Origin: a virus | Reading direction: 5' to 3' (one strand) | DNA length: 64,000 nt | IMG/VR virus record: IMGVR_UViG_3300018080_000003 | Coordinates: 64,001 to 128,000 of that record | Shown here: piece after piece, positions 1 through 64,000 of the stretch | Layout: every line of letters begins with the position of its first letter | How positions within the stretch are numbered: position 1 is the first letter of the stretch | Notes under the pieces: generated by a model | What the model was told of the DNA's origin: nothing | What the model saw: the letters and a program-made list of their open reading frames with translations, nothing else | The model's database searches: none | Position numbers and translations under genes: made by a program

Positions 1-85
1 AGCCGTGGACACTTCTACGCCTTGGCTCGACAACGTGACCTCGAACGGTCTGACAATTCGGGCGAACATCATCGCCCAGCTGGCT

Positions 86-607
86 TCACCGGTACCGTAG
101 TTGGAGACCTTCGAGCCGGCCCATGACCATGGTGTCGGACTTGTTTCGGATCTCCCACTTGAAGCTCTCGTTATTGAGCGCTCGCAGCCTACGACGCTGC
201 ACCTGACGGATGGCATCCTCTGGGCCGCAGTTGGTGAGTATGCGGATGGCGCAGGCGTTGATGAGCCCGCTCCGGTTCCATCCGGCCATGCAGGTGACCA
301 GCACGGGCTCAACAGCGGCTCGCTCTGCGACCCACAGCGCCGCGACGAGGACCGCATCCCACTCCTGTTGACTGAGGGGGTCACCATCGTCTTCGAGCGG
401 CACGCGCAGCACGCGCATCCCCACGTAGTTGCTCTGGCTGGGCTGGTGCTCCTTGGCGGAGAGCACGAGGCTCTTGAAGCCGGCGCGCTGAAGCATCTCA
501 CCGGGAGGAGCCATCCCGCCCTGCCAGACGTTGGGGATGACCTCATCGGCGTCGATCGGTTCAGGCTCGTTGAGGATGTACCGTTCGAGGTCGTCGATAG
601 CTTTCAT
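86..607 (-). CDS. Dual-specificity protein phosphatase family protein
   Basis: CX5R active-site loop VLVTCMAGWNRS, upstream acid loop PLEDD, C-terminal ALNNESF. Confidence 0.8.
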   Translation of the reverse strand: MKAIDDLERYILNEPEPIDADEVIPNVWQGGMAPPGEMLQRAGFKSLVLSAKEHQPSQSNYVGMRVLRVPLEDDGDPLSQQEWDAVLVAALWVAERAAVEPVLVTCMAGWNRSGLINACAIRILTNCGPEDAIRQVQRRRLRALNNESFKWEIRNKSDTMVMGRLEGLQLRYR

Positions 608-1296
608 CGTCTGAGCATTCTGACAGCAAAGAAGCCGAGAACGCCAGCGGCAATTGCTGGAGCGACGCGTGCGTTGAGCGAAGCCTTCGGGTCGTACTGG
701 GGATGACCGGGAATGATGGGAGGACCGTTCGAGCCGGGCCCTGGGGGCAGCGGCCCGTTGGGAACGTCAGGCACGAGGATGTGCGCCTTGCCGTAGGCGC
801 GCGTCACGTGGGGTCGTACCGACCCTGTGGCGTCTTCGACGCTGATGACGCCGTCGCCGCCCTTGTCGAGTCGCTTGTTTAAACGGTAGGCATCAGAGGG
901 GGCACTGTAGACGGTAGCAGAGGGGGAGGAGCCGATGAAGCTTGGAGCGAAGACGGCCATGTAGTGGTCTTCGAGGCTGGTTCGGCGGACTTTCTTCTGG
1001 CGCTGGACGTACTCGAAGTACTTTTCCACAAGGGGGAGCTGCTCTTCAGCGCTCATCTTCATCAGATCGTCGTTGGTGACTCCGAGCATATCCCGAGCGG
1101 TCTTGCAGAACTGGATGAGACCTGTGCATTTGCTGCTTGGGTTCTGTGCCTTTGGATCAATTCCGCTTTCGAAGCGCATCACGGCTGCGAGGTAGCTGGG
1201 GTCTAGGCCCTGGCGATCGCTCAGCAGGACAAGCTCCCTTCGGAAGGCGGGGGTCTGCCTGTCAAGTCTTTCGATGGCAAGAAGTTCGCGCGACAT
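604..1296 (-). CDS. Lytic transglycosylase (SLT/lysozyme-like) with Pro-rich linker and C-terminal membrane anchor
   Basis: LAAVMRFESG...TGLIQF motifs; tail PAIAAGVLGFFAVRMLRR. Confidence 0.75.
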   Translation of the reverse strand: MSRELLAIERLDRQTPAFRRELVLLSDRQGLDPSYLAAVMRFESGIDPKAQNPSSKCTGLIQFCKTARDMLGVTNDDLMKMSAEEQLPLVEKYFEYVQRQKKVRRTSLEDHYMAVFAPSFIGSSPSATVYSAPSDAYRLNKRLDKGGDGVISVEDATGSVRPHVTRAYGKAHILVPDVPNGPLPPGPGSNGPPIIPGHPQYDPKASLNARVAPAIAAGVLGFFAVRMLRR

Positions 1297-1324
1297 GACG
1301 GTTGTGATATCTTACCACCCAGTC

Positions 1325-1795
1325 ATGAGGTCTGCGAAGCGACTGTGGATTTACGCGGGTCTCGGTGTCCCGGAGGGTGTTGCGCTGGTGCGCCGTCCTC
1401 GGAGAAGCCGAGCGAATCGGCGTGTCTTGCTGGCGGGGGAGCGAGAGGTGGTCGGAGCGCTGACGCCACCGCTTTCGCGTTTGGTTCATGACGCGGATGC
1501 GGCGCTCCATGTCGATGCACGAGAGGGGAATGCGCGAGCGTGGGTGACAGAGGGATGGCTCCCCGCTGCGCTCGCGGTATTCGAGCCGACGACCGTTTTG
1601 TTGGCGCTTGACCCTACGGATGTTCTTGCGCGCCGCGCAATTCGTGCGCGAGTCCGAGGCTCACGAGCCGAGGAGTTCTGGCTCATCCCGCCGGGTGTGA
1701 GGGTTCAGCCTTCCAGTCGGTTTATCGCGTCCGAGGGTACGGACGCACGGTCTCTGGCGGCGTGGGCCGCTCGGGCCTGGTCTGTCATTGAATGA
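1325..1795 (+). CDS. Hypothetical protein
   Basis: First ORF of a + strand run, divergent from 1296; start uncertain. Confidence 0.5.
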   Translation: MRSAKRLWIYAGLGVPEGVALVRRPRRSRANRRVLLAGEREVVGALTPPLSRLVHDADAALHVDAREGNARAWVTEGWLPAALAVFEPTTVLLALDPTDVLARRAIRARVRGSRAEEFWLIPPGVRVQPSSRFIASEGTDARSLAAWAARAWSVIE

Positions 1796-1802
1796 GGCAA
1801 AC

Positions 1803-2726
1803 ATGTCGGTCGTAGGTTTCATCACGCGCTCGGGCGCAAGCAACTTCTTCAGTCAGGCAGAGGGTAACGTTGGAGACACAGGGGGCAACCGTTTCATCGC
1901 ACGCAAGCCAGATGGCACGTCGCTGGGCGGCTACAACAGCGCTGGTGCAGCGCTGAATGCTTTCCGTCGTCTGCATGGCGGTAACCGAGTGTTTCAGATC
2001 CGTCGCCGCGACTTGCCGAGCCGGGTGGAGCACTATGAGGTGATCAGCGATCCGCCGAGCCCGAATGAGATCTTCGAAGAGAACCTCGTTCTTTGGACGG
2101 AACCGGTCTTTCGCCCGAGTGTGACGCTCAGTGGCACGGCGAATCAGATCGCTCGGGTGCGGAGCCGTACGGCCAAGCCTACGCCGCAACTGTTTCAGGC
2201 CACGGCTGGCAACCAGCCTTTTTTTCTTCAGAACGACGATCAGTTCAACGAGAACAACGTCTTCGACACGGACGATCCCACTCAGCGTTTCTTCGACGTC
2301 TCGAACCTGATTCTGACGCCGCCCTTCGCCATTTTCCTCTGCTGCAACCATACGTCGGCGGTCCCGGTCGACTTCACGGCTTCGGCTGTCAGCTTCGCGT
2401 CTGGCGGTGGCTACATCGGGAACGTCGGCGGTGTTTCAGCGGTTTGGGGCGTGAACAATGGGGCGGTCATCGCGAGCCCTCAGTTCATTTCTACGACCAC
2501 GCCTGACGTCGTGGTGTACGAGCAGAGCACGACGGGTGCGGCGCTCTACGTGAACGGTGTTTTGGCAGGAGTTAACGGTGCGGTGCCTGGCGCGGGCACG
2601 CTGCAGATCGGAACGAACCCTGACCCTTGGCGCGGGAAGTTCGCGAGCATCTTCGCGGTCGACTTTATCCCCGAGCCGAGCCAGCGAGCGCTTGCGACGC
2701 GGTACCTTTCGGAGGCGTTCCAGTGA
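1803..2726 (+). CDS. Probable virion protein with C-terminal LamG/ConA-like beta domain
   Basis: G/A/V/T/N-rich; ALYVNGV...LQIG...WRGKFA pattern; GAGG RBS before ATG 1803. Confidence 0.5.
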   Translation: MSVVGFITRSGASNFFSQAEGNVGDTGGNRFIARKPDGTSLGGYNSAGAALNAFRRLHGGNRVFQIRRRDLPSRVEHYEVISDPPSPNEIFEENLVLWTEPVFRPSVTLSGTANQIARVRSRTAKPTPQLFQATAGNQPFFLQNDDQFNENNVFDTDDPTQRFFDVSNLILTPPFAIFLCCNHTSAVPVDFTASAVSFASGGGYIGNVGGVSAVWGVNNGAVIASPQFISTTTPDVVVYEQSTTGAALYVNGVLAGVNGAVPGAGTLQIGTNPDPWRGKFASIFAVDFIPEPSQRALATRYLSEAFQ

Positions 2727-3625
2727 GCGGGAAGCTCATCGATGTCGTTCAGCGGGTGAAGGAAGGGACGGCTTACTGGGACTGGGAGACAGTCATCAGT
2801 GAGCATCAGGGGCACAAGCTCTACATCCGGGTGTTCGCGGATGCGATGAAGTTTGACGACGTGCCTCCGTTGACTTGGAACTACCAGACGTTCCGGGAGT
2901 ACGACGAGTCAGGCGAAGAGGTCAAGCGGACGTACAACGGTGTGCGTCTTCCTGCGAGCGCGCAGGAGCTGCAGCAGATCGCTGACTTGACTTCATGCAT
3001 GCTGCTGACGCCGAAGGTCGTCGACCTGATCTGGCTTCAGGCGAAGGTGAAGTTTGATCCGGTCATCAACTCGGGGCCATCGCAGTATCAGATCGTGGCA
3101 GAAATGCCCATCGTCGGCAGAATGCCCTACCGTGGGACGACTCTGATTGGCGTCCATGAGCTGATTCAAGAGAAGATCGACACGACGAGTGACGGCACGG
3201 GTCTGGTCGCTTCGGTCGGCAAATACTGGGTGCTAACGAACGGCCTCGGGAACACTTCGATGCTTCGCTTCGGCGATGAGACCGCGTGCAACTACGGCTG
3301 GTGCTCGTCGAGCGCTTCTGGTCCTGGCGTGACGCCTGGGGTCCAGTGTTGGCAGCGCCCTGGCTACGCGCATGACATCCGGCACTGGGACCCGTCTCAG
3401 GTCATTCGTCTGATGTTCCGCACGGCTCGCCTGGTTCGTGCAGATGGGACGGAGGAGTACGTCGACCTCGGCGACATCGCGCAGGACCCCGAGCTGGGTC
3501 CGCTCATTACGCACGAGGGCGAGCTTGGGATCTTGCGTCAGCCTGGAGTCGAGGAGCTTCCGGCGATGCAACCGATCCAGCTTCCTCCGGAGACGATCAT
3601 AGCAAACCCTTGGAGGGGGGCGTGA
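2723..3625 (+). CDS. Hypothetical protein
   Basis: GTGA overlap with previous stop, GGAGG RBS, 300 codons. Confidence 0.7.
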   Translation: MSGKLIDVVQRVKEGTAYWDWETVISEHQGHKLYIRVFADAMKFDDVPPLTWNYQTFREYDESGEEVKRTYNGVRLPASAQELQQIADLTSCMLLTPKVVDLIWLQAKVKFDPVINSGPSQYQIVAEMPIVGRMPYRGTTLIGVHELIQEKIDTTSDGTGLVASVGKYWVLTNGLGNTSMLRFGDETACNYGWCSSSASGPGVTPGVQCWQRPGYAHDIRHWDPSQVIRLMFRTARLVRADGTEEYVDLGDIAQDPELGPLITHEGELGILRQPGVEELPAMQPIQLPPETIIANPWRGA

Positions 3626-4473
3626 GCGAACCTACCCCGACGCTCTGGCTCACGCTCCCTAAAGATGAGGTCTTGAAGCGAGGCGACAAGGGCGCGCTAG
3701 TGCAACGTGCTCAGCTGAGGATGCTGGTGCATGGGATTGACCTGGAGCCCTACGGAGCAGACGGCCACTTCGGCGACAAGACCAAGGCGGGCGTGAAGCT
3801 ATTTCAGCGTCGCGAGAGCATCCCGGTGACTGGTGTGATCGACAACCGCACCTGGGAGGAGCTGATGGACAAGGCAGAGCCAGAGGTTCAGTCGACCATC
3901 GCGGCGTCCGGGTTCGTCTCAAAGCCGAGCTTCAGCCCCCTGGCGAGCAACGATGCGCGCGCGGCTGTTTTTGGGAAATTCCGCTACCGTCCTGCACCCA
4001 TCAAGGGGAATCCTGAGCGGATCATCATGCTCGACAACTGGATGGTCGAGAACACGACGGTGGTAGAGATCCCACAGCTGAAACAGATCCCTGGCGTGAT
4101 GTGGCAGGGGAAGCGTTGGTCGAAGGGGCCGAAGTCGGGAAGGGTTCGCTGTCACAAGCTCATCGCAGAGCAGCTGGTGGGCCTCTGGGCAGCGTGGGAG
4201 CAGGCTGGGCTCATCGATCGGATCTACAGTTGGGATGGTTTGGGCAACCCTCGCTTCATTCGTGGTAGCCGGTCCATTCTGAGCAACCACGCTTGGTACA
4301 CGGCGTTCGACATCAACTACAGATGGAACATGCTAGGCGAGACGCCTGCTGACATTGGCGAGAAAGGATCGGTGAAAGAGCTTGTCCCCATCGCTCATGA
4401 TTTTGGGTTCTACTGGGGCGGCCACTTCCGCCGCAGGGATGGCATGCATTTTGAGGCAGCGAAGGTTCTGTAA
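3622..4473 (+). CDS. Endolysin-like protein: peptidoglycan-binding domain plus M15 peptidase
   Basis: LKRGDKG...DGHFGDKT...FQ...TGVID PG-binding domain; SNHAWYTAFD and DGMHFE Zn-peptidase motifs. Confidence 0.85.
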   Translation: MSEPTPTLWLTLPKDEVLKRGDKGALVQRAQLRMLVHGIDLEPYGADGHFGDKTKAGVKLFQRRESIPVTGVIDNRTWEELMDKAEPEVQSTIAASGFVSKPSFSPLASNDARAAVFGKFRYRPAPIKGNPERIIMLDNWMVENTTVVEIPQLKQIPGVMWQGKRWSKGPKSGRVRCHKLIAEQLVGLWAAWEQAGLIDRIYSWDGLGNPRFIRGSRSILSNHAWYTAFDINYRWNMLGETPADIGEKGSVKELVPIAHDFGFYWGGHFRRRDGMHFEAAKVL

Positions 4474-4700
4474 TGACTCCCGCGACAAAGTACTACTTCA
4501 AGCAAATCTGCACCGAGTGCTGGGGCAGAGGCCGCAAGATGATCTCCACCTGGAACGTTGAAGGTCAAAAGGTCGAAGAGAAAGACCTAGGCGTCTGCCC
4601 TGCCTGCGGAGGCGCCGGTCATCATGGTTATCAGACTTTCGATGCAGGCACTTCTCCCGAGCCCATCTGGCAAGAAGGGACTCACGCTGTTGTAGGATGA
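4473..4700 (+). CDS. Small DnaJ-type zinc-finger protein
   Basis: CTECWGRG and CPACGGAG. Confidence 0.6.
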   Translation: MTPATKYYFKQICTECWGRGRKMISTWNVEGQKVEEKDLGVCPACGGAGHHGYQTFDAGTSPEPIWQEGTHAVVG

Positions 4701-4703
4701 ACC

Positions 4704-4958
4704 ATGGCCAAGAAGATTACTGCTGAGGAGGTACGCTACATCGCGATCACGGCTGCCATCACGGCCGCCGCGAGCGCCGTTGCGACCTCGATCGTTACTT
4801 TTGCCATCGAGAAGTACTTCGAGCGCAAAGACGAAGAGGAAGCGACGACGGCTGCTCAAGGCATGGGCACGCTGATTGTGAGCCGGGGGGTGCCCGTTGC
4901 GCCTCACCTCAACAACACACTTCAGCGGCCTCGCGCGATTCGCCGTTCGACGCTGTAG
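4704..4958 (+). CDS. Small single-pass membrane protein
   Basis: Hydrophobic IAITAAITAAASAVATSIVTFAI followed by charged tail. Confidence 0.55.
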   Translation: MAKKITAEEVRYIAITAAITAAASAVATSIVTFAIEKYFERKDEEEATTAAQGMGTLIVSRGVPVAPHLNNTLQRPRAIRRSTL

Positions 4959-5248
4959 ATGGTCCAGTAGGTTGATGCTCGCAGTACATCAGCCCGCACA
5001 TCTCGCACATCTCCTCGGGCACCTCGCCCCAGCCGTCGCAGAGGGAGCAGTCTCCGACATGGCCGCCCGTCCCGCCGAAGGGGTCGCAGTCGCCATGGCA
5101 GGCGAAACAGGCCTTGTACTTCATCAGAAGAAGATCCACTTCGCGAGAAGGAAGGATGCTGCGCCTACGAGCATAAAGAAAGCTGAGGGCAGCGCGACGC
5201 TGAAGACCCAGAAGTGCCATCTGGGCTCTTTGTAGGTTCGGATTCGGT

Positions 5249-5821
5249 TCATTGTAGTTTCACCTCATTGATTGCCCTCAAAGCCTCTGGCCACGACATC
5301 ACACGGGTGAAGTAGAACCTGTCTTGCTCGTCTCGGTTGTAGGGTGTGTCGAACAGGATGGCATGCCCCTTCTGTCTCACTGCCCACCCATGGACGTTCC
5401 CGGGCTTGTCTTCGATGAGAACATTACCTGAGATGAGGTACTTCTGAGAAGTGTGGATGGTCCGCTTTCCGAGCGCGCCGAAGTGATCGGTCAGCCAGTG
5501 GTTCCGGTCGTAGACCCAGGTCGGGCTGCCTCGCCAGTCGGCGGTGACGAAGTAGACCTCGTGTCGCTGAGCGAGCTTTTTCACCGACTCGATGGCGTGC
5601 GGCAGCGGCTGAAGCTTGCGGGCGAAGCCGGGTGACTGGATCTCTTTGACGGTCTCCGCCCAGTCGTCACGGTCGAGGTCAAGGCACTCTTCGATGTTCC
5701 ATCCGTTGACGTCTTCGCGGGAGTACCTGGTCCCGCTGACTTCGTAGATGGTGTCTAGAACAGGGCCGAGGAAGTCGGCGCAGACGCCGTCGACATCGAC
5801 GAGGATTTCGAGCTTGCTCAT
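5249..5821 (-). CDS. 5'(3')-deoxyribonucleotidase (NT5C-type HAD)
   Basis: ILVDVDGVCADF, YFVT, LIEDKP, FDTPYN; start trimmed to MSKLEIL. Confidence 0.85.
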   Translation of the reverse strand: MSKLEILVDVDGVCADFLGPVLDTIYEVSGTRYSREDVNGWNIEECLDLDRDDWAETVKEIQSPGFARKLQPLPHAIESVKKLAQRHEVYFVTADWRGSPTWVYDRNHWLTDHFGALGKRTIHTSQKYLISGNVLIEDKPGNVHGWAVRQKGHAILFDTPYNRDEQDRFYFTRVMSWPEALRAINEVKLQ

Positions 5822-7296
5822 GATTCCCTTTCTGTGTCTTGGAGGAGAGTTCGGATGTCTCCTTGCATCGTGCCCCATGGCCAGGACTTGAGGACTTCTT
5901 CTGAAAGTCGCTCTCCCCGACAGATGGGTCGGGCTGAGAACTCGGGCTCTGCTTCGTCCTCGTGGTGAAACTCTTCGGCCACCTTGGCAGCTTCGCTGCG
6001 GCTGTTGGCGGTGACGTAGATCGTCTTGGTGACCTTCACTTCGTAGACGTTGGTCTCTGGGATCACTTTCAGCCCCATCAACCGTCGGCACTTGGAGCAG
6101 GTGGGGTAGCCCTTCTTCTCTCCGCCTCGGAACATGACGACGTAGCCGCAGAGCGTTTCGTCGGAGACAGCCTCTTCGTCCAGCTGGTTCTTGGCAGCGC
6201 ACCAGCCGGTGCGGTGACGGACGATCCAGCGCTTTTTGACGGCTACCCTTGGCACTCTTGAGACCTCCAGAGTCGTTCAGATTCCTGGTGGGATTCGTCG
6301 ATGGGTTTCTCGATGTCGTACTTTTTCGTGCATTTTGGTGGTGGTTGTCGGTAGGCGTTCATACCCATTTCTGGTAGTCGAACTTGACGTCGAGCTGGAA
6401 GCTGCCGTCGTACCCTTGCTTGAGGTCGACGAAGGTGATGCCACGTTTGGACTGGAGCGCATCTCTGACTTCCGCCGCCTCGTAGTTGCTTACCTCTCCG
6501 AGGTCGAAGCTTAGCTTCGAGTCGACCCGAAGCACTCCTCTGCTATGGAGCGAGTAGGTTTCCTGGAAGATCTTTTCAGCTTCGAGCGCGGCTCTTCGGC
6601 GCATGTCCGCGTAGCGGATCCACAGCCACGCAAACAGGATGACGAGGCTCAGATTCAGAGCAAGCCAAAGCATGACTAGCGCAGTCATCTCTCGAAAGTC
6701 TCAAGCCTGAGGAGGTCTCCGTAGAACTGATCTTGAGAGAGCTGCTCTTGAGCTTCTTCAGCAAGAGGAGCGTAGTTCAAGCCCTGAGGTTCGGGCTCGA
6801 AGGGCTGGGGAACACCGGCCGCTTTTTCTGCTTCTTTCCTGTCATGGGCGAGGAGGAGTCTTTCGAATTTTCCGCTTTCCCAAGCAGGTAGTCCTTCGCG
6901 AAGCAGCTTCTGAGCAGAGTAGACCACTCGGTAGCGGGTACTGTTTTCATGCAAGGACTCGTTGATGAAAACTGCCCAGAGCATCCCTTTTGGGAAGTAC
7001 TCCCGCCATGAGGCTACAGCCTCTCGGTCAGAGTCGCTGTCCGCATCGAAGATCCTCTCTGCGCTCAGTGGCTTGCCATCTTGAAACGACCTGGTGGCAA
7101 AGACCATCACGGAGGCCTTTCCTGAGCGTATAGCTTGGATGTTGGGCTCTTGAGAGAGAGCCTCGACCACAGCATCAGGGTCAGCCTCTACATCGAACTT
7201 GAAGTCCATCGTCTCACTGCTTGGGAGTCGAAGGTCTCGAAGTCTTTCTTGGATGATGAGAGTGATCTCTTTCGCTTCTTTTTCGGCTTCAACCAT
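5818..7296 (-). other. Three hypothetical CDS (5818-6255, 6359-6688 with N-terminal TM, 6685-7296)
   Basis: Consecutive - strand ORFs with 4-nt overlaps. Confidence 0.6.
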
Positions 7297-7302
7297 GAAC
7301 GC

Positions 7303-7331
7303 AAGTTACGCTCGTAACTGACTGAAGTCAA
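7303..7331 (-). promoter_or_regulatory. Sigma70-like promoter with GTTAC-N4-GTAAC site
   Basis: TTGACT-17-TAACTT on - strand; GTTACgctcGTAAC at 7305-7318. Confidence 0.55.
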
Positions 7332-7951
7332 CGCCTCTGACTCGTCTCGACGATCCAAGGCCACATCTTCTCTGCCCAGGCGGCGTAGCCGCTCATGTGC
7401 AGATGGATGCCGTCAGCGGCGCGAGGGAATTCGAGCGGGCGCGAGTCGTAGCGCGGGATACCGGTGTCTCGCCATGCTTGGCGGATGCTCTCGTTCTCGA
7501 TCCGTTTGGGTAGCAGCAGTGGCTCAACCCATGCGGGTTGCGCGCCGGCCTGTCGGATCCGTTGTAGCAGTTGCGCGATGCCAGGCTCAACACTCTTGCG
7601 CGAGCGGCCGAAGTCGTTGGCACCAAGGCTGATGATGACGAGGGTCGGGTTGAAGTCCAGAGCGCGGTCGATCTTGTAGCCGCTCTTCCAGTCGTTGATC
7701 CCTGACCCTACCTTCGGGTTGGCGAAGAAGGGGATGCCGCAGCACTCGCTCAGCGAGCGTAGGCGATGACTGAGTCCGACGCCGTACGAGTCGCCGATGA
7801 CAGCGATCCTAGTGGATGCGCTCGGACACGGGAATTCTTCACCGCATCGCTTGGGGACTTTGAACTCGGCTTGCTTTGGCTTGCTGCTCTGCAGCAGCAG
7901 GTAGGCGGCGCCGATGGCGACGCCGATGCCGAGGAGGTCGGTGGGCCTCAT
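7328..7951 (-). CDS. SGNH/GDSL hydrolase with N-terminal membrane anchor
   Basis: IGDSYG, LGANDF and DGIH blocks; hydrophobic N-terminus. Confidence 0.85.
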   Translation of the reverse strand: MRPTDLLGIGVAIGAAYLLLQSSKPKQAEFKVPKRCGEEFPCPSASTRIAVIGDSYGVGLSHRLRSLSECCGIPFFANPKVGSGINDWKSGYKIDRALDFNPTLVIISLGANDFGRSRKSVEPGIAQLLQRIRQAGAQPAWVEPLLLPKRIENESIRQAWRDTGIPRYDSRPLEFPRAADGIHLHMSGYAAWAEKMWPWIVETSQRR

Positions 7952-8181
7952 GACTCGCCTGTGATGATATCGCCGAAAAGATCTACGGTATTGAGTCCGC
8001 TGGCGTAGAAGTCGAGGATGGCAGCTTCGACGGCGTCTTCGAGAGAGCGTGACGAAGAGATCCCATGTCGAGCATCGTTGGTGACCTCATCTGGGTCGGC
8101 GATGGTCACAGTGTACTCGTCCTTGTCATGTGCCATGACGACGATCATACCAGCTCTCAGAAGTCTTGCGATTTCTTCCAT
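7948..8181 (-). CDS. Hypothetical protein
   Basis: MEEIARLL... fills the gap between neighbours. Confidence 0.5.
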   Translation of the reverse strand: MEEIARLLRAGMIVVMAHDKDEYTVTIADPDEVTNDARHGISSSRSLEDAVEAAILDFYASGLNTVDLFGDIITGES

Positions 8182-8186
8182 CTGGC

Positions 8187-8858
8187 TCACCAGACAGCGC
8201 AGGCGTCTCCGAACCAAGCGGCGAAAGTGTCCATGGCATCGAAGACGACATCCTTCTTCTCTACGCGATGGTAGTGAAGGCCCCAGGGGCGGTCTTTGTT
8301 GGGTCGAGGAGAGCCAGCGTTGTAGGCGGCGTAGACGAGGATCGGATCCCAGTAGCAGGTGTAGCGTTCGTTGATCTGCCGAAGCATTTCTGCTCCGAGG
8401 AGGACACTGGCGGTGTTGTTGTGTAGGACGCGTCGCCACTCTTGCAGGTTCCCTCCTTGAGGGATGGGTTTCATGTGGGCGATGTCTTTGCGGTGGAGGT
8501 GAGGGGCAGAGCGAGCGATCCCCCAGGCGGTCTTGGTCAAAGTCTGCATGACCCCGATGCTCCAGTCATTGAGGTGCTTCTCGTAGCGTTCTCCGCCGTC
8601 GTGGCCGCCGGACTCGTTGGCGATGGTGGCGGCGAGCAGCTGGATGGGCACACCGGTGTCGAGGAAGACTTGCTCCATCAGTTCGCCGAATCGGTCTTTG
8701 ATCCGCGTCAGGGTCTTCGGCTCACCTCGGGTGCGCCTGACGGAGCTTTCTCCTTGGACAAGTACGCCTTCTGGAACGATTTTCCAGATGTGGCCCTTGG
8801 TGCCCTTGATGCGGTGAAAGCGCTCGGGGTCCCAGGTTTCGCAGTCTTCGACCAACAT
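8187..8858 (-). CDS. Lytic transglycosylase (SLT domain)
   Basis: LAATIANESG, SIGVMQ and AAYNAG motifs. Confidence 0.85.
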   Translation of the reverse strand: MLVEDCETWDPERFHRIKGTKGHIWKIVPEGVLVQGESSVRRTRGEPKTLTRIKDRFGELMEQVFLDTGVPIQLLAATIANESGGHDGGERYEKHLNDWSIGVMQTLTKTAWGIARSAPHLHRKDIAHMKPIPQGGNLQEWRRVLHNNTASVLLGAEMLRQINERYTCYWDPILVYAAYNAGSPRPNKDRPWGLHYHRVEKKDVVFDAMDTFAAWFGDACAVW

Positions 8859-8904
8859 GCCCTTTGCATGCTATCATGCGGGGAGCTACCGGTCAGGATT
8901 CAGG

Positions 8905-9507
8905 ATGTCAGATGAAGGCAGTTGGGGCTTCAAAGGCCTGAAGGGTCGGGCGCTTGAGTTTCCGTCGGCACCAGATGTTGAGCCGGCTCCGTCTGGTCGT
9001 GCCCGGATGCGTTACAACCCTGGGACTGGCGAGCTTGAAGCCAGCCTGGATGGCGCCCCCTTCGAGGTCGTGCAAGTTGGTGCCGCTCCGGCTGTTTCTC
9101 GTTTCTTTCCGGCCAACTACAACCAGAACGCGGGACGTTTTCGTGTTCGTACTCAGAACAGCAACGGGGACTTCAACTACACTTTTGTGGTTCCCGACGA
9201 GGCCACGACAGTTATCTCGATCGATCTCATCGGCTTCGCTTCTTCGGGCGGCGCGACCGGCCCGAACAAGAACATCGACTTGTTCAGTGAGTTCGGGGGT
9301 AACGGTCAGCCGAGGAACCTCAACGCGCAAGCCGACACTGGCACGCTCTACACCATCCCTCCGGTCAACGAGCTGTTCACCATCGACTTGCTTCCGGTCT
9401 TCGTGGGCGTAGCTGGGGGCGATCGATGTGGGATCGAGGTGGATCACACGAACGTTGGCGGGAACATCTCATACCTCGGGATCAACATCTCCTACACGAC
9501 CTCCTGA
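8905..9507 (+). CDS. Probable virion protein sharing its N-terminal domain with the 1107-aa fibre
   Basis: MSDEGSWGFKG...ALEFPS...RMRYN similar to the N-terminus of 48459-51782. Confidence 0.65.
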   Translation: MSDEGSWGFKGLKGRALEFPSAPDVEPAPSGRARMRYNPGTGELEASLDGAPFEVVQVGAAPAVSRFFPANYNQNAGRFRVRTQNSNGDFNYTFVVPDEATTVISIDLIGFASSGGATGPNKNIDLFSEFGGNGQPRNLNAQADTGTLYTIPPVNELFTIDLLPVFVGVAGGDRCGIEVDHTNVGGNISYLGINISYTTS

Positions 9508-9513
9508 CAAGCC

Positions 9514-9939
9514 ATGACTGTTCTGCTTTACAACCGCGGCACGACGCCTTCTGGCGAATTTGCCATCAACAACCCGGAAGCGCCGGCTCCGTTGGCCAAA
9601 CAGATCCAGGCTTCGTTCCCTGATCGCGTCGTCCGTGTGAGCTGTGCGGGACTGGAGTGTACTGTAGAGGTTGTTCCTGACCTGACTCCTGCGGAGACAG
9701 AGCAAGTCAACAACATCGTCTCGCTGCACAAGACGGCGACAGGGTTCAACCTGGATACGGTGACCCCTCCGGTCACGCTCGGCGTCTACGCAGAGGCAGA
9801 ATTGCCTGACCCCGCCACCGTGGCTGAAGGGCCATTCAGCGGCCTGGCAGTGGTCGAGCCTGCGGGGGGAGGCGCCCCGATTCTCGTGTTCGCGACGCCC
9901 AGTGGATGGCTTCGAGCAGACGGCGTGCCCTTCGGCTGA
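9514..9939 (+). CDS. Probable virion-associated protein
   Basis: Directly follows 8905-9507; structural-protein-like composition. Confidence 0.5.
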   Translation: MTVLLYNRGTTPSGEFAINNPEAPAPLAKQIQASFPDRVVRVSCAGLECTVEVVPDLTPAETEQVNNIVSLHKTATGFNLDTVTPPVTLGVYAEAELPDPATVAEGPFSGLAVVEPAGGGAPILVFATPSGWLRADGVPFG

Positions 9940-9948
9940 TAGGCTTGT

Positions 9949-10009
9949 AGAGCGCCCTCTCTAGGTCAGAACCCACATCCATTCTGAAGGCCTCTTGAGA
10001 GGGCGCTTT
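9949..10009. terminator. Hairpin between convergent genes (probable terminator)
   Basis: AGAGCGCCCTCTC ... GAGAGGGCGCTTT inverted repeat. Confidence 0.5.
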
Positions 10010-11104
10010 CATACGTTCCAGCCGGTGAAGCGCATGTTCTTGATCAGCGCGAAGCGGGTGGGCTTCAGCTGTCCTTGGATGATCTCGTGGTCGAGTCGTC
10101 CATCTCGGTATCGGATGAGCTTGATCTGACCAGGTCCTGGGAGGCAGGGGCTGTCGGGACCAGCGGGGGTGTTGGGGATGCTGGTGTAGTGTCCCTCTTC
10201 GATGTCGAGGTAGCTCGTAGCTACAATGTCGTTCATGAGTTCTTCTTCTTCTTCTTCTTCTTCAGAAAGCCGATGATCTCTCGGAATTGCTTGGCGGTCA
10301 TGGTGACGATCATCTGATCGCTCATGGTTTCGAGGTCGTTGAGGTCGTCGTCGGACCAAATCCACTTGCCGTCTCGTTCTTCGCATGCGGAACGCATCCG
10401 CTCAAGCTGAGAGCGGAGCTTGTCGCGCTCGGCTTCAGCCTGGATGAGGGCTTCGGCGAGTGTGTGGCTCTTGATACCAGAAGCAACGTGGCTCATGACT
10501 CTTTCTCTTCAATCTTCTTGATGGCTTCACCGAAGTGCTTAAGCGCTTCGTAGAACTGGTCTTCATCGAACCAGTAGCTCAGTCGGTAGCGTGGTTTGTC
10601 CCTGATGTCGGTCTTGGCGATGATGTACGGAGCGGCAGTGGCCTGTCTAGCACGGGCCTCGTCGAGCTGTTTGTACATCGACTGGAGCAGCTCTTTGCCT
10701 TGGTTCTTCTCTTGGAGAGCTTGCAAAGCCTTGTTGACGTGTTCGACGATCTTGTCGAGGTTGAAGGTGCCATCTTTGCGTACCTTGAAGGTCTTGTCGG
10801 GGACAACCTTCCGGCCATGTAGGCGTACGCCTTCGACGGTCAGCTCGGGATTCTTGGTGCTCCAGCTTTGGAATCCTCCAGCAGAGTGTCGAAATTCTTC
10901 TCTGATCCAAACAGAGACGTTCCCGTGCGGGTTGAGTCGTTTGAGGTCTGCGTTTGAGACGAACATCTGCTGAGGTCTATCCCAACTGCTGCTCGTCTTT
11001 GCGTCCAAGACCTTGAAGTCTTCTTCGCAGAATCGGCTGAAGGCCTGGTTCCAGGCTCGCTTCATCTTCGAAGAGAGGCTGAGTTCTTCGTATTTCTTGT
11101 TCAT
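10009..11104 (-). other. Three hypothetical CDS (10009-10236, 10233-10496, 10493-11104)
   Basis: ATGA-coupled - strand ORFs. Confidence 0.6.
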
Positions 11105-11124
11105 TTGTTGTTCCCCTTTCTTAG

Positions 11125-11196
11125 AGCCACCAACAGGAGTCGAACCTGCAACCGTCGCCTTACAAGAGCGCTGCTCTACCGTTGAGCCATGGTGGC
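11125..11196 (-). tRNA. tRNA-Thr(TGT)
   Basis: GCCACCA/TGGTGGC acceptor, GCTC/GAGC D-stem, loop CTTGTAA, GGTTCGACTCC T-arm; CCA not encoded. Confidence 0.9.
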
Positions 11197-11198
11197 GA

Positions 11199-11567
11199 TC
11201 AAGGCTTATCTCCTCTCAGGCACCTGCCATGGTGTCCGAGGGCGAGAACGCACCCACCTCTCTGGCAAGTGACGATGTTGTAGGACGTAGCGCCGTCCGC
11301 CCCTCGGGGCGGTGCGGGGTGGGTAGCCGCCATCGGGCGGCCCTTCAAAAGCTCGTGCTCTTGGCGATATACTTTGGCCCAGGCTTCGAGGTCGGCGGTG
11401 TTTCTGGTGTCGGGGTAGTTGAAGCGGGGGAGGCCGCAGGCGCACTTCTGACCGCATCCGCAGTGACAGAAGAAGCCGCACCAGTTCTCTTCCTCTTTGG
11501 GCTTCTCTTCAGTGCACACGCAGACGCACTTCTCTCCTTCACACCACGGGCAGGTGGGGTCATTCAT
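11199..11567 (-). CDS. Cys-rich hypothetical protein
   Basis: CPWC, CVCVC, CHCGC and C-terminal C/H cluster. Confidence 0.5.
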   Translation of the reverse strand: MNDPTCPWCEGEKCVCVCTEEKPKEEENWCGFFCHCGCGQKCACGLPRFNYPDTRNTADLEAWAKVYRQEHELLKGRPMAATHPAPPRGADGATSYNIVTCQRGGCVLALGHHGRCLRGDKP

Positions 11568-11836
11568 GGCGACTCGGGGCTCTCTTCTGGAAGCTGAAGC
11601 CACCAGTACTCTTCTCGCTGGGTCACGAGGCCTTGCTTCCGGAGGTAGTTGAGGTGAAACCAAGCAGTCTGGTAGGACATGTCGATGGCTTCGGCGACTT
11701 CGCTGGTGGATGCGCACTCAAGCGCGTGGATGCAGCGGATGACTTGACCTCGGGTGGTCTGGCTGGCGATCCAACAGAGGTGGCGGTCGGGCAGCTTTCG
11801 GACCTCTTCTGCCTCCCAGCGAGCGTCACTCATCAA
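11564..11836 (-). CDS. Winged helix-turn-helix protein (ArsR-like)
   Basis: STSEVAEAIDMSYQTAWFHLNYLRKQGLV. Confidence 0.7.
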   Translation of the reverse strand: MMSDARWEAEEVRKLPDRHLCWIASQTTRGQVIRCIHALECASTSEVAEAIDMSYQTAWFHLNYLRKQGLVTQREEYWWLQLPEESPESP

Positions 11837-12026
11837 TCTTCTTGCTCCTCGTTAGAGGGAGGAAGGGTGCAGGTGTGAGGATGAGCAGGATTCCGATGAC
11901 CAGGATCAGCTGGTCGAGGTCGCTCACCTTCTCATACACAGCCTTAACTCACTCCTAGCTTGGATTTCAGCCTCTTGAGGTCGTCCATCTCTCCATCCAG
12001 CCATCGTTCTCGCTTTTGGATGAAGT

Positions 12027-12613
12027 CTAAAGCCTCTTGGCTTTTCCCAGAGATGGCTTTCTTGATCGCTTCTGAGTGGATTCGCAGTCTTGGACAAGGA
12101 AGGTCTCGTTGGAGCTGCCGATGAAGTGGTCGGGATGGATGACACTGATGGTCCAGGCGCCGTATCTGGGATCACGGAAGATCAGAATACGAGAGCCTTC
12201 GGTGAAGAGGCTGTACTCCTGGATGAAGTCGAAGAGGTCTTCGATTCCGAGTTCGGATTTCTCCTTCATAACTCCTCGCTGCTCTTGCAACTCTTGGATG
12301 GCCTTCTTCAGGTCTTCTTGCTTCGGCATCACGGTCCCTCCATCATGATGTCGATACCTTCTTTCTTGAAGACCTTGGCGAAGTGCTTGCGGATGGTCTT
12401 GATGGCGTCTTCGACGCTGAGGATGGTTCCAGGTACGCCCATGTACTCCACGACAAAGGTGTTCTCGCGTGGAATTTGGTACTTTCGGATGGCACTGCTG
12501 AGAGCCTGACCTGCGTTACCGGTGGTCTGCACTCTGAGGGCGCTCGCCATCTCTCCTTGGGAGGTGTAGGTGGTGACGCGGTACTCGTGTTGCTCGATCT
12601 TCCTTCTTGGCAT
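12027..12613 (-). other. Two hypothetical CDS (12027-12332, 12329-12613)
   Basis: Coupled ORFs. Confidence 0.55.
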
Positions 12614-13011
12614 TATCCCAACCTCTCGTGCCTTTGTGCCACCTCGATCGCCTCCTTGGCCTCTTTGAGTCCGAGGCCAGTGGTCTCTCGCAGCTGCTTG
12701 ATGGCAGGGATCTTTCCGATCCTGCCGTCGGGACCGGGCTGGTGAAGGATTTTCGCGGCGGACAACACTTTGTTGACGAACACGTCGAGCCCTAGGTAGG
12801 TAGGCCGATAGGGTTTCAGTGCTTCCTTGATTTCGTCCTTCAGCGTGTTGCGTGTCCGGAAGGCTTGGATGATGTCGTCAGCGGTACTGATGGCTGTTGA
12901 TGCTGCCATGAGTACGCCCTGGTTTTGACGGATGGCGGCGACTACAGCCATTTTCCACAGCTCGGCCTCGTCTTTGTTGATGAATGGGCGGTCTTTTTCT
13001 TTGATGGGCAT
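12613..13011 (-). CDS. Protein ending in a ribosomal bL12 (L7/L12) C-terminal-like domain
   Basis: KIPAIKQLRETTGLGLKEAKEAIE. Confidence 0.75.
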   Translation of the reverse strand: MPIKEKDRPFINKDEAELWKMAVVAAIRQNQGVLMAASTAISTADDIIQAFRTRNTLKDEIKEALKPYRPTYLGLDVFVNKVLSAAKILHQPGPDGRIGKIPAIKQLRETTGLGLKEAKEAIEVAQRHERLG

Positions 13012-13690
13012 GGTTTACTCGTGACGAAGCTCTCGAAGGTCGATGCCATCGGAATCGGCACATTCGAGCCGGACGTCGATCTCTTCGCGCATGGCGAGAA
13101 GCGCGCGGTAGTAGTCTTCGATCTGCAAGTCTGCAGCTCTATCTGCGAGCTGGTTCATGCGCTCGCGGTATTCTTCGAGGTTGTTCATCAGACCTTCTCT
13201 TCCTTTTCTACAGCTGGCATGATGTCTCTTCCTCTTTTCTCGCTTCATCGGCGAGGTACTTGTGGTCGTCGCAGTAGCAGACGCTTTTGAAGCTTCCGAA
13301 GGCGAGATGGCGTCCGTTCTTGGAGCAGGTGACGCCCTTGCGGCGGAAGCCGCAGCGCATGGGGATGACTTTGGGTGGCGGTCCGCCGCGGCGGGTTCCT
13401 CCGGGCTTGCGTCGGATGTAGCCCCAGTCGCCGCAGGTCGTACAGATGCGGCGGTTCTTGTGGAAGTCGTCGTAGAAGGGCCCCCAAGTGTGGTTTCCGG
13501 GGGCGCAGCTTGGCTTACTCATGGTTCTCTGGACGTTCGTAGATGTTGACGATCCAAACGTTTCTCTTCTTCTCTTGTGTCGGTTCACAGCAACAAGCGT
13601 TTTGGGTCAGTTTCGATGCGATGAGCCAAGAGATCGAGACGCTGATTGCGATGAGGAAGAGGCCTTCCAAGGTTCTTTTGTCGTGTCTGC

Positions 13691-14809
13691 TCATGTTCTA
13701 ATCTCAGGGCTCCACTCCTCAGGGTTGAGTCCGTAGGTCCAGGCGTTCGCTTGACGCGCTGTCGTCATCTCGGGCGGGACCGGCAGCACGAACGTGCGCC
13801 CGGTCCCGCACCGCACCTGCAGGAACTGCTCACCGGGCGCGTCAGGCAGATCCACGCGCAGCAGCTTGCCCACCTCCGGGCTGTCCTCGTCGACCACGAC
13901 GGGCGACAACTGGTCAAGGACCTTGTCCCAGCCGACGATCTCAGCCAAGCACCGCCGCTGCTCGATGTTCTCCCAGGTCAGCGCCAGCTTGGGGTCGACG
14001 TCGGCTGTCTGCTCGATCCAATCCGCTGGCACCCGTGTGCCGTGCCACGCGTGCACGGCGAACCCGTCGCGGCACAGGATGGCCGGGCCATCTTCGCAAT
14101 GTAGGCGTCGCTCAGCGTCGAAGCGGACGCGTTCGTGTCGCTCCGCGCAAAAGCACACGCCCTCGTATGGGAACCACCACCCCGACGCTGCCGCTAGGCG
14201 CTCCCATTGCCGTAGTAGCTCATCATCCTTCGAGGCGTATTCCGCCCCCGCGACGTCACGGCAAGCCGCATAGTGGCCTATCCAGAATCCCGGCTGCGCG
14301 AGGTGCCAGCCGTTGTCCAGCTCCCTGCGGGCCTGGCCCCCGAGCTGGCCCCCGAGCTGGCCCCAGAGCTGGTCCCAGAGCTGGCCCCAGAGCTGGCCCC
14401 CGAGCTGGCCCCAGAGCTGGCCCCCGAGCTGGCCCCAGAGCTGGTCCCAGAGCTGGCCCCAGAGCTGGCCCCCGAGCTGGCCCCGGAGCGGGCCCCGGAG
14501 CTGGCCCCCGAGCTGGCCCCAGAGCTGGCCCCCGAGCTGGCCCCCGAGCTGGCCCCCGAGCTGGCCCCGGAGCTTGCCCCTCTTTGAGAGGCTCGCCACG
14601 AGCGTGGCTTCTAGGCAACTAGCCAGCGGCCCGCTTCCCCAAACGAACGCCGGCCGATCTTTGCCAATGCGCCGGTAGAAGCCTGTGATCACCTCCTCGG
14701 TGGTCTCCCGGTCTGCCGGGTCTGTGCACGAGCCGATAGCTACCCAGCGCTCACGCTCGCGCGCCACAGCGGCCCACTGATCTGCGCTCAGCGCTTCAAT
14801 CCTCGACAC
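13691..14809 (-). CDS. DUF6745-like protein with tetrapeptide repeat tract
   Basis: GWWFPY..., [26 protein letters not shown] and AWTYGL motifs; GTG start overlapping upstream gene. Confidence 0.75.
14333..14572 (-). repeat. 12-bp tandem repeat, 20 units, encoding L-(G/W/R)-(G/D)-Q (one unit LRGP)
   Basis: CTGGCCCC(C/A)GAG-type units read directly. Confidence 0.95.
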
Positions 14810-15131
14810 GTCGCCAGCCCTCCGGGGTGTACTCGCGCTGGCGCCGCAACTCGAAGGTGCCGGCGGGGATGAGAAGCGACTCGTGCGTGTCGACGGGGCG
14901 GTGGTGCTCAAGCACGATGGGCGACTCGCACCGCAGGTAGCAGACCATGGGGTCCGCGGGCTCTCGCCATAGCTCGGCGTCCGATGGGATCGTGTGGTGG
15001 TGGCCCGTCTCACTGTGGGCCACTACGTGGTGGTCGCCGGTGGCATGGATGCGCTCTGCGGCCTCTGGGATGGTGTTGATGCGACGGATCAAGAGATCGC
15101 CCTGTGCAGCTTGGTTGTTGAACTTCATCAT
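14796..15131 (-). CDS. Small His-rich protein (QGD motif), typical neighbour of DUF6745 genes
   Basis: QGDLLIRR, HSETGHHH, HE...RRQREY. Confidence 0.7.
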   Translation of the reverse strand: MMKFNNQAAQGDLLIRRINTIPEAAERIHATGDHHVVAHSETGHHHTIPSDAELWREPADPMVCYLRCESPIVLEHHRPVDTHESLLIPAGTFELRRQREYTPEGWRRVED

Positions 15132-15145
15132 GTTTCTTCTTCCTT

Positions 15146-15358
15146 TCATGGCTCCAGTTGTTCTGAGAACCTCGAAGGCTTGTAGAAGCCTTCGAGGATG
15201 CCGTCGATGACGGCCTTGAGGGTGTAGTAGGGCTCGTATGGCGTGGGTGTCTTCGCGAGGGAGACGACGGTTTCCTTGTCGATCTTGCTCACGTTCTCGG
15301 GCCAGAGGTCTTCATCGACGATTCTACGCGCCTTCTTCTGCCAGGCGGTTCCGCTCAT
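15146..15358 (-). CDS. Hypothetical protein
   Basis: ATGA overlap with MazG-like stop. Confidence 0.5.
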   Translation of the reverse strand: MSGTAWQKKARRIVDEDLWPENVSKIDKETVVSLAKTPTPYEPYYTLKAVIDGILEGFYKPSRFSEQLEP

Positions 15359-16044
15359 CGCAGGGGTCCTTTCCAGAGTCGGTGGGGAATGGCACCGCGT
15401 AGCTGTTTCGCGGTGAAAGGGTCGATGTTGTCTGTGTTTTCTCTCCTGGCGTAGAGCAGGGTGCCGTTCCAGCATTTGGTAATCTGCCACCAGTAGGTGC
15501 CGGAGAAGAACCACCTCGCGAATTCTCCGTCGGTTCGCTCCCACCAGGGGAGAAGGTCGTCCTCGTTGTCTTCTTCGGGGTCTTCTGGCTCTTCGCCCTC
15601 GATGTAGTAGCCGTCGTCGTGAAGCATCACGCGGGGGATGGGCATTTCCAGGCTTTGCCGATTGAACTTTTGTGTGACAGCTTCTCCAAGATCGATGTTG
15701 AGCGAGTCGGCGAGCAGTCCGAGGTAGATGGCGGTGTCGGCCAGCTCGAAGGCGAGCTTGGTTTTCAGATCGTCTGAGAGGATCGATTCGTCTGAGAGAC
15801 CACAGCGGTCCACGAGCCCAGAAGAGTTCTTGATGTCTTCCAGGTCGACTTCGAAGTCACCTCGGAGCACCTTCTTCAGCAGGTTGGCGAACTCTCCTAG
15901 CTCGCCCATCGTGGCGAGCGTCCAGCGCTCGGGTGTCCACTTGGCGTCAGGCTTCTGTGCGAGGCCGCCTCGGGCGTTGCGGAAGCGCTTGTTGCGCTTG
16001 CGTGAGGCTTCTTGGAGAGCCTTGAAGCTGAGGTCTTTTGACAT
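15355..16044 (-). CDS. MazG-like nucleotide pyrophosphohydrolase
   Basis: MGELGEFANLLKK ... ELAD...Y...LA...IDL...KFN. Confidence 0.8.
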   Translation of the reverse strand: MSKDLSFKALQEASRKRNKRFRNARGGLAQKPDAKWTPERWTLATMGELGEFANLLKKVLRGDFEVDLEDIKNSSGLVDRCGLSDESILSDDLKTKLAFELADTAIYLGLLADSLNIDLGEAVTQKFNRQSLEMPIPRVMLHDDGYYIEGEEPEDPEEDNEDDLLPWWERTDGEFARWFFSGTYWWQITKCWNGTLLYARRENTDNIDPFTAKQLRGAIPHRLWKGPLR

Positions 16045-16218
16045 GCTGGGTGCTCTTTCTTGAAAGATGGGCGCAGGGAGCCGAGGAGGACCGGGTGTCG
16101 ACACGCGCTGAGGCTTGGCTATCGCTCCAGCGACAGTCGACGATGAGGTCTTTCCTCGGCCCCCTTTGCCCGAGGTATTAGGAGAACAAACAATGCAAAC
16201 AGCCGGAGATGACTGCGG

Positions 16219-16287
16219 AGGCTGGTTGAGGATTCGAACCTCGAAGAGGGGCGCGCTCTTCAGCTACTCTTCAGCCGGACGCCAGCC
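16219..16287 (-). ncRNA. tRNA-like RNA / pseudo-tRNA (69 nt)
   Basis: GGCTGG/CCAGCC acceptor, CGGCT/AGCTG arm, AAGAG-CGCGCCC-CTCTT arm, GAGG-TTCGAAT-CCTC T-arm; no U33, no variable loop. Confidence 0.55.
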
Positions 16288-16361
16288 AAGTGTGTCGAAG
16301 GGGCTGTTTCATGTTGGACTACGTGATGGGATCTCCCCACCCACCATGGCCCCTTCGGCAC

Positions 16362-16398
16362 GTAACTCATGTTACTGCAGGACGCCCTGCCGTTGCAA
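16362..16398 (-). promoter_or_regulatory. Promoter TTGCAA-18-TAACAT overlapped by GTAAC-N4-GTTAC site
   Basis: GTAACtcatGTTAC at 16362-16375. Confidence 0.5.
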
Positions 16399-16878
16399 CT
16401 CTTCGATGACTTTCTTCGCCATCCGCTTGGTGCGTCGCGAGCCGAGCATGCGCCTGAGCGCTGCTTCTTCCTTTTTGCCAGCAAGCTCGGGTGGCTCGTC
16501 GTCGTCGAAGGTGAACCAAGAGCCGATGTTTCCGTAGACGCTCTGCTCCGCTTTCTGGATGAAGCGGGTCGGGGCGTTCACTTCTGCGCCGACGCGCATG
16601 GTGACGACAGTCGCTCTGAGTTCGTTGAAGTCGCAGAACTGGTCGGATCGCTTCGCAAGCTCAGAAGAGATGTCTTTCTTACCTCCCGGTGGCTCGCTGA
16701 GACTCTCGCCGAGGCCGAGCCAGTGGCCCATCTCATGGGCGAGGAACTCCACCAGGTGCCAATTGGGCCAGTCACCCATCCGGTAGTGGGGTTTTTGCAT
16801 GCGGTGGTACTCGGCGATCTCCGTGACGGGCAACCACTCAGCAGCGAGCGCTTCGAGTCTCTCTTGGTTGATCTTCAT
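16372..16878 (-). CDS. Hypothetical protein with HExxH motif
   Basis: FLAHEMGHW. Confidence 0.55.
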   Translation of the reverse strand: MKINQERLEALAAEWLPVTEIAEYHRMQKPHYRMGDWPNWHLVEFLAHEMGHWLGLGESLSEPPGGKKDISSELAKRSDQFCDFNELRATVVTMRVGAEVNAPTRFIQKAEQSVYGNIGSWFTFDDDEPPELAGKKEEAALRRMLGSRRTKRMAKKVIEELQRQGVLQ

Positions 16879-16886
16879 CTTCGGAC

Positions 16887-17997
16887 CTAGCTCTTTGGTG
16901 AGAGCGCCTCCATGTCGTCGAAGACCTTGAACAGCTCGTGGGCGCTTCTGGTGATCTTCTCTACATGACTCTGTCTCTCGTGGTACTCGGCTTGAACGAG
17001 CTTGAAGACGAAGGACCAGAGGTTGTCGAGGGCATCGGACGGGCTTTGGGACTCTCCTGAGGTCACGAGGAAGGTACCCTCCGGATCTCCCTCGTAGATT
17101 TCTCGCACCCGCGCATGCCAGCCTTTCTCGCCCTCGAATATTTCGAGCTGGAGAGGCTTTGAGAGGGCCAGACTGGCTGCTTTCAAGAGTAGCTCTACGC
17201 GTTGGTTGGTCATGATCAGGGCTCCTCTCCTTCGGGACCGAAGAACTGTGCGATGGCGCGCGCCCTGCCCCCGGTGAACATGTCGGCGGTCTGCTCGGCG
17301 GTGAGACCGAGGCGGATGAGGCATTTGCCGGTCTTCTTGCTTCGGATCTCGAAGAAGTAGCAGCCGTTGCCCTTCTGCAAGCGCACGACGGCGTCTTGGA
17401 CGGGCTTGAACCGAACGAGCTTCTCCTCGTCGTACGAGGGCATGTCGTCGTAGTCGAACTCGCTGAAGCTGGGCGGCTCGGTTCCGAGCCCGATGCGGGT
17501 CTGGTTGAGTGCCTGGCGTTGCTCCTTGGTGGGGAAGCCGGCGAGGGTCTTGTCGAATTTGTCTTCCATGATGTTGGTGCTCATTGGTTTTGGATCTCCT
17601 CGCGGAGCTTCAGCAGTTGCGCTTGGGCTACTTCAAGCCTTTCTCGCAGAACTTCGTTGTACTGTTTGGTCTTCTCGATGGCGTACTTCAGCGCTTGGGT
17701 GCGCGTGTAGAAGAGCCTGGACACCTCAGGCTTGTTGAGGCGCCTTTGAATCCACTTCGTGGTCGTACGCCCTGTAGGGCAGTTGTTCTCTGACACCATC
17801 CAGTCGTCGATCAGGTCGGCTCCAGCGCGGCCGGTGTCGTGGGGCGCGTACTCAGCCCACGTGCAGTGCTCGTAGTAGGTGTAGGTATTCTCGAAGACGT
17901 GGTACTTGTCGGAGTAGAAGGAGACGTGAAACAGCGTGAAGCTGTCTCGGTCTTGTGGGTCTTCGAGGATCTTTTTGATCTCTTCTTCTGAGGTCAT
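16887..17997 (-). other. Three hypothetical CDS (16887-~17213, 17216-17584, 17581-~17997)
   Basis: Coupled - strand ORFs. Confidence 0.55.
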
Positions 17998-19190
17998 GCC
18001 GTCCACCCGAACAGGTCGCTGTCATCGTCGAGCGTGCCGTGGTCGGGCTCAGCGTCCTGGCCCACGGGGCCAGAGGGCGGAGCGCTCACGGGCGGAAGCT
18101 CGTCGACCGAGGGCGGCGGAGGCGGAGCCTCCGAAGCGGGCGGCGGGGAGGCGTCCGAAGTGCGCGTCTCCGCGGCGGGCTCCGGCTCCTCCTCGTCGAG
18201 GAAGTCGACCACCTGACCCTGGAGCAGCGAGCGGAAGTGCCGCTGGTAAAGCTCCTGGGTCTCCTGAAGGGGCGTCATGACGCTCGCCTCGATGACCTCC
18301 TTGTAGAGGGAGAGCTTGTTGCCGAGCTGCTGCATGTTCTCCAGCTGGCGCTTGATGTAGCCCTCGCGGCTCTTGGGCTTGCCCTTGGCGGTGAGCGAGG
18401 GGCTCTTGGCCTCTTCGATCTCACGCTGCAGGCGCTCCTTCATCTCGGCCAGCTCCTCGGTGAGCTTGCGCTTGCCGGCGTCCTGCATGACGGCCACGTC
18501 GTGGGCGGCGCCCATCGTGGTCTTCGGGTCGCGCAGGTAGTAGATGCCGAGCCGGACCCGGCACTCGTCCATGAAGGCGTGGAGCGCAGGGGCGTTGTGG
18601 TGGATGATGTAGTAGTTGTTGCCACCACCGAGGCTCTTGCTGCCTCCGGCCTGCTCGACGGCAGCGCGGAGCGCTTTGCCCAGCTGGCTCGCATCCATGT
18701 TCTCCAGCAGGGAGTTGGCCTGTTGGGCGATGTCTTCGGCACGCTTGCGCGCCTCCTCATCGGGGAAGGTGCTCTGCCCCTCGGGCGGGAATGCGCGGGC
18801 CTGGACGATGGTGTTGCCGTCCTCGTCGAGGCCCAGGTTGCCGATGCGCACGCGGGCGAGGCAGGTGTACTCGTCGCCCGATTCGTCATCGCCGGTGACC
18901 TCGGTCACGTGGATGGCCATGGGCGTGTCTGGGTTGGGGTGCACGAATTCGCGCACCAGGTAGCCCTTGGGGTTGCGCCCTCGCCGCGACGCGGCCTTCA
19001 GGGCGCTGTCGGGCTTGGGCGGTCGCTCGACGAGCGAAGCGAAGCCGTGCTCCTGGAACACCTTGAGGGCGTCGCGGCGCGGGACGTAGACGCCCGTCAC
19101 GGCGAACTCGATGCGGTCGCCGAGCCAGGTCGCGCCGTGCTTCTCGCAGCGCTTGCGGGTCTCTTTGATGGTCTCTGATTCGATGGTCAT
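17994..19190 (-). CDS. Hypothetical protein, possibly DUF6744-like, with coiled coil and acidic/Pro-rich tail
   Basis: 398 aa with strong GC3 coding pattern; family call is a tentative recollection. Confidence 0.6.
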   Translation of the reverse strand: MTIESETIKETRKRCEKHGATWLGDRIEFAVTGVYVPRRDALKVFQEHGFASLVERPPKPDSALKAASRRGRNPKGYLVREFVHPNPDTPMAIHVTEVTGDDESGDEYTCLARVRIGNLGLDEDGNTIVQARAFPPEGQSTFPDEEARKRAEDIAQQANSLLENMDASQLGKALRAAVEQAGGSKSLGGGNNYYIIHHNAPALHAFMDECRVRLGIYYLRDPKTTMGAAHDVAVMQDAGKRKLTEELAEMKERLQREIEEAKSPSLTAKGKPKSREGYIKRQLENMQQLGNKLSLYKEVIEASVMTPLQETQELYQRHFRSLLQGQVVDFLDEEEPEPAAETRTSDASPPPASEAPPPPPSVDELPPVSAPPSGPVGQDAEPDHGTLDDDSDLFGWTA

Positions 19191-19620
19191 CAGTAGTCTC
19201 CGTCACAGAGCACGATGGCTCGCTTGTTGGCGTAGTGGTCGGTGCTGTCGTAGACCTCGTGGAGGTCGCTGGCCTTCAGATCGGATCCGTCGAGCTGCTG
19301 TTCCTTCAGCTCTTTCTTCAAGATCGCTTTCGCCTCGACGCGAGACTCGGCGAGCACGATGGCGGCGGTGCCCGTAGGCTGACGGCCTGTGAATGCTGTG
19401 CAGGTGTAGATCTTCATGGTTGTTCTCCTTCTTCTTGCTCCCAGTAGGGATCGGGTTGCTCGGGTGCGCCGTACTCCTTGAGCGCACGCTGGGCCAGCCA
19501 TCGGATAGCCTTCAGGCTCTCGGCAGGGTTCTGCGTTGTCTCAGTGGCGACCAGGATGCCGCGCATGTACTCGGTCAGCGCGATCGCCTGCTCGCAGTTG
19601 CAAAGCTCGTCGGTTGCCAT
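19190..19620 (-). other. Two small hypothetical CDS (19190-19417, 19414-19620)
   Basis: Coupled ORFs with AAGGAG/GAGG RBS. Confidence 0.55.
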
Positions 19621-19621
19621 G

Positions 19622-19969
19622 TCAGTTGTCCTCGTTGATGACTTTGATGGCCTCGGTCTCGCTACCGTTCCACTCGGTGCGGATGCCAAACTTGCTGAGA
19701 GTTCGAACGACGGTGCTCGCGATGTCTTTGGCTTCGAAGGGAACGCCAGGCGTCTTGCCGTAGTAGAGGTGGAAGTTGTGTCCTTCTGCTTTTCGCTCTC
19801 CCTCTTGCTGGTGGAAGAACACGTACCCGATGCCATCGCGCTTCCCCTCTTCGAGGTCACGTTCCAGCTTGGACAGAGCGCAGCTCTGGCAGCAGCTGTA
19901 GTTTTGTAGCGCGATGATCTGCTTTCGTCGCAGCGCCTTGAAGGCGCGGGTCAGTCTCGTGCTTGTCAT
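19622..19969 (-). CDS. DUF6891-like protein
   Basis: RLTRAFKAL...IIALQNYSCCQSCA...GYVFFHQQ...EWNGS. Confidence 0.65.
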   Translation of the reverse strand: MTSTRLTRAFKALRRKQIIALQNYSCCQSCALSKLERDLEEGKRDGIGYVFFHQQEGERKAEGHNFHLYYGKTPGVPFEAKDIASTVVRTLSKFGIRTEWNGSETEAIKVINEDN

Positions 19970-20080
19970 GCTTGTTCCCTTTCTTCTTCGCGTCTTGAAT
20001 CGAGGCTCGTCCTCCAGGATTGGAGAGGAGGACAGGTCGCACAGAAGACGAGCCCCGATTCGAGGCGCGAAGCCTCTGGT

Positions 20081-20110
20081 ATTGTTCGTTACCGCTGTTA
20101 CTAGTGTCAA
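20081..20110 (-). promoter_or_regulatory. Promoter TTGACA-18-AACAAT with GTAAC-N4-GTAAC in the spacer
   Basis: Read directly on the - strand. Confidence 0.6.
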
Positions 20111-20577
20111 GCGAAAGATGATCAGCTTGAAACCTTCACCCACTGGACGCCCAGCTGTCTGGCTGCTTCGACGTCGCAGTTCTTGTCTCGGTAGATCCCT
20201 TCTGGGTCCAGACTGGAGGGCTCAACTGGGTCTCCCGGGAAGAAGGTCCAGACGCTCAGGTCCTCCTCGTTTTCTTCGTCTTCTGGACGCGGGCGTAGTG
20301 CTCATGCCCAGTGCGTGGAAGCCAGTGGAAACAGCGCTTTCACTTCTTTTAGGCGTTCGCCCCTGTAGTGGAACTTCTCAGACAGTCTCTTAGGTCCCCA
20401 GAACCATCGAGCCTGAAAGCTGTTCCAGCATAGGTAGTTTCCTCCGATCGACAAGATCACCATCATCCCTCCTCGGAAGTCCCCGAGCCTTGCGGCTGAG
20501 GCCCAGAAGGCAGAACAGCGCCCTTCGGGGCGCCGCGCTGCGTGGCTCATGCGTTCACGTGCTCTAGCGTTCGCGGC

Positions 20578-21429
20578 TCACTTGACGTCCTCCGCGGTCA
20601 CGGGGCCCTGGTCCTCGGTCAGGCCGCGCGGGAACATGCTCCGCCGCGTGGGCGGTTGCATCTCGGCGGCGACCTTGGGTAGGTGCTCCTTGGCGGCTGC
20701 GACGCTCCGCGGGTCGGGCTCGTAGTTGTCCTGGAACTCGAAGCCCAGCTGCCCGTCGCCCAGCTCGTTGAGTAGCTGGACGGCTTGCTCTTCGACCTCC
20801 GCCTTGAACTCGGCTTCGAGGGCGGCGAGTCGCTGCGACCAGCGCACGGCTTTCTTGGCCCGCTCGCGAATCACGTTCGCGTACTGGCTGCAGATGACGT
20901 TGCCGATGCGAGCACGCTCCTCGGCGGCCATCAGATCGGCGACCTTGGCGAGGGCGTTCTCGATGTAGCGGGGTAGGTCTTGGTCGATGCCATCGTCGAG
21001 GAAAGCGGCGTTCGCCTCTTCTTCGGAGATGATCTGACTGGGCTTGTCTGCTTTGAATCGTCGGTCGGCGAAGAAAGTCACCTGACGTCCGTAGCCAAAG
21101 CCAGCGCTGGACTCGTCTTTGCGACTGTCGTTCCACCGACTGCTGAATTCTCCTGAGTACTTCTTGCCGTGCTCCTCTTCGAGCTGACGCTCAACGTCGA
21201 GCTTGATGAACCACCAGCCACTGACGTGGCGGTCTTCTTCGTGCTCCACTCGGAAGTACTCGATCGCTCGGTACTTCTCGTCGGTCATGTACACGTCGAT
21301 GGCTATCGAAGCATGCCGGTAGTAGAGCTTGTCCTTCCGGTTGTCCTTCGTGTGGGTGTTCCACCGATCGTCGGTGAAAACGTAGTCTGGCTTGTTGGCC
21401 ATCTCTTGCTTCTCTTGCTGCTGTTCCAT
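20578..21429 (-). CDS. Hypothetical protein
   Basis: AAGGAGGACAAC-ATG start, 283 aa. Confidence 0.7.
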   Translation of the reverse strand: MEQQQEKQEMANKPDYVFTDDRWNTHTKDNRKDKLYYRHASIAIDVYMTDEKYRAIEYFRVEHEEDRHVSGWWFIKLDVERQLEEEHGKKYSGEFSSRWNDSRKDESSAGFGYGRQVTFFADRRFKADKPSQIISEEEANAAFLDDGIDQDLPRYIENALAKVADLMAAEERARIGNVICSQYANVIRERAKKAVRWSQRLAALEAEFKAEVEEQAVQLLNELGDGQLGFEFQDNYEPDPRSVAAAKEHLPKVAAEMQPPTRRSMFPRGLTEDQGPVTAEDVK

Positions 21430-21506
21430 GTTGTCCTCCTTTGGTTCACGAATCGTCACCGAGCACGGTCCCGAAGGACCGAGCCCGAGAACGCGCCGTG
21501 AAGCGC

Positions 21507-22130
21507 TCAGAATGCGACCGTGACGACTTCGCCCCGCTTCGTGCGGGCCGAGCGGTAGCCGTGGGGCCGCTCGATGCCGAGGGCGACCCGCGCCGTCTGC
21601 GCGGCGCCCACGGCCGCGGCGCCCCGGGTCCCGAACGAAGCCCTGAGGCTGAGGTCCAGCAGCTCGTCGTGGTAGTAGACCAGTCTGGTTTCGACCCAGC
21701 GCCCGGGGCTGTCTGGGTCCTCGCTTACGGCCAGGAAGTACTTGATCCCAGACGGCTGCGCGATGACGGCGACGTTGCCTGACTTGTCGCTGATGAGTCT
21801 GCACTCATTCATGGCTGTCTCCTACAGGCTGTAGGCCTGGTACTTGGTTGACGTCCCCCGCATCGCGCCAAAGCTCGATCCGGTCCGCCCGAGACGGGCG
21901 GCGATGACGAAGCGCCGGGTGTCGGGGCAGACCTCGGCTTGCTCGACGATCGTGCCCTCGACCACGTCCTCCTCGGGCTCGAATCCCATGCGGATGGCGT
22001 AGTCGCGATCGAACTTGGCGTGCCGCTCGCACAGCACGTCAAACGATCCGTAGCGGTGCGAGAGCGCTGCTGCCACGCGGACAGCGTTGTCGCTGTACTC
22101 GCGCGGCATCCCTTGCTTGTAGTAGTTCAT
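21507..22130 (-). other. Two hypothetical CDS (21507-21812, 21822-22130)
   Basis: AGGAG RBS before each ATG. Confidence 0.65.
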
Positions 22131-22204
22131 GGTTGTTGTCCTCCTCTCAGCTCGCGTACGCGTGCACGCGAGCTGAGAGAAGGGCAGCAAGCTGCCCCTG
22201 CCCG
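22131..22204 (-). repeat. Cassette-junction element R1 (two hairpins plus RBS)
   Basis: GGGCAG-CTTG-CTGCCC, long stem, AGGAGGACAACAACC-ATG. Confidence 0.85.
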
Positions 22205-22249
22205 TCATTCCCAGACGGGCATGTCGTTTTCATCCCAGTGCCAGTCCAT
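22205..22249 (-). CDS. 14-aa micropeptide MDWHWDENDMPVWE
   Basis: AGGAGG RBS 5 nt before ATG; fills the space between upstream stop and R1. Confidence 0.5.
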   Translation of the reverse strand: MDWHWDENDMPVWE

Positions 22250-22258
22250 GGTCTCCTC

Positions 22259-22648
22259 CTAGAAATTGAAGTCGTAGTACTCGCTGCGCTTGCCGAGCAC
22301 CACGGTTCCCCCGCGTTGCTTGGTCGGCGTGCCTACGTGCTTGTAGATGTAGCCCTCGGCGTTCGGCCGCTTGCGGCGCGTGACGACCAGACGCTCACCG
22401 TCCGGGTTGCGTTCGTAGCGGTACCGCTGCGTGCCACTGGTGTGGCCCGCGAAACCTCCCGGACTGAACTGCAGCGCATCGGGCTCTCCCGAGCCATGTC
22501 CGTTCAGCAGGATGGCGCGGTCGCGCTGGAGCACGAGCTTGCGCCCGTTCTCCTTCACCTCGATGACAGTGAATGCCTGGCGATCGCTGTAGCAGTACAG
22601 CGTCGCGCCCATGCCGACCTCTGGTCGGACTTCCGTTTCGGTGTTCAT
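22259..22648 (-). CDS. Phage hypothetical protein
   Basis: PEVGMGAT...SDRQAFTVI...EYYDFNF; strong RBS in R2. Confidence 0.75.
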   Translation of the reverse strand: MNTETEVRPEVGMGATLYCYSDRQAFTVIEVKENGRKLVLQRDRAILLNGHGSGEPDALQFSPGGFAGHTSGTQRYRYERNPDGERLVVTRRKRPNAEGYIYKHVGTPTKQRGGTVVLGKRSEYYDFNF

Positions 22649-22719
22649 GTTGTTGTCCTCCTCTCTAGGCACATGTCGTGCATGTGCCCAGAGACGAGGG
22701 CAGCAAGCTGCCCCGCGGC
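22649..22719 (-). repeat. Cassette-junction element R2
   Basis: 22644-22713 is the exact reverse complement of 25527-25596. Confidence 0.9.
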
Positions 22720-23454
22720 TCAGTGAGCCGCAATCCAAACCGACTTGGCCCCCGACGCGTTGCCGCGGCAGAGCCCGCAGGTGGCGCACGTAGCGCGACC
22801 CGAGACCGCCGGACAAGACACCTCACCCTTGGCCGGAGCCGCATCGCGGTCCTCGTCAGCCCGGAAGTAGCGCCAGCCCGCGGCCCGCGCCTCGGTCGCA
22901 TCCGCCGGACTGTCGCAGCTGGCCATGAGCCATGCCGCAAGCTCCGGGCGCGAACGCCACGAGTGAGTGTAGCCGGTCCAAGAACCCGCCGCGTCGGCCA
23001 GCTCCGCTACCAGCTCCACTGGCAGCGCAGCCGGGTCACCGTACGCCCCAAAGCGAAGCGCCTTACCGCGCAGACGCGACAGCGCCCGAACCTTGTTGGT
23101 CCCGCGGCTGTAGGTCGACGCCCACACGCTACGTGGCGCCTGAAAGGCGCGCTTGGCGACGTAGCACATGGTGAGACCGTTCTCCCGGGCCACCGAAGGG
23201 CGCCGAGGACAGTCGCCGCAGATCGCAGCGTCCTCGCCCGTTTTGATCGCCTCATGCGGCGCGACGTCGGCAGGAAGGATCCACAGCTGGACCATGTGGC
23301 CCGTCTTAGTATTCTTGCTGTCGGCGTCGAGACCCGTCAGGACCGCGACGATCGGCTCGCCGTTGAGCCGCGACGGTCCGCGCCAGATCACCTCAGACCG
23401 AGGCGTCCGCTTTCGGATCACGTCGCGCTTGGCGCGAATGTTGATCAATTGCAT
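22720..23454 (-). CDS. Cys-rich phage protein (gp88/DUF7227-like, possibly Fe-S binding)
   Basis: NTKTG, CGDCP..CY, LRFGAYGDP, GYTHSW, CPA...CATCGLC. Confidence 0.65.
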   Translation of the reverse strand: MQLINIRAKRDVIRKRTPRSEVIWRGPSRLNGEPIVAVLTGLDADSKNTKTGHMVQLWILPADVAPHEAIKTGEDAAICGDCPRRPSVARENGLTMCYVAKRAFQAPRSVWASTYSRGTNKVRALSRLRGKALRFGAYGDPAALPVELVAELADAAGSWTGYTHSWRSRPELAAWLMASCDSPADATEARAAGWRYFRADEDRDAAPAKGEVSCPAVSGRATCATCGLCRGNASGAKSVWIAAH

Positions 23455-23527
23455 GTTGTTGTCCTCCACTCTGCGCGCATGCGTCACATGCACGCAGAGG
23501 GGAGAGCAGCAAAGCTGCCCAGACGGC
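23455..23527 (-). repeat. Cassette-junction element R3
   Basis: GGGCAGCTTTGCTGCTC, long stem, GGAGGACAACAAC-ATG. Confidence 0.8.
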
Positions 23528-23962
23528 TCACTGCTCGCGCAGCACCGTCATCGCATCCTCGTCGAGGCCCGCGAGGAATTCGTCGACCTTGTCCACGGTC
23601 GCGACGCACGCCTCGTAGATGCGCTCTGCGCGTCGCGAGTCCGTGTCGTACCCAAACTCCGCACAGAAGTCCTCGAAAGACTCGCAGTAGCGAGCCGCGT
23701 CCGCGTCGGACATCAGGCTGTGAAGCACGTCCGCCGCTTTGGGTTCGTGCTGAAACGCCGGACCCATGTGGAAGCTGGTGGTCAGCGTCCGCATGGCAGG
23801 CTTGCTGAAGTGAGGGCCCGGTCCGGGCCAGCTCAGCGTGACCGTCCAGCTCGTAGACCCAGCCGGCATGTCGCTCGGGGTGACGTCCACGCAGCCCATG
23901 ACGGACTGCGTGCGGATCCCAAGCTTTTTGCAGAGCTTGTCTGCGTCAGTGAGATTGTTCAT
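23528..23962 (-). CDS. Phage hypothetical protein
   Basis: ADVLHSLMSDA...SFEDFCAEFGYDTDSRRAERIY; strong RBS. Confidence 0.75.
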   Translation of the reverse strand: MNNLTDADKLCKKLGIRTQSVMGCVDVTPSDMPAGSTSWTVTLSWPGPGPHFSKPAMRTLTTSFHMGPAFQHEPKAADVLHSLMSDADAARYCESFEDFCAEFGYDTDSRRAERIYEACVATVDKVDEFLAGLDEDAMTVLREQ

Positions 23963-24039
23963 GATTGTTGTCCTCCTGCGGAGCCCCGTTGCGCACGGAG
24001 CCCCGCAGGAGAGCAGCAAACGCTACTCTCGCGTCGCGG
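23963..24039 (-). repeat. Cassette-junction element R4
   Basis: GAGAGTAGCGTTTGCTGCTCTC, long stem, AGGAGGACAACAATC-ATG. Confidence 0.75.
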
Positions 24040-24297
24040 TCAGGCCGCGTCCTCGTCGGCGACCATCAGCACCACGTGGTGCCGCGACCCGCCGTCGGTG
24101 GTCCCGCAGCAGTCGCACGAGCGCCACGAGAACTCCTCGTCGCGCTCCGCGTCGCCGTTGCAGAGCCATCCTTCCTGCGAGAGCGCATCCAGCCCCTCGG
24201 CTACCTCGCGCTCGCGCTCGTCGGTGATGTCATCCACGTAGCCGTGCGCAATCGTGTGCACACAGTCCACGCAAACCTCTAGGTCGTGAGTTTGCAT
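24040..24297 (-). CDS. Small acidic Zn-binding phage protein
   Basis: CVDC...FSWRSCDCCG...GSRH; AGGAGG RBS. Confidence 0.7.
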   Translation of the reverse strand: MQTHDLEVCVDCVHTIAHGYVDDITDEREREVAEGLDALSQEGWLCNGDAERDEEFSWRSCDCCGTTDGGSRHHVVLMVADEDAA

Positions 24298-24589
24298 ATC
24301 TGTCCTCCTGTCGCCCACTAGGGCAACGCTGACCCCCGTTGCGCTCTGCAGCGCCCCGGGCCGTCGTTCCACCCCCTGCCCCACCGCTGCACCCCGATGC
24401 CCCTGGCCTGTGAAGCGTGACGCTAATAGTAATTAGCGTCACGTATAACATGGTACGTTACGGTTACTGAAATATCGTCACGCACCACACAACAAGTAAA
24501 ACGGGGGTCAGCGGTGGGGCAGGGGGTGACCGGCAGGGTCGAGGCACAACGGGGTGCCGCGATGGTACAGCCGGTGAGAGGACATACAG
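24298..24589. promoter_or_regulatory. Symmetric divergent control hub
   Basis: 20-bp perfect inverted repeat 24370-24389 / 24509-24528; palindrome 24416-24443; AT-rich core; strand switch. Confidence 0.75.
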
Positions 24590-24996
24590 ATGACCAAGCT
24601 ACTTACTAAGAGCATCGAGCGATGGCGCGCTACGGCGAGTCAGCGTCGCTTGCACGGCGGTGCGACCGTCACGCGGTTCTTCGTCTGCGAAGCGGACGGG
24701 GAGCGCCACGGCGAATTCGTCGGTTATGGCCGAACGCCTGGCGACCGTAAGAGCTATGCCATGGCTGCCGCCCGCAAAGCGTGGGGGCTGTCATGATGCG
24801 GCTCTGCTACTACCCAGCGAACGTGGCTTGGGGGTTCGTCTTTGGCGACACCCCGATCCGCATGGGCGACGGGCCGCTGCTCTACAGCGGGAAGAACGCC
24901 AAGGCGAGGGCCAAGGCGGACGCGGCGCGGCAGGGCCTGACGGTCGTGCTCGGACGCGTGGTTCCCGCGGGGCCTAACCGCGACGCGGCTCGCTGA
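24590..24996 (+). other. Two small hypothetical CDS (24590-24796, 24793-24996)
   Basis: GAGGA RBS; ATGA coupling. Confidence 0.6.
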
Positions 24997-25069
24997 GCCG
25001 TTCGGGCAGCTTGCTGCCCTGCTTTCAGCTCGCATGCCAGACATGCGGGCTGAAAGGAGGACAACAACC
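24997..25069 (+). repeat. Cassette-junction element R5
   Basis: Covaries with R1; GGGCAGCTTGCTGCCC at 25004-25019. Confidence 0.85.
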
Positions 25070-25519
25070 ATGAAAACTATCGAGCTGAAACAAGACACGA
25101 TTCTCGTGTCGGCAACGACGCCCCTCGGAAGCCCGATCCTCACTGAGGACGACGGCATGGGCCCGCTCTGGGCCTGGAGCGACAACCCCTACGGTGGCGT
25201 CTCTGCCATCGTTCGGGCGCAGTCCTACGAGAAGGCTCTGGAGATCGTTTACGATCTCCTGCCGACGATCCCGGAAGACGAGGTGCACGAGGCCTATGGC
25301 TTCGACTGCGAGGGCGAGTTCCAAGCGGCCATCTCGCGGGGCGAGCAGCCGGAGCTGATCGAAGGCTACCACGACCAAGCCAACAGGAGCGGCACGGGAA
25401 TTGTCTCCGTCGACCACTGCGAGCGCATGTGGAAGCTGGACCACGAAAACGCAAAGTATGCGGTCCGGCTGAAGGTGCGTCACTTGGACGACGTTCTTCT
25501 CGACGACTTGTTCGATTGA
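25070..25519 (+). CDS. Hypothetical acidic protein
   Basis: Bounded by R5 and R6. Confidence 0.7.
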   Translation: MKTIELKQDTILVSATTPLGSPILTEDDGMGPLWAWSDNPYGGVSAIVRAQSYEKALEIVYDLLPTIPEDEVHEAYGFDCEGEFQAAISRGEQPELIEGYHDQANRSGTGIVSVDHCERMWKLDHENAKYAVRLKVRHLDDVLLDDLFD

Positions 25520-25591
25520 GATGTCAGGGCAGCTTGCTGCCCTCGTCTCTGGGCACATGCACGACATGTGCCTAGAGAGGAGGACAACAAC
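25520..25591 (+). repeat. Cassette-junction element R6
   Basis: Identical to R2 over 70 bp, inverted. Confidence 0.9.
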
Positions 25592-26440
25592 ATGAAGTAT
25601 GCGACAAAACGCTTGCTCGATTCCGTCTGGACCGTGGCATTCACGGTCACGAAGGATGGCAAGGCAACGATCCACGGCTACAGCCGTGACTGCCAGCTGG
25701 GTTACGACCTGGAGGGCGATCTTCCGGTGTGCCGGCTCATCGAGGGTCCAGGCCGTGAGGTAAAGGCGCTCGACGTCAAGCTCGCGACCGAAGCGGGCTC
25801 GCGTTCGACCTTGTATCAGGTGTCGAACCCTCGGCACGTATTCAGCTACGGCGAGGTACAGGTATGACGACCACCAGGCGTGCACGGCGCTTCGCGAACC
25901 AATACGGGTTCGGCTCCGATCTTCGAAAGCTCAAGCGGCCGGCTCGGCGGCGCGAGCGCCGCAACATCAACCAGGCGATCCGACGCGGCGACTACGATGC
26001 GGCGATGCGCCCCCTGACAGAGAGGTACGTGGCATGAACAAGAACACGGAGAAAGCCGCCAGGTTTCATATCCGCTGCTGCCTGCGACGTGGGCGCAGCA
26101 AAAGCCAGGCCTACAACCAGCTGACGCGAGCGTTCGGCTATGGTCCGGACATCGGTGCACTCATCGACGATGAGTACGAGAAAGCGAAAGGGGACGTGGC
26201 ATGAATCTGAACGGCAACATCAAGCATGGCCGCTTCGGCGGCGACGTGTTGGCGGCTACGCGCTGGGAGAAGAGGGAAGGCATGCGAAAGAGTCGTGTCG
26301 TCCTGATCCAGATCGCCAGCGAGTGGTGTACAGCCATCCACTGCGAGGGGGATTATGAGTGGCTGTACGGCAAGTACTTCGTGACCCCGGAAGCGGCGTG
26401 GGAGAGCTTCACGGAGCGGGCGCGAGACTTGCTCTCGTGA
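25592..26440 (+). other. Four small coupled CDS (25592-25867, 25864-26037, 26034-26204, 26201-26440)
   Basis: ATGA overlaps; the two middle ORFs are under 60 aa and both end GTGGCATGA. Confidence 0.6.
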
Positions 26441-26512
26441 GGCGATAAGACAGCAGGGATGCTGTCTTCCTTTCGGTGCCTGGCATGGGTCAGGCTTCGA
26501 AAGGAGGACAAC
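26441..26512 (+). repeat. Cassette-junction element R7 (diverged)
   Basis: AAGACAGCA-GGGA-TGCTGTCTT, CCTTTCG...CGAAAGG stem, AGGAGGACAAC-ATG. Confidence 0.65.
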
Positions 26513-27174
26513 ATGAACACGTTCAACATCAAGACGGACGAGCACGGCGATCAGACCGTCGAGATCCGAAACGAGCAGGGCGACGTGGTGGCTGAGATCA
26601 TCGCGGTGCCCGTCAGCAAAGATGGCATGAGCATCGACGTTCGGCCGATGGTTCACGCCAGGGTGCAGAACATCGTTTTCGGTGTCGATGAGATGGATCG
26701 CATGAGCGACCGCTTCGTGTACAACACCAAGAACCACAACGGCAACATCAACGATGTTTGCCTCCCCTTCGTGTGCGTGGAGGTCAACCCGTCATGAGAC
26801 AGCTACCGGCAAACCTTCAGGGAAAGCTCATCGAGAGCTACTACGACGGGGGCGAGACCCCGCTCGACTACAACCACCCCGACTTCGACGCGACGCGCGT
26901 CGCGACCGCCATCGTGCGGCACGCCTACGCGATGGGCATCGAGGAGGGGCGAGACCGCGCCGAAGGTCGCTACCCGATGGTTAACGGGAGGATGGGTGCG
27001 CGAGTAAAGCATCCTGTGGGGGGAGAAGAGGTACACGCACAAGACGCGATCGAAGACCTTGATGGCATCCTTTGTGTGATCCTCAGCCATCTGGTCGGTC
27101 GTATGCGGTACACGGAGATGGTCATCGCGCGGGCTCACCAGGAGCTAGAGCGGGCGGTCGTCAAAGAAGCCTGA
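26513..27174 (+). other. Two hypothetical CDS (26513-26797, 26794-27174)
   Basis: RBS and ATGA coupling. Confidence 0.6.
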
Positions 27175-27273
27175 GAGGGAAGCGCCTTGCTGGCGCCCCT
27201 CGGGGCGCACGAAAGTTCAATCCAATTGAACGTTCGTGCGGCCCGAGGTGCACGAGCACCCAAGGAGACAAGC

Positions 27274-27662
<389 letters not shown>

Positions 27663-27666
<4 letters not shown>

Positions 27667-29758
27667 ACGGCTCTCCCATCTCTGTGGGCAGCAAGGTGCA
27701 CGTCGGCGAGCCCTACTCGGACGAGTACGACGAGGGCACCGTCGTCGAGCGTGAAGGCGACTGTCTCCTGGTCTTCTGGTCGCGCTGCGGCGAGGAGTAC
27801 TGGGAGGCAGAGGACGTGCTGAACCACGGTCACCCTGGCTGCTGGCCGGAGGTGCCGATCGCTGAGCGCGCGAGCTGAGCTGAGTTGAGCGTGCAGACTT
27901 GAGCGGCCCTCAGGCCGCCGCCGCGCCCCTTGGGGCGCCGTGTCCACTCTCCGTCCTCCGGGACGGGGCGTGGCCACGGTGCATCAGGCATCGACAGGAG
28001 GACGACATGGAACGACATCAGATCAACAACGAGGACCACGACCGCCAGGCGCTCGAAGCCTGTGCGGCATCCCACGAGCAGTTTCTCCATGAGCTGGGCG
28101 CCTTCATGGGCATGCTCAAGGAAGATGCCGAGGCCAAGGACCTCGACCACACCGACGTCTTTCGGCTCATCGACGAGGCGGCGAAGATCCTGGGTCCGAA
28201 CACCCGGCTCGATCAGCACGTCCAGTGCACGCAGGAGCTGATCCGAAACCTCGCGGAGGCCGGGCGCTCGCACCGCATCGCCTGGGTTCGCCGCGGGCTG
28301 CAGACCGCTTACAACGGCGCCAAGCGGCACCGCGACTACCTGAGAGGCGAGCTTTGAGCTGACCCTTCCTCGCTAGGGCCTGAGGAGCTATCTTCTCGGG
28401 CCCCTGCGAGGGCGCGTGAGCCCAACAGAGGAGAACCAAAGATGATCAGAAGGAAGGCAAGCACGGTGCAGCAGTCACAGCGCGAGCGCGAGAAGGCGCG
28501 GGCGTATTGGAACACGCTGATGCCTCAGGACAAGGAAGCGCTCGCGGACGCGATGGTGTTCGGCGAGAACCTGGTCGAGGCCGGGTTCTTCGAGCGGCTT
28601 CCGAGCGGCATCTTCCAGGATGAGCTGGGCGAGCTGATGGTTCAGCGAGAGATCGACTTCATCCCCCGCGCATGAGCGTGGGTCGAAAGGGGACAGACAT
28701 GAACGACGACAAGGCAGGAAAGATCGCGCTGCTCGCGGCGGAGAACGCGGCGGAAGGCTTCATCTACGGCATGGTGCAACATGCAGCGGAGGCCATCAAC
28801 AAGCTGGCGGAGGATCACTCAGTGAGACTCACCGACGCGAAGATCCGACTCAGTTACGGCCGCCGTCGCGGCATGAACGTGAGCTACGGCTGGCGCGCGG
28901 AGATCGAAAAGGGCGCCTTCGACGTGGATGAGGGCGCCGTCTACGCGTTGCGCGACATCGCGGAGAACGGTCGGAGCTGGGAGTCGGACGGCGCCGTGAG
29001 GGCGGTGGAAACGATGATCTCCTGGATGGGAGAGGTCTTCCGCGCTGGATCTCGGCGCCCGTCGTGGGAGGACTCAAAGTGAGCTACAAGAGCCTCAGCG
29101 ACGCGCCCTGGTGCCAGGCCCTGAACGACTGGATCGAATCCCAGAACGCTCGGGTGCTCTGGCGCGAGCTGAAGACGGACCGGGAGGTCAGCTGCTACGA
29201 GGCGAAGGGTAAGATCTTCGTGGTCGTCGCCTACGCCCACGGCTGGGAGCTGCTCATTCCTGCGTCCGCAGACAACGACGTCAAGAAGACGCTGGAGGCC
29301 GCGGAGGCCTACCTCAACGCACACCACGAAGGAGAAAACTGATGCCATTCATCGTAGGCAAAGAACTGCGCGCTGGAGCGCGCCTGACCATCTCAGCACC
29401 GCAGGGGGGAGGCGAGAGTAACCCTGGAATGACCATCTCCGTCTCAGACGACGCTTCTCTGACGGAGGCTTTGGAGATCCAAATCAGCCACGAGGACCTC
29501 ATGCGGGCGCTGACCGGCCACGGCTATATCCGATGCCAGGCCACCTGGCGCGTGTCCAAGCTCGGGCTCAAGCGCGAGCACAAGGAAGAGAAAGGTGTGA
29601 CCGAGGAGAACCTTCACACCTTTGAAGTCGATGGCTGGAAGGGCCGGAAGGAAGACCTCAAGAACTTCCATCGCAGAACCTACGACAAGAAGAGCGGGGA
29701 GTACACCGCTCGCGTTGGCTTCGAGCGCTGGGTTCCGATCGAGGACGAGGATGTATGA
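27663..29758 (+). other. Six hypothetical CDS (27663-27878, 28007-28357, 28442-28675, 28699-29082, 29079-29342, 29342-29758)
   Basis: Consecutive + strand ORFs with RBS. Confidence 0.6.
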
Positions 29759-29814
29759 GCCTCGGTTCTTCCCTCGGCTGGGGGACGTCAAGCTCATCCA
29801 GGAAGGCAAGAGAG

Positions 29815-29844
29815 TTGACTCAGACTCGTAACAGGCGTTACAAC
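29815..29844 (+). promoter_or_regulatory. Promoter TTGACT-18-TACAAC with GTAAC-N4-GTTAC site
   Basis: GTAACaggcGTTAC at 29828-29841. Confidence 0.6.
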
Positions 29845-29867
29845 AGACATCGAAAGGGGAACAACAC

Positions 29868-31070
29868 ATGACTGCCAAGCTCAAGGCTGTGGAAGAACAG
29901 CCCAAGACCAACCCACTGCACGACAAGGTCGTGTCCATCCGCCGCGCCCTTGAGGGCGCCATGCTGGAGCGCGAGGACGCGATCGAAGCGCTCATGCTCG
30001 CGTTCGTGACGCAGGAGCACGTCGTCTTCGAGGGGCCGCCCGGCACGGGCAAGAGCTACTTCGTCGATGCGCTCTTCTCGTGCATGGAGGCCGACAACCG
30101 CTACGTGCGGCGGCTCATCCACAAGTTCATGACCCCGACCGAGTTAATCGGCGGGATGGACCTGAAGCACTTCCAGGAGCACGGCCGGGTGCGCACGGTC
30201 ATCGAGCGCGGCCCGGCTACGGCGGAGGCGGTGTTCCTGGATGAGATCTTCAAAGCGAACGGCGCGTGCCTCAACTCCCTACTCAGCCTGCTCAACGAGC
30301 GGCTGTTCATGGACCAGGAGCGAGGGACCATCGAGGTGCCCCTGCGCATGTGCGCGGCGGCCTCCAACGAATTCCCCGAGGACAAGAGCCTCGCGGCGCT
30401 GTACGACCGGTTCCTGTTCCGCTGCCAGGTGAGCTTCCTGCGGCCCGAAAACCGCAAGCGGCTGCTCATGCGCAAGGCTGGCCAGGACAAGCGGGCGCAG
30501 GCCTTCGAGCCGCCCGTTCAGCTCACTACCGACGAGTGGGATCAGATCGCCGCCGAGGCCGACGAGGTCACCATCCCCGAGGCCGTCATCGACGCCATCC
30601 AGAGCTTGGAGCACAAGCTCTTTCACGAGCACGGCCTTACCAGCTCCGACCGGCGCTTCGTTCAAGCCCTGCGCGCCATCAAGGCCGCTGCCTGGCTCGA
30701 TGGGGACGACGAGGCCGACGTCAGCCACATCGAGGCCCTTCGCTTCGTGCTCTGGGACACCCCCGAGCAGCGGGAGAAGGTCGAGGACGCCATCGCAGCC
30801 ATGGACCAGGGTGAGACCAAGGCGCTCATCGACGCCATGGACAACGCCCTGCGCGCCTTCCACAGCCGCCCCACCGAGAACGCGGCCCTCTACGAGGCCA
30901 TCCCGCAGATCCTCGCAGGCATCAAGGCTGCCGCCGAGCAGGCCCGCGAAGCGGTCACCTCCGGCCGGCTCTCGCGCAAAAACGTCGACAAGATCAAGCG
31001 CCGCGGCGCTGAGGTCGCCGAAGCGCACAAGGAACTCATCAAGCTCATGCAGTCTGGGGTGGAGTTCTGA
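29868..31070 (+). CDS. MoxR/RavA-family AAA+ ATPase
   Basis: GPPGTGKS Walker A, FLDEIFKAN Walker B, AASNE, ALYDRF, SDRR. Confidence 0.9.
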   Translation: MTAKLKAVEEQPKTNPLHDKVVSIRRALEGAMLEREDAIEALMLAFVTQEHVVFEGPPGTGKSYFVDALFSCMEADNRYVRRLIHKFMTPTELIGGMDLKHFQEHGRVRTVIERGPATAEAVFLDEIFKANGACLNSLLSLLNERLFMDQERGTIEVPLRMCAAASNEFPEDKSLAALYDRFLFRCQVSFLRPENRKRLLMRKAGQDKRAQAFEPPVQLTTDEWDQIAAEADEVTIPEAVIDAIQSLEHKLFHEHGLTSSDRRFVQALRAIKAAAWLDGDDEADVSHIEALRFVLWDTPEQREKVEDAIAAMDQGETKALIDAMDNALRAFHSRPTENAALYEAIPQILAGIKAAAEQAREAVTSGRLSRKNVDKIKRRGAEVAEAHKELIKLMQSGVEF

Positions 31071-31074
31071 GGTC

Positions 31075-31449
31075 ATGACCTACACCCACCAAGTCCCCAG
31101 CTACAAGCATGGACCCACGGCCAAGGCGCTCATCGCGCAAGGCTGGGCCCTGCACGTCGTGGAGACCTACAGCAGCAAGAACTACACGGACCTTCTCATC
31201 CGGATCATCCCCGCCGCTGAGACCCTCGCCGGTCTCGCCGCCGATGAGGGCATCCGCATGCTCAAGCTCGATCGCTACGACATCAATGTCCGCGTCCGCA
31301 TGGACGAGTCCGCGCCTCCCAGCATCGACGATGCCGTCGAGTATGCCTCCAGGTGCTTCGCCAAGAGCATCCACAACACCCTCGGCCGCTACGTCGAGCG
31401 CCTTCAGTCCGTCCTCAGCCGTGTCCCCGTCCCTCAGGAGAAGTCATGA
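31075..31449 (+). CDS. Hypothetical protein
   Basis: Between ATPase and VWA genes, coupled to the latter. Confidence 0.55.
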   Translation: MTYTHQVPSYKHGPTAKALIAQGWALHVVETYSSKNYTDLLIRIIPAAETLAGLAADEGIRMLKLDRYDINVRVRMDESAPPSIDDAVEYASRCFAKSIHNTLGRYVERLQSVLSRVPVPQEKS

Positions 31450-32573
31450 GCATCGAAACATCCTCTGCCTGGAAGGCTGCCACTGGCGCCTTCAGTCCAG
31501 ATCCCGGCTCTTGGGCCGAAGCGTTCATGGACACGATGCCTCAGCAGTACGCTTCCCTGCTCGCGAGAGGTGGCCCGGCCCTGGACTGCGCCGTCAAGCG
31601 GCACAACGAAGCGAAGACCAACATGTTCTCCCAAGGTCACCGAAGCCCCTTCCACATGCGAGAGACCTGCCGCGAAGCTTGGAGACGCTTCCAGGAAGAA
31701 GCAGAGCGGCGTGAGTCTCTCGAATTCGGCCTCGGCTTCGACCAGTCCGACAGCTGGGACCACAGTTTCCGTGCCGAGCTGCCCCAGAAACTGCGACCCG
31801 CCAAGGTCTACGACATCGCCCGGCTCGCCGGCCGGCTGGTCGTCGCGCTGCGTGGAGAGAAGGCAAAGAAGGTCTCTTCTGTACCCGAGGAGGTCTACGA
31901 CGTCGAGCTGGGCGGTGACCCCTCCCGTCTGCTCACCAGCGAACTGATGCACCTCGGGCAACCCACCGAGCTGATGCTCCTCAACCGCATCAACGAGCAG
32001 CGCGCCCTGCAGTACAAGCTGCGCGGAGAAGCAGCCGCCAAGCGCGGACCGCTGATCATCGCCATCGACGAGTCGGGCTCGATGGGCGGAAGCGGCTTCA
32101 AGCGCGGCGTCTGGGCCAAGGCTGCCGCTGTGGCGCTCACCCGTCTGGCCTGGGAGGACGATCGGCCCGTCATCTGGGTCCACTGGTCGACCACCGTCAG
32201 CAGCACGGAGATGCCCAAGCCCGACAAAGACAAGCTCGCCTACGCCATCCGGCACTTCTACGGCGGAGGTAACGACTGCGCAAAGGCGCTTTCCCGAGCA
32301 GGCAAGCTTGTCTGCCGGCTCCGTGAGGCTGGCCATCCAGGAGGAGACGTCATTCTCATCACCGACGGGGTCGAGAAGTGGGGCGAAGAAATCGAGCACG
32401 CCATCGACAGCATCGAAGACAGTGACGCGCGGCTCTGGACCATCGGCATCGAGGTCGACTGTCGCATTGAGGCAGACGCACCCATCCGCGCCCGCGCCGC
32501 GGCCTACACGGCCATCAAAGAGGGCGGTCTTAGCCAGGCTGACCTCGGAAGCGCGAAGGGAGCGGTGCTGTGA
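31446..32573 (+). CDS. VWA-domain protein (ViaA-like partner of MoxR ATPase)
   Basis: MIDAS IAIDESGSM, GGGND, LITDG. Confidence 0.85.
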   Translation: MSIETSSAWKAATGAFSPDPGSWAEAFMDTMPQQYASLLARGGPALDCAVKRHNEAKTNMFSQGHRSPFHMRETCREAWRRFQEEAERRESLEFGLGFDQSDSWDHSFRAELPQKLRPAKVYDIARLAGRLVVALRGEKAKKVSSVPEEVYDVELGGDPSRLLTSELMHLGQPTELMLLNRINEQRALQYKLRGEAAAKRGPLIIAIDESGSMGGSGFKRGVWAKAAAVALTRLAWEDDRPVIWVHWSTTVSSTEMPKPDKDKLAYAIRHFYGGGNDCAKALSRAGKLVCRLREAGHPGGDVILITDGVEKWGEEIEHAIDSIEDSDARLWTIGIEVDCRIEADAPIRARAAAYTAIKEGGLSQADLGSAKGAVL

Positions 32574-34232
32574 GCCAGCCGCTCGAACTCGGACGAGTCT
32601 GCTTCACCAGGCACCGTACGCAAGAAACAAACTCAGATCCAGAAGTTGCATCCCCACCAAAGCAAGTCTCCGGTTGCCAGCCTTGGGCCCTGGACCTCGA
32701 CGCCGGCTTTCAGACGGTCATCATCGAAGGCGAGTGCTGGGTCGTCGTCAGATGGATCGCCTGGAGATCTGAGGAAAAACAATGAAAATGAAGAAGCTTG
32801 AACCCACGTTCGAAAAGAAACTCACCATCCCTTACGGTCAGCACGACGTCCAGTACGACTACCAGAAAGACGTCCTCTGGCTCCGACTGAGGGATGGCCA
32901 CAACGTCATGCTTGGGTCCCTTTCTGTCTTCAAGGGCAGGGTCGAAGGGATCCTCTCTGACATCGAGAAGCACCGATGAGGCCCTGGTACGAGAACTTGA
33001 GCAAGGGCGAGATGCTCTTGTGGGGAGGATCCGAGGTGTTCGTCATCGAGCCGTGGAACGGCTCCTACCTTCGGGTCTGGGGCCTTTGCTTCAGCGAACG
33101 CGGGCCCATGCGCTTCGATGTGAACGAGCTGGAACTCGGATGCGAGCCCATGGTCGACGACAACAAGCGGCGCGCCGTCCAGCGGGTGATCCTCGAAGGC
33201 GGACGCCTCACGCTTCCCGAGGGCAGCGTCGGGCCCGACGTCACCAAGGAACACGCCTACTCCGGATGGTCCAAAGACCATCTTTCGAACAAGCACTTCA
33301 ACAAGGCCGACGAGGCCGCATCGTTCCTCATCCCATGAGCAAACTCTTCACCCCCGTCGAAGCCATCGCCATCATGCTCCTCGTCGGAGCCATGGCCATG
33401 CAGTCGGGACGAGAGCCCGAGGATGCCCTCGCAGGCATCTTCTACGTCTTCTCCGGCATCCTCGTCGGCATGCGTTGCAGCGAAGAAGGACACCTATGAG
33501 TAAAAACTCCCCTGACGACGACAGCTACTACGTGGCTGCGAACCAAGAGGTCACTGACGCCATCACAGACGTGTACTGGCACCATGAAGAACTCATCCGC
33601 AAGTGGGAACGCGTCATGAAAGCCGAAGAGACCCTGGCCCACTACCACAAGACCCCCGACGCCGAGCGTCAGATCGCTACCGCCGGAGCTGCCACAGCCA
33701 AGCAAACCCTGTGCGTACTCCGAGCGCTCATCCACGAGAACGACCGATGAAGCGCCGCCCCTTCGACGCCTTCGACTTCATCCCGGACGACTACTTGAAT
33801 CCAAAAGAAACCATCATGAAGGTCACACTCCAGTTCCACCACACCGAAGACGCCGCTCCGCCCCCAGACAAGGCGCTCGTGCTCCTCGAAGCCAGTGCCC
33901 TTTGTCAAAAAGGCGAGGAGCCCAAACGTGTCTTCGAAGAGATGATGCTCGGACGTCGAGTCGACATGGACGATGGCACCTGGGGCTTTGCGCTCGAAGG
34001 CTGTGAACCTCAGGACCCAGAAGACTTCTACGCCTGGGCCGAGCTTCCCGCCATGCCAGCGCCGCGGCCTACCCCGACGGTCGATGATTACGAGAAGGCC
34101 GTTTTGGATCTCCTCGTCAAGTACGAGGAGGGCACGACAGATGATGCATCCTTGGTTCGCTCCGTTGGCGAGCTGTACAACCGTTTCCCTTCGCTCCGCA
34201 TGCGAGCACGGCGAGAGGCGGCGAGGCGATGA
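32570..34232 (+). other. Six hypothetical CDS (32570-32785, 32782-32979, 32976-33338, 33335-33499, 33496-33750, 33747-34232)
   Basis: Chain of 4-nt overlaps. Confidence 0.6.
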
Positions 34233-34504
34233 TCCCTGGACCCGGTCAGAAAGGCTACATCGGCAGCCTTCAGGCGGAGATCCTATCGGCCATACGAGAG
34301 AAGGGCGAAGCCCACGGGATGCTCATCGCTGACATCATCGACATGGACAAAAACGAGGTCTACCCGCCGCTTCGACGCCTGCTCAAGCGCGGCCTCATCG
34401 ACCACAAGCCCCCCTTCTACGCCCCTGAGTCCCGAGGCGTACCCCGCAAGGTTTACTTTCTCACCGAAAAGGGACGGGCGGCGCTAGAACAGCTCGATGT
34501 CTGA
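34229..34504 (+). CDS. PadR-like winged-helix protein
   Basis: ILSAI...HGMLI...VYPPLRRL...GLI...RKVYFLTEKGRAAL. Confidence 0.8.
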   Translation: MIPGPGQKGYIGSLQAEILSAIREKGEAHGMLIADIIDMDKNEVYPPLRRLLKRGLIDHKPPFYAPESRGVPRKVYFLTEKGRAALEQLDV

Positions 34505-35261
34505 CGCCCTGACAGCGCTCCTGGACGCTCACAGTGGCTGGAACAGGCCCGAGCCCCGCAAGTCGAAGCCAAGAAAGCGGCTCAAGACCTACAAGACCCA
34601 CTGCCGATTTCAGAGCGTGCGACGTGGGAAGACAGACCCCCGGTACTGCCACACCTGGGTGCTCTACATGCCCTGCGCCAAGGAGCACGTCAGCCACGCG
34701 GCCGAGCCTCCCGAGGACATCGCCTGCGTCAAAGCGGTCAGCTGCGACCTGAGGAAAGAATGAACAAGAAGCTCCGGGAAAGCATCAACGAGTGCCTTCG
34801 ATGCCCAGACCACTGCGAGTCACTTGCCGACTACATGCACGACATGGGCAATGATGCTCGCAGATGGCTGAAGCAAGCCGAGCGCGCGGGTGACGAGAAA
34901 GAGATCGAGTCCTGCAAGAAGCTCGTTGAAGAAAACGACCTCTGCGAGCGGCTCCTCAGGGCGCTCGTCAAGGCCAGTATAGAGAACTGAAATGAAGGAC
35001 ATTGCAGACACCAACGCGACCCCCGAGTGGTACGACGACATCTATCGAGCAGGTGTGCTCGAAAAAGTCTCCACCATCGCCGCTGAGTACGAACTCACGC
35101 TCGAAGAGCTGAAGACGATGGCTCCCACGCTCTATGGCTACGTCAACGGCTCCCCGAAGTACTACGGCAAGGCGCTCAGGGAGCTGTGCGCCCTCGTCGC
35201 CTGCGCCAAGGTACTCAAGCAGGAGCTTGAAGAGTACGGGCCTCACATCAAAGAGTATTGA
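34497..35261 (+). other. Three hypothetical CDS (34497-34763, 34760-34990, 34992-35261)
   Basis: Coupled ORFs. Confidence 0.55.
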
Positions 35262-35293
35262 CTTGTTCACGTAACCATGGTTACGTCTAAAAT
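35258..35293 (+). promoter_or_regulatory. Promoter region with ACGTAAC-CATG-GTTACGT palindrome
   Basis: TTGACT 35258-35263, 7 nt, then GTAACcatgGTTAC 35271-35284, same geometry as 29815. Confidence 0.6.
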
Positions 35294-35360
35294 GCCGCAA
35301 GGACGAAACGCTCTGCTGCAGAGCGTCTGAGGGTATGCACCCTCACTGATGAGTCCCGGC
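35294..35360 (+). ncRNA. Hammerhead ribozyme, type II
   Basis: GGAC-GAAA-stem III (CGCTCTG/CAGAGCG)-TC-stem I (TGAGGGT/ACCCTCA)-CTGATGA-GTCC; complete core; GUC cleavage triplet ending at 35327. Confidence 0.92.
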
Positions 35361-35551
35361 TCACGCGACGGAAGCTTTGACCCTCTTCGGAGGCGAGCTG
35401 AATCGCGGTCCTGTCTGCTTCTCCGGGTAGTGGCAGACGAGGGCGACGTGAGGGCGAGAGCATAACTACCTGAGAGCCTTGGTTCCAGCTCTCTCCAGGT
35501 GGGCCCAGTAATTGGAACCCTGGGCGCTGCGTTTAGCTAGCGCGGGCCCAG
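35360..35551 (+). ncRNA. Unclassified structured RNA
   Basis: CTCACG/CGTGAG multibranch with a UUCG loop; two hairpins with complementary loops GGTTCCA/TGGAACC. Confidence 0.55.
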
Positions 35552-35555
35552 CTTT

Positions 35556-35627
35556 GCATCTGTCGCTCAGAGGATGAGCAGCGGCCTTCTAAGCCGACCC
35601 ACGCAGGTTCGAATCCTGCCAGATGCG
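35556..35627 (+). tRNA. tRNA-Arg(TCT)
   Basis: GCATCTG/CAGATGC acceptor, loop CTTCTAA, GCAGGTTCGAATCCTGC. Confidence 0.9.
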
Positions 35628-35647
35628 CTCAAGAAAGGGGACCTCAA

Positions 35648-38600
35648 TTGAATCAAGAAGAGCAAGAAGGATGGTGGCTGACCGCTGAACAGTTTGATCC
35701 TGTCGACTGTGGCCACGTCGTCCATCCCTGGAACGGAGAGAGCATCGGAATCCTCTGGGAAGAGAAGGGCGACATCGAGTTCTTCTACAGAGAAGACCTG
35801 TCGCGCATCGAGCACTTGCAAGTCGACGAACCAACCAAGCTGCTGCGGGCTCTGAAAACCATCATGAAGCTCGGAGGAGAGCACACCTCCGTTCGCATCC
35901 ACTTCTTCGATCTTCGTCCGCCAAGAGGAAAAGTCGCAGAGCTGAAAAGCGACGCTGTCAGCAGTCACGTGCGAACGCGTGATGGCAGGAAGGTTTACCA
36001 AGATATCGGGCGCGCTGCCGTGCGCTTCGTCTGCGAAGTCCTTCAGGAGAGAAAGCGTGAGTGAAGACGCACGCAAGGCTCACCAGGCGAGGGTCGAAGC
36101 CGAGAAGTGCCTTCGAAGGGCACATTCCAACCTGACATCCGCCATCGACAGCGCCGAGAACGACAAGCATAGCTCCGCGCTTGAGGATGCCTCTTGGGCG
36201 CTCCAATACCTGGGAGCGGCCGTGATGCACCTAGGCAACGCCATTTACCACCAGACCAAGTGGGAATGCGCCCCGTACGGAGACTGAGAATGAAAATCGA
36301 CAAGCCGACCCCAGAAGACGTACTCCACACCCTCATGTGGGCTCGTGCCCTCATCAAGCGTGGATGGACAAAGCACAAGTGCACCAACCGAAAAGCAATC
36401 CGTAGCGACAAGGTCGGAACGAGATACTGCGCCATGGGCGCTATCTACGCGACAACGGATGATTACCAGCTGCAGCAAGCTGCAAGAATGGCGCTCGGCC
36501 GAGCCTTGAAGGTGCCAGGCATAGCTCACTTCAACGACCACCGAGACACGAAGAAACGTGATGTCATCAACCTCTATGACCGCGCGATCGAGTGCCTGAG
36601 CCAGCGCATCAAGCCGAAGAAGAACTCATGAAAAAGTTGCGAGAAAAGGATTTTTCAACAGCATACGTCGTCGCGACTCTCAACCTCTCTTTGGAGCCTC
36701 CTGTCGTCATCGATGTCAGATGCTACGGCGAGAGCGCTGAGAGGCTAACCATGAGGAGTTCGCGCTATTGCTATGCGACTCTGTTCAGCACGCAGGCCAA
36801 GTCCTTCGAGCAAGCATGCCAGCTGGCGCTCGACACGGCCAAGGCTGCTCCTCACCTCAAATGGGCTGCGTCCTTCTTGGAGAACTCATGAGCAAAGTCA
36901 CCGATCTCAAAGGAGCCCTCGGGCTCGTAAAAATCTGGAACCACGGACACATCCTCGTCTACCCCTCGACCAATCGAGGCTACGTCTGCATCACACAAAG
37001 GGGGCACAAAGACCGCAACGGCAAACTCATGAAGCCCGGCACCGTGGGTCCTTCTGATGGCTTCTTTGGCATGGGTGCCAAGGCGTTCGAGCCGAAGACT
37101 TTCCGCCACCCCTTGGTGGGGCCGGGGGACCTAGACGAGAAGAACAAGCATCTGTTCGATCTCTACGGAGGTCGAACCGCTTCTGTTGAAGAGCAACACG
37201 CGTTCGCTCAGAGGAGGCTCTGATGCCGCTCATCGACCCAAAAAACCAGCCCCCCATCCCTAAATGGTGGACCAACGTCAAAGTTGGGACGAAGATCGTC
37301 GCCGGAGCCGGCCGCGGTATCAGAGCCATCGTCATCCAGCCTTGGAACGACGTGTTCCTCGGTTGCGCAAAGCAGGTGTGGAGGACTCCTGCTGCAGCGG
37401 GAGCGAATCTACTTCAGCCTCGATGGGAGATGTTTGCCCTTCGAGAAATTGAACTCTTCGACCAGTTCTGGTTGCCGCTAGACACTGCAGAAGAGCTTCT
37501 CACGTCGTTCAGAAGTTGGATCGAGGCTCATGACCCCGACGGCTTCTTCGAGCCGGAAGCAAGGAAGACACAATGACACGTTCTGGATACTCCGACGACT
37601 TTGGCTGCGGTGGCCCTGAAGAGATGTGGGCCAACATCCGCTACCGAGGAGCCGTCAAGTCAGCTATCCGTGGCAAGCGCGGCCAGCGCCTGCTCCGCAA
37701 CCTTCGTGACGCCCTCGACGCGATGCCCGTCAAAGAACTGATCGAGATGGAGATGCAGGCCCCCTCAGGGGCCTACTGCGCCCTAGGGGCGCTCGCTGCG
37801 CATGAGGGGCGCGACCTGAAGGAGATGCGCTTCGACGATGAGACCGACGCTGAGCGCATCGCGGAGGATTTCGACGTCGCGACCTCTCTGATCCGAGAGA
37901 TCGTTTTCGAGAACGACGACGACTTCGGACCCTACACCAAGGACACGGCCGAGGTCCGAAAGCGGCGCTGGAAGCGCGTGCGGAGCTGGGTCGAGAGTCA
38001 GATCCGAGAGAGGCCATGACCGACCACCGCGTCCCGCTGTTCAACCACCAGCCCGTGCAGAAGTTCCACGTCAGCAACAAGGGCGAGTACGGCATCTTCC
38101 TCCTCGATGGCAACACGCTCATCATCTACAGCAGCTTCGGGAGCTACGGCCATCACTGGAGCCATCCGGGGGCAGACATCCGGAAGTTCCTCCTCAAGGT
38201 CGAGAAGAGCTACTTGCTGAGCAAGCTCTGTCCCTCCAACTGGTACACCTACTCTCGCACCGACTACGACAAGACCTTCCAGCGCGTGCGTGAAGAGATC
38301 CTTCGCGACCGCCGCGACGGCGGTCTGACCAAGGAGCAAGCGAGGGAGGAGTGGAAGCTCTCTGAGCAGATCCTAGCGCACCACGAAGGCTACCTCTGGG
38401 AGTGGTACGAGCACACGAGGCTGCAAGATGCGCACGAGCTGACGGTCATGCAGCCCTACCCCGGACAGCTCGAAGGTCTCTACCGAGATCTCTGGCCCGG
38501 GTTCAGAGCCATGCTCCAAGAAGACCTAAACCCCAAGCAGTACCTCGCATGAGGTTCCGCATCAGAGGGGCACGCTGGTTCAAAATGCTCCAGCAGAAGT

Positions 38601-41101
38601 CTAAGGTCGTCGCGAAGAAGATAGGGCTCTCGTACCCCAGCGATGACCCCGACATCATGGCCAAGGTCCACGCAGAAGCTGAGCGCCAAATGACGACTCG
38701 ACTGACCGAAGCTTTCAGGAAGGAGACCCAGTGAAGATCAACTACCGCAACATGCTCGAAAAACTTGCCATCCAAGCAAGGCGGGCTCTCGCCACGGCCA
38801 AGCCTGATCCTGCCGAAGAGTTTCGGTGCGAAGAATTCAAGCGCCTCCACCAGATGAGCGAGAAGGTGCTCGGAGAGCTTCAGTCTGAAGGCAACGCACC
38901 AGACGAATGGTTCGAGAAGCTGAAGCCGCACGATGCGATCTACGACAACCACGAGAAGCAGGTCGTCTTCGCTCTCACCAACTACGACCACAACGAAGGC
39001 GGCATCTATGTGGAGTGGCGCGAGGGCAAGAAAGTCCTGCAGACCTTCATCCCCAAGAAGATCCTCAAAGAGGACATGGTCAAATGGAATCCGTAGACTT
39101 CGAGGCCTACAACCGATTCCTCGCCGCACGAGGCAGGTACCTGCGGGAGAGCGGCTGGACCCCATGGATCGATGGGAACCATCTAAACCGCCTTCAGAGC
39201 GCAGAGGGGGCGCCCATCGTGCTGTGGAAGCCACCGCCGTGGATCCATGCCGACCGGCCCTACATGGACACCGAGACTGCAATATCTTGGCAGACCAACG
39301 AACACGCCATCGAACTGAAGCACCTCGGCCGCGCCATCGCCGAGCGCGAGCGCGAGCGCGCCCGGAAACAAAAGAAGAAGTGCCTTGTGTCCTTGGAGGA
39401 GAGATGAGCCTAAAGCCTGGAGTCGTGCTCCGCACGCGGAAGATCGACACCTACTCTGACGTCCCGGAAGGAGAGGGAGAGAAAGAAGAAGATGAGTGAT
39501 CAAGAATACGAGGCCCTCAAGAGCCTACAGGCTGCTTCCAGGGCGCTGTCTCGGTGCGCCGAGCGCGTCAGGCTCTACGACTTGACACTCCAGAGCGCGC
39601 GCTACGCCATTTCGTCCGACCTCGATGAGATCGACGCCCACATCCAAGATGTACGAGAGAGGGTAGAAGACGATGAGTGACGAAACCCAGCCCCTCCTCC
39701 GCGTCGATGCCGTCAACGACACGCTCGCCGCCTACCGGGTCGACGTCGACCAAGGAGTCACACCAAGCTCCTGGGCACGCATTCTCGCTGGATCCGTTGA
39801 AGCCATCGTCTCCGAAACCTTCCGCGTCGGCGCCCATCCTCCCCACGCGACCCCTGAGCAGATGAAAGCCCTCATCGCGGCACACTTCGTCTCCGAAATG
39901 GTCAACCCTCAACACGCCGTCGCCCCCAACTTCGCCGTCATCGACGGCGGAAAGAGCGAAGAGTCATGAAGCCTGCCGTCATGAAGGCGCCCTACTTCTT
40001 CTCCACCCGCGATGTGCAAGACTGGCTCAAGGAGAAGGCAGAAGAGCCTGGCGGGGCCGAGTGTCCCTGCTGTGGCCAGCTCGTCAAAACGTACCGGCGC
40101 TCCATCAGTCCAAAGGCAGCCCGATGGCTGCTGTGGCTGTGCAAATACTACGACGGCATCGTCGTGGGGCAGCCAGACAGACCCGTTGACGAGATTTGGA
40201 TCAGCACCACCCACTACCCCGTCAAGGGTGGCGACTACGCCAAGCTCCGCCACTGGGGGCTCGTACGCAAGAAGCCGAAGGACGTGAGCGATAAGAGCCG
40301 CAAGGCCGGCATGTGGCAGCCCACGGGCCTCGGCATCCGCTTTGCGAAGGGACAGGAAAGCGTCCCGAAGTACTGCTACATGCAGCTCGGCCAAGTCATC
40401 TCCAAGTCTGTCGAAACCATCCACATCGGAGACATTCTCAAAGGAGAAGTCTTCCAGTCCCCTGGCCCATGAAGAGAATCTACCAAGCCGAGTTCGACCA
40501 CCTGGACCGTCAGATCCAAAGCCTACTCCTCAAGGCAAGCCAGAGCGGCGACCGAGATGGGCCATCCATCAGCGCCGAGCTGCGGATGATGGTCTACGAC
40601 CTCGCCAAGACGCAGAAGCGGATGCTCAAACTGATGGAGCGCATGGCATGATCATCTACCTCGCCGTCAGGGGCAGCCGTGCCCAGGGCGACAAGCTCTA
40701 CAACCAGCTCCTCTTCGAGACGTTGCTCGTCACCGTCGACCTGGAGAAGGCGATCATCGTCGCTCGTGACTACGCCAAGAGATACGGGATGAACGACATG
40801 AGCCCCCTGCTGCCCAGAGAAGGCAAGATTCGAGCGATTTGGAGCGGAGAAGAAGGCCAGACCTGGGTCGAACGTCACTTGGTCAAAGACCTCATCATCA
40901 ACCTGGACGACATCGATGACCCTTGAGACGCTCATCGGGATCCAAACCGGCCTCGGCATCTACCTCGGCGTCCAGGCGCTCTACTGGAACTGGCGCCACA
41001 GACGACTGAAAGGAGAGCTGGCGAAGACGTCCGGCGTCCTGGAAGAGCTGAACACTCGACTGGAAAAGATGAACCAACATCTTCGAAAGAAAAAGAAATG
41101 A
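35648..41101 (+). other. Run of about 17 small hypothetical CDS, including 36290-36631 (DUF6197-like), 37573-38019, 38016-38552, 39966-40472 (CPCC Zn ribbon)
   Basis: Near-continuous chain of overlapping ORFs; functions not assignable by eye. Confidence 0.6.
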
Positions 41102-41646
41102 ACTACTACTTCGACACCGAATTCATGGAAGATGGCAAGACCATCGAGCTGCTCAGCATCGGCATCGTCGCCGAGGATGGTCGTGAGCTGTACCTGGAGA
41201 ACAGCGAGGCGGACCACTCAAAGGCCAACGCGTTCGTCAAGGCGGAGGTGCTTCCCTACCTTGAGCGCTCAGAGGAGGTACTCAGGACGAAGAAGCAGAT
41301 TGCTAAAGCCGTCCGCAAGTTCTGCCTTGACGACCTGAACAACCTGCAGCGACAGGCCCAGCACCAGTTCTGGGCCTACTACTGCGCCTACGACTGGGTC
41401 GTCATGTGTCAGCTTTTCGGCAACATGACCGACCTCCCGGAAGGCTTCCCCATGTGGTGCCACGACCTCATGCAGACGGGTGTGGAAGTCAGAAAAGTTA
41501 CCCACGAGAAGAACTGCTGGATCGCAGGCGGCGACGTCAAGTTCCGCATCCCCGGCTTCAACAAGCATCACGCCCTCCACGACGCCCGCTGGTGCAAGCT
41601 GGCATATCACGCCATCGAGCAGGTGCGAGACAAGCGAGGCTTCTGA
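41098..41646 (+). CDS. DEDDh 3'-5' exoribonuclease (Rv2179c/RNase AS-like)
   Basis: YFDTEF, LLSIGIV, AYDWV, HHALHDARW. Confidence 0.85.
   Translation: MNYYFDTEFMEDGKTIELLSIGIVAEDGRELYLENSEADHSKANAFVKAEVLPYLERSEEVLRTKKQIAKAVRKFCLDDLNNLQRQAQHQFWAYYCAYDWVVMCQLFGNMTDLPEGFPMWCHDLMQTGVEVRKVTHEKNCWIAGGDVKFRIPGFNKHHALHDARWCKLAYHAIEQVRDKRGF

Positions 41647-64000: not shown

Follow-up and report, generated by a model that had tools for sequence, protein, structure and literature searches.

An uncultured virus with a genome of 143.7 kb carries, on either side of a conserved divergent control region, seven intergenic modules of ~78 nt, four on the minus and three on the plus strand. What kind of element is this, and what does it do for the genes that it separates? 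The features concerned lie in a 64-kb stretch of that genome, hereafter the window, and are given in its coordinates. Both arms, genes C to F and g1 to g9 are taken from the ORF list, and bits are covariance-model (CM) scores.

21427-21498, minus: faint member, one hairpin plus an exact GGAGGACAACATG, 10.2 bits
21822-24297, minus: minus-arm cassettes
21822-22130, minus: gene B, 102 aa
22128-22207, minus: R1, micro-ORF/gene B junction, 78.4 bits, fold z -6.7, exact hairpin-1 16-mer
22205-22249, minus: micro-ORF, 14 codons, conserved
22259-22648, minus: gene C
22646-22722, minus: R2, gene D/gene C junction, 70.8 bits, inverted-repeat arm 22644-22713
22720-23454, minus: gene D
23452-23530, minus: R3, gene E/gene D junction, 73.7 bits
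23528-23962, minus: gene E
23960-24042, minus: R4, gene F/gene E junction, 86.0 bits
24040-24297, minus: gene F
24298-24589, no strand: divergent control region, from which both gene arms run outward
24590-27174, plus: plus-arm cassettes
24590-24996, plus: g1-g2
24994-25072, plus: R5, g2/g3 junction, 77.0 bits, fold z -4.8
25070-25519, plus: g3
25517-25594, plus: R6, g3/g4 junction, 77.1 bits, inverted-repeat arm 25527-25596
25592-26440, plus: g4-g7
26438-26515, plus: R7, g7/g8 junction, 58.5 bits, the most divergent full copy
26513-27174, plus: g8-g9
27172-27276, plus: degenerate linker with several hairpins, junction of g9 with the gene after it, 17.3 bits
27923-28009, plus: degenerate linker with the 3' end GGAGGACGACATG, 19.4 bits, conserved in the related genome L132
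28374-28444, plus: faint member, 10.2 bits, E 0.85

The control region is strongly conserved in all four genomes, i.e. this one and its relatives L128, L132 and L135, all of them metagenomic contigs. It contains inverted repeats and coincides with a sign change of the AT skew. If replication began in this central region, the sense strand would be the lagging-strand template in both arms. The two divergent operons are probably early messages, and the absence of internal promoters suggests that each arm is transcribed polycistronically. Family matches of the minus-arm genes are confined to PHROGs of unknown function, and the genes neighbouring the modules have no Pfam family. In the plus arm, ATGA overlaps join the genes inside a cassette, while modules occur only between cassettes.

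Every module follows the same order: a stop codon, hairpin 1 (6-7 bp), an abutting hairpin 2 (16-20 bp, perfect stem, loop of 4-8 nt), a GGAGGACAAC block and ATG. The seven junctions with a shared layout that the initial annotation described are all present, with coordinates shifted by a few bases, but R1 follows the 14-codon micro-ORF and not directly the 129-aa gene. Degenerate members of 10-19 bits extend beyond the range given for the array, 22131-26512 (27172-27276, 27923-28009 and 28374-28444 on the plus strand, 21427-21498 on the minus strand). A covariance-model search of the 143.7-kb genome found no full copy beyond the seven, all in the two arms, and none was detected in 575 kb of unrelated viral DNA; 17 further copies were recovered from the three relatives, which brings the total to 24 in four genomes. 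All 24 reach from the stop codon of one gene to the ATG of the next, the SD and this start codon forming their 3' end. Each supplies the sole SD of its downstream gene, in a block that starts 10-14 nt before the ATG. They are found solely between non-overlapping cassettes and solely in the two arms, always in sense orientation.

Exact GGAGGACAAC has eight matches in the 64-kb window, every one within 21.4-26.5 kb; with up to one mismatch there are 16 against 5.4 expected, a number reached in none of 100 shuffles. The hairpin-1 16-mer GGGCAGCTTGCTGCCC occurs exactly four times, in R1, R2, R5 and R6, the number of copies reported for it before. The CUUG tetraloop, in contrast, had been taken for a feature of the element but is not conserved, as R3 and most copies in the relatives have a 7-bp stem closed by a UUU triloop. 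R2 and R6 form a perfect inverted repeat of 70 nt (22644-22713 versus 25527-25596, 100% complementary). In Rfam, which had been named as a check, no family reached the gathering threshold for the modules, only tRNAs passing; at E values up to 1, the sole matches were to miRNA-precursor hairpins, far below threshold.

The conserved property of hairpin 2 is its pairing. All window copies fold with z-scores of -4.7 to -6.7 relative to shuffles, none of 200 shuffles being equally stable. Across the 24 copies of the four genomes, 97.3% of the stem positions form standard pairs, compared with 43-54% in slid controls, and 15 of 23 pairs exhibit compensatory changes; none of 500 shuffles attained such values. 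An independent MAFFT alignment gave the same outcome, and the covariation that the initial annotation proposed to look for is thereby borne out, as are the compensatory changes that it saw between R1 and R5 (C-G to U-A, G-C to A-U). The window holds five hairpin 2 stem types with no sequence consensus, whereas the L128 copies are nearly uniform; R4 has a hairpin 2 of the same type as these and agrees in its stems base for base with L132 9369-9447. R7 differs from its L132 orthologue (8397-8478) by a G.U to G-C replacement. Judging from the aligned copies, the compensatory changes between orthologues show selection for pairing. Non-Watson-Crick positions had been described as mostly G-U on the coding strand, and the stem pairs of the seven window copies indeed comprise 145 Watson-Crick pairs, 10 G.U, 0 A.C and 6 other combinations; over all 24 copies and both arms, the coding strand shows 36 G.U versus 0 A.C wobbles. 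Likewise, CM scores amount to 54-96 bits on the sense but only 20-47 bits on the antisense strand. Covariation and the 36:0 ratio point to a structure-constrained module that acts as sense-strand RNA, although a fold of the sense strand as single-stranded DNA would yield the same covariation and, as G.T, the same bias.

A second line of evidence comes from gene order, which is different in all four genomes, with breakpoints that coincide with the modules. L132 corresponds to the window with the R2-R6 segment inverted, the breakpoints being R2 and R6. In addition, a single gene of 130 aa takes the place of D and g4-g7 between an R3-like and an R7-like element, and R3 itself has its homologue at L132 8864-8939, ahead of a different gene. 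L135 and L128 display two further orders. Homologues of the minus-arm genes occupy other positions or arms in the three relatives, and those of the plus arm are also rearranged; insertions, deletions and replacements between the window and each of them map to the repeats. At the orthologous micro-ORF/gene B junction, hairpin 2 is of the R1 type in the window and of the R2/R6 type in L132; the two sequences become identical again within hairpin 1 and within the SD block. The linker at 27172-27276 is ~90% identical in L132 and L135, while the flanking proteins are just 49-56% identical in L135. As read from the assembled sequences, this comparison, which the initial annotation had called for, shows genes swapped, replaced and flipped between operons exactly at the modules, in agreement with the earlier suggestion of exchangeable cassettes and a recombination joint: replacement, arm-swapping and inversion all break at the elements. 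The relatives are metagenomic contigs, and misjoining is possible at the 70-nt repeat of the window genome; in L132 and L135 it is unlikely, because the copies within each share fewer than 31 identical bases.

The module is probably, in our estimation, an intercistronic RNA leader that lacks a promoter, serves in processing, stability or the control of translation, and doubles as a joint for homologous recombination. It would act as RNA within two long divergent, probably early, messages. Hairpin 1 would be placed just past the upstream stop codon, followed by a long perfect hairpin 2 whose sequence is free to vary as long as pairing is kept. The standard start supplied to the next gene would consist of GGAGG, an unstructured ACAAC(AAC) spacer and ATG, the first SD bases being held in the base of hairpin 2. 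A host double-strand RNase of the RNase III type may then cut hairpin 2, or hairpin 2 may at least insulate the start site. Such a cut would free the downstream gene's ribosome-binding site and leave the upstream message capped at its 3' end by hairpin 1. Every cassette would thereby receive the same context-independent expression signals. The genome comparison shows, moreover, that the copies, which share their conserved ends (stop plus hairpin 1; SD block), serve as homology patches, at which general recombination exchanges, replaces or inverts cassettes and converts one element into another. A precedent exists in the promoter-early stem-loops (PeSLs) of T4-type phages (Arbiol et al. 2010, PMC2839356; Comeau et al. 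2014, PMC4122927), which recombine likewise (PMC2839356). Two observations sit less well with the leader. The virus itself encodes no RNase III, and the near-invariance of hairpin 1 exceeds the need of a 3' cap; it may reflect a protein site or merely conversion between copies.

The start site permits other readings. According to folding predictions, the GGAGG of the modules has an unpaired probability of 0.002-0.23, the median over the genome being 0.39 (Mann-Whitney p = 0.001), and the ACAAC spacer is unpaired. Hairpin 2, which had been described as running into the ribosome-binding site, does pair at its base with the first bases of the invariant GGAGGACAAC block, but the predicted burial of the SD is partial. 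When the 3' arm of hairpin 1 is freed in silico, SD accessibility drops from 0.19 to 0.06 in 23 of 23 copies. The module might be a two-state RNA adaptor, in which the downstream start closes when hairpin 1 opens, as a ribosome at the stop codon 6-7 nt away might cause, while hairpin 2 is the cleavage point and a flip-flop of the perfect 70-nt pair R2/R6 maintains the early control segment as a population of both isomers. Hairpin 1 would then restrain an extended anti-SD, making the module a self-contained cassette adaptor beyond a repeated leader, and the flip-flop would re-wire which cassettes follow which promoter arm. We regard this modelled switch as unlikely. The same degree of doubt applies to a translational-regulator operator, in which a viral or host protein reads hairpin 1 and/or GGAGGACAAC and co-regulates the cassettes, with hairpin 2 as scaffold. 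It would account for the invariance or near-invariance of hairpin 1 and the 10-mer block over 24 copies in four genomes whose proteins are 45-95% identical, and the possible two-state switch would suit it. Yet that effect is modest and partly a trivial result of adjacency, conversion between copies alone could explain the conserved sequence, and no candidate RNA-binding protein was found, the neighbouring genes lacking Pfam families.

Slightly less probable still are PeSL-type units, in which every module would combine an attenuator hairpin with a promoter, read by a viral polymerase or by a host sigma factor with some other consensus, and every cassette would be transcribed independently. The layout of stem-loop, SD and ATG beside orphan genes and the shuffling at repeats fit the PeSL description, and hairpin 1 is conserved in sequence past its pairing needs. 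A scan of 20500-29500 found no sigma-70-like promoter at any copy, but it must be insensitive for this host because it was also blank at the central region, where promoters must exist. On the other hand, the elements have a G+C content of 55-73%, contain neither an A+T-rich block nor -35/-10-like hexamers, and share no sequence with the conserved A+T-rich core of the control region; a -10 box could fit solely inside hairpin 2, which varies freely.

Site-specific recombination at the DNA level is very unlikely. The modules would then form single-stranded or cruciform hairpins for a structure-specific recombinase in the manner of attC, where structure is also kept while sequence varies and promoter-less cassettes are exchanged; the one-strand G.T bias is compatible with single-stranded DNA. 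The initial annotation saw no integrase, which holds for this region, but a tyrosine-recombinase domain, a conceivable candidate for such an enzyme, is part of a 1222-aa ORF from window position 61788 onward, ~36 kb from the array. Nothing ties that ORF to the modules. The array has no adjoining recombinase or attI/Pc-like organisation, its perfect stems lack the RYYYAAC/GTTRRRY core and extrahelical bases, the fixed distance to the start codon and the internal SD point to a role in translation, and the sole datable event uses the perfect 70-nt repeat, as homologous exchange predicts. Finally, a selfish REP- or MITE-like miniature repeat that spread into intergenic gaps without a role for the virus, with shuffling as a side effect, is hardly credible: the modules are multi-copy, palindromic, intergenic and on both strands, and the virus carries a TnpB/IS605-type gene (59288-60460), but all copies are oriented with transcription and give the downstream gene its sole SD, target-site duplications are absent, copies are confined to two arms of a 143.7-kb genome, and the compensatory changes of orthologues show selection for pairing.

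Several known systems resemble the leader and recombination joint favoured here. The RNase III sites of coliphages T7 and T3 are intercistronic hairpins of ~20 bp in a long early transcript; once processed, they protect the new 3' end with a hairpin and can unmask a ribosome-binding site. Each T7 site, for which cleavage is established, is one irregular hairpin interrupted by an internal loop. The present stems of 16-20 bp likewise separate cistrons of what appears to be a polycistronic early transcript, but they are perfect, accompanied by a separate small hairpin as would-be 3' cap, dissimilar in sequence to the T7/T3 sites, and only presumably cut by RNase III. Integron attC sites resemble the modules as structure-conserved, sequence-variable hairpins bounding promoter-less cassettes. 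They differ in that no IntI, attI or Pc is adjacent here, the sole tyrosine-recombinase domain being ~36 kb off, R''/L''-L'/R' boxes (RYYYAAC ... GTTRRRY) and extrahelical bases are missing, the module stands 5' of each gene and holds its SD, and exchange looks homologous.

Two kinds of phage linkers that were already known, neither of them mentioned in the initial annotation, come closest. SAS (start-associated sequences) and their extended form, ESAS, occur in Cluster K mycobacteriophages and Cluster EF Microbacterium phages (Pope et al. 2011, PMC3203893; PMC7302621; PMC12699233). The SAS has a 13-nt consensus (GGGATAGGAGCCC in Cluster K, GGGAAAGGACCCC in Cluster EF) located 3-7 nt upstream of the start (PMC3203893; PMC7302621; PMC12699233). 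As in the modules, it is an unusually conserved, asymmetric, SD-bearing block of putative function a few bases 5' of ATG, preceded in ESAS by an inverted repeat, imperfect and ~17 bp long, around a short, variable spacer of 4-13 nt (here arms of 16-20 bp and loops of 4-8 nt), restricted to non-structural genes and always oriented along transcription. The motifs themselves, GGGATAGGAGCCC there and GGAGGACAAC here, are unrelated and alike in position and role only; ESAS arms keep a per-genome sequence consensus whereas the present arms vary and covary, hairpin 1 after the stop codon is additional, cassette shuffling at SAS sites is not described in the literature, and the virus is unrelated to the phages of both clusters.

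PeSLs share even more with the modules: they are intergenic repeats of ~100 nt that bridge the stop codon of one gene and the ATG of the next, with a stem-loop inside and SD plus start codon at the end, clustered beside small orphan genes, and recombination between copies accounts for insertions, deletions and replacements among related phages. Neighbouring copies also form mini-circles by exchange (PMC2839356; PMC4122927). In contrast to the modules, PeSLs have no sequence homology with them, possess a strong sigma-70-like early promoter and an upstream A+T-rich tract, neither of which was found here by a scan insensitive for this host, and contain one hairpin acting as terminator or attenuator instead of two abutting, stable hairpins, none of which is followed by a U tract in any copy. 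The long hairpin of the modules is moreover variable in sequence, clearly covarying and overlapping the SD, and the copies are placed on two divergent arms, so that the control region flips when inverted copies recombine. Taken together, the element is a novel form of the established PeSL-type and SAS/ESAS-type phage gene-shuffling linkers.

All seven full copies of the element described in the initial annotation, four on the minus and three on the plus strand, were recovered with one common plan. In each of these modules of about 78 nt, a TGA stop codon is followed after 6-11 nt by hairpin 1, a short stem of 6-7 bp that reads GGGCAGC-TT(T)-GCTGCCC in five copies. The longer hairpin 2 (16-20 bp, loop of 4-8 nt) abuts it directly, and the 3' end carries the conserved ribosome-binding (SD) block, with an invariant GGAGGACAAC followed by 0-4 nt and ATG. 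The motif counts of the element exceed those in shuffled sequences, and each copy folds 4.7-6.7 standard deviations more stably than its dinucleotide shuffles. A covariance model built from 16 copies retrieved only these seven from the whole genome (58-86 bits), together with four weak or faint members on the same arms (10-19 bits).

Copies of the element in the window
22128-22207, minus strand: R1, full copy
22646-22722, minus strand: R2, full copy
23452-23530, minus strand: R3, full copy
23960-24042, minus strand: R4, full copy
24994-25072, plus strand: R5, full copy
25517-25594, plus strand: R6, full copy
26438-26515, plus strand: R7, full copy
27172-27276: weak or faint member
27923-28009: weak or faint member
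28374-28444: weak or faint member
21427-21498: weak or faint member

The source record is a 143,727-bp IMG/VR virus genome with direct terminal repeats, of which bases 64001-128000 form the window. No close cultured relative was found: a megablast search of GenBank phages with this region gave no match, and the viral helicase is less than 30% identical to that of any cultured (GenBank) phage. In IMG/VR, look-ups with the helicase and with a 1107-aa protein likewise returned no close relatives. From a strand switch at 24298-24589, where the AT skew reverses sign, two sets of small genes diverge, one to the left on the minus strand (genes B to F and a micro-ORF) and one to the right on the plus strand (g1 to g9); by this layout, the arms would be "early" operons. 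Genes inside one cassette overlap by ATGA, and elements are present only at cassette-cassette junctions. None of the adjoining genes belongs to a Pfam family, and at most they match PHROGs of unknown function. R1 is preceded by a 14-codon micro-ORF (22205-22249, minus strand) with its own SD, whose peptide, MDW(H/Y)WDENDMPVW(E/D), is kept in two relatives, L132 and L135 (with a GTG start in the latter), between gene C and the next element. The distal plus-arm linkers at 27172-27276 and 27873-28009 are multi-hairpin, single-copy sequences retaining about 90% identity or more in relatives, while their flanking proteins are far more diverged; for 27172-27276, the values in L135 are about 90% for the linker and 49-56% for the proteins. 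A small plus-arm gene (27501-27742) contains a 9-nt GAC/GAG repeat run encoding an Asp/Glu-rich tract. Elsewhere, the virus encodes a bpMoxR AAA+ ATPase with a VWA-domain partner (29868-32570, plus strand; on the arm opposite g1 in L132), a HisKA/HATPase histidine kinase (56121-57173, plus strand) and a TnpB/IS605 OrfB-type gene (59288-60460, minus strand; OrfB_IS605, Cas12f1-like TNB and HTH).

Compensatory changes, pointed out initially for R1 and R5, extend across 24 copies. Standard pairs occupy 97.3% of stem cells, compared with 43-54% when the partner column is slid by 1-3 positions, and in 15 of 23 pairs both partners vary; the observed values were reached by none of 500 shuffles. With a plain MAFFT alignment of 16 copies the picture is unchanged (13 of 23 pairs compensatory). 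Even where orthologues are almost identical, their differences are compensatory or turn a wobble into a Watson-Crick pair, for example A-U to G-C between R6 and L132 11572 and C-G to U-A between R6 and L132 11040. The covariance model scores the sense strand about twice as high as the antisense strand. Taken together, these sequence patterns support folding of the element as RNA. A fold in single-stranded DNA of the sense strand may also be considered. A strand-neutral DNA palindrome, in contrast, predicts equal numbers of G.U and A.C, whereas the stems contain 36 G.U, the coding-strand bias remarked on earlier, and no A.C. A mini-ORF upstream, inside hairpin 2, was discarded, as its frame differs between copies.

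For the RNA fold, partition-function calculations place GGAGG mostly in pairs with a pyrimidine run (CCUCC, CUUCC) 3' of hairpin 1 in all copies, while the ACAAC spacer and ATG remain open. On average, the SD of the copies is unpaired with a probability of 0.002-0.23, against a median of 0.39 for 151 other SD-led genes of the same genome (p = 0.001). When accessibility is measured at GAGGA rather than GGAGG, the copies equal other genes; per-base and GGAGG-based tests were used instead. By these models, the SD is indeed buried, though only in part. If the 5' arm of hairpin 1 is masked, the opposite arm becomes available to lengthen hairpin 2, and SD accessibility drops further in 23 of 23 copies; this hints at a two-state arrangement, the effect being in part a consequence of adjacency. 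No sigma-70-like promoter was detected at any copy by a scan that is weak and missed the central promoters too. An intrinsic terminator is improbable, given that no copy has a U tract.

The element appears to be a lineage-specific family. Among unrelated viral loci totalling 575 kb, the model found no match. In Rfam, the search of which was suggested in the initial annotation, the element matched no family at the gathering threshold; with E up to 1, the hits were limited to miRNA-precursor hairpins far below threshold. Relatives were obtained by protein look-ups, not by DNA patterns.

Related contigs carrying the element
L128, 8-kb JGI contig: nine full copies, plus a tenth truncated where the contig ends
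L132, 82.9-kb Logan contig: five full copies
L135, 4-kb Logan contig: three full copies
L137, CAZCKC010000299.1, 2278 bp: same virus as L128, nearly identical to its centre

The last contig is binned in an uncultured Planctomycetales MAG, the sole and weak hint to a host in this order. In IMG/VR, the exact 16-mer of hairpin 1 gave 38 single matches, all without the SD block and therefore all chance, and the combined pattern of hairpin 1 and SD gave none. The same pattern yielded two matches in JGI metagenomes, both chance, and one real (L137) and three chance matches in species genomes. Homologues of gene D with 78-79% identity (L123-L127 and L129) belong to operons of tightly overlapping genes in which no elements occur; it is hence the virus lineage, not the gene, to which the element is tied.

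Gene order differs in each of the four genomes, i.e. L128, L132, L135 and the virus studied here, and their comparison located an inversion, a replacement and a conversion at elements, in line with the exchangeable cassettes proposed at the outset. L132 8866-10413 corresponds to window 23457-24999 in the same orientation, 10590-11123 to 25070-25596, and 11050-11944 to 22713-21824 reversed; given this order and orientation, g3 is joined to gene C via one element. R2 and R6 form a perfect 70-nt inverted repeat in the window's genome, and the g3-C join is what an exchange between them would be expected to produce. On the other side, L132 has a single unrelated 130-aa gene in place of D, an element and g4-g7; homology ends at the ATG that follows an R3-like element and restarts just past the stop before an R7-like one. 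In L135, g3 lies on the arm opposite g1, whose own arm carries the order C-E-g8-g9, and in L128, g1 is directly followed by gene D, with g5 and g7 homologues on the other arm. At the orthologous junction of micro-ORF and gene B, the window and L132 agree in the flanks, in hairpin 1 and in the SD block, while hairpin 2 is of R1 type in the former and R2/R6 type in the latter; this is element-to-element conversion, with crossovers in the conserved blocks.

Recombination breakpoints hence fall at element copies. As to mechanism, we favour general homologous exchange because there are no attC-like boxes, the stems are perfect, the SD is built in, and a 70-nt perfect repeat marks the one datable event. 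Assembly artefacts are unlikely to account for the rearrangements: the relatives are divergent in sequence along their whole extent, and fewer than 31 identical bases are common to copies within L132 and within L135. A 1222-aa ORF about 36 kb from the elements (window 61788-64000 and beyond; G000 125788-129456 in the numbering of the full record, minus strand) matches a tyrosine recombinase (Phage_integrase) domain at residues 308-487, the remainder being without a Pfam family.

The control region between the arms (24298-24589) is among the best-conserved non-coding stretches across the four genomes. It harbors a palindrome, GTGACGCTAAT-AGT-ATTAGCGTCAC, and a 56-nt flanking inverted repeat (24370-24425 / 24473-24528). 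The motif CAACGGGG occurs in both leaders, in the minus-arm leader as GCGCAACGGGG, a form seen again in the loop and 3' arm of the R4-type hairpin 2. The conserved A+T-rich core of the control region has no sequence in common with the elements. For GCAACGGGG, considered as a protein-site motif, copies were too few for judgement. Since the AT skew flips there, the region may be a replication origin too.

The element is a structure-constrained, sense-oriented, promoter-less intercistronic module carrying an SD. It would act as RNA within long polycistronic transcripts, where hairpin 2 could serve as a double-strand RNase cleavage site or insulator, hairpin 1 may cap the upstream message, and the SD would be freed for the downstream gene. 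The virus has no RNase III gene; therefore, a host enzyme would be needed.

The origin of phage mosaicism at the borders between genes is a long-standing question, for which Susskind and Botstein reportedly proposed conserved linker sequences. The best example of this answer to date is provided by the promoter-early stem-loops (PeSLs) of T4-type phages. The present case adds a clean promoter-less one from an unrelated uncultured virus lineage, with linkers that are clearly RNA-structured, are conserved above the genes they join, and mark inversion, replacement and element-to-element conversion among only four genomes. It also offers a concrete design by which swapped genes could be expressed independently of context: one hairpin would cap the 3' end, a second, long hairpin would insulate or be cleaved, and a fixed SD would be followed by an unstructured spacer. 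PeSLs are stop-to-ATG repeats with promoter, stem-loop and SD that were shown to recombine, shuffling orphan genes (PMC2839356; PMC4122927). The (extended) start-associated sequences (SAS/ESAS) of actinobacteriophages are conserved SD-containing blocks after an inverted repeat, with untested function (PMC3203893; PMC7302621; PMC12699233). By analogy, the present element would work like both, yet belong to neither: unlike in PeSLs, no promoter was seen, albeit by the same weak scan, and its sequence is not that of SAS. Beyond these two systems, it has a second hairpin, shows clear covariation and lies on divergent arms, an arrangement permitting inversion. The case suggests that SAS/ESAS-type motifs of other phages may act as RNA as well.

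Follow-up and report, generated by a model that had tools for sequence, protein, structure and literature searches.

In an uncultivated phage genome of 143.7 kb, the gap at 35262-35647 (+ strand) holds, in this order, a small hairpin, a type II hammerhead ribozyme, a 195-nt RNA, and a tRNA-Arg(UCU), and comparison with a related phage shows that the 195-nt RNA is under purifying selection (coordinates are those of the window, i.e., the whole 64,000-nt stretch of DNA that was analyzed). Judging from its conservation, this middle RNA is probably functional. We tentatively favor a reading in which the block is one RNA module within a rightward polycistronic transcript and the middle RNA, once released, is a selected phage small RNA, although we regard this as somewhat short of probable. 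The four elements named in the original prediction (a promoter-like palindrome, a hammerhead, non-coding stems, and tRNA-Arg) were all found in place, and the region comprises the following features:

34229-34504: PadR-family (PadR-like regulator) gene, ~0.8 kb upstream of the palindrome region
34992-35261 (+): upstream open reading frame (ORF), 89 aa, stop codon at 35259-35261
35266-35293 (+): promoter-like hexamers flanking the palindrome (9/12 matches, 16-nt spacer)
35269-35286 (+): perfect 18-nt palindrome
35294-35360 (+): type II hammerhead ribozyme, minimal form 35300-35356 (motif, descriptor, and sibling model)
35294-35297 and 35301-35304 (+): stem II, 5' strand, with a 3-nt bulge between the two parts
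35305-35308 (+): GAAA core
35308-35315 paired with 35319-35326 (+): stem III, 8 bp, 3-nt loop
35327/35328 (+): predicted self-cleavage site, placed relative to stems III and I; the GUC triplet ends at 35327
35328-35333 paired with 35340-35345 (+): stem I, 6-7 bp
35346-35352 (+): CUGAUGA core
35353-35360 (+): stem II, 3' strand
35361-35555 (+): conserved non-coding RNA, 195 nt (200 nt in the relative)
35364-35407 (+): domain 1, three-tier hairpin (pair probabilities 0.82-0.93)
35408-35444 (+): domain 2, 12-bp interrupted hairpin (pair probabilities 0.95-0.99)
35466-35502 (+): domain 3, hairpin, loop (35481-35487) complementary to 35513-35519
35503-35525 (+): alternative hairpin, 35503-35508 paired with 35520-35525 (sequence reading and RNAalifold on two copies)
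35520-35551 (+): terminal G+C-rich hairpin (pair probabilities 0.88-0.96), ending 4 nt 5' of the tRNA
35556-35628 (+): tRNA-Arg, anticodon UCU, CCA not encoded
35631-35640 (+): ribosome-binding stretch
35648-36064 (+): next ORF, 138 aa, TTG start

The upstream ORF is the last in a head-to-tail run of small + strand ORFs. At the other end of the block, the tRNA-Arg that had been called from the sequence was confirmed by ARAGORN and Rfam (RF00005, 56.9 bits) and folds into a cloverleaf whose D, anticodon, and T arms are standard and whose anticodon loop has 7 nt. The ribosome-binding 10-mer that follows occurs three times in the genome, and is also found 3-4 nt past the end of the tRNA-Thr gene of the same phage.

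The hammerhead ribozyme

Judging from its sequence, the hammerhead is a genuine type II ribozyme, and self-cutting is predicted. Stems I and III are loop-closed and stem II is open, all catalytic core positions match (CUGAUGA, GAAA, the A15.1-U16.1 pair, and a non-G cleavage nucleotide), and stem II has 4 bp plus an extra 4-bp extension past the 3-nt bulge. A strict descriptor matched once in the 143.7-kb genome and in none of 100 simulated genomes; together with the intact core and the three stems, this genome-unique match bears out the claim that the type II hammerhead is complete. Folding of 35262-35560 also gives the active structure as the one of minimum energy, and in the isolated ribozyme its pairs have probabilities of 0.77-1.0. 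By established hammerhead chemistry, C35327 would bear a 2',3'-cyclic phosphate and U35328 a 5'-OH after cleavage.

Type II hammerheads of bacteria and phages are described by Rfam model RF02276 (Perreault et al. 2011, PMC3088659), against which the hammerhead scores 25.3 bits in a local alignment (model positions 4-56 of 66), under the gathering cut-off of 37. A model built from 90 viral siblings gives it 61 bits, a score that is partly circular because the fishing pattern was derived from this site. Stems I and III of the siblings covary, with pairing in 98.3% of cells and a total of 410 double changes versus 119 in shuffles. The Rfam cut-off appears uninformative here, since 13 viral loci, each holding a pattern-defined, covarying sibling, likewise gave no Hammerhead_II match at gathering.

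It is very improbable, in our view, that the hammerhead is an inactive relic and that the arrangement has no processing role. Besides the Rfam score, such a reading could draw on alternative pairings that compete with stem II in long contexts and on a missing tertiary contact. In most, but not all, type II members, loop I forms a pseudoknot of 4 bp or longer with the nucleotides just 3' of stem II (PMC3088659), and none of this size was found here, where loop I makes at most three pairs with the proximal tail by sequence reading. Against a relic stand the cut-off's failure at the 13 sibling loci, the intact core positions and stems, and the conservation of the ribozyme in a related phage, where 64 of 67 positions are identical and all three changes fall in the stem III loop (chance of 2e-5, if changes are independent). 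There is a 5-nt complement of loop I 100 nt further downstream, at 35460-35464; the relative retains it, but chance alone would be expected to supply a match this short.

The middle RNA is under purifying selection

A related phage (L274, a Logan contig) has ~80% identity in the flanking genes, including an 81% identical homologue of the upstream ORF (P0003), and carries the same block in the same order. While the tRNA-Arg is identical at 73/73 positions, the middle RNA is identical at 176/195 (90.3%), compared with 185/294 (63%) at third and 87% at second codon positions of the flanking genes. The difference from flanking third codon positions is significant (Fisher p = 3e-12), and the middle segment, whose lack of conservation had been named beforehand as one observation that would speak against the original prediction, is thus conserved. 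Within the block, 7 of 17 presumably free positions have changed (p = 0.0016 versus the middle RNA), which argues that the block is not simply younger than its flanks. The conservation of the block is a comparison of two independent copies, that of the window and that of L274.

In L274, 1.4 kb is inserted between window positions 35225 and 35235, and in a third, more distant relative (L275), the block is absent as a unit; hammerhead, middle RNA, and tRNA appear to travel as one optional block. No relatives were found in IMG/VR through the flanking proteins, and no homologues of the downstream ORF among 5.8 billion proteins; other contigs carrying this ORF are identical. Exact conserved 18- and 20-mers gave only chance matches in IMG/VR and prokaryote genomes. 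Another contig (G001), picked up through the vWA protein, proved unrelated, with five weak protein matches only and no hammerhead. Elsewhere this contig carries a 39-gene tRNA/tmRNA island.

As had been claimed for a stretch of ~190 nt, 35361-35555 is non-coding: no credible ORF was found in it, which also disposes of a small ORF as its content, and its AT skew is negative, unlike that of the surrounding coding DNA. The middle RNA matched none of the Rfam 15 families at E ≤ 10, the hammerhead and tRNA being the only matches in the region. Several other identities were rejected: (i) a second, decayed hammerhead, none of which was found with filters off; (ii) a repeat, as neither the rest of the genome nor 119 hammerhead loci hold a further copy; and (iii) a Y RNA system, as the phage has no TROVE protein. 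Neither an RtcB ligase nor a CCA-adding enzyme is encoded in the phage. A survey of gene-free gaps in the genome was crude and too noisy for use.

Across the middle RNA, structure-consistent changes in L274 comprise one two-sided change, two G·U replacements, and three newly created pairs, while two substitutions break predicted pairs; substituted sites show only a weak preference for unpaired positions (p from 0.02 to 0.25 according to the sequence context used in folding). In domain 1, whose outer helix pairs 35364-35368 with 35403-35407 and whose loop is UUCG, substitutions at 35401 and 35402 extend the outer helix by two pairs, the tetraloop and a bulge are altered, and one terminal pair is lost. 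In domain 2, which has a folding z of -2.5 for boundaries picked after the fact, one internal C-G pair has become C·A. The loop-loop pairing of 35481-35487 with 35513-35519 contains the two-sided change (C35486-G35514 to U-A, with the pair kept) as well as A35487-U35513 to G·U, although shuffling the segment also yields 7-base complementary pairs in 72% of cases. All 6/6 pairs of the alternative hairpin are unchanged. The product RNA of L274 has a folding z of -3.0, and the window copy is no more stable than its shuffled versions (z from -0.45 to -1.2).

Could this conservation be that of a processing by-product? The hammerhead would then sever the tRNA-bearing RNA from the upstream mRNA, giving it a 5'-OH end, the 228-nt leader would be discarded, and the conservation would come from ribozyme and tRNA folding constraints or from a short divergence time of the block. 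This is in keeping with the sibling type II hammerheads, which look like plain intercistronic cutters (next ORF start at ≤60 nt in 101/118, stop codon at -3 in 37/132), and with the ordinary fold energy of the window copy. It also agrees with a null result, as the native middle segment neither protected nor blocked the active ribozyme fold any differently from shuffled versions. We nevertheless consider a by-product unlikely. Identity of 90% across 195 nt resembles that at second codon positions and not that at silent sites, free positions inside the block have diverged, and a mere spacer is unlikely to keep a pair through a two-sided change or to gain pairs. The tRNA-Thr of the same phage, moreover, begins 2 nt after a stop codon and has no leader.

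Ends and possible role of the candidate released RNA

At the 5' side, the palindrome was confirmed as perfect, 18 nt long, and unique in the genome, and its RNA folds into a hairpin (7 bp, 4-nt loop) that immediately precedes the ribozyme. Its description as promoter-like was not supported. The 9/12 hexamer match is not above chance (one such site in the surrounding 20 kb versus a shuffle mean of 2.9), all five substitutions of L274 in 35262-35293 fall in the two hexamers (p = 0.004), and with both hexamers changed, no promoter-like site was found in the L274 block. The hexamers at 35266-35293 are therefore probably not a conserved promoter. The 16-nt core of the palindrome is identical in L274, where the outermost pair has changed from A-U to G·U, keeping the RNA pairing and breaking the DNA symmetry.

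These observations bear on whether the block could be a separate unit driven by a sigma-70-type promoter, with an operator in the palindrome region (perhaps for the PadR-like regulator of 34229-34504) and a start at ~35299, the ribozyme's first base. We find this doubtful. The hexamer match with its 16-nt spacer, an AT-richer dip, the palindrome between the hexamers, and the PadR-family gene ~0.8 kb upstream are all consistent with it, as is a start at ~35299-35300, which would keep the A before GGAC found in 98% of siblings. However, the chance level of the match, the concentration of substitutions in the hexamers, and an outer pair change that spares the RNA hairpin and not the DNA symmetry argue against it. 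Furthermore, a start at 35299 would drop the stem II extension and lower the modelled active-fold share from 0.63 to 0.11, and -10 elements show no positional enrichment at sibling hammerheads.

At the 3' side, the terminal hairpin of the window copy is followed by CUUU only, with no real U tract, and no terminator was found there. In L274, an inserted C pairs with the bulged G, giving a 13-bp stem with nine G-C pairs, and the stem is followed by eight T (U in RNA) that reach the tRNA's first base, i.e., the layout of an intrinsic terminator. The original prediction was that hammerhead and tRNA bracket a released RNA, and it is partly supported: its parts, their order, and the coordinates of the predicted 228-nt product (35328-35555) stand, and the middle is conserved, while the promoter is not supported. 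RNase P cleaves at the 5' ends of tRNAs. Given the strong terminator-type hairpin of the relative, with its eight U abutting the tRNA, however, the 3' bracket may be termination as much as RNase P. Since there is no promoter room between the terminal hairpin and the tRNA, the tRNA would depend on reading through the middle RNA.

For the reading that we favor, of a released small RNA, we infer the following steps in vivo. The hammerhead would fold once synthesized and cut between C35327 and U35328, leaving the upstream mRNA with two hairpins and a cyclic phosphate at its end and creating the 5'-OH end of a discrete ~228-nt RNA. The 3' end of this RNA would lie a few bases at most from tRNA position +1, fixed either by termination at the last hairpin (presumably strong in the relative, weak in the window copy) or alternatively by an RNase P cut at the tRNA. 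After release, the middle RNA would itself be the selected product, a small RNA acting in trans, and the tRNA and next ORF would be expressed via read-through. The candidate released RNA is non-coding, under purifying selection, and flanked by a terminator-type hairpin and a tRNA.

The conservation of the middle RNA by itself fits a cis-acting leader or attenuator equally well. Here the middle RNA would not be a product but would decide whether polymerase reads through into the tRNA-Arg and next ORF, with the hairpin 35503-35525, stabilized by loop-loop pairing with 35481-35487, as the antiterminator against the terminal hairpin 35520-35551. We see this as possible, if somewhat unlikely, and three features speak for it: (i) a terminator-type hairpin with eight U abuts the tRNA in L274, so a fully conserved tRNA needs read-through; (ii) the alternative hairpin, whose loop contains 35513-35519, rivals the terminal hairpin for 35520-35525, and both of these mutually exclusive hairpins are intact in L274; and (iii) the two-sided pair change falls in the loop-loop contact, which would favor the antiterminator. 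On the other hand, termination may be weak in the window copy with its CUUU tail, though the RNA is kept there; nothing points to a ligand or factor, the riboswitch and leader families of Rfam gave no match, the role of the hammerhead is left unexplained, and two copies are insufficient to establish a switch. A more specific version, which we consider improbable, is that the 195-nt RNA is a new ribozyme-headed regulatory RNA in which the kissing contact 35481-35487/35513-35519 locks the antiterminator and gates read-through into the tRNA-Arg and downstream gene. The hammerhead would then free the switch from the translated upstream mRNA and allow independent folding.

With ~370 nt and two natural variants, the block is a compact, well-bounded test system that would allow ribozyme cleavage, the formation of the 3' end, loop-loop pairing, and the yield of tRNA to be measured in vitro and in a surrogate host.

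Comparison with known systems

Hammerheads of bacteria and phages are mostly intergenic, and the RNA that they release is ordinary mRNA. The present hammerhead shares its core, topology, and phage intergenic setting with other type II hammerheads, and with more than 100 siblings in IMG/VR, it also shares the GGAC/GUCC stem II and the preceding A. Those siblings occupy the gap from a stop codon to the following ribosome-binding site, with a same-strand tRNA within 1 kb in 0 of 147. The site differs from them in the conserved 195-nt RNA and tRNA downstream, in its extended and bulged stem II, and in its lack of the usual pseudoknot. No natural case of a type II hammerhead with a tRNA was found in the literature searched. 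A pattern that joins the end of a hammerhead to a tRNA T-loop at this spacing gave one chance match in IMG/VR, and in metagenomes it recovered three unrelated lineages with type I or III hammerheads in tRNA clusters; none of the metagenome matches resembles the middle RNA, and the remainder are chance matches in coding DNA.

The logic of the proposed bracket is familiar from engineered cassettes, such as ribozyme-guide-ribozyme constructs, tRNA-guide arrays, and the RiboJ insulator, in which a ribozyme leaves a clean 5'-OH and the other end is made by RNase P, recruited through a tRNA. Among natural systems, the tRNA gene cluster of phage T4 yields two stable small RNAs, species 1 and 2, which are structured non-tRNAs co-transcribed and co-processed with the tRNAs. 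These RNAs are not known to have a function, to carry a ribozyme, or to be related in sequence to the middle RNA. Theta (HDV-like) ribozymes adjoin tRNAs of gut phages and have been proposed to process the tRNA 3' trailer (Kienbeck et al. 2024, PMC10879173). They likewise place a small self-cleaving ribozyme in cis with a phage tRNA, as proposed to spare a host processing step, but they belong to another ribozyme class, whereas the present ribozyme is 228 nt upstream of the tRNA, separated from it by a conserved RNA.

A parallel in layout is found in the phage type I hammerheads located by tRNA genes, in which the ribozyme is likewise 5' and is followed by a compact structured RNA ending in a U run. 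The ribozymes there differ in topology (type I versus type II), and the uncatalogued knotted RNA linked to them, which is marked by a signature sequence and a closing complement, differs in length (~110 nt versus ~195 nt here). An nhmmer profile of 10 members found nothing at E ≤ 10 anywhere in the genome, and 35328-35560 lacks the signature motif; with no shared sequence or motif, the middle RNA is not a member of this hammerhead-linked group. Taken together, the two cases suggest by analogy that small RNAs headed by a ribozyme recur as a design among phages, and the maturation of small RNAs by ribozymes close to tRNA genes may be general in phages and missed by current RNA catalogues.

The hammerhead and its genomic setting

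The RNA block occupies a gene-free gap of 386 nt (35262-35647) in a complete phage genome (IMG/VR; 143,727 bp, 60% G+C) with terminal repeats of 123 bp and only three tRNA genes, and the gap is flanked by two plus-strand ORFs that form part of a long head-to-tail run of small ORFs. The window covers bases 64001-128000 of this genome. The 195 nt separating the hammerhead and the tRNA hold no credible ORF and show an AT skew that is the reverse of the one in the adjacent coding DNA.

Features of the RNA block
35294-35360, + strand: complete type II hammerhead, all core nucleotides present
35327/35328: predicted hammerhead cut site
35361-35555: middle RNA
35556-35628: tRNA-Arg(UCU), a standard tRNA

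The hammerhead has a stem III of 8 bp, a stem I of 6-7 bp and a GGAC/GUCC stem II lengthened by four further pairs past a 3-nt bulge. A strict descriptor had this site as its single hit in the genome and no hit in 100 simulated genomes, and a search across the genome for a second hammerhead found none. The Rfam type II model scores the site at 25.3 bits versus a cut-off of 37, which says little because a pattern taken from this ribozyme drew more than 119 stretches (hereafter siblings) out of IMG/VR, because sibling stems I and III covary strongly (98.3% of cells paired; 410 double changes versus 119 in shuffles), and because Hammerhead_II at the Rfam gathering cut-off reported no match in 13 sibling-bearing IMG/VR loci (L016, L020, L030 and others). 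Routine annotation is thus likely to miss this large type II subfamily. A model built from 90 siblings gives the window site 61 bits, a partly circular score because the 23 fixed bases of the pattern derive from that site. An A precedes GGAC in 98% of 132 unique siblings and likewise here. That the ribozyme is dead, as a sub-cut-off score might be read, is very improbable.

Elsewhere in the genome, two tRNA-like genes missed by ARAGORN and by Rfam (gathering) lie at 52817-53080 (+), directly 5' of tRNA-Ile. Both have CCA encoded. In the first, 52817-52823 and ~52990-52996 are the acceptor arms, the T arm is good and ~100 nt are inserted; in the second (52991-53080), the anticodon region is long and odd, and the tRNA-Sec-like score is 18 bits. 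The tRNA-Ile itself (53082-53161, +) has anticodon AAT in a 9-nt anticodon loop in both the ARAGORN and the Rfam reading. The 10-mer AAGAAAGGGG occurs only three times in the 143.7-kb genome, and the copies at 35631-35640 (+) and 11113-11122 (-) follow tRNA-Arg and tRNA-Thr at a distance of 3-4 nt from the tRNA 3' end, where each supplies the ribosome-binding stretch for the ORF that comes next. The two ORFs share no homology, and the 10-mer may be a common tRNA-trailer or translation-start signal.

Conservation of the block in a related phage

The upstream ORF has one homologue, 81% identical, on an 82.9-kb Logan contig (L274) from a phage syntenic with this one (70-94% identity across aligned stretches). 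The original prediction had suggested looking for a homologue with the same order, and L274 provides it, carrying the hammerhead (61.5 bits), the intervening RNA and tRNA-Arg(UCU).

Identity between the window and L274
tRNA: 73/73
Hammerhead: 64/67; all three changes in the 3-nt stem III loop
Middle RNA: 176/195 (90.3%), even along its length
Second codon positions of the flanking ORFs: 87%
Third codon positions of the flanking ORFs: 185/294 (63%)

The middle RNA is far better conserved than the flanking third codon positions (Fisher p = 3e-12). Within the block, 17 positions are presumably free (those of the stem III loop and of the spacer lying outside the palindrome), and seven of them are changed (p = 0.0016 versus the middle RNA), so the block is not just more recent than the sequence flanking it. 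A homologue of the upstream ORF is also present in L275, a third and more distant relative, which has neither hammerhead nor tRNA; the block is therefore gained or lost as one unit. In L274, a 1.4-kb insertion (6202-7604) encoding a GNAT acetyltransferase and three small ORFs splits the upstream-ORF homologue from the block exactly at the block's left edge. The final 27 nt of the ORF preceding the gap are shared with L274 and travel with the block; this shared stretch marks a recombination junction.

Predicted ends and fold of the middle RNA

The original prediction had placed a promoter at the palindrome, a claim that fared poorly. The hexamers match at 9/12 positions, which is not above chance, the five substitutions within 35262-35293 are all located in the hexamers (p = 0.004), and L274 has no promoter-like site. 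The palindrome occurs nowhere else in the genome, and L274 keeps its core; the outer pair there has become G.U, a change more in line with an RNA hairpin than with a DNA operator. In addition, a transcript beginning at ~35299 would be without the stem II extension, lowering the modelled active-fold share from 0.63 to 0.11, and read-through transcription of the hammerhead from upstream is therefore favored. A real promoter here is improbable, a judgment made independently of the other readings. After the cut, the palindrome hairpin and stem III would form a protected 3' end of the upstream mRNA.

Folded as a single sequence, the window copy has four predicted hairpin domains (pair probabilities 0.8-0.99), with a fold energy that is ordinary (z = -0.45 to -1.2) in this copy and lower in that of L274 (z = -3.0). 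Between the two copies, C35486-G35514 becomes U-A, with both sides changed and the pair kept; two replacements yield G.U pairs, two substitutions in L274 add two pairs to the outer helix of domain 1, and a C inserted in L274 pairs the bulged G of the last hairpin. About eight changes lie in loops, bulges and linkers, and two break predicted pairs. Substituted sites show only a weak excess at unpaired positions (p = 0.02-0.25). The C35486-G35514 pair belongs to a 7-nt loop-loop pairing (35481-35487/35513-35519), although a complement of this length is present in 72% of shuffles. The fold predicted from these two sequences is thus supported, not established.

At the 3' side, the last hairpin in L274 is a fully paired 13-bp stem, from which eight U lead to the first base of the tRNA, by sequence a textbook intrinsic-terminator layout; the window has the same hairpin with a tail of CUUU only. 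There is no promoter room ahead of the tRNA, and therefore the tRNA must come by read-through of the middle RNA. The 5' strand of the last hairpin (35520-35525) can alternatively pair with 35503-35508, forming a competing hairpin that carries the loop-loop partner in its own loop, and both hairpins are intact in L274.

The original prediction also proposed that the hammerhead and RNase P cuts bracket a ~230-nt RNA (35328-35555). This stands in part: the pieces are present and the middle RNA is conserved in L274 (90.3% versus 63% at third positions), and the 3' bracket may be a terminator instead of RNase P. The reading we tentatively prefer, with nearly an even chance of being right, is that the hammerhead would make the 5'-OH end of a discrete RNA, that termination or RNase P would set its 3' end beside the tRNA, and that this RNA would itself be the product under selection. 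The alternating hairpins would also suit a cis-acting leader or attenuator gating read-through into the tRNA, which is possible but on the unlikely side. A discarded leader conserved through other causes, with which the ordinary fold energy of the window copy is compatible, has to be set against the excess identity over third positions and is unlikely.

Comparison with other hammerheads and phage tRNA processing

The window hammerhead's context is exceptional for its family, because siblings adjoin ORFs and no same-strand tRNA lies within 1 kb of any of 147 type II siblings. A stop codon stands at -3 in 37/132 siblings, a ribosome-binding site and start codon lie no more than 20 nt downstream in 81/132, and the next ORF starts within 60 nt in 101/118. 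The type II loci (IMG/VR L008-L126) hold 9 tRNAs per 1.09 Mb, versus 151 per 1.09 Mb in loci (L154-L273) with type I hammerheads sharing the GGAC/GUCC stem II. A same-strand tRNA lies within 400 nt of 22/134 type I hammerheads, two of which sit 1-2 nt before it (L189 8399-8442 and L270 10050-10092, with predicted cuts 1-2 nt 5' of tRNA-Tyr and tRNA-Gly); in these two, the ribozyme could make the tRNA 5' end instead of RNase P. Many type I hammerheads are followed by a ~110-nt motif-bearing RNA ending in a U run, and a profile of this RNA found nothing in the window phage.

Several other loci showed further arrangements. L129 (2168-2529) has the order tRNA-Met, type I hammerhead 10 nt on, ~130-nt AT-rich spacer bearing the signature of a knotted RNA, and an 85-88-nt tRNA whose long variable arm is unusual for an arginine tRNA (anticodon TCT); the same order occurs in L131, L133, L137, L142 and L143, on phage contigs of marine or estuarine origin (42% G+C). 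At L134 (445-563), a tRNA with a ~45-nt insertion (Rfam 45.7 bits, not called by ARAGORN) lies ~150 nt 3' of a type I hammerhead. L148 (20001-40000 of the viral contig G001) belongs to an unrelated 136.6-kb contig with a tmRNA and ~38 tRNA genes, mostly in one ~11-kb island, one with anticodon CTA.

The searchable literature, which leaves most subscription journals outside and so does not prove novelty, gave no description of a natural hammerhead upstream of a phage tRNA or of one heading a conserved small RNA. Type II hammerheads are known from phage intergenic regions (PMC3088659), some of them shown to be active in vivo (PMC8782182), and HDV-like theta ribozymes have been proposed to process phage tRNA 3' trailers (PMC10879173).
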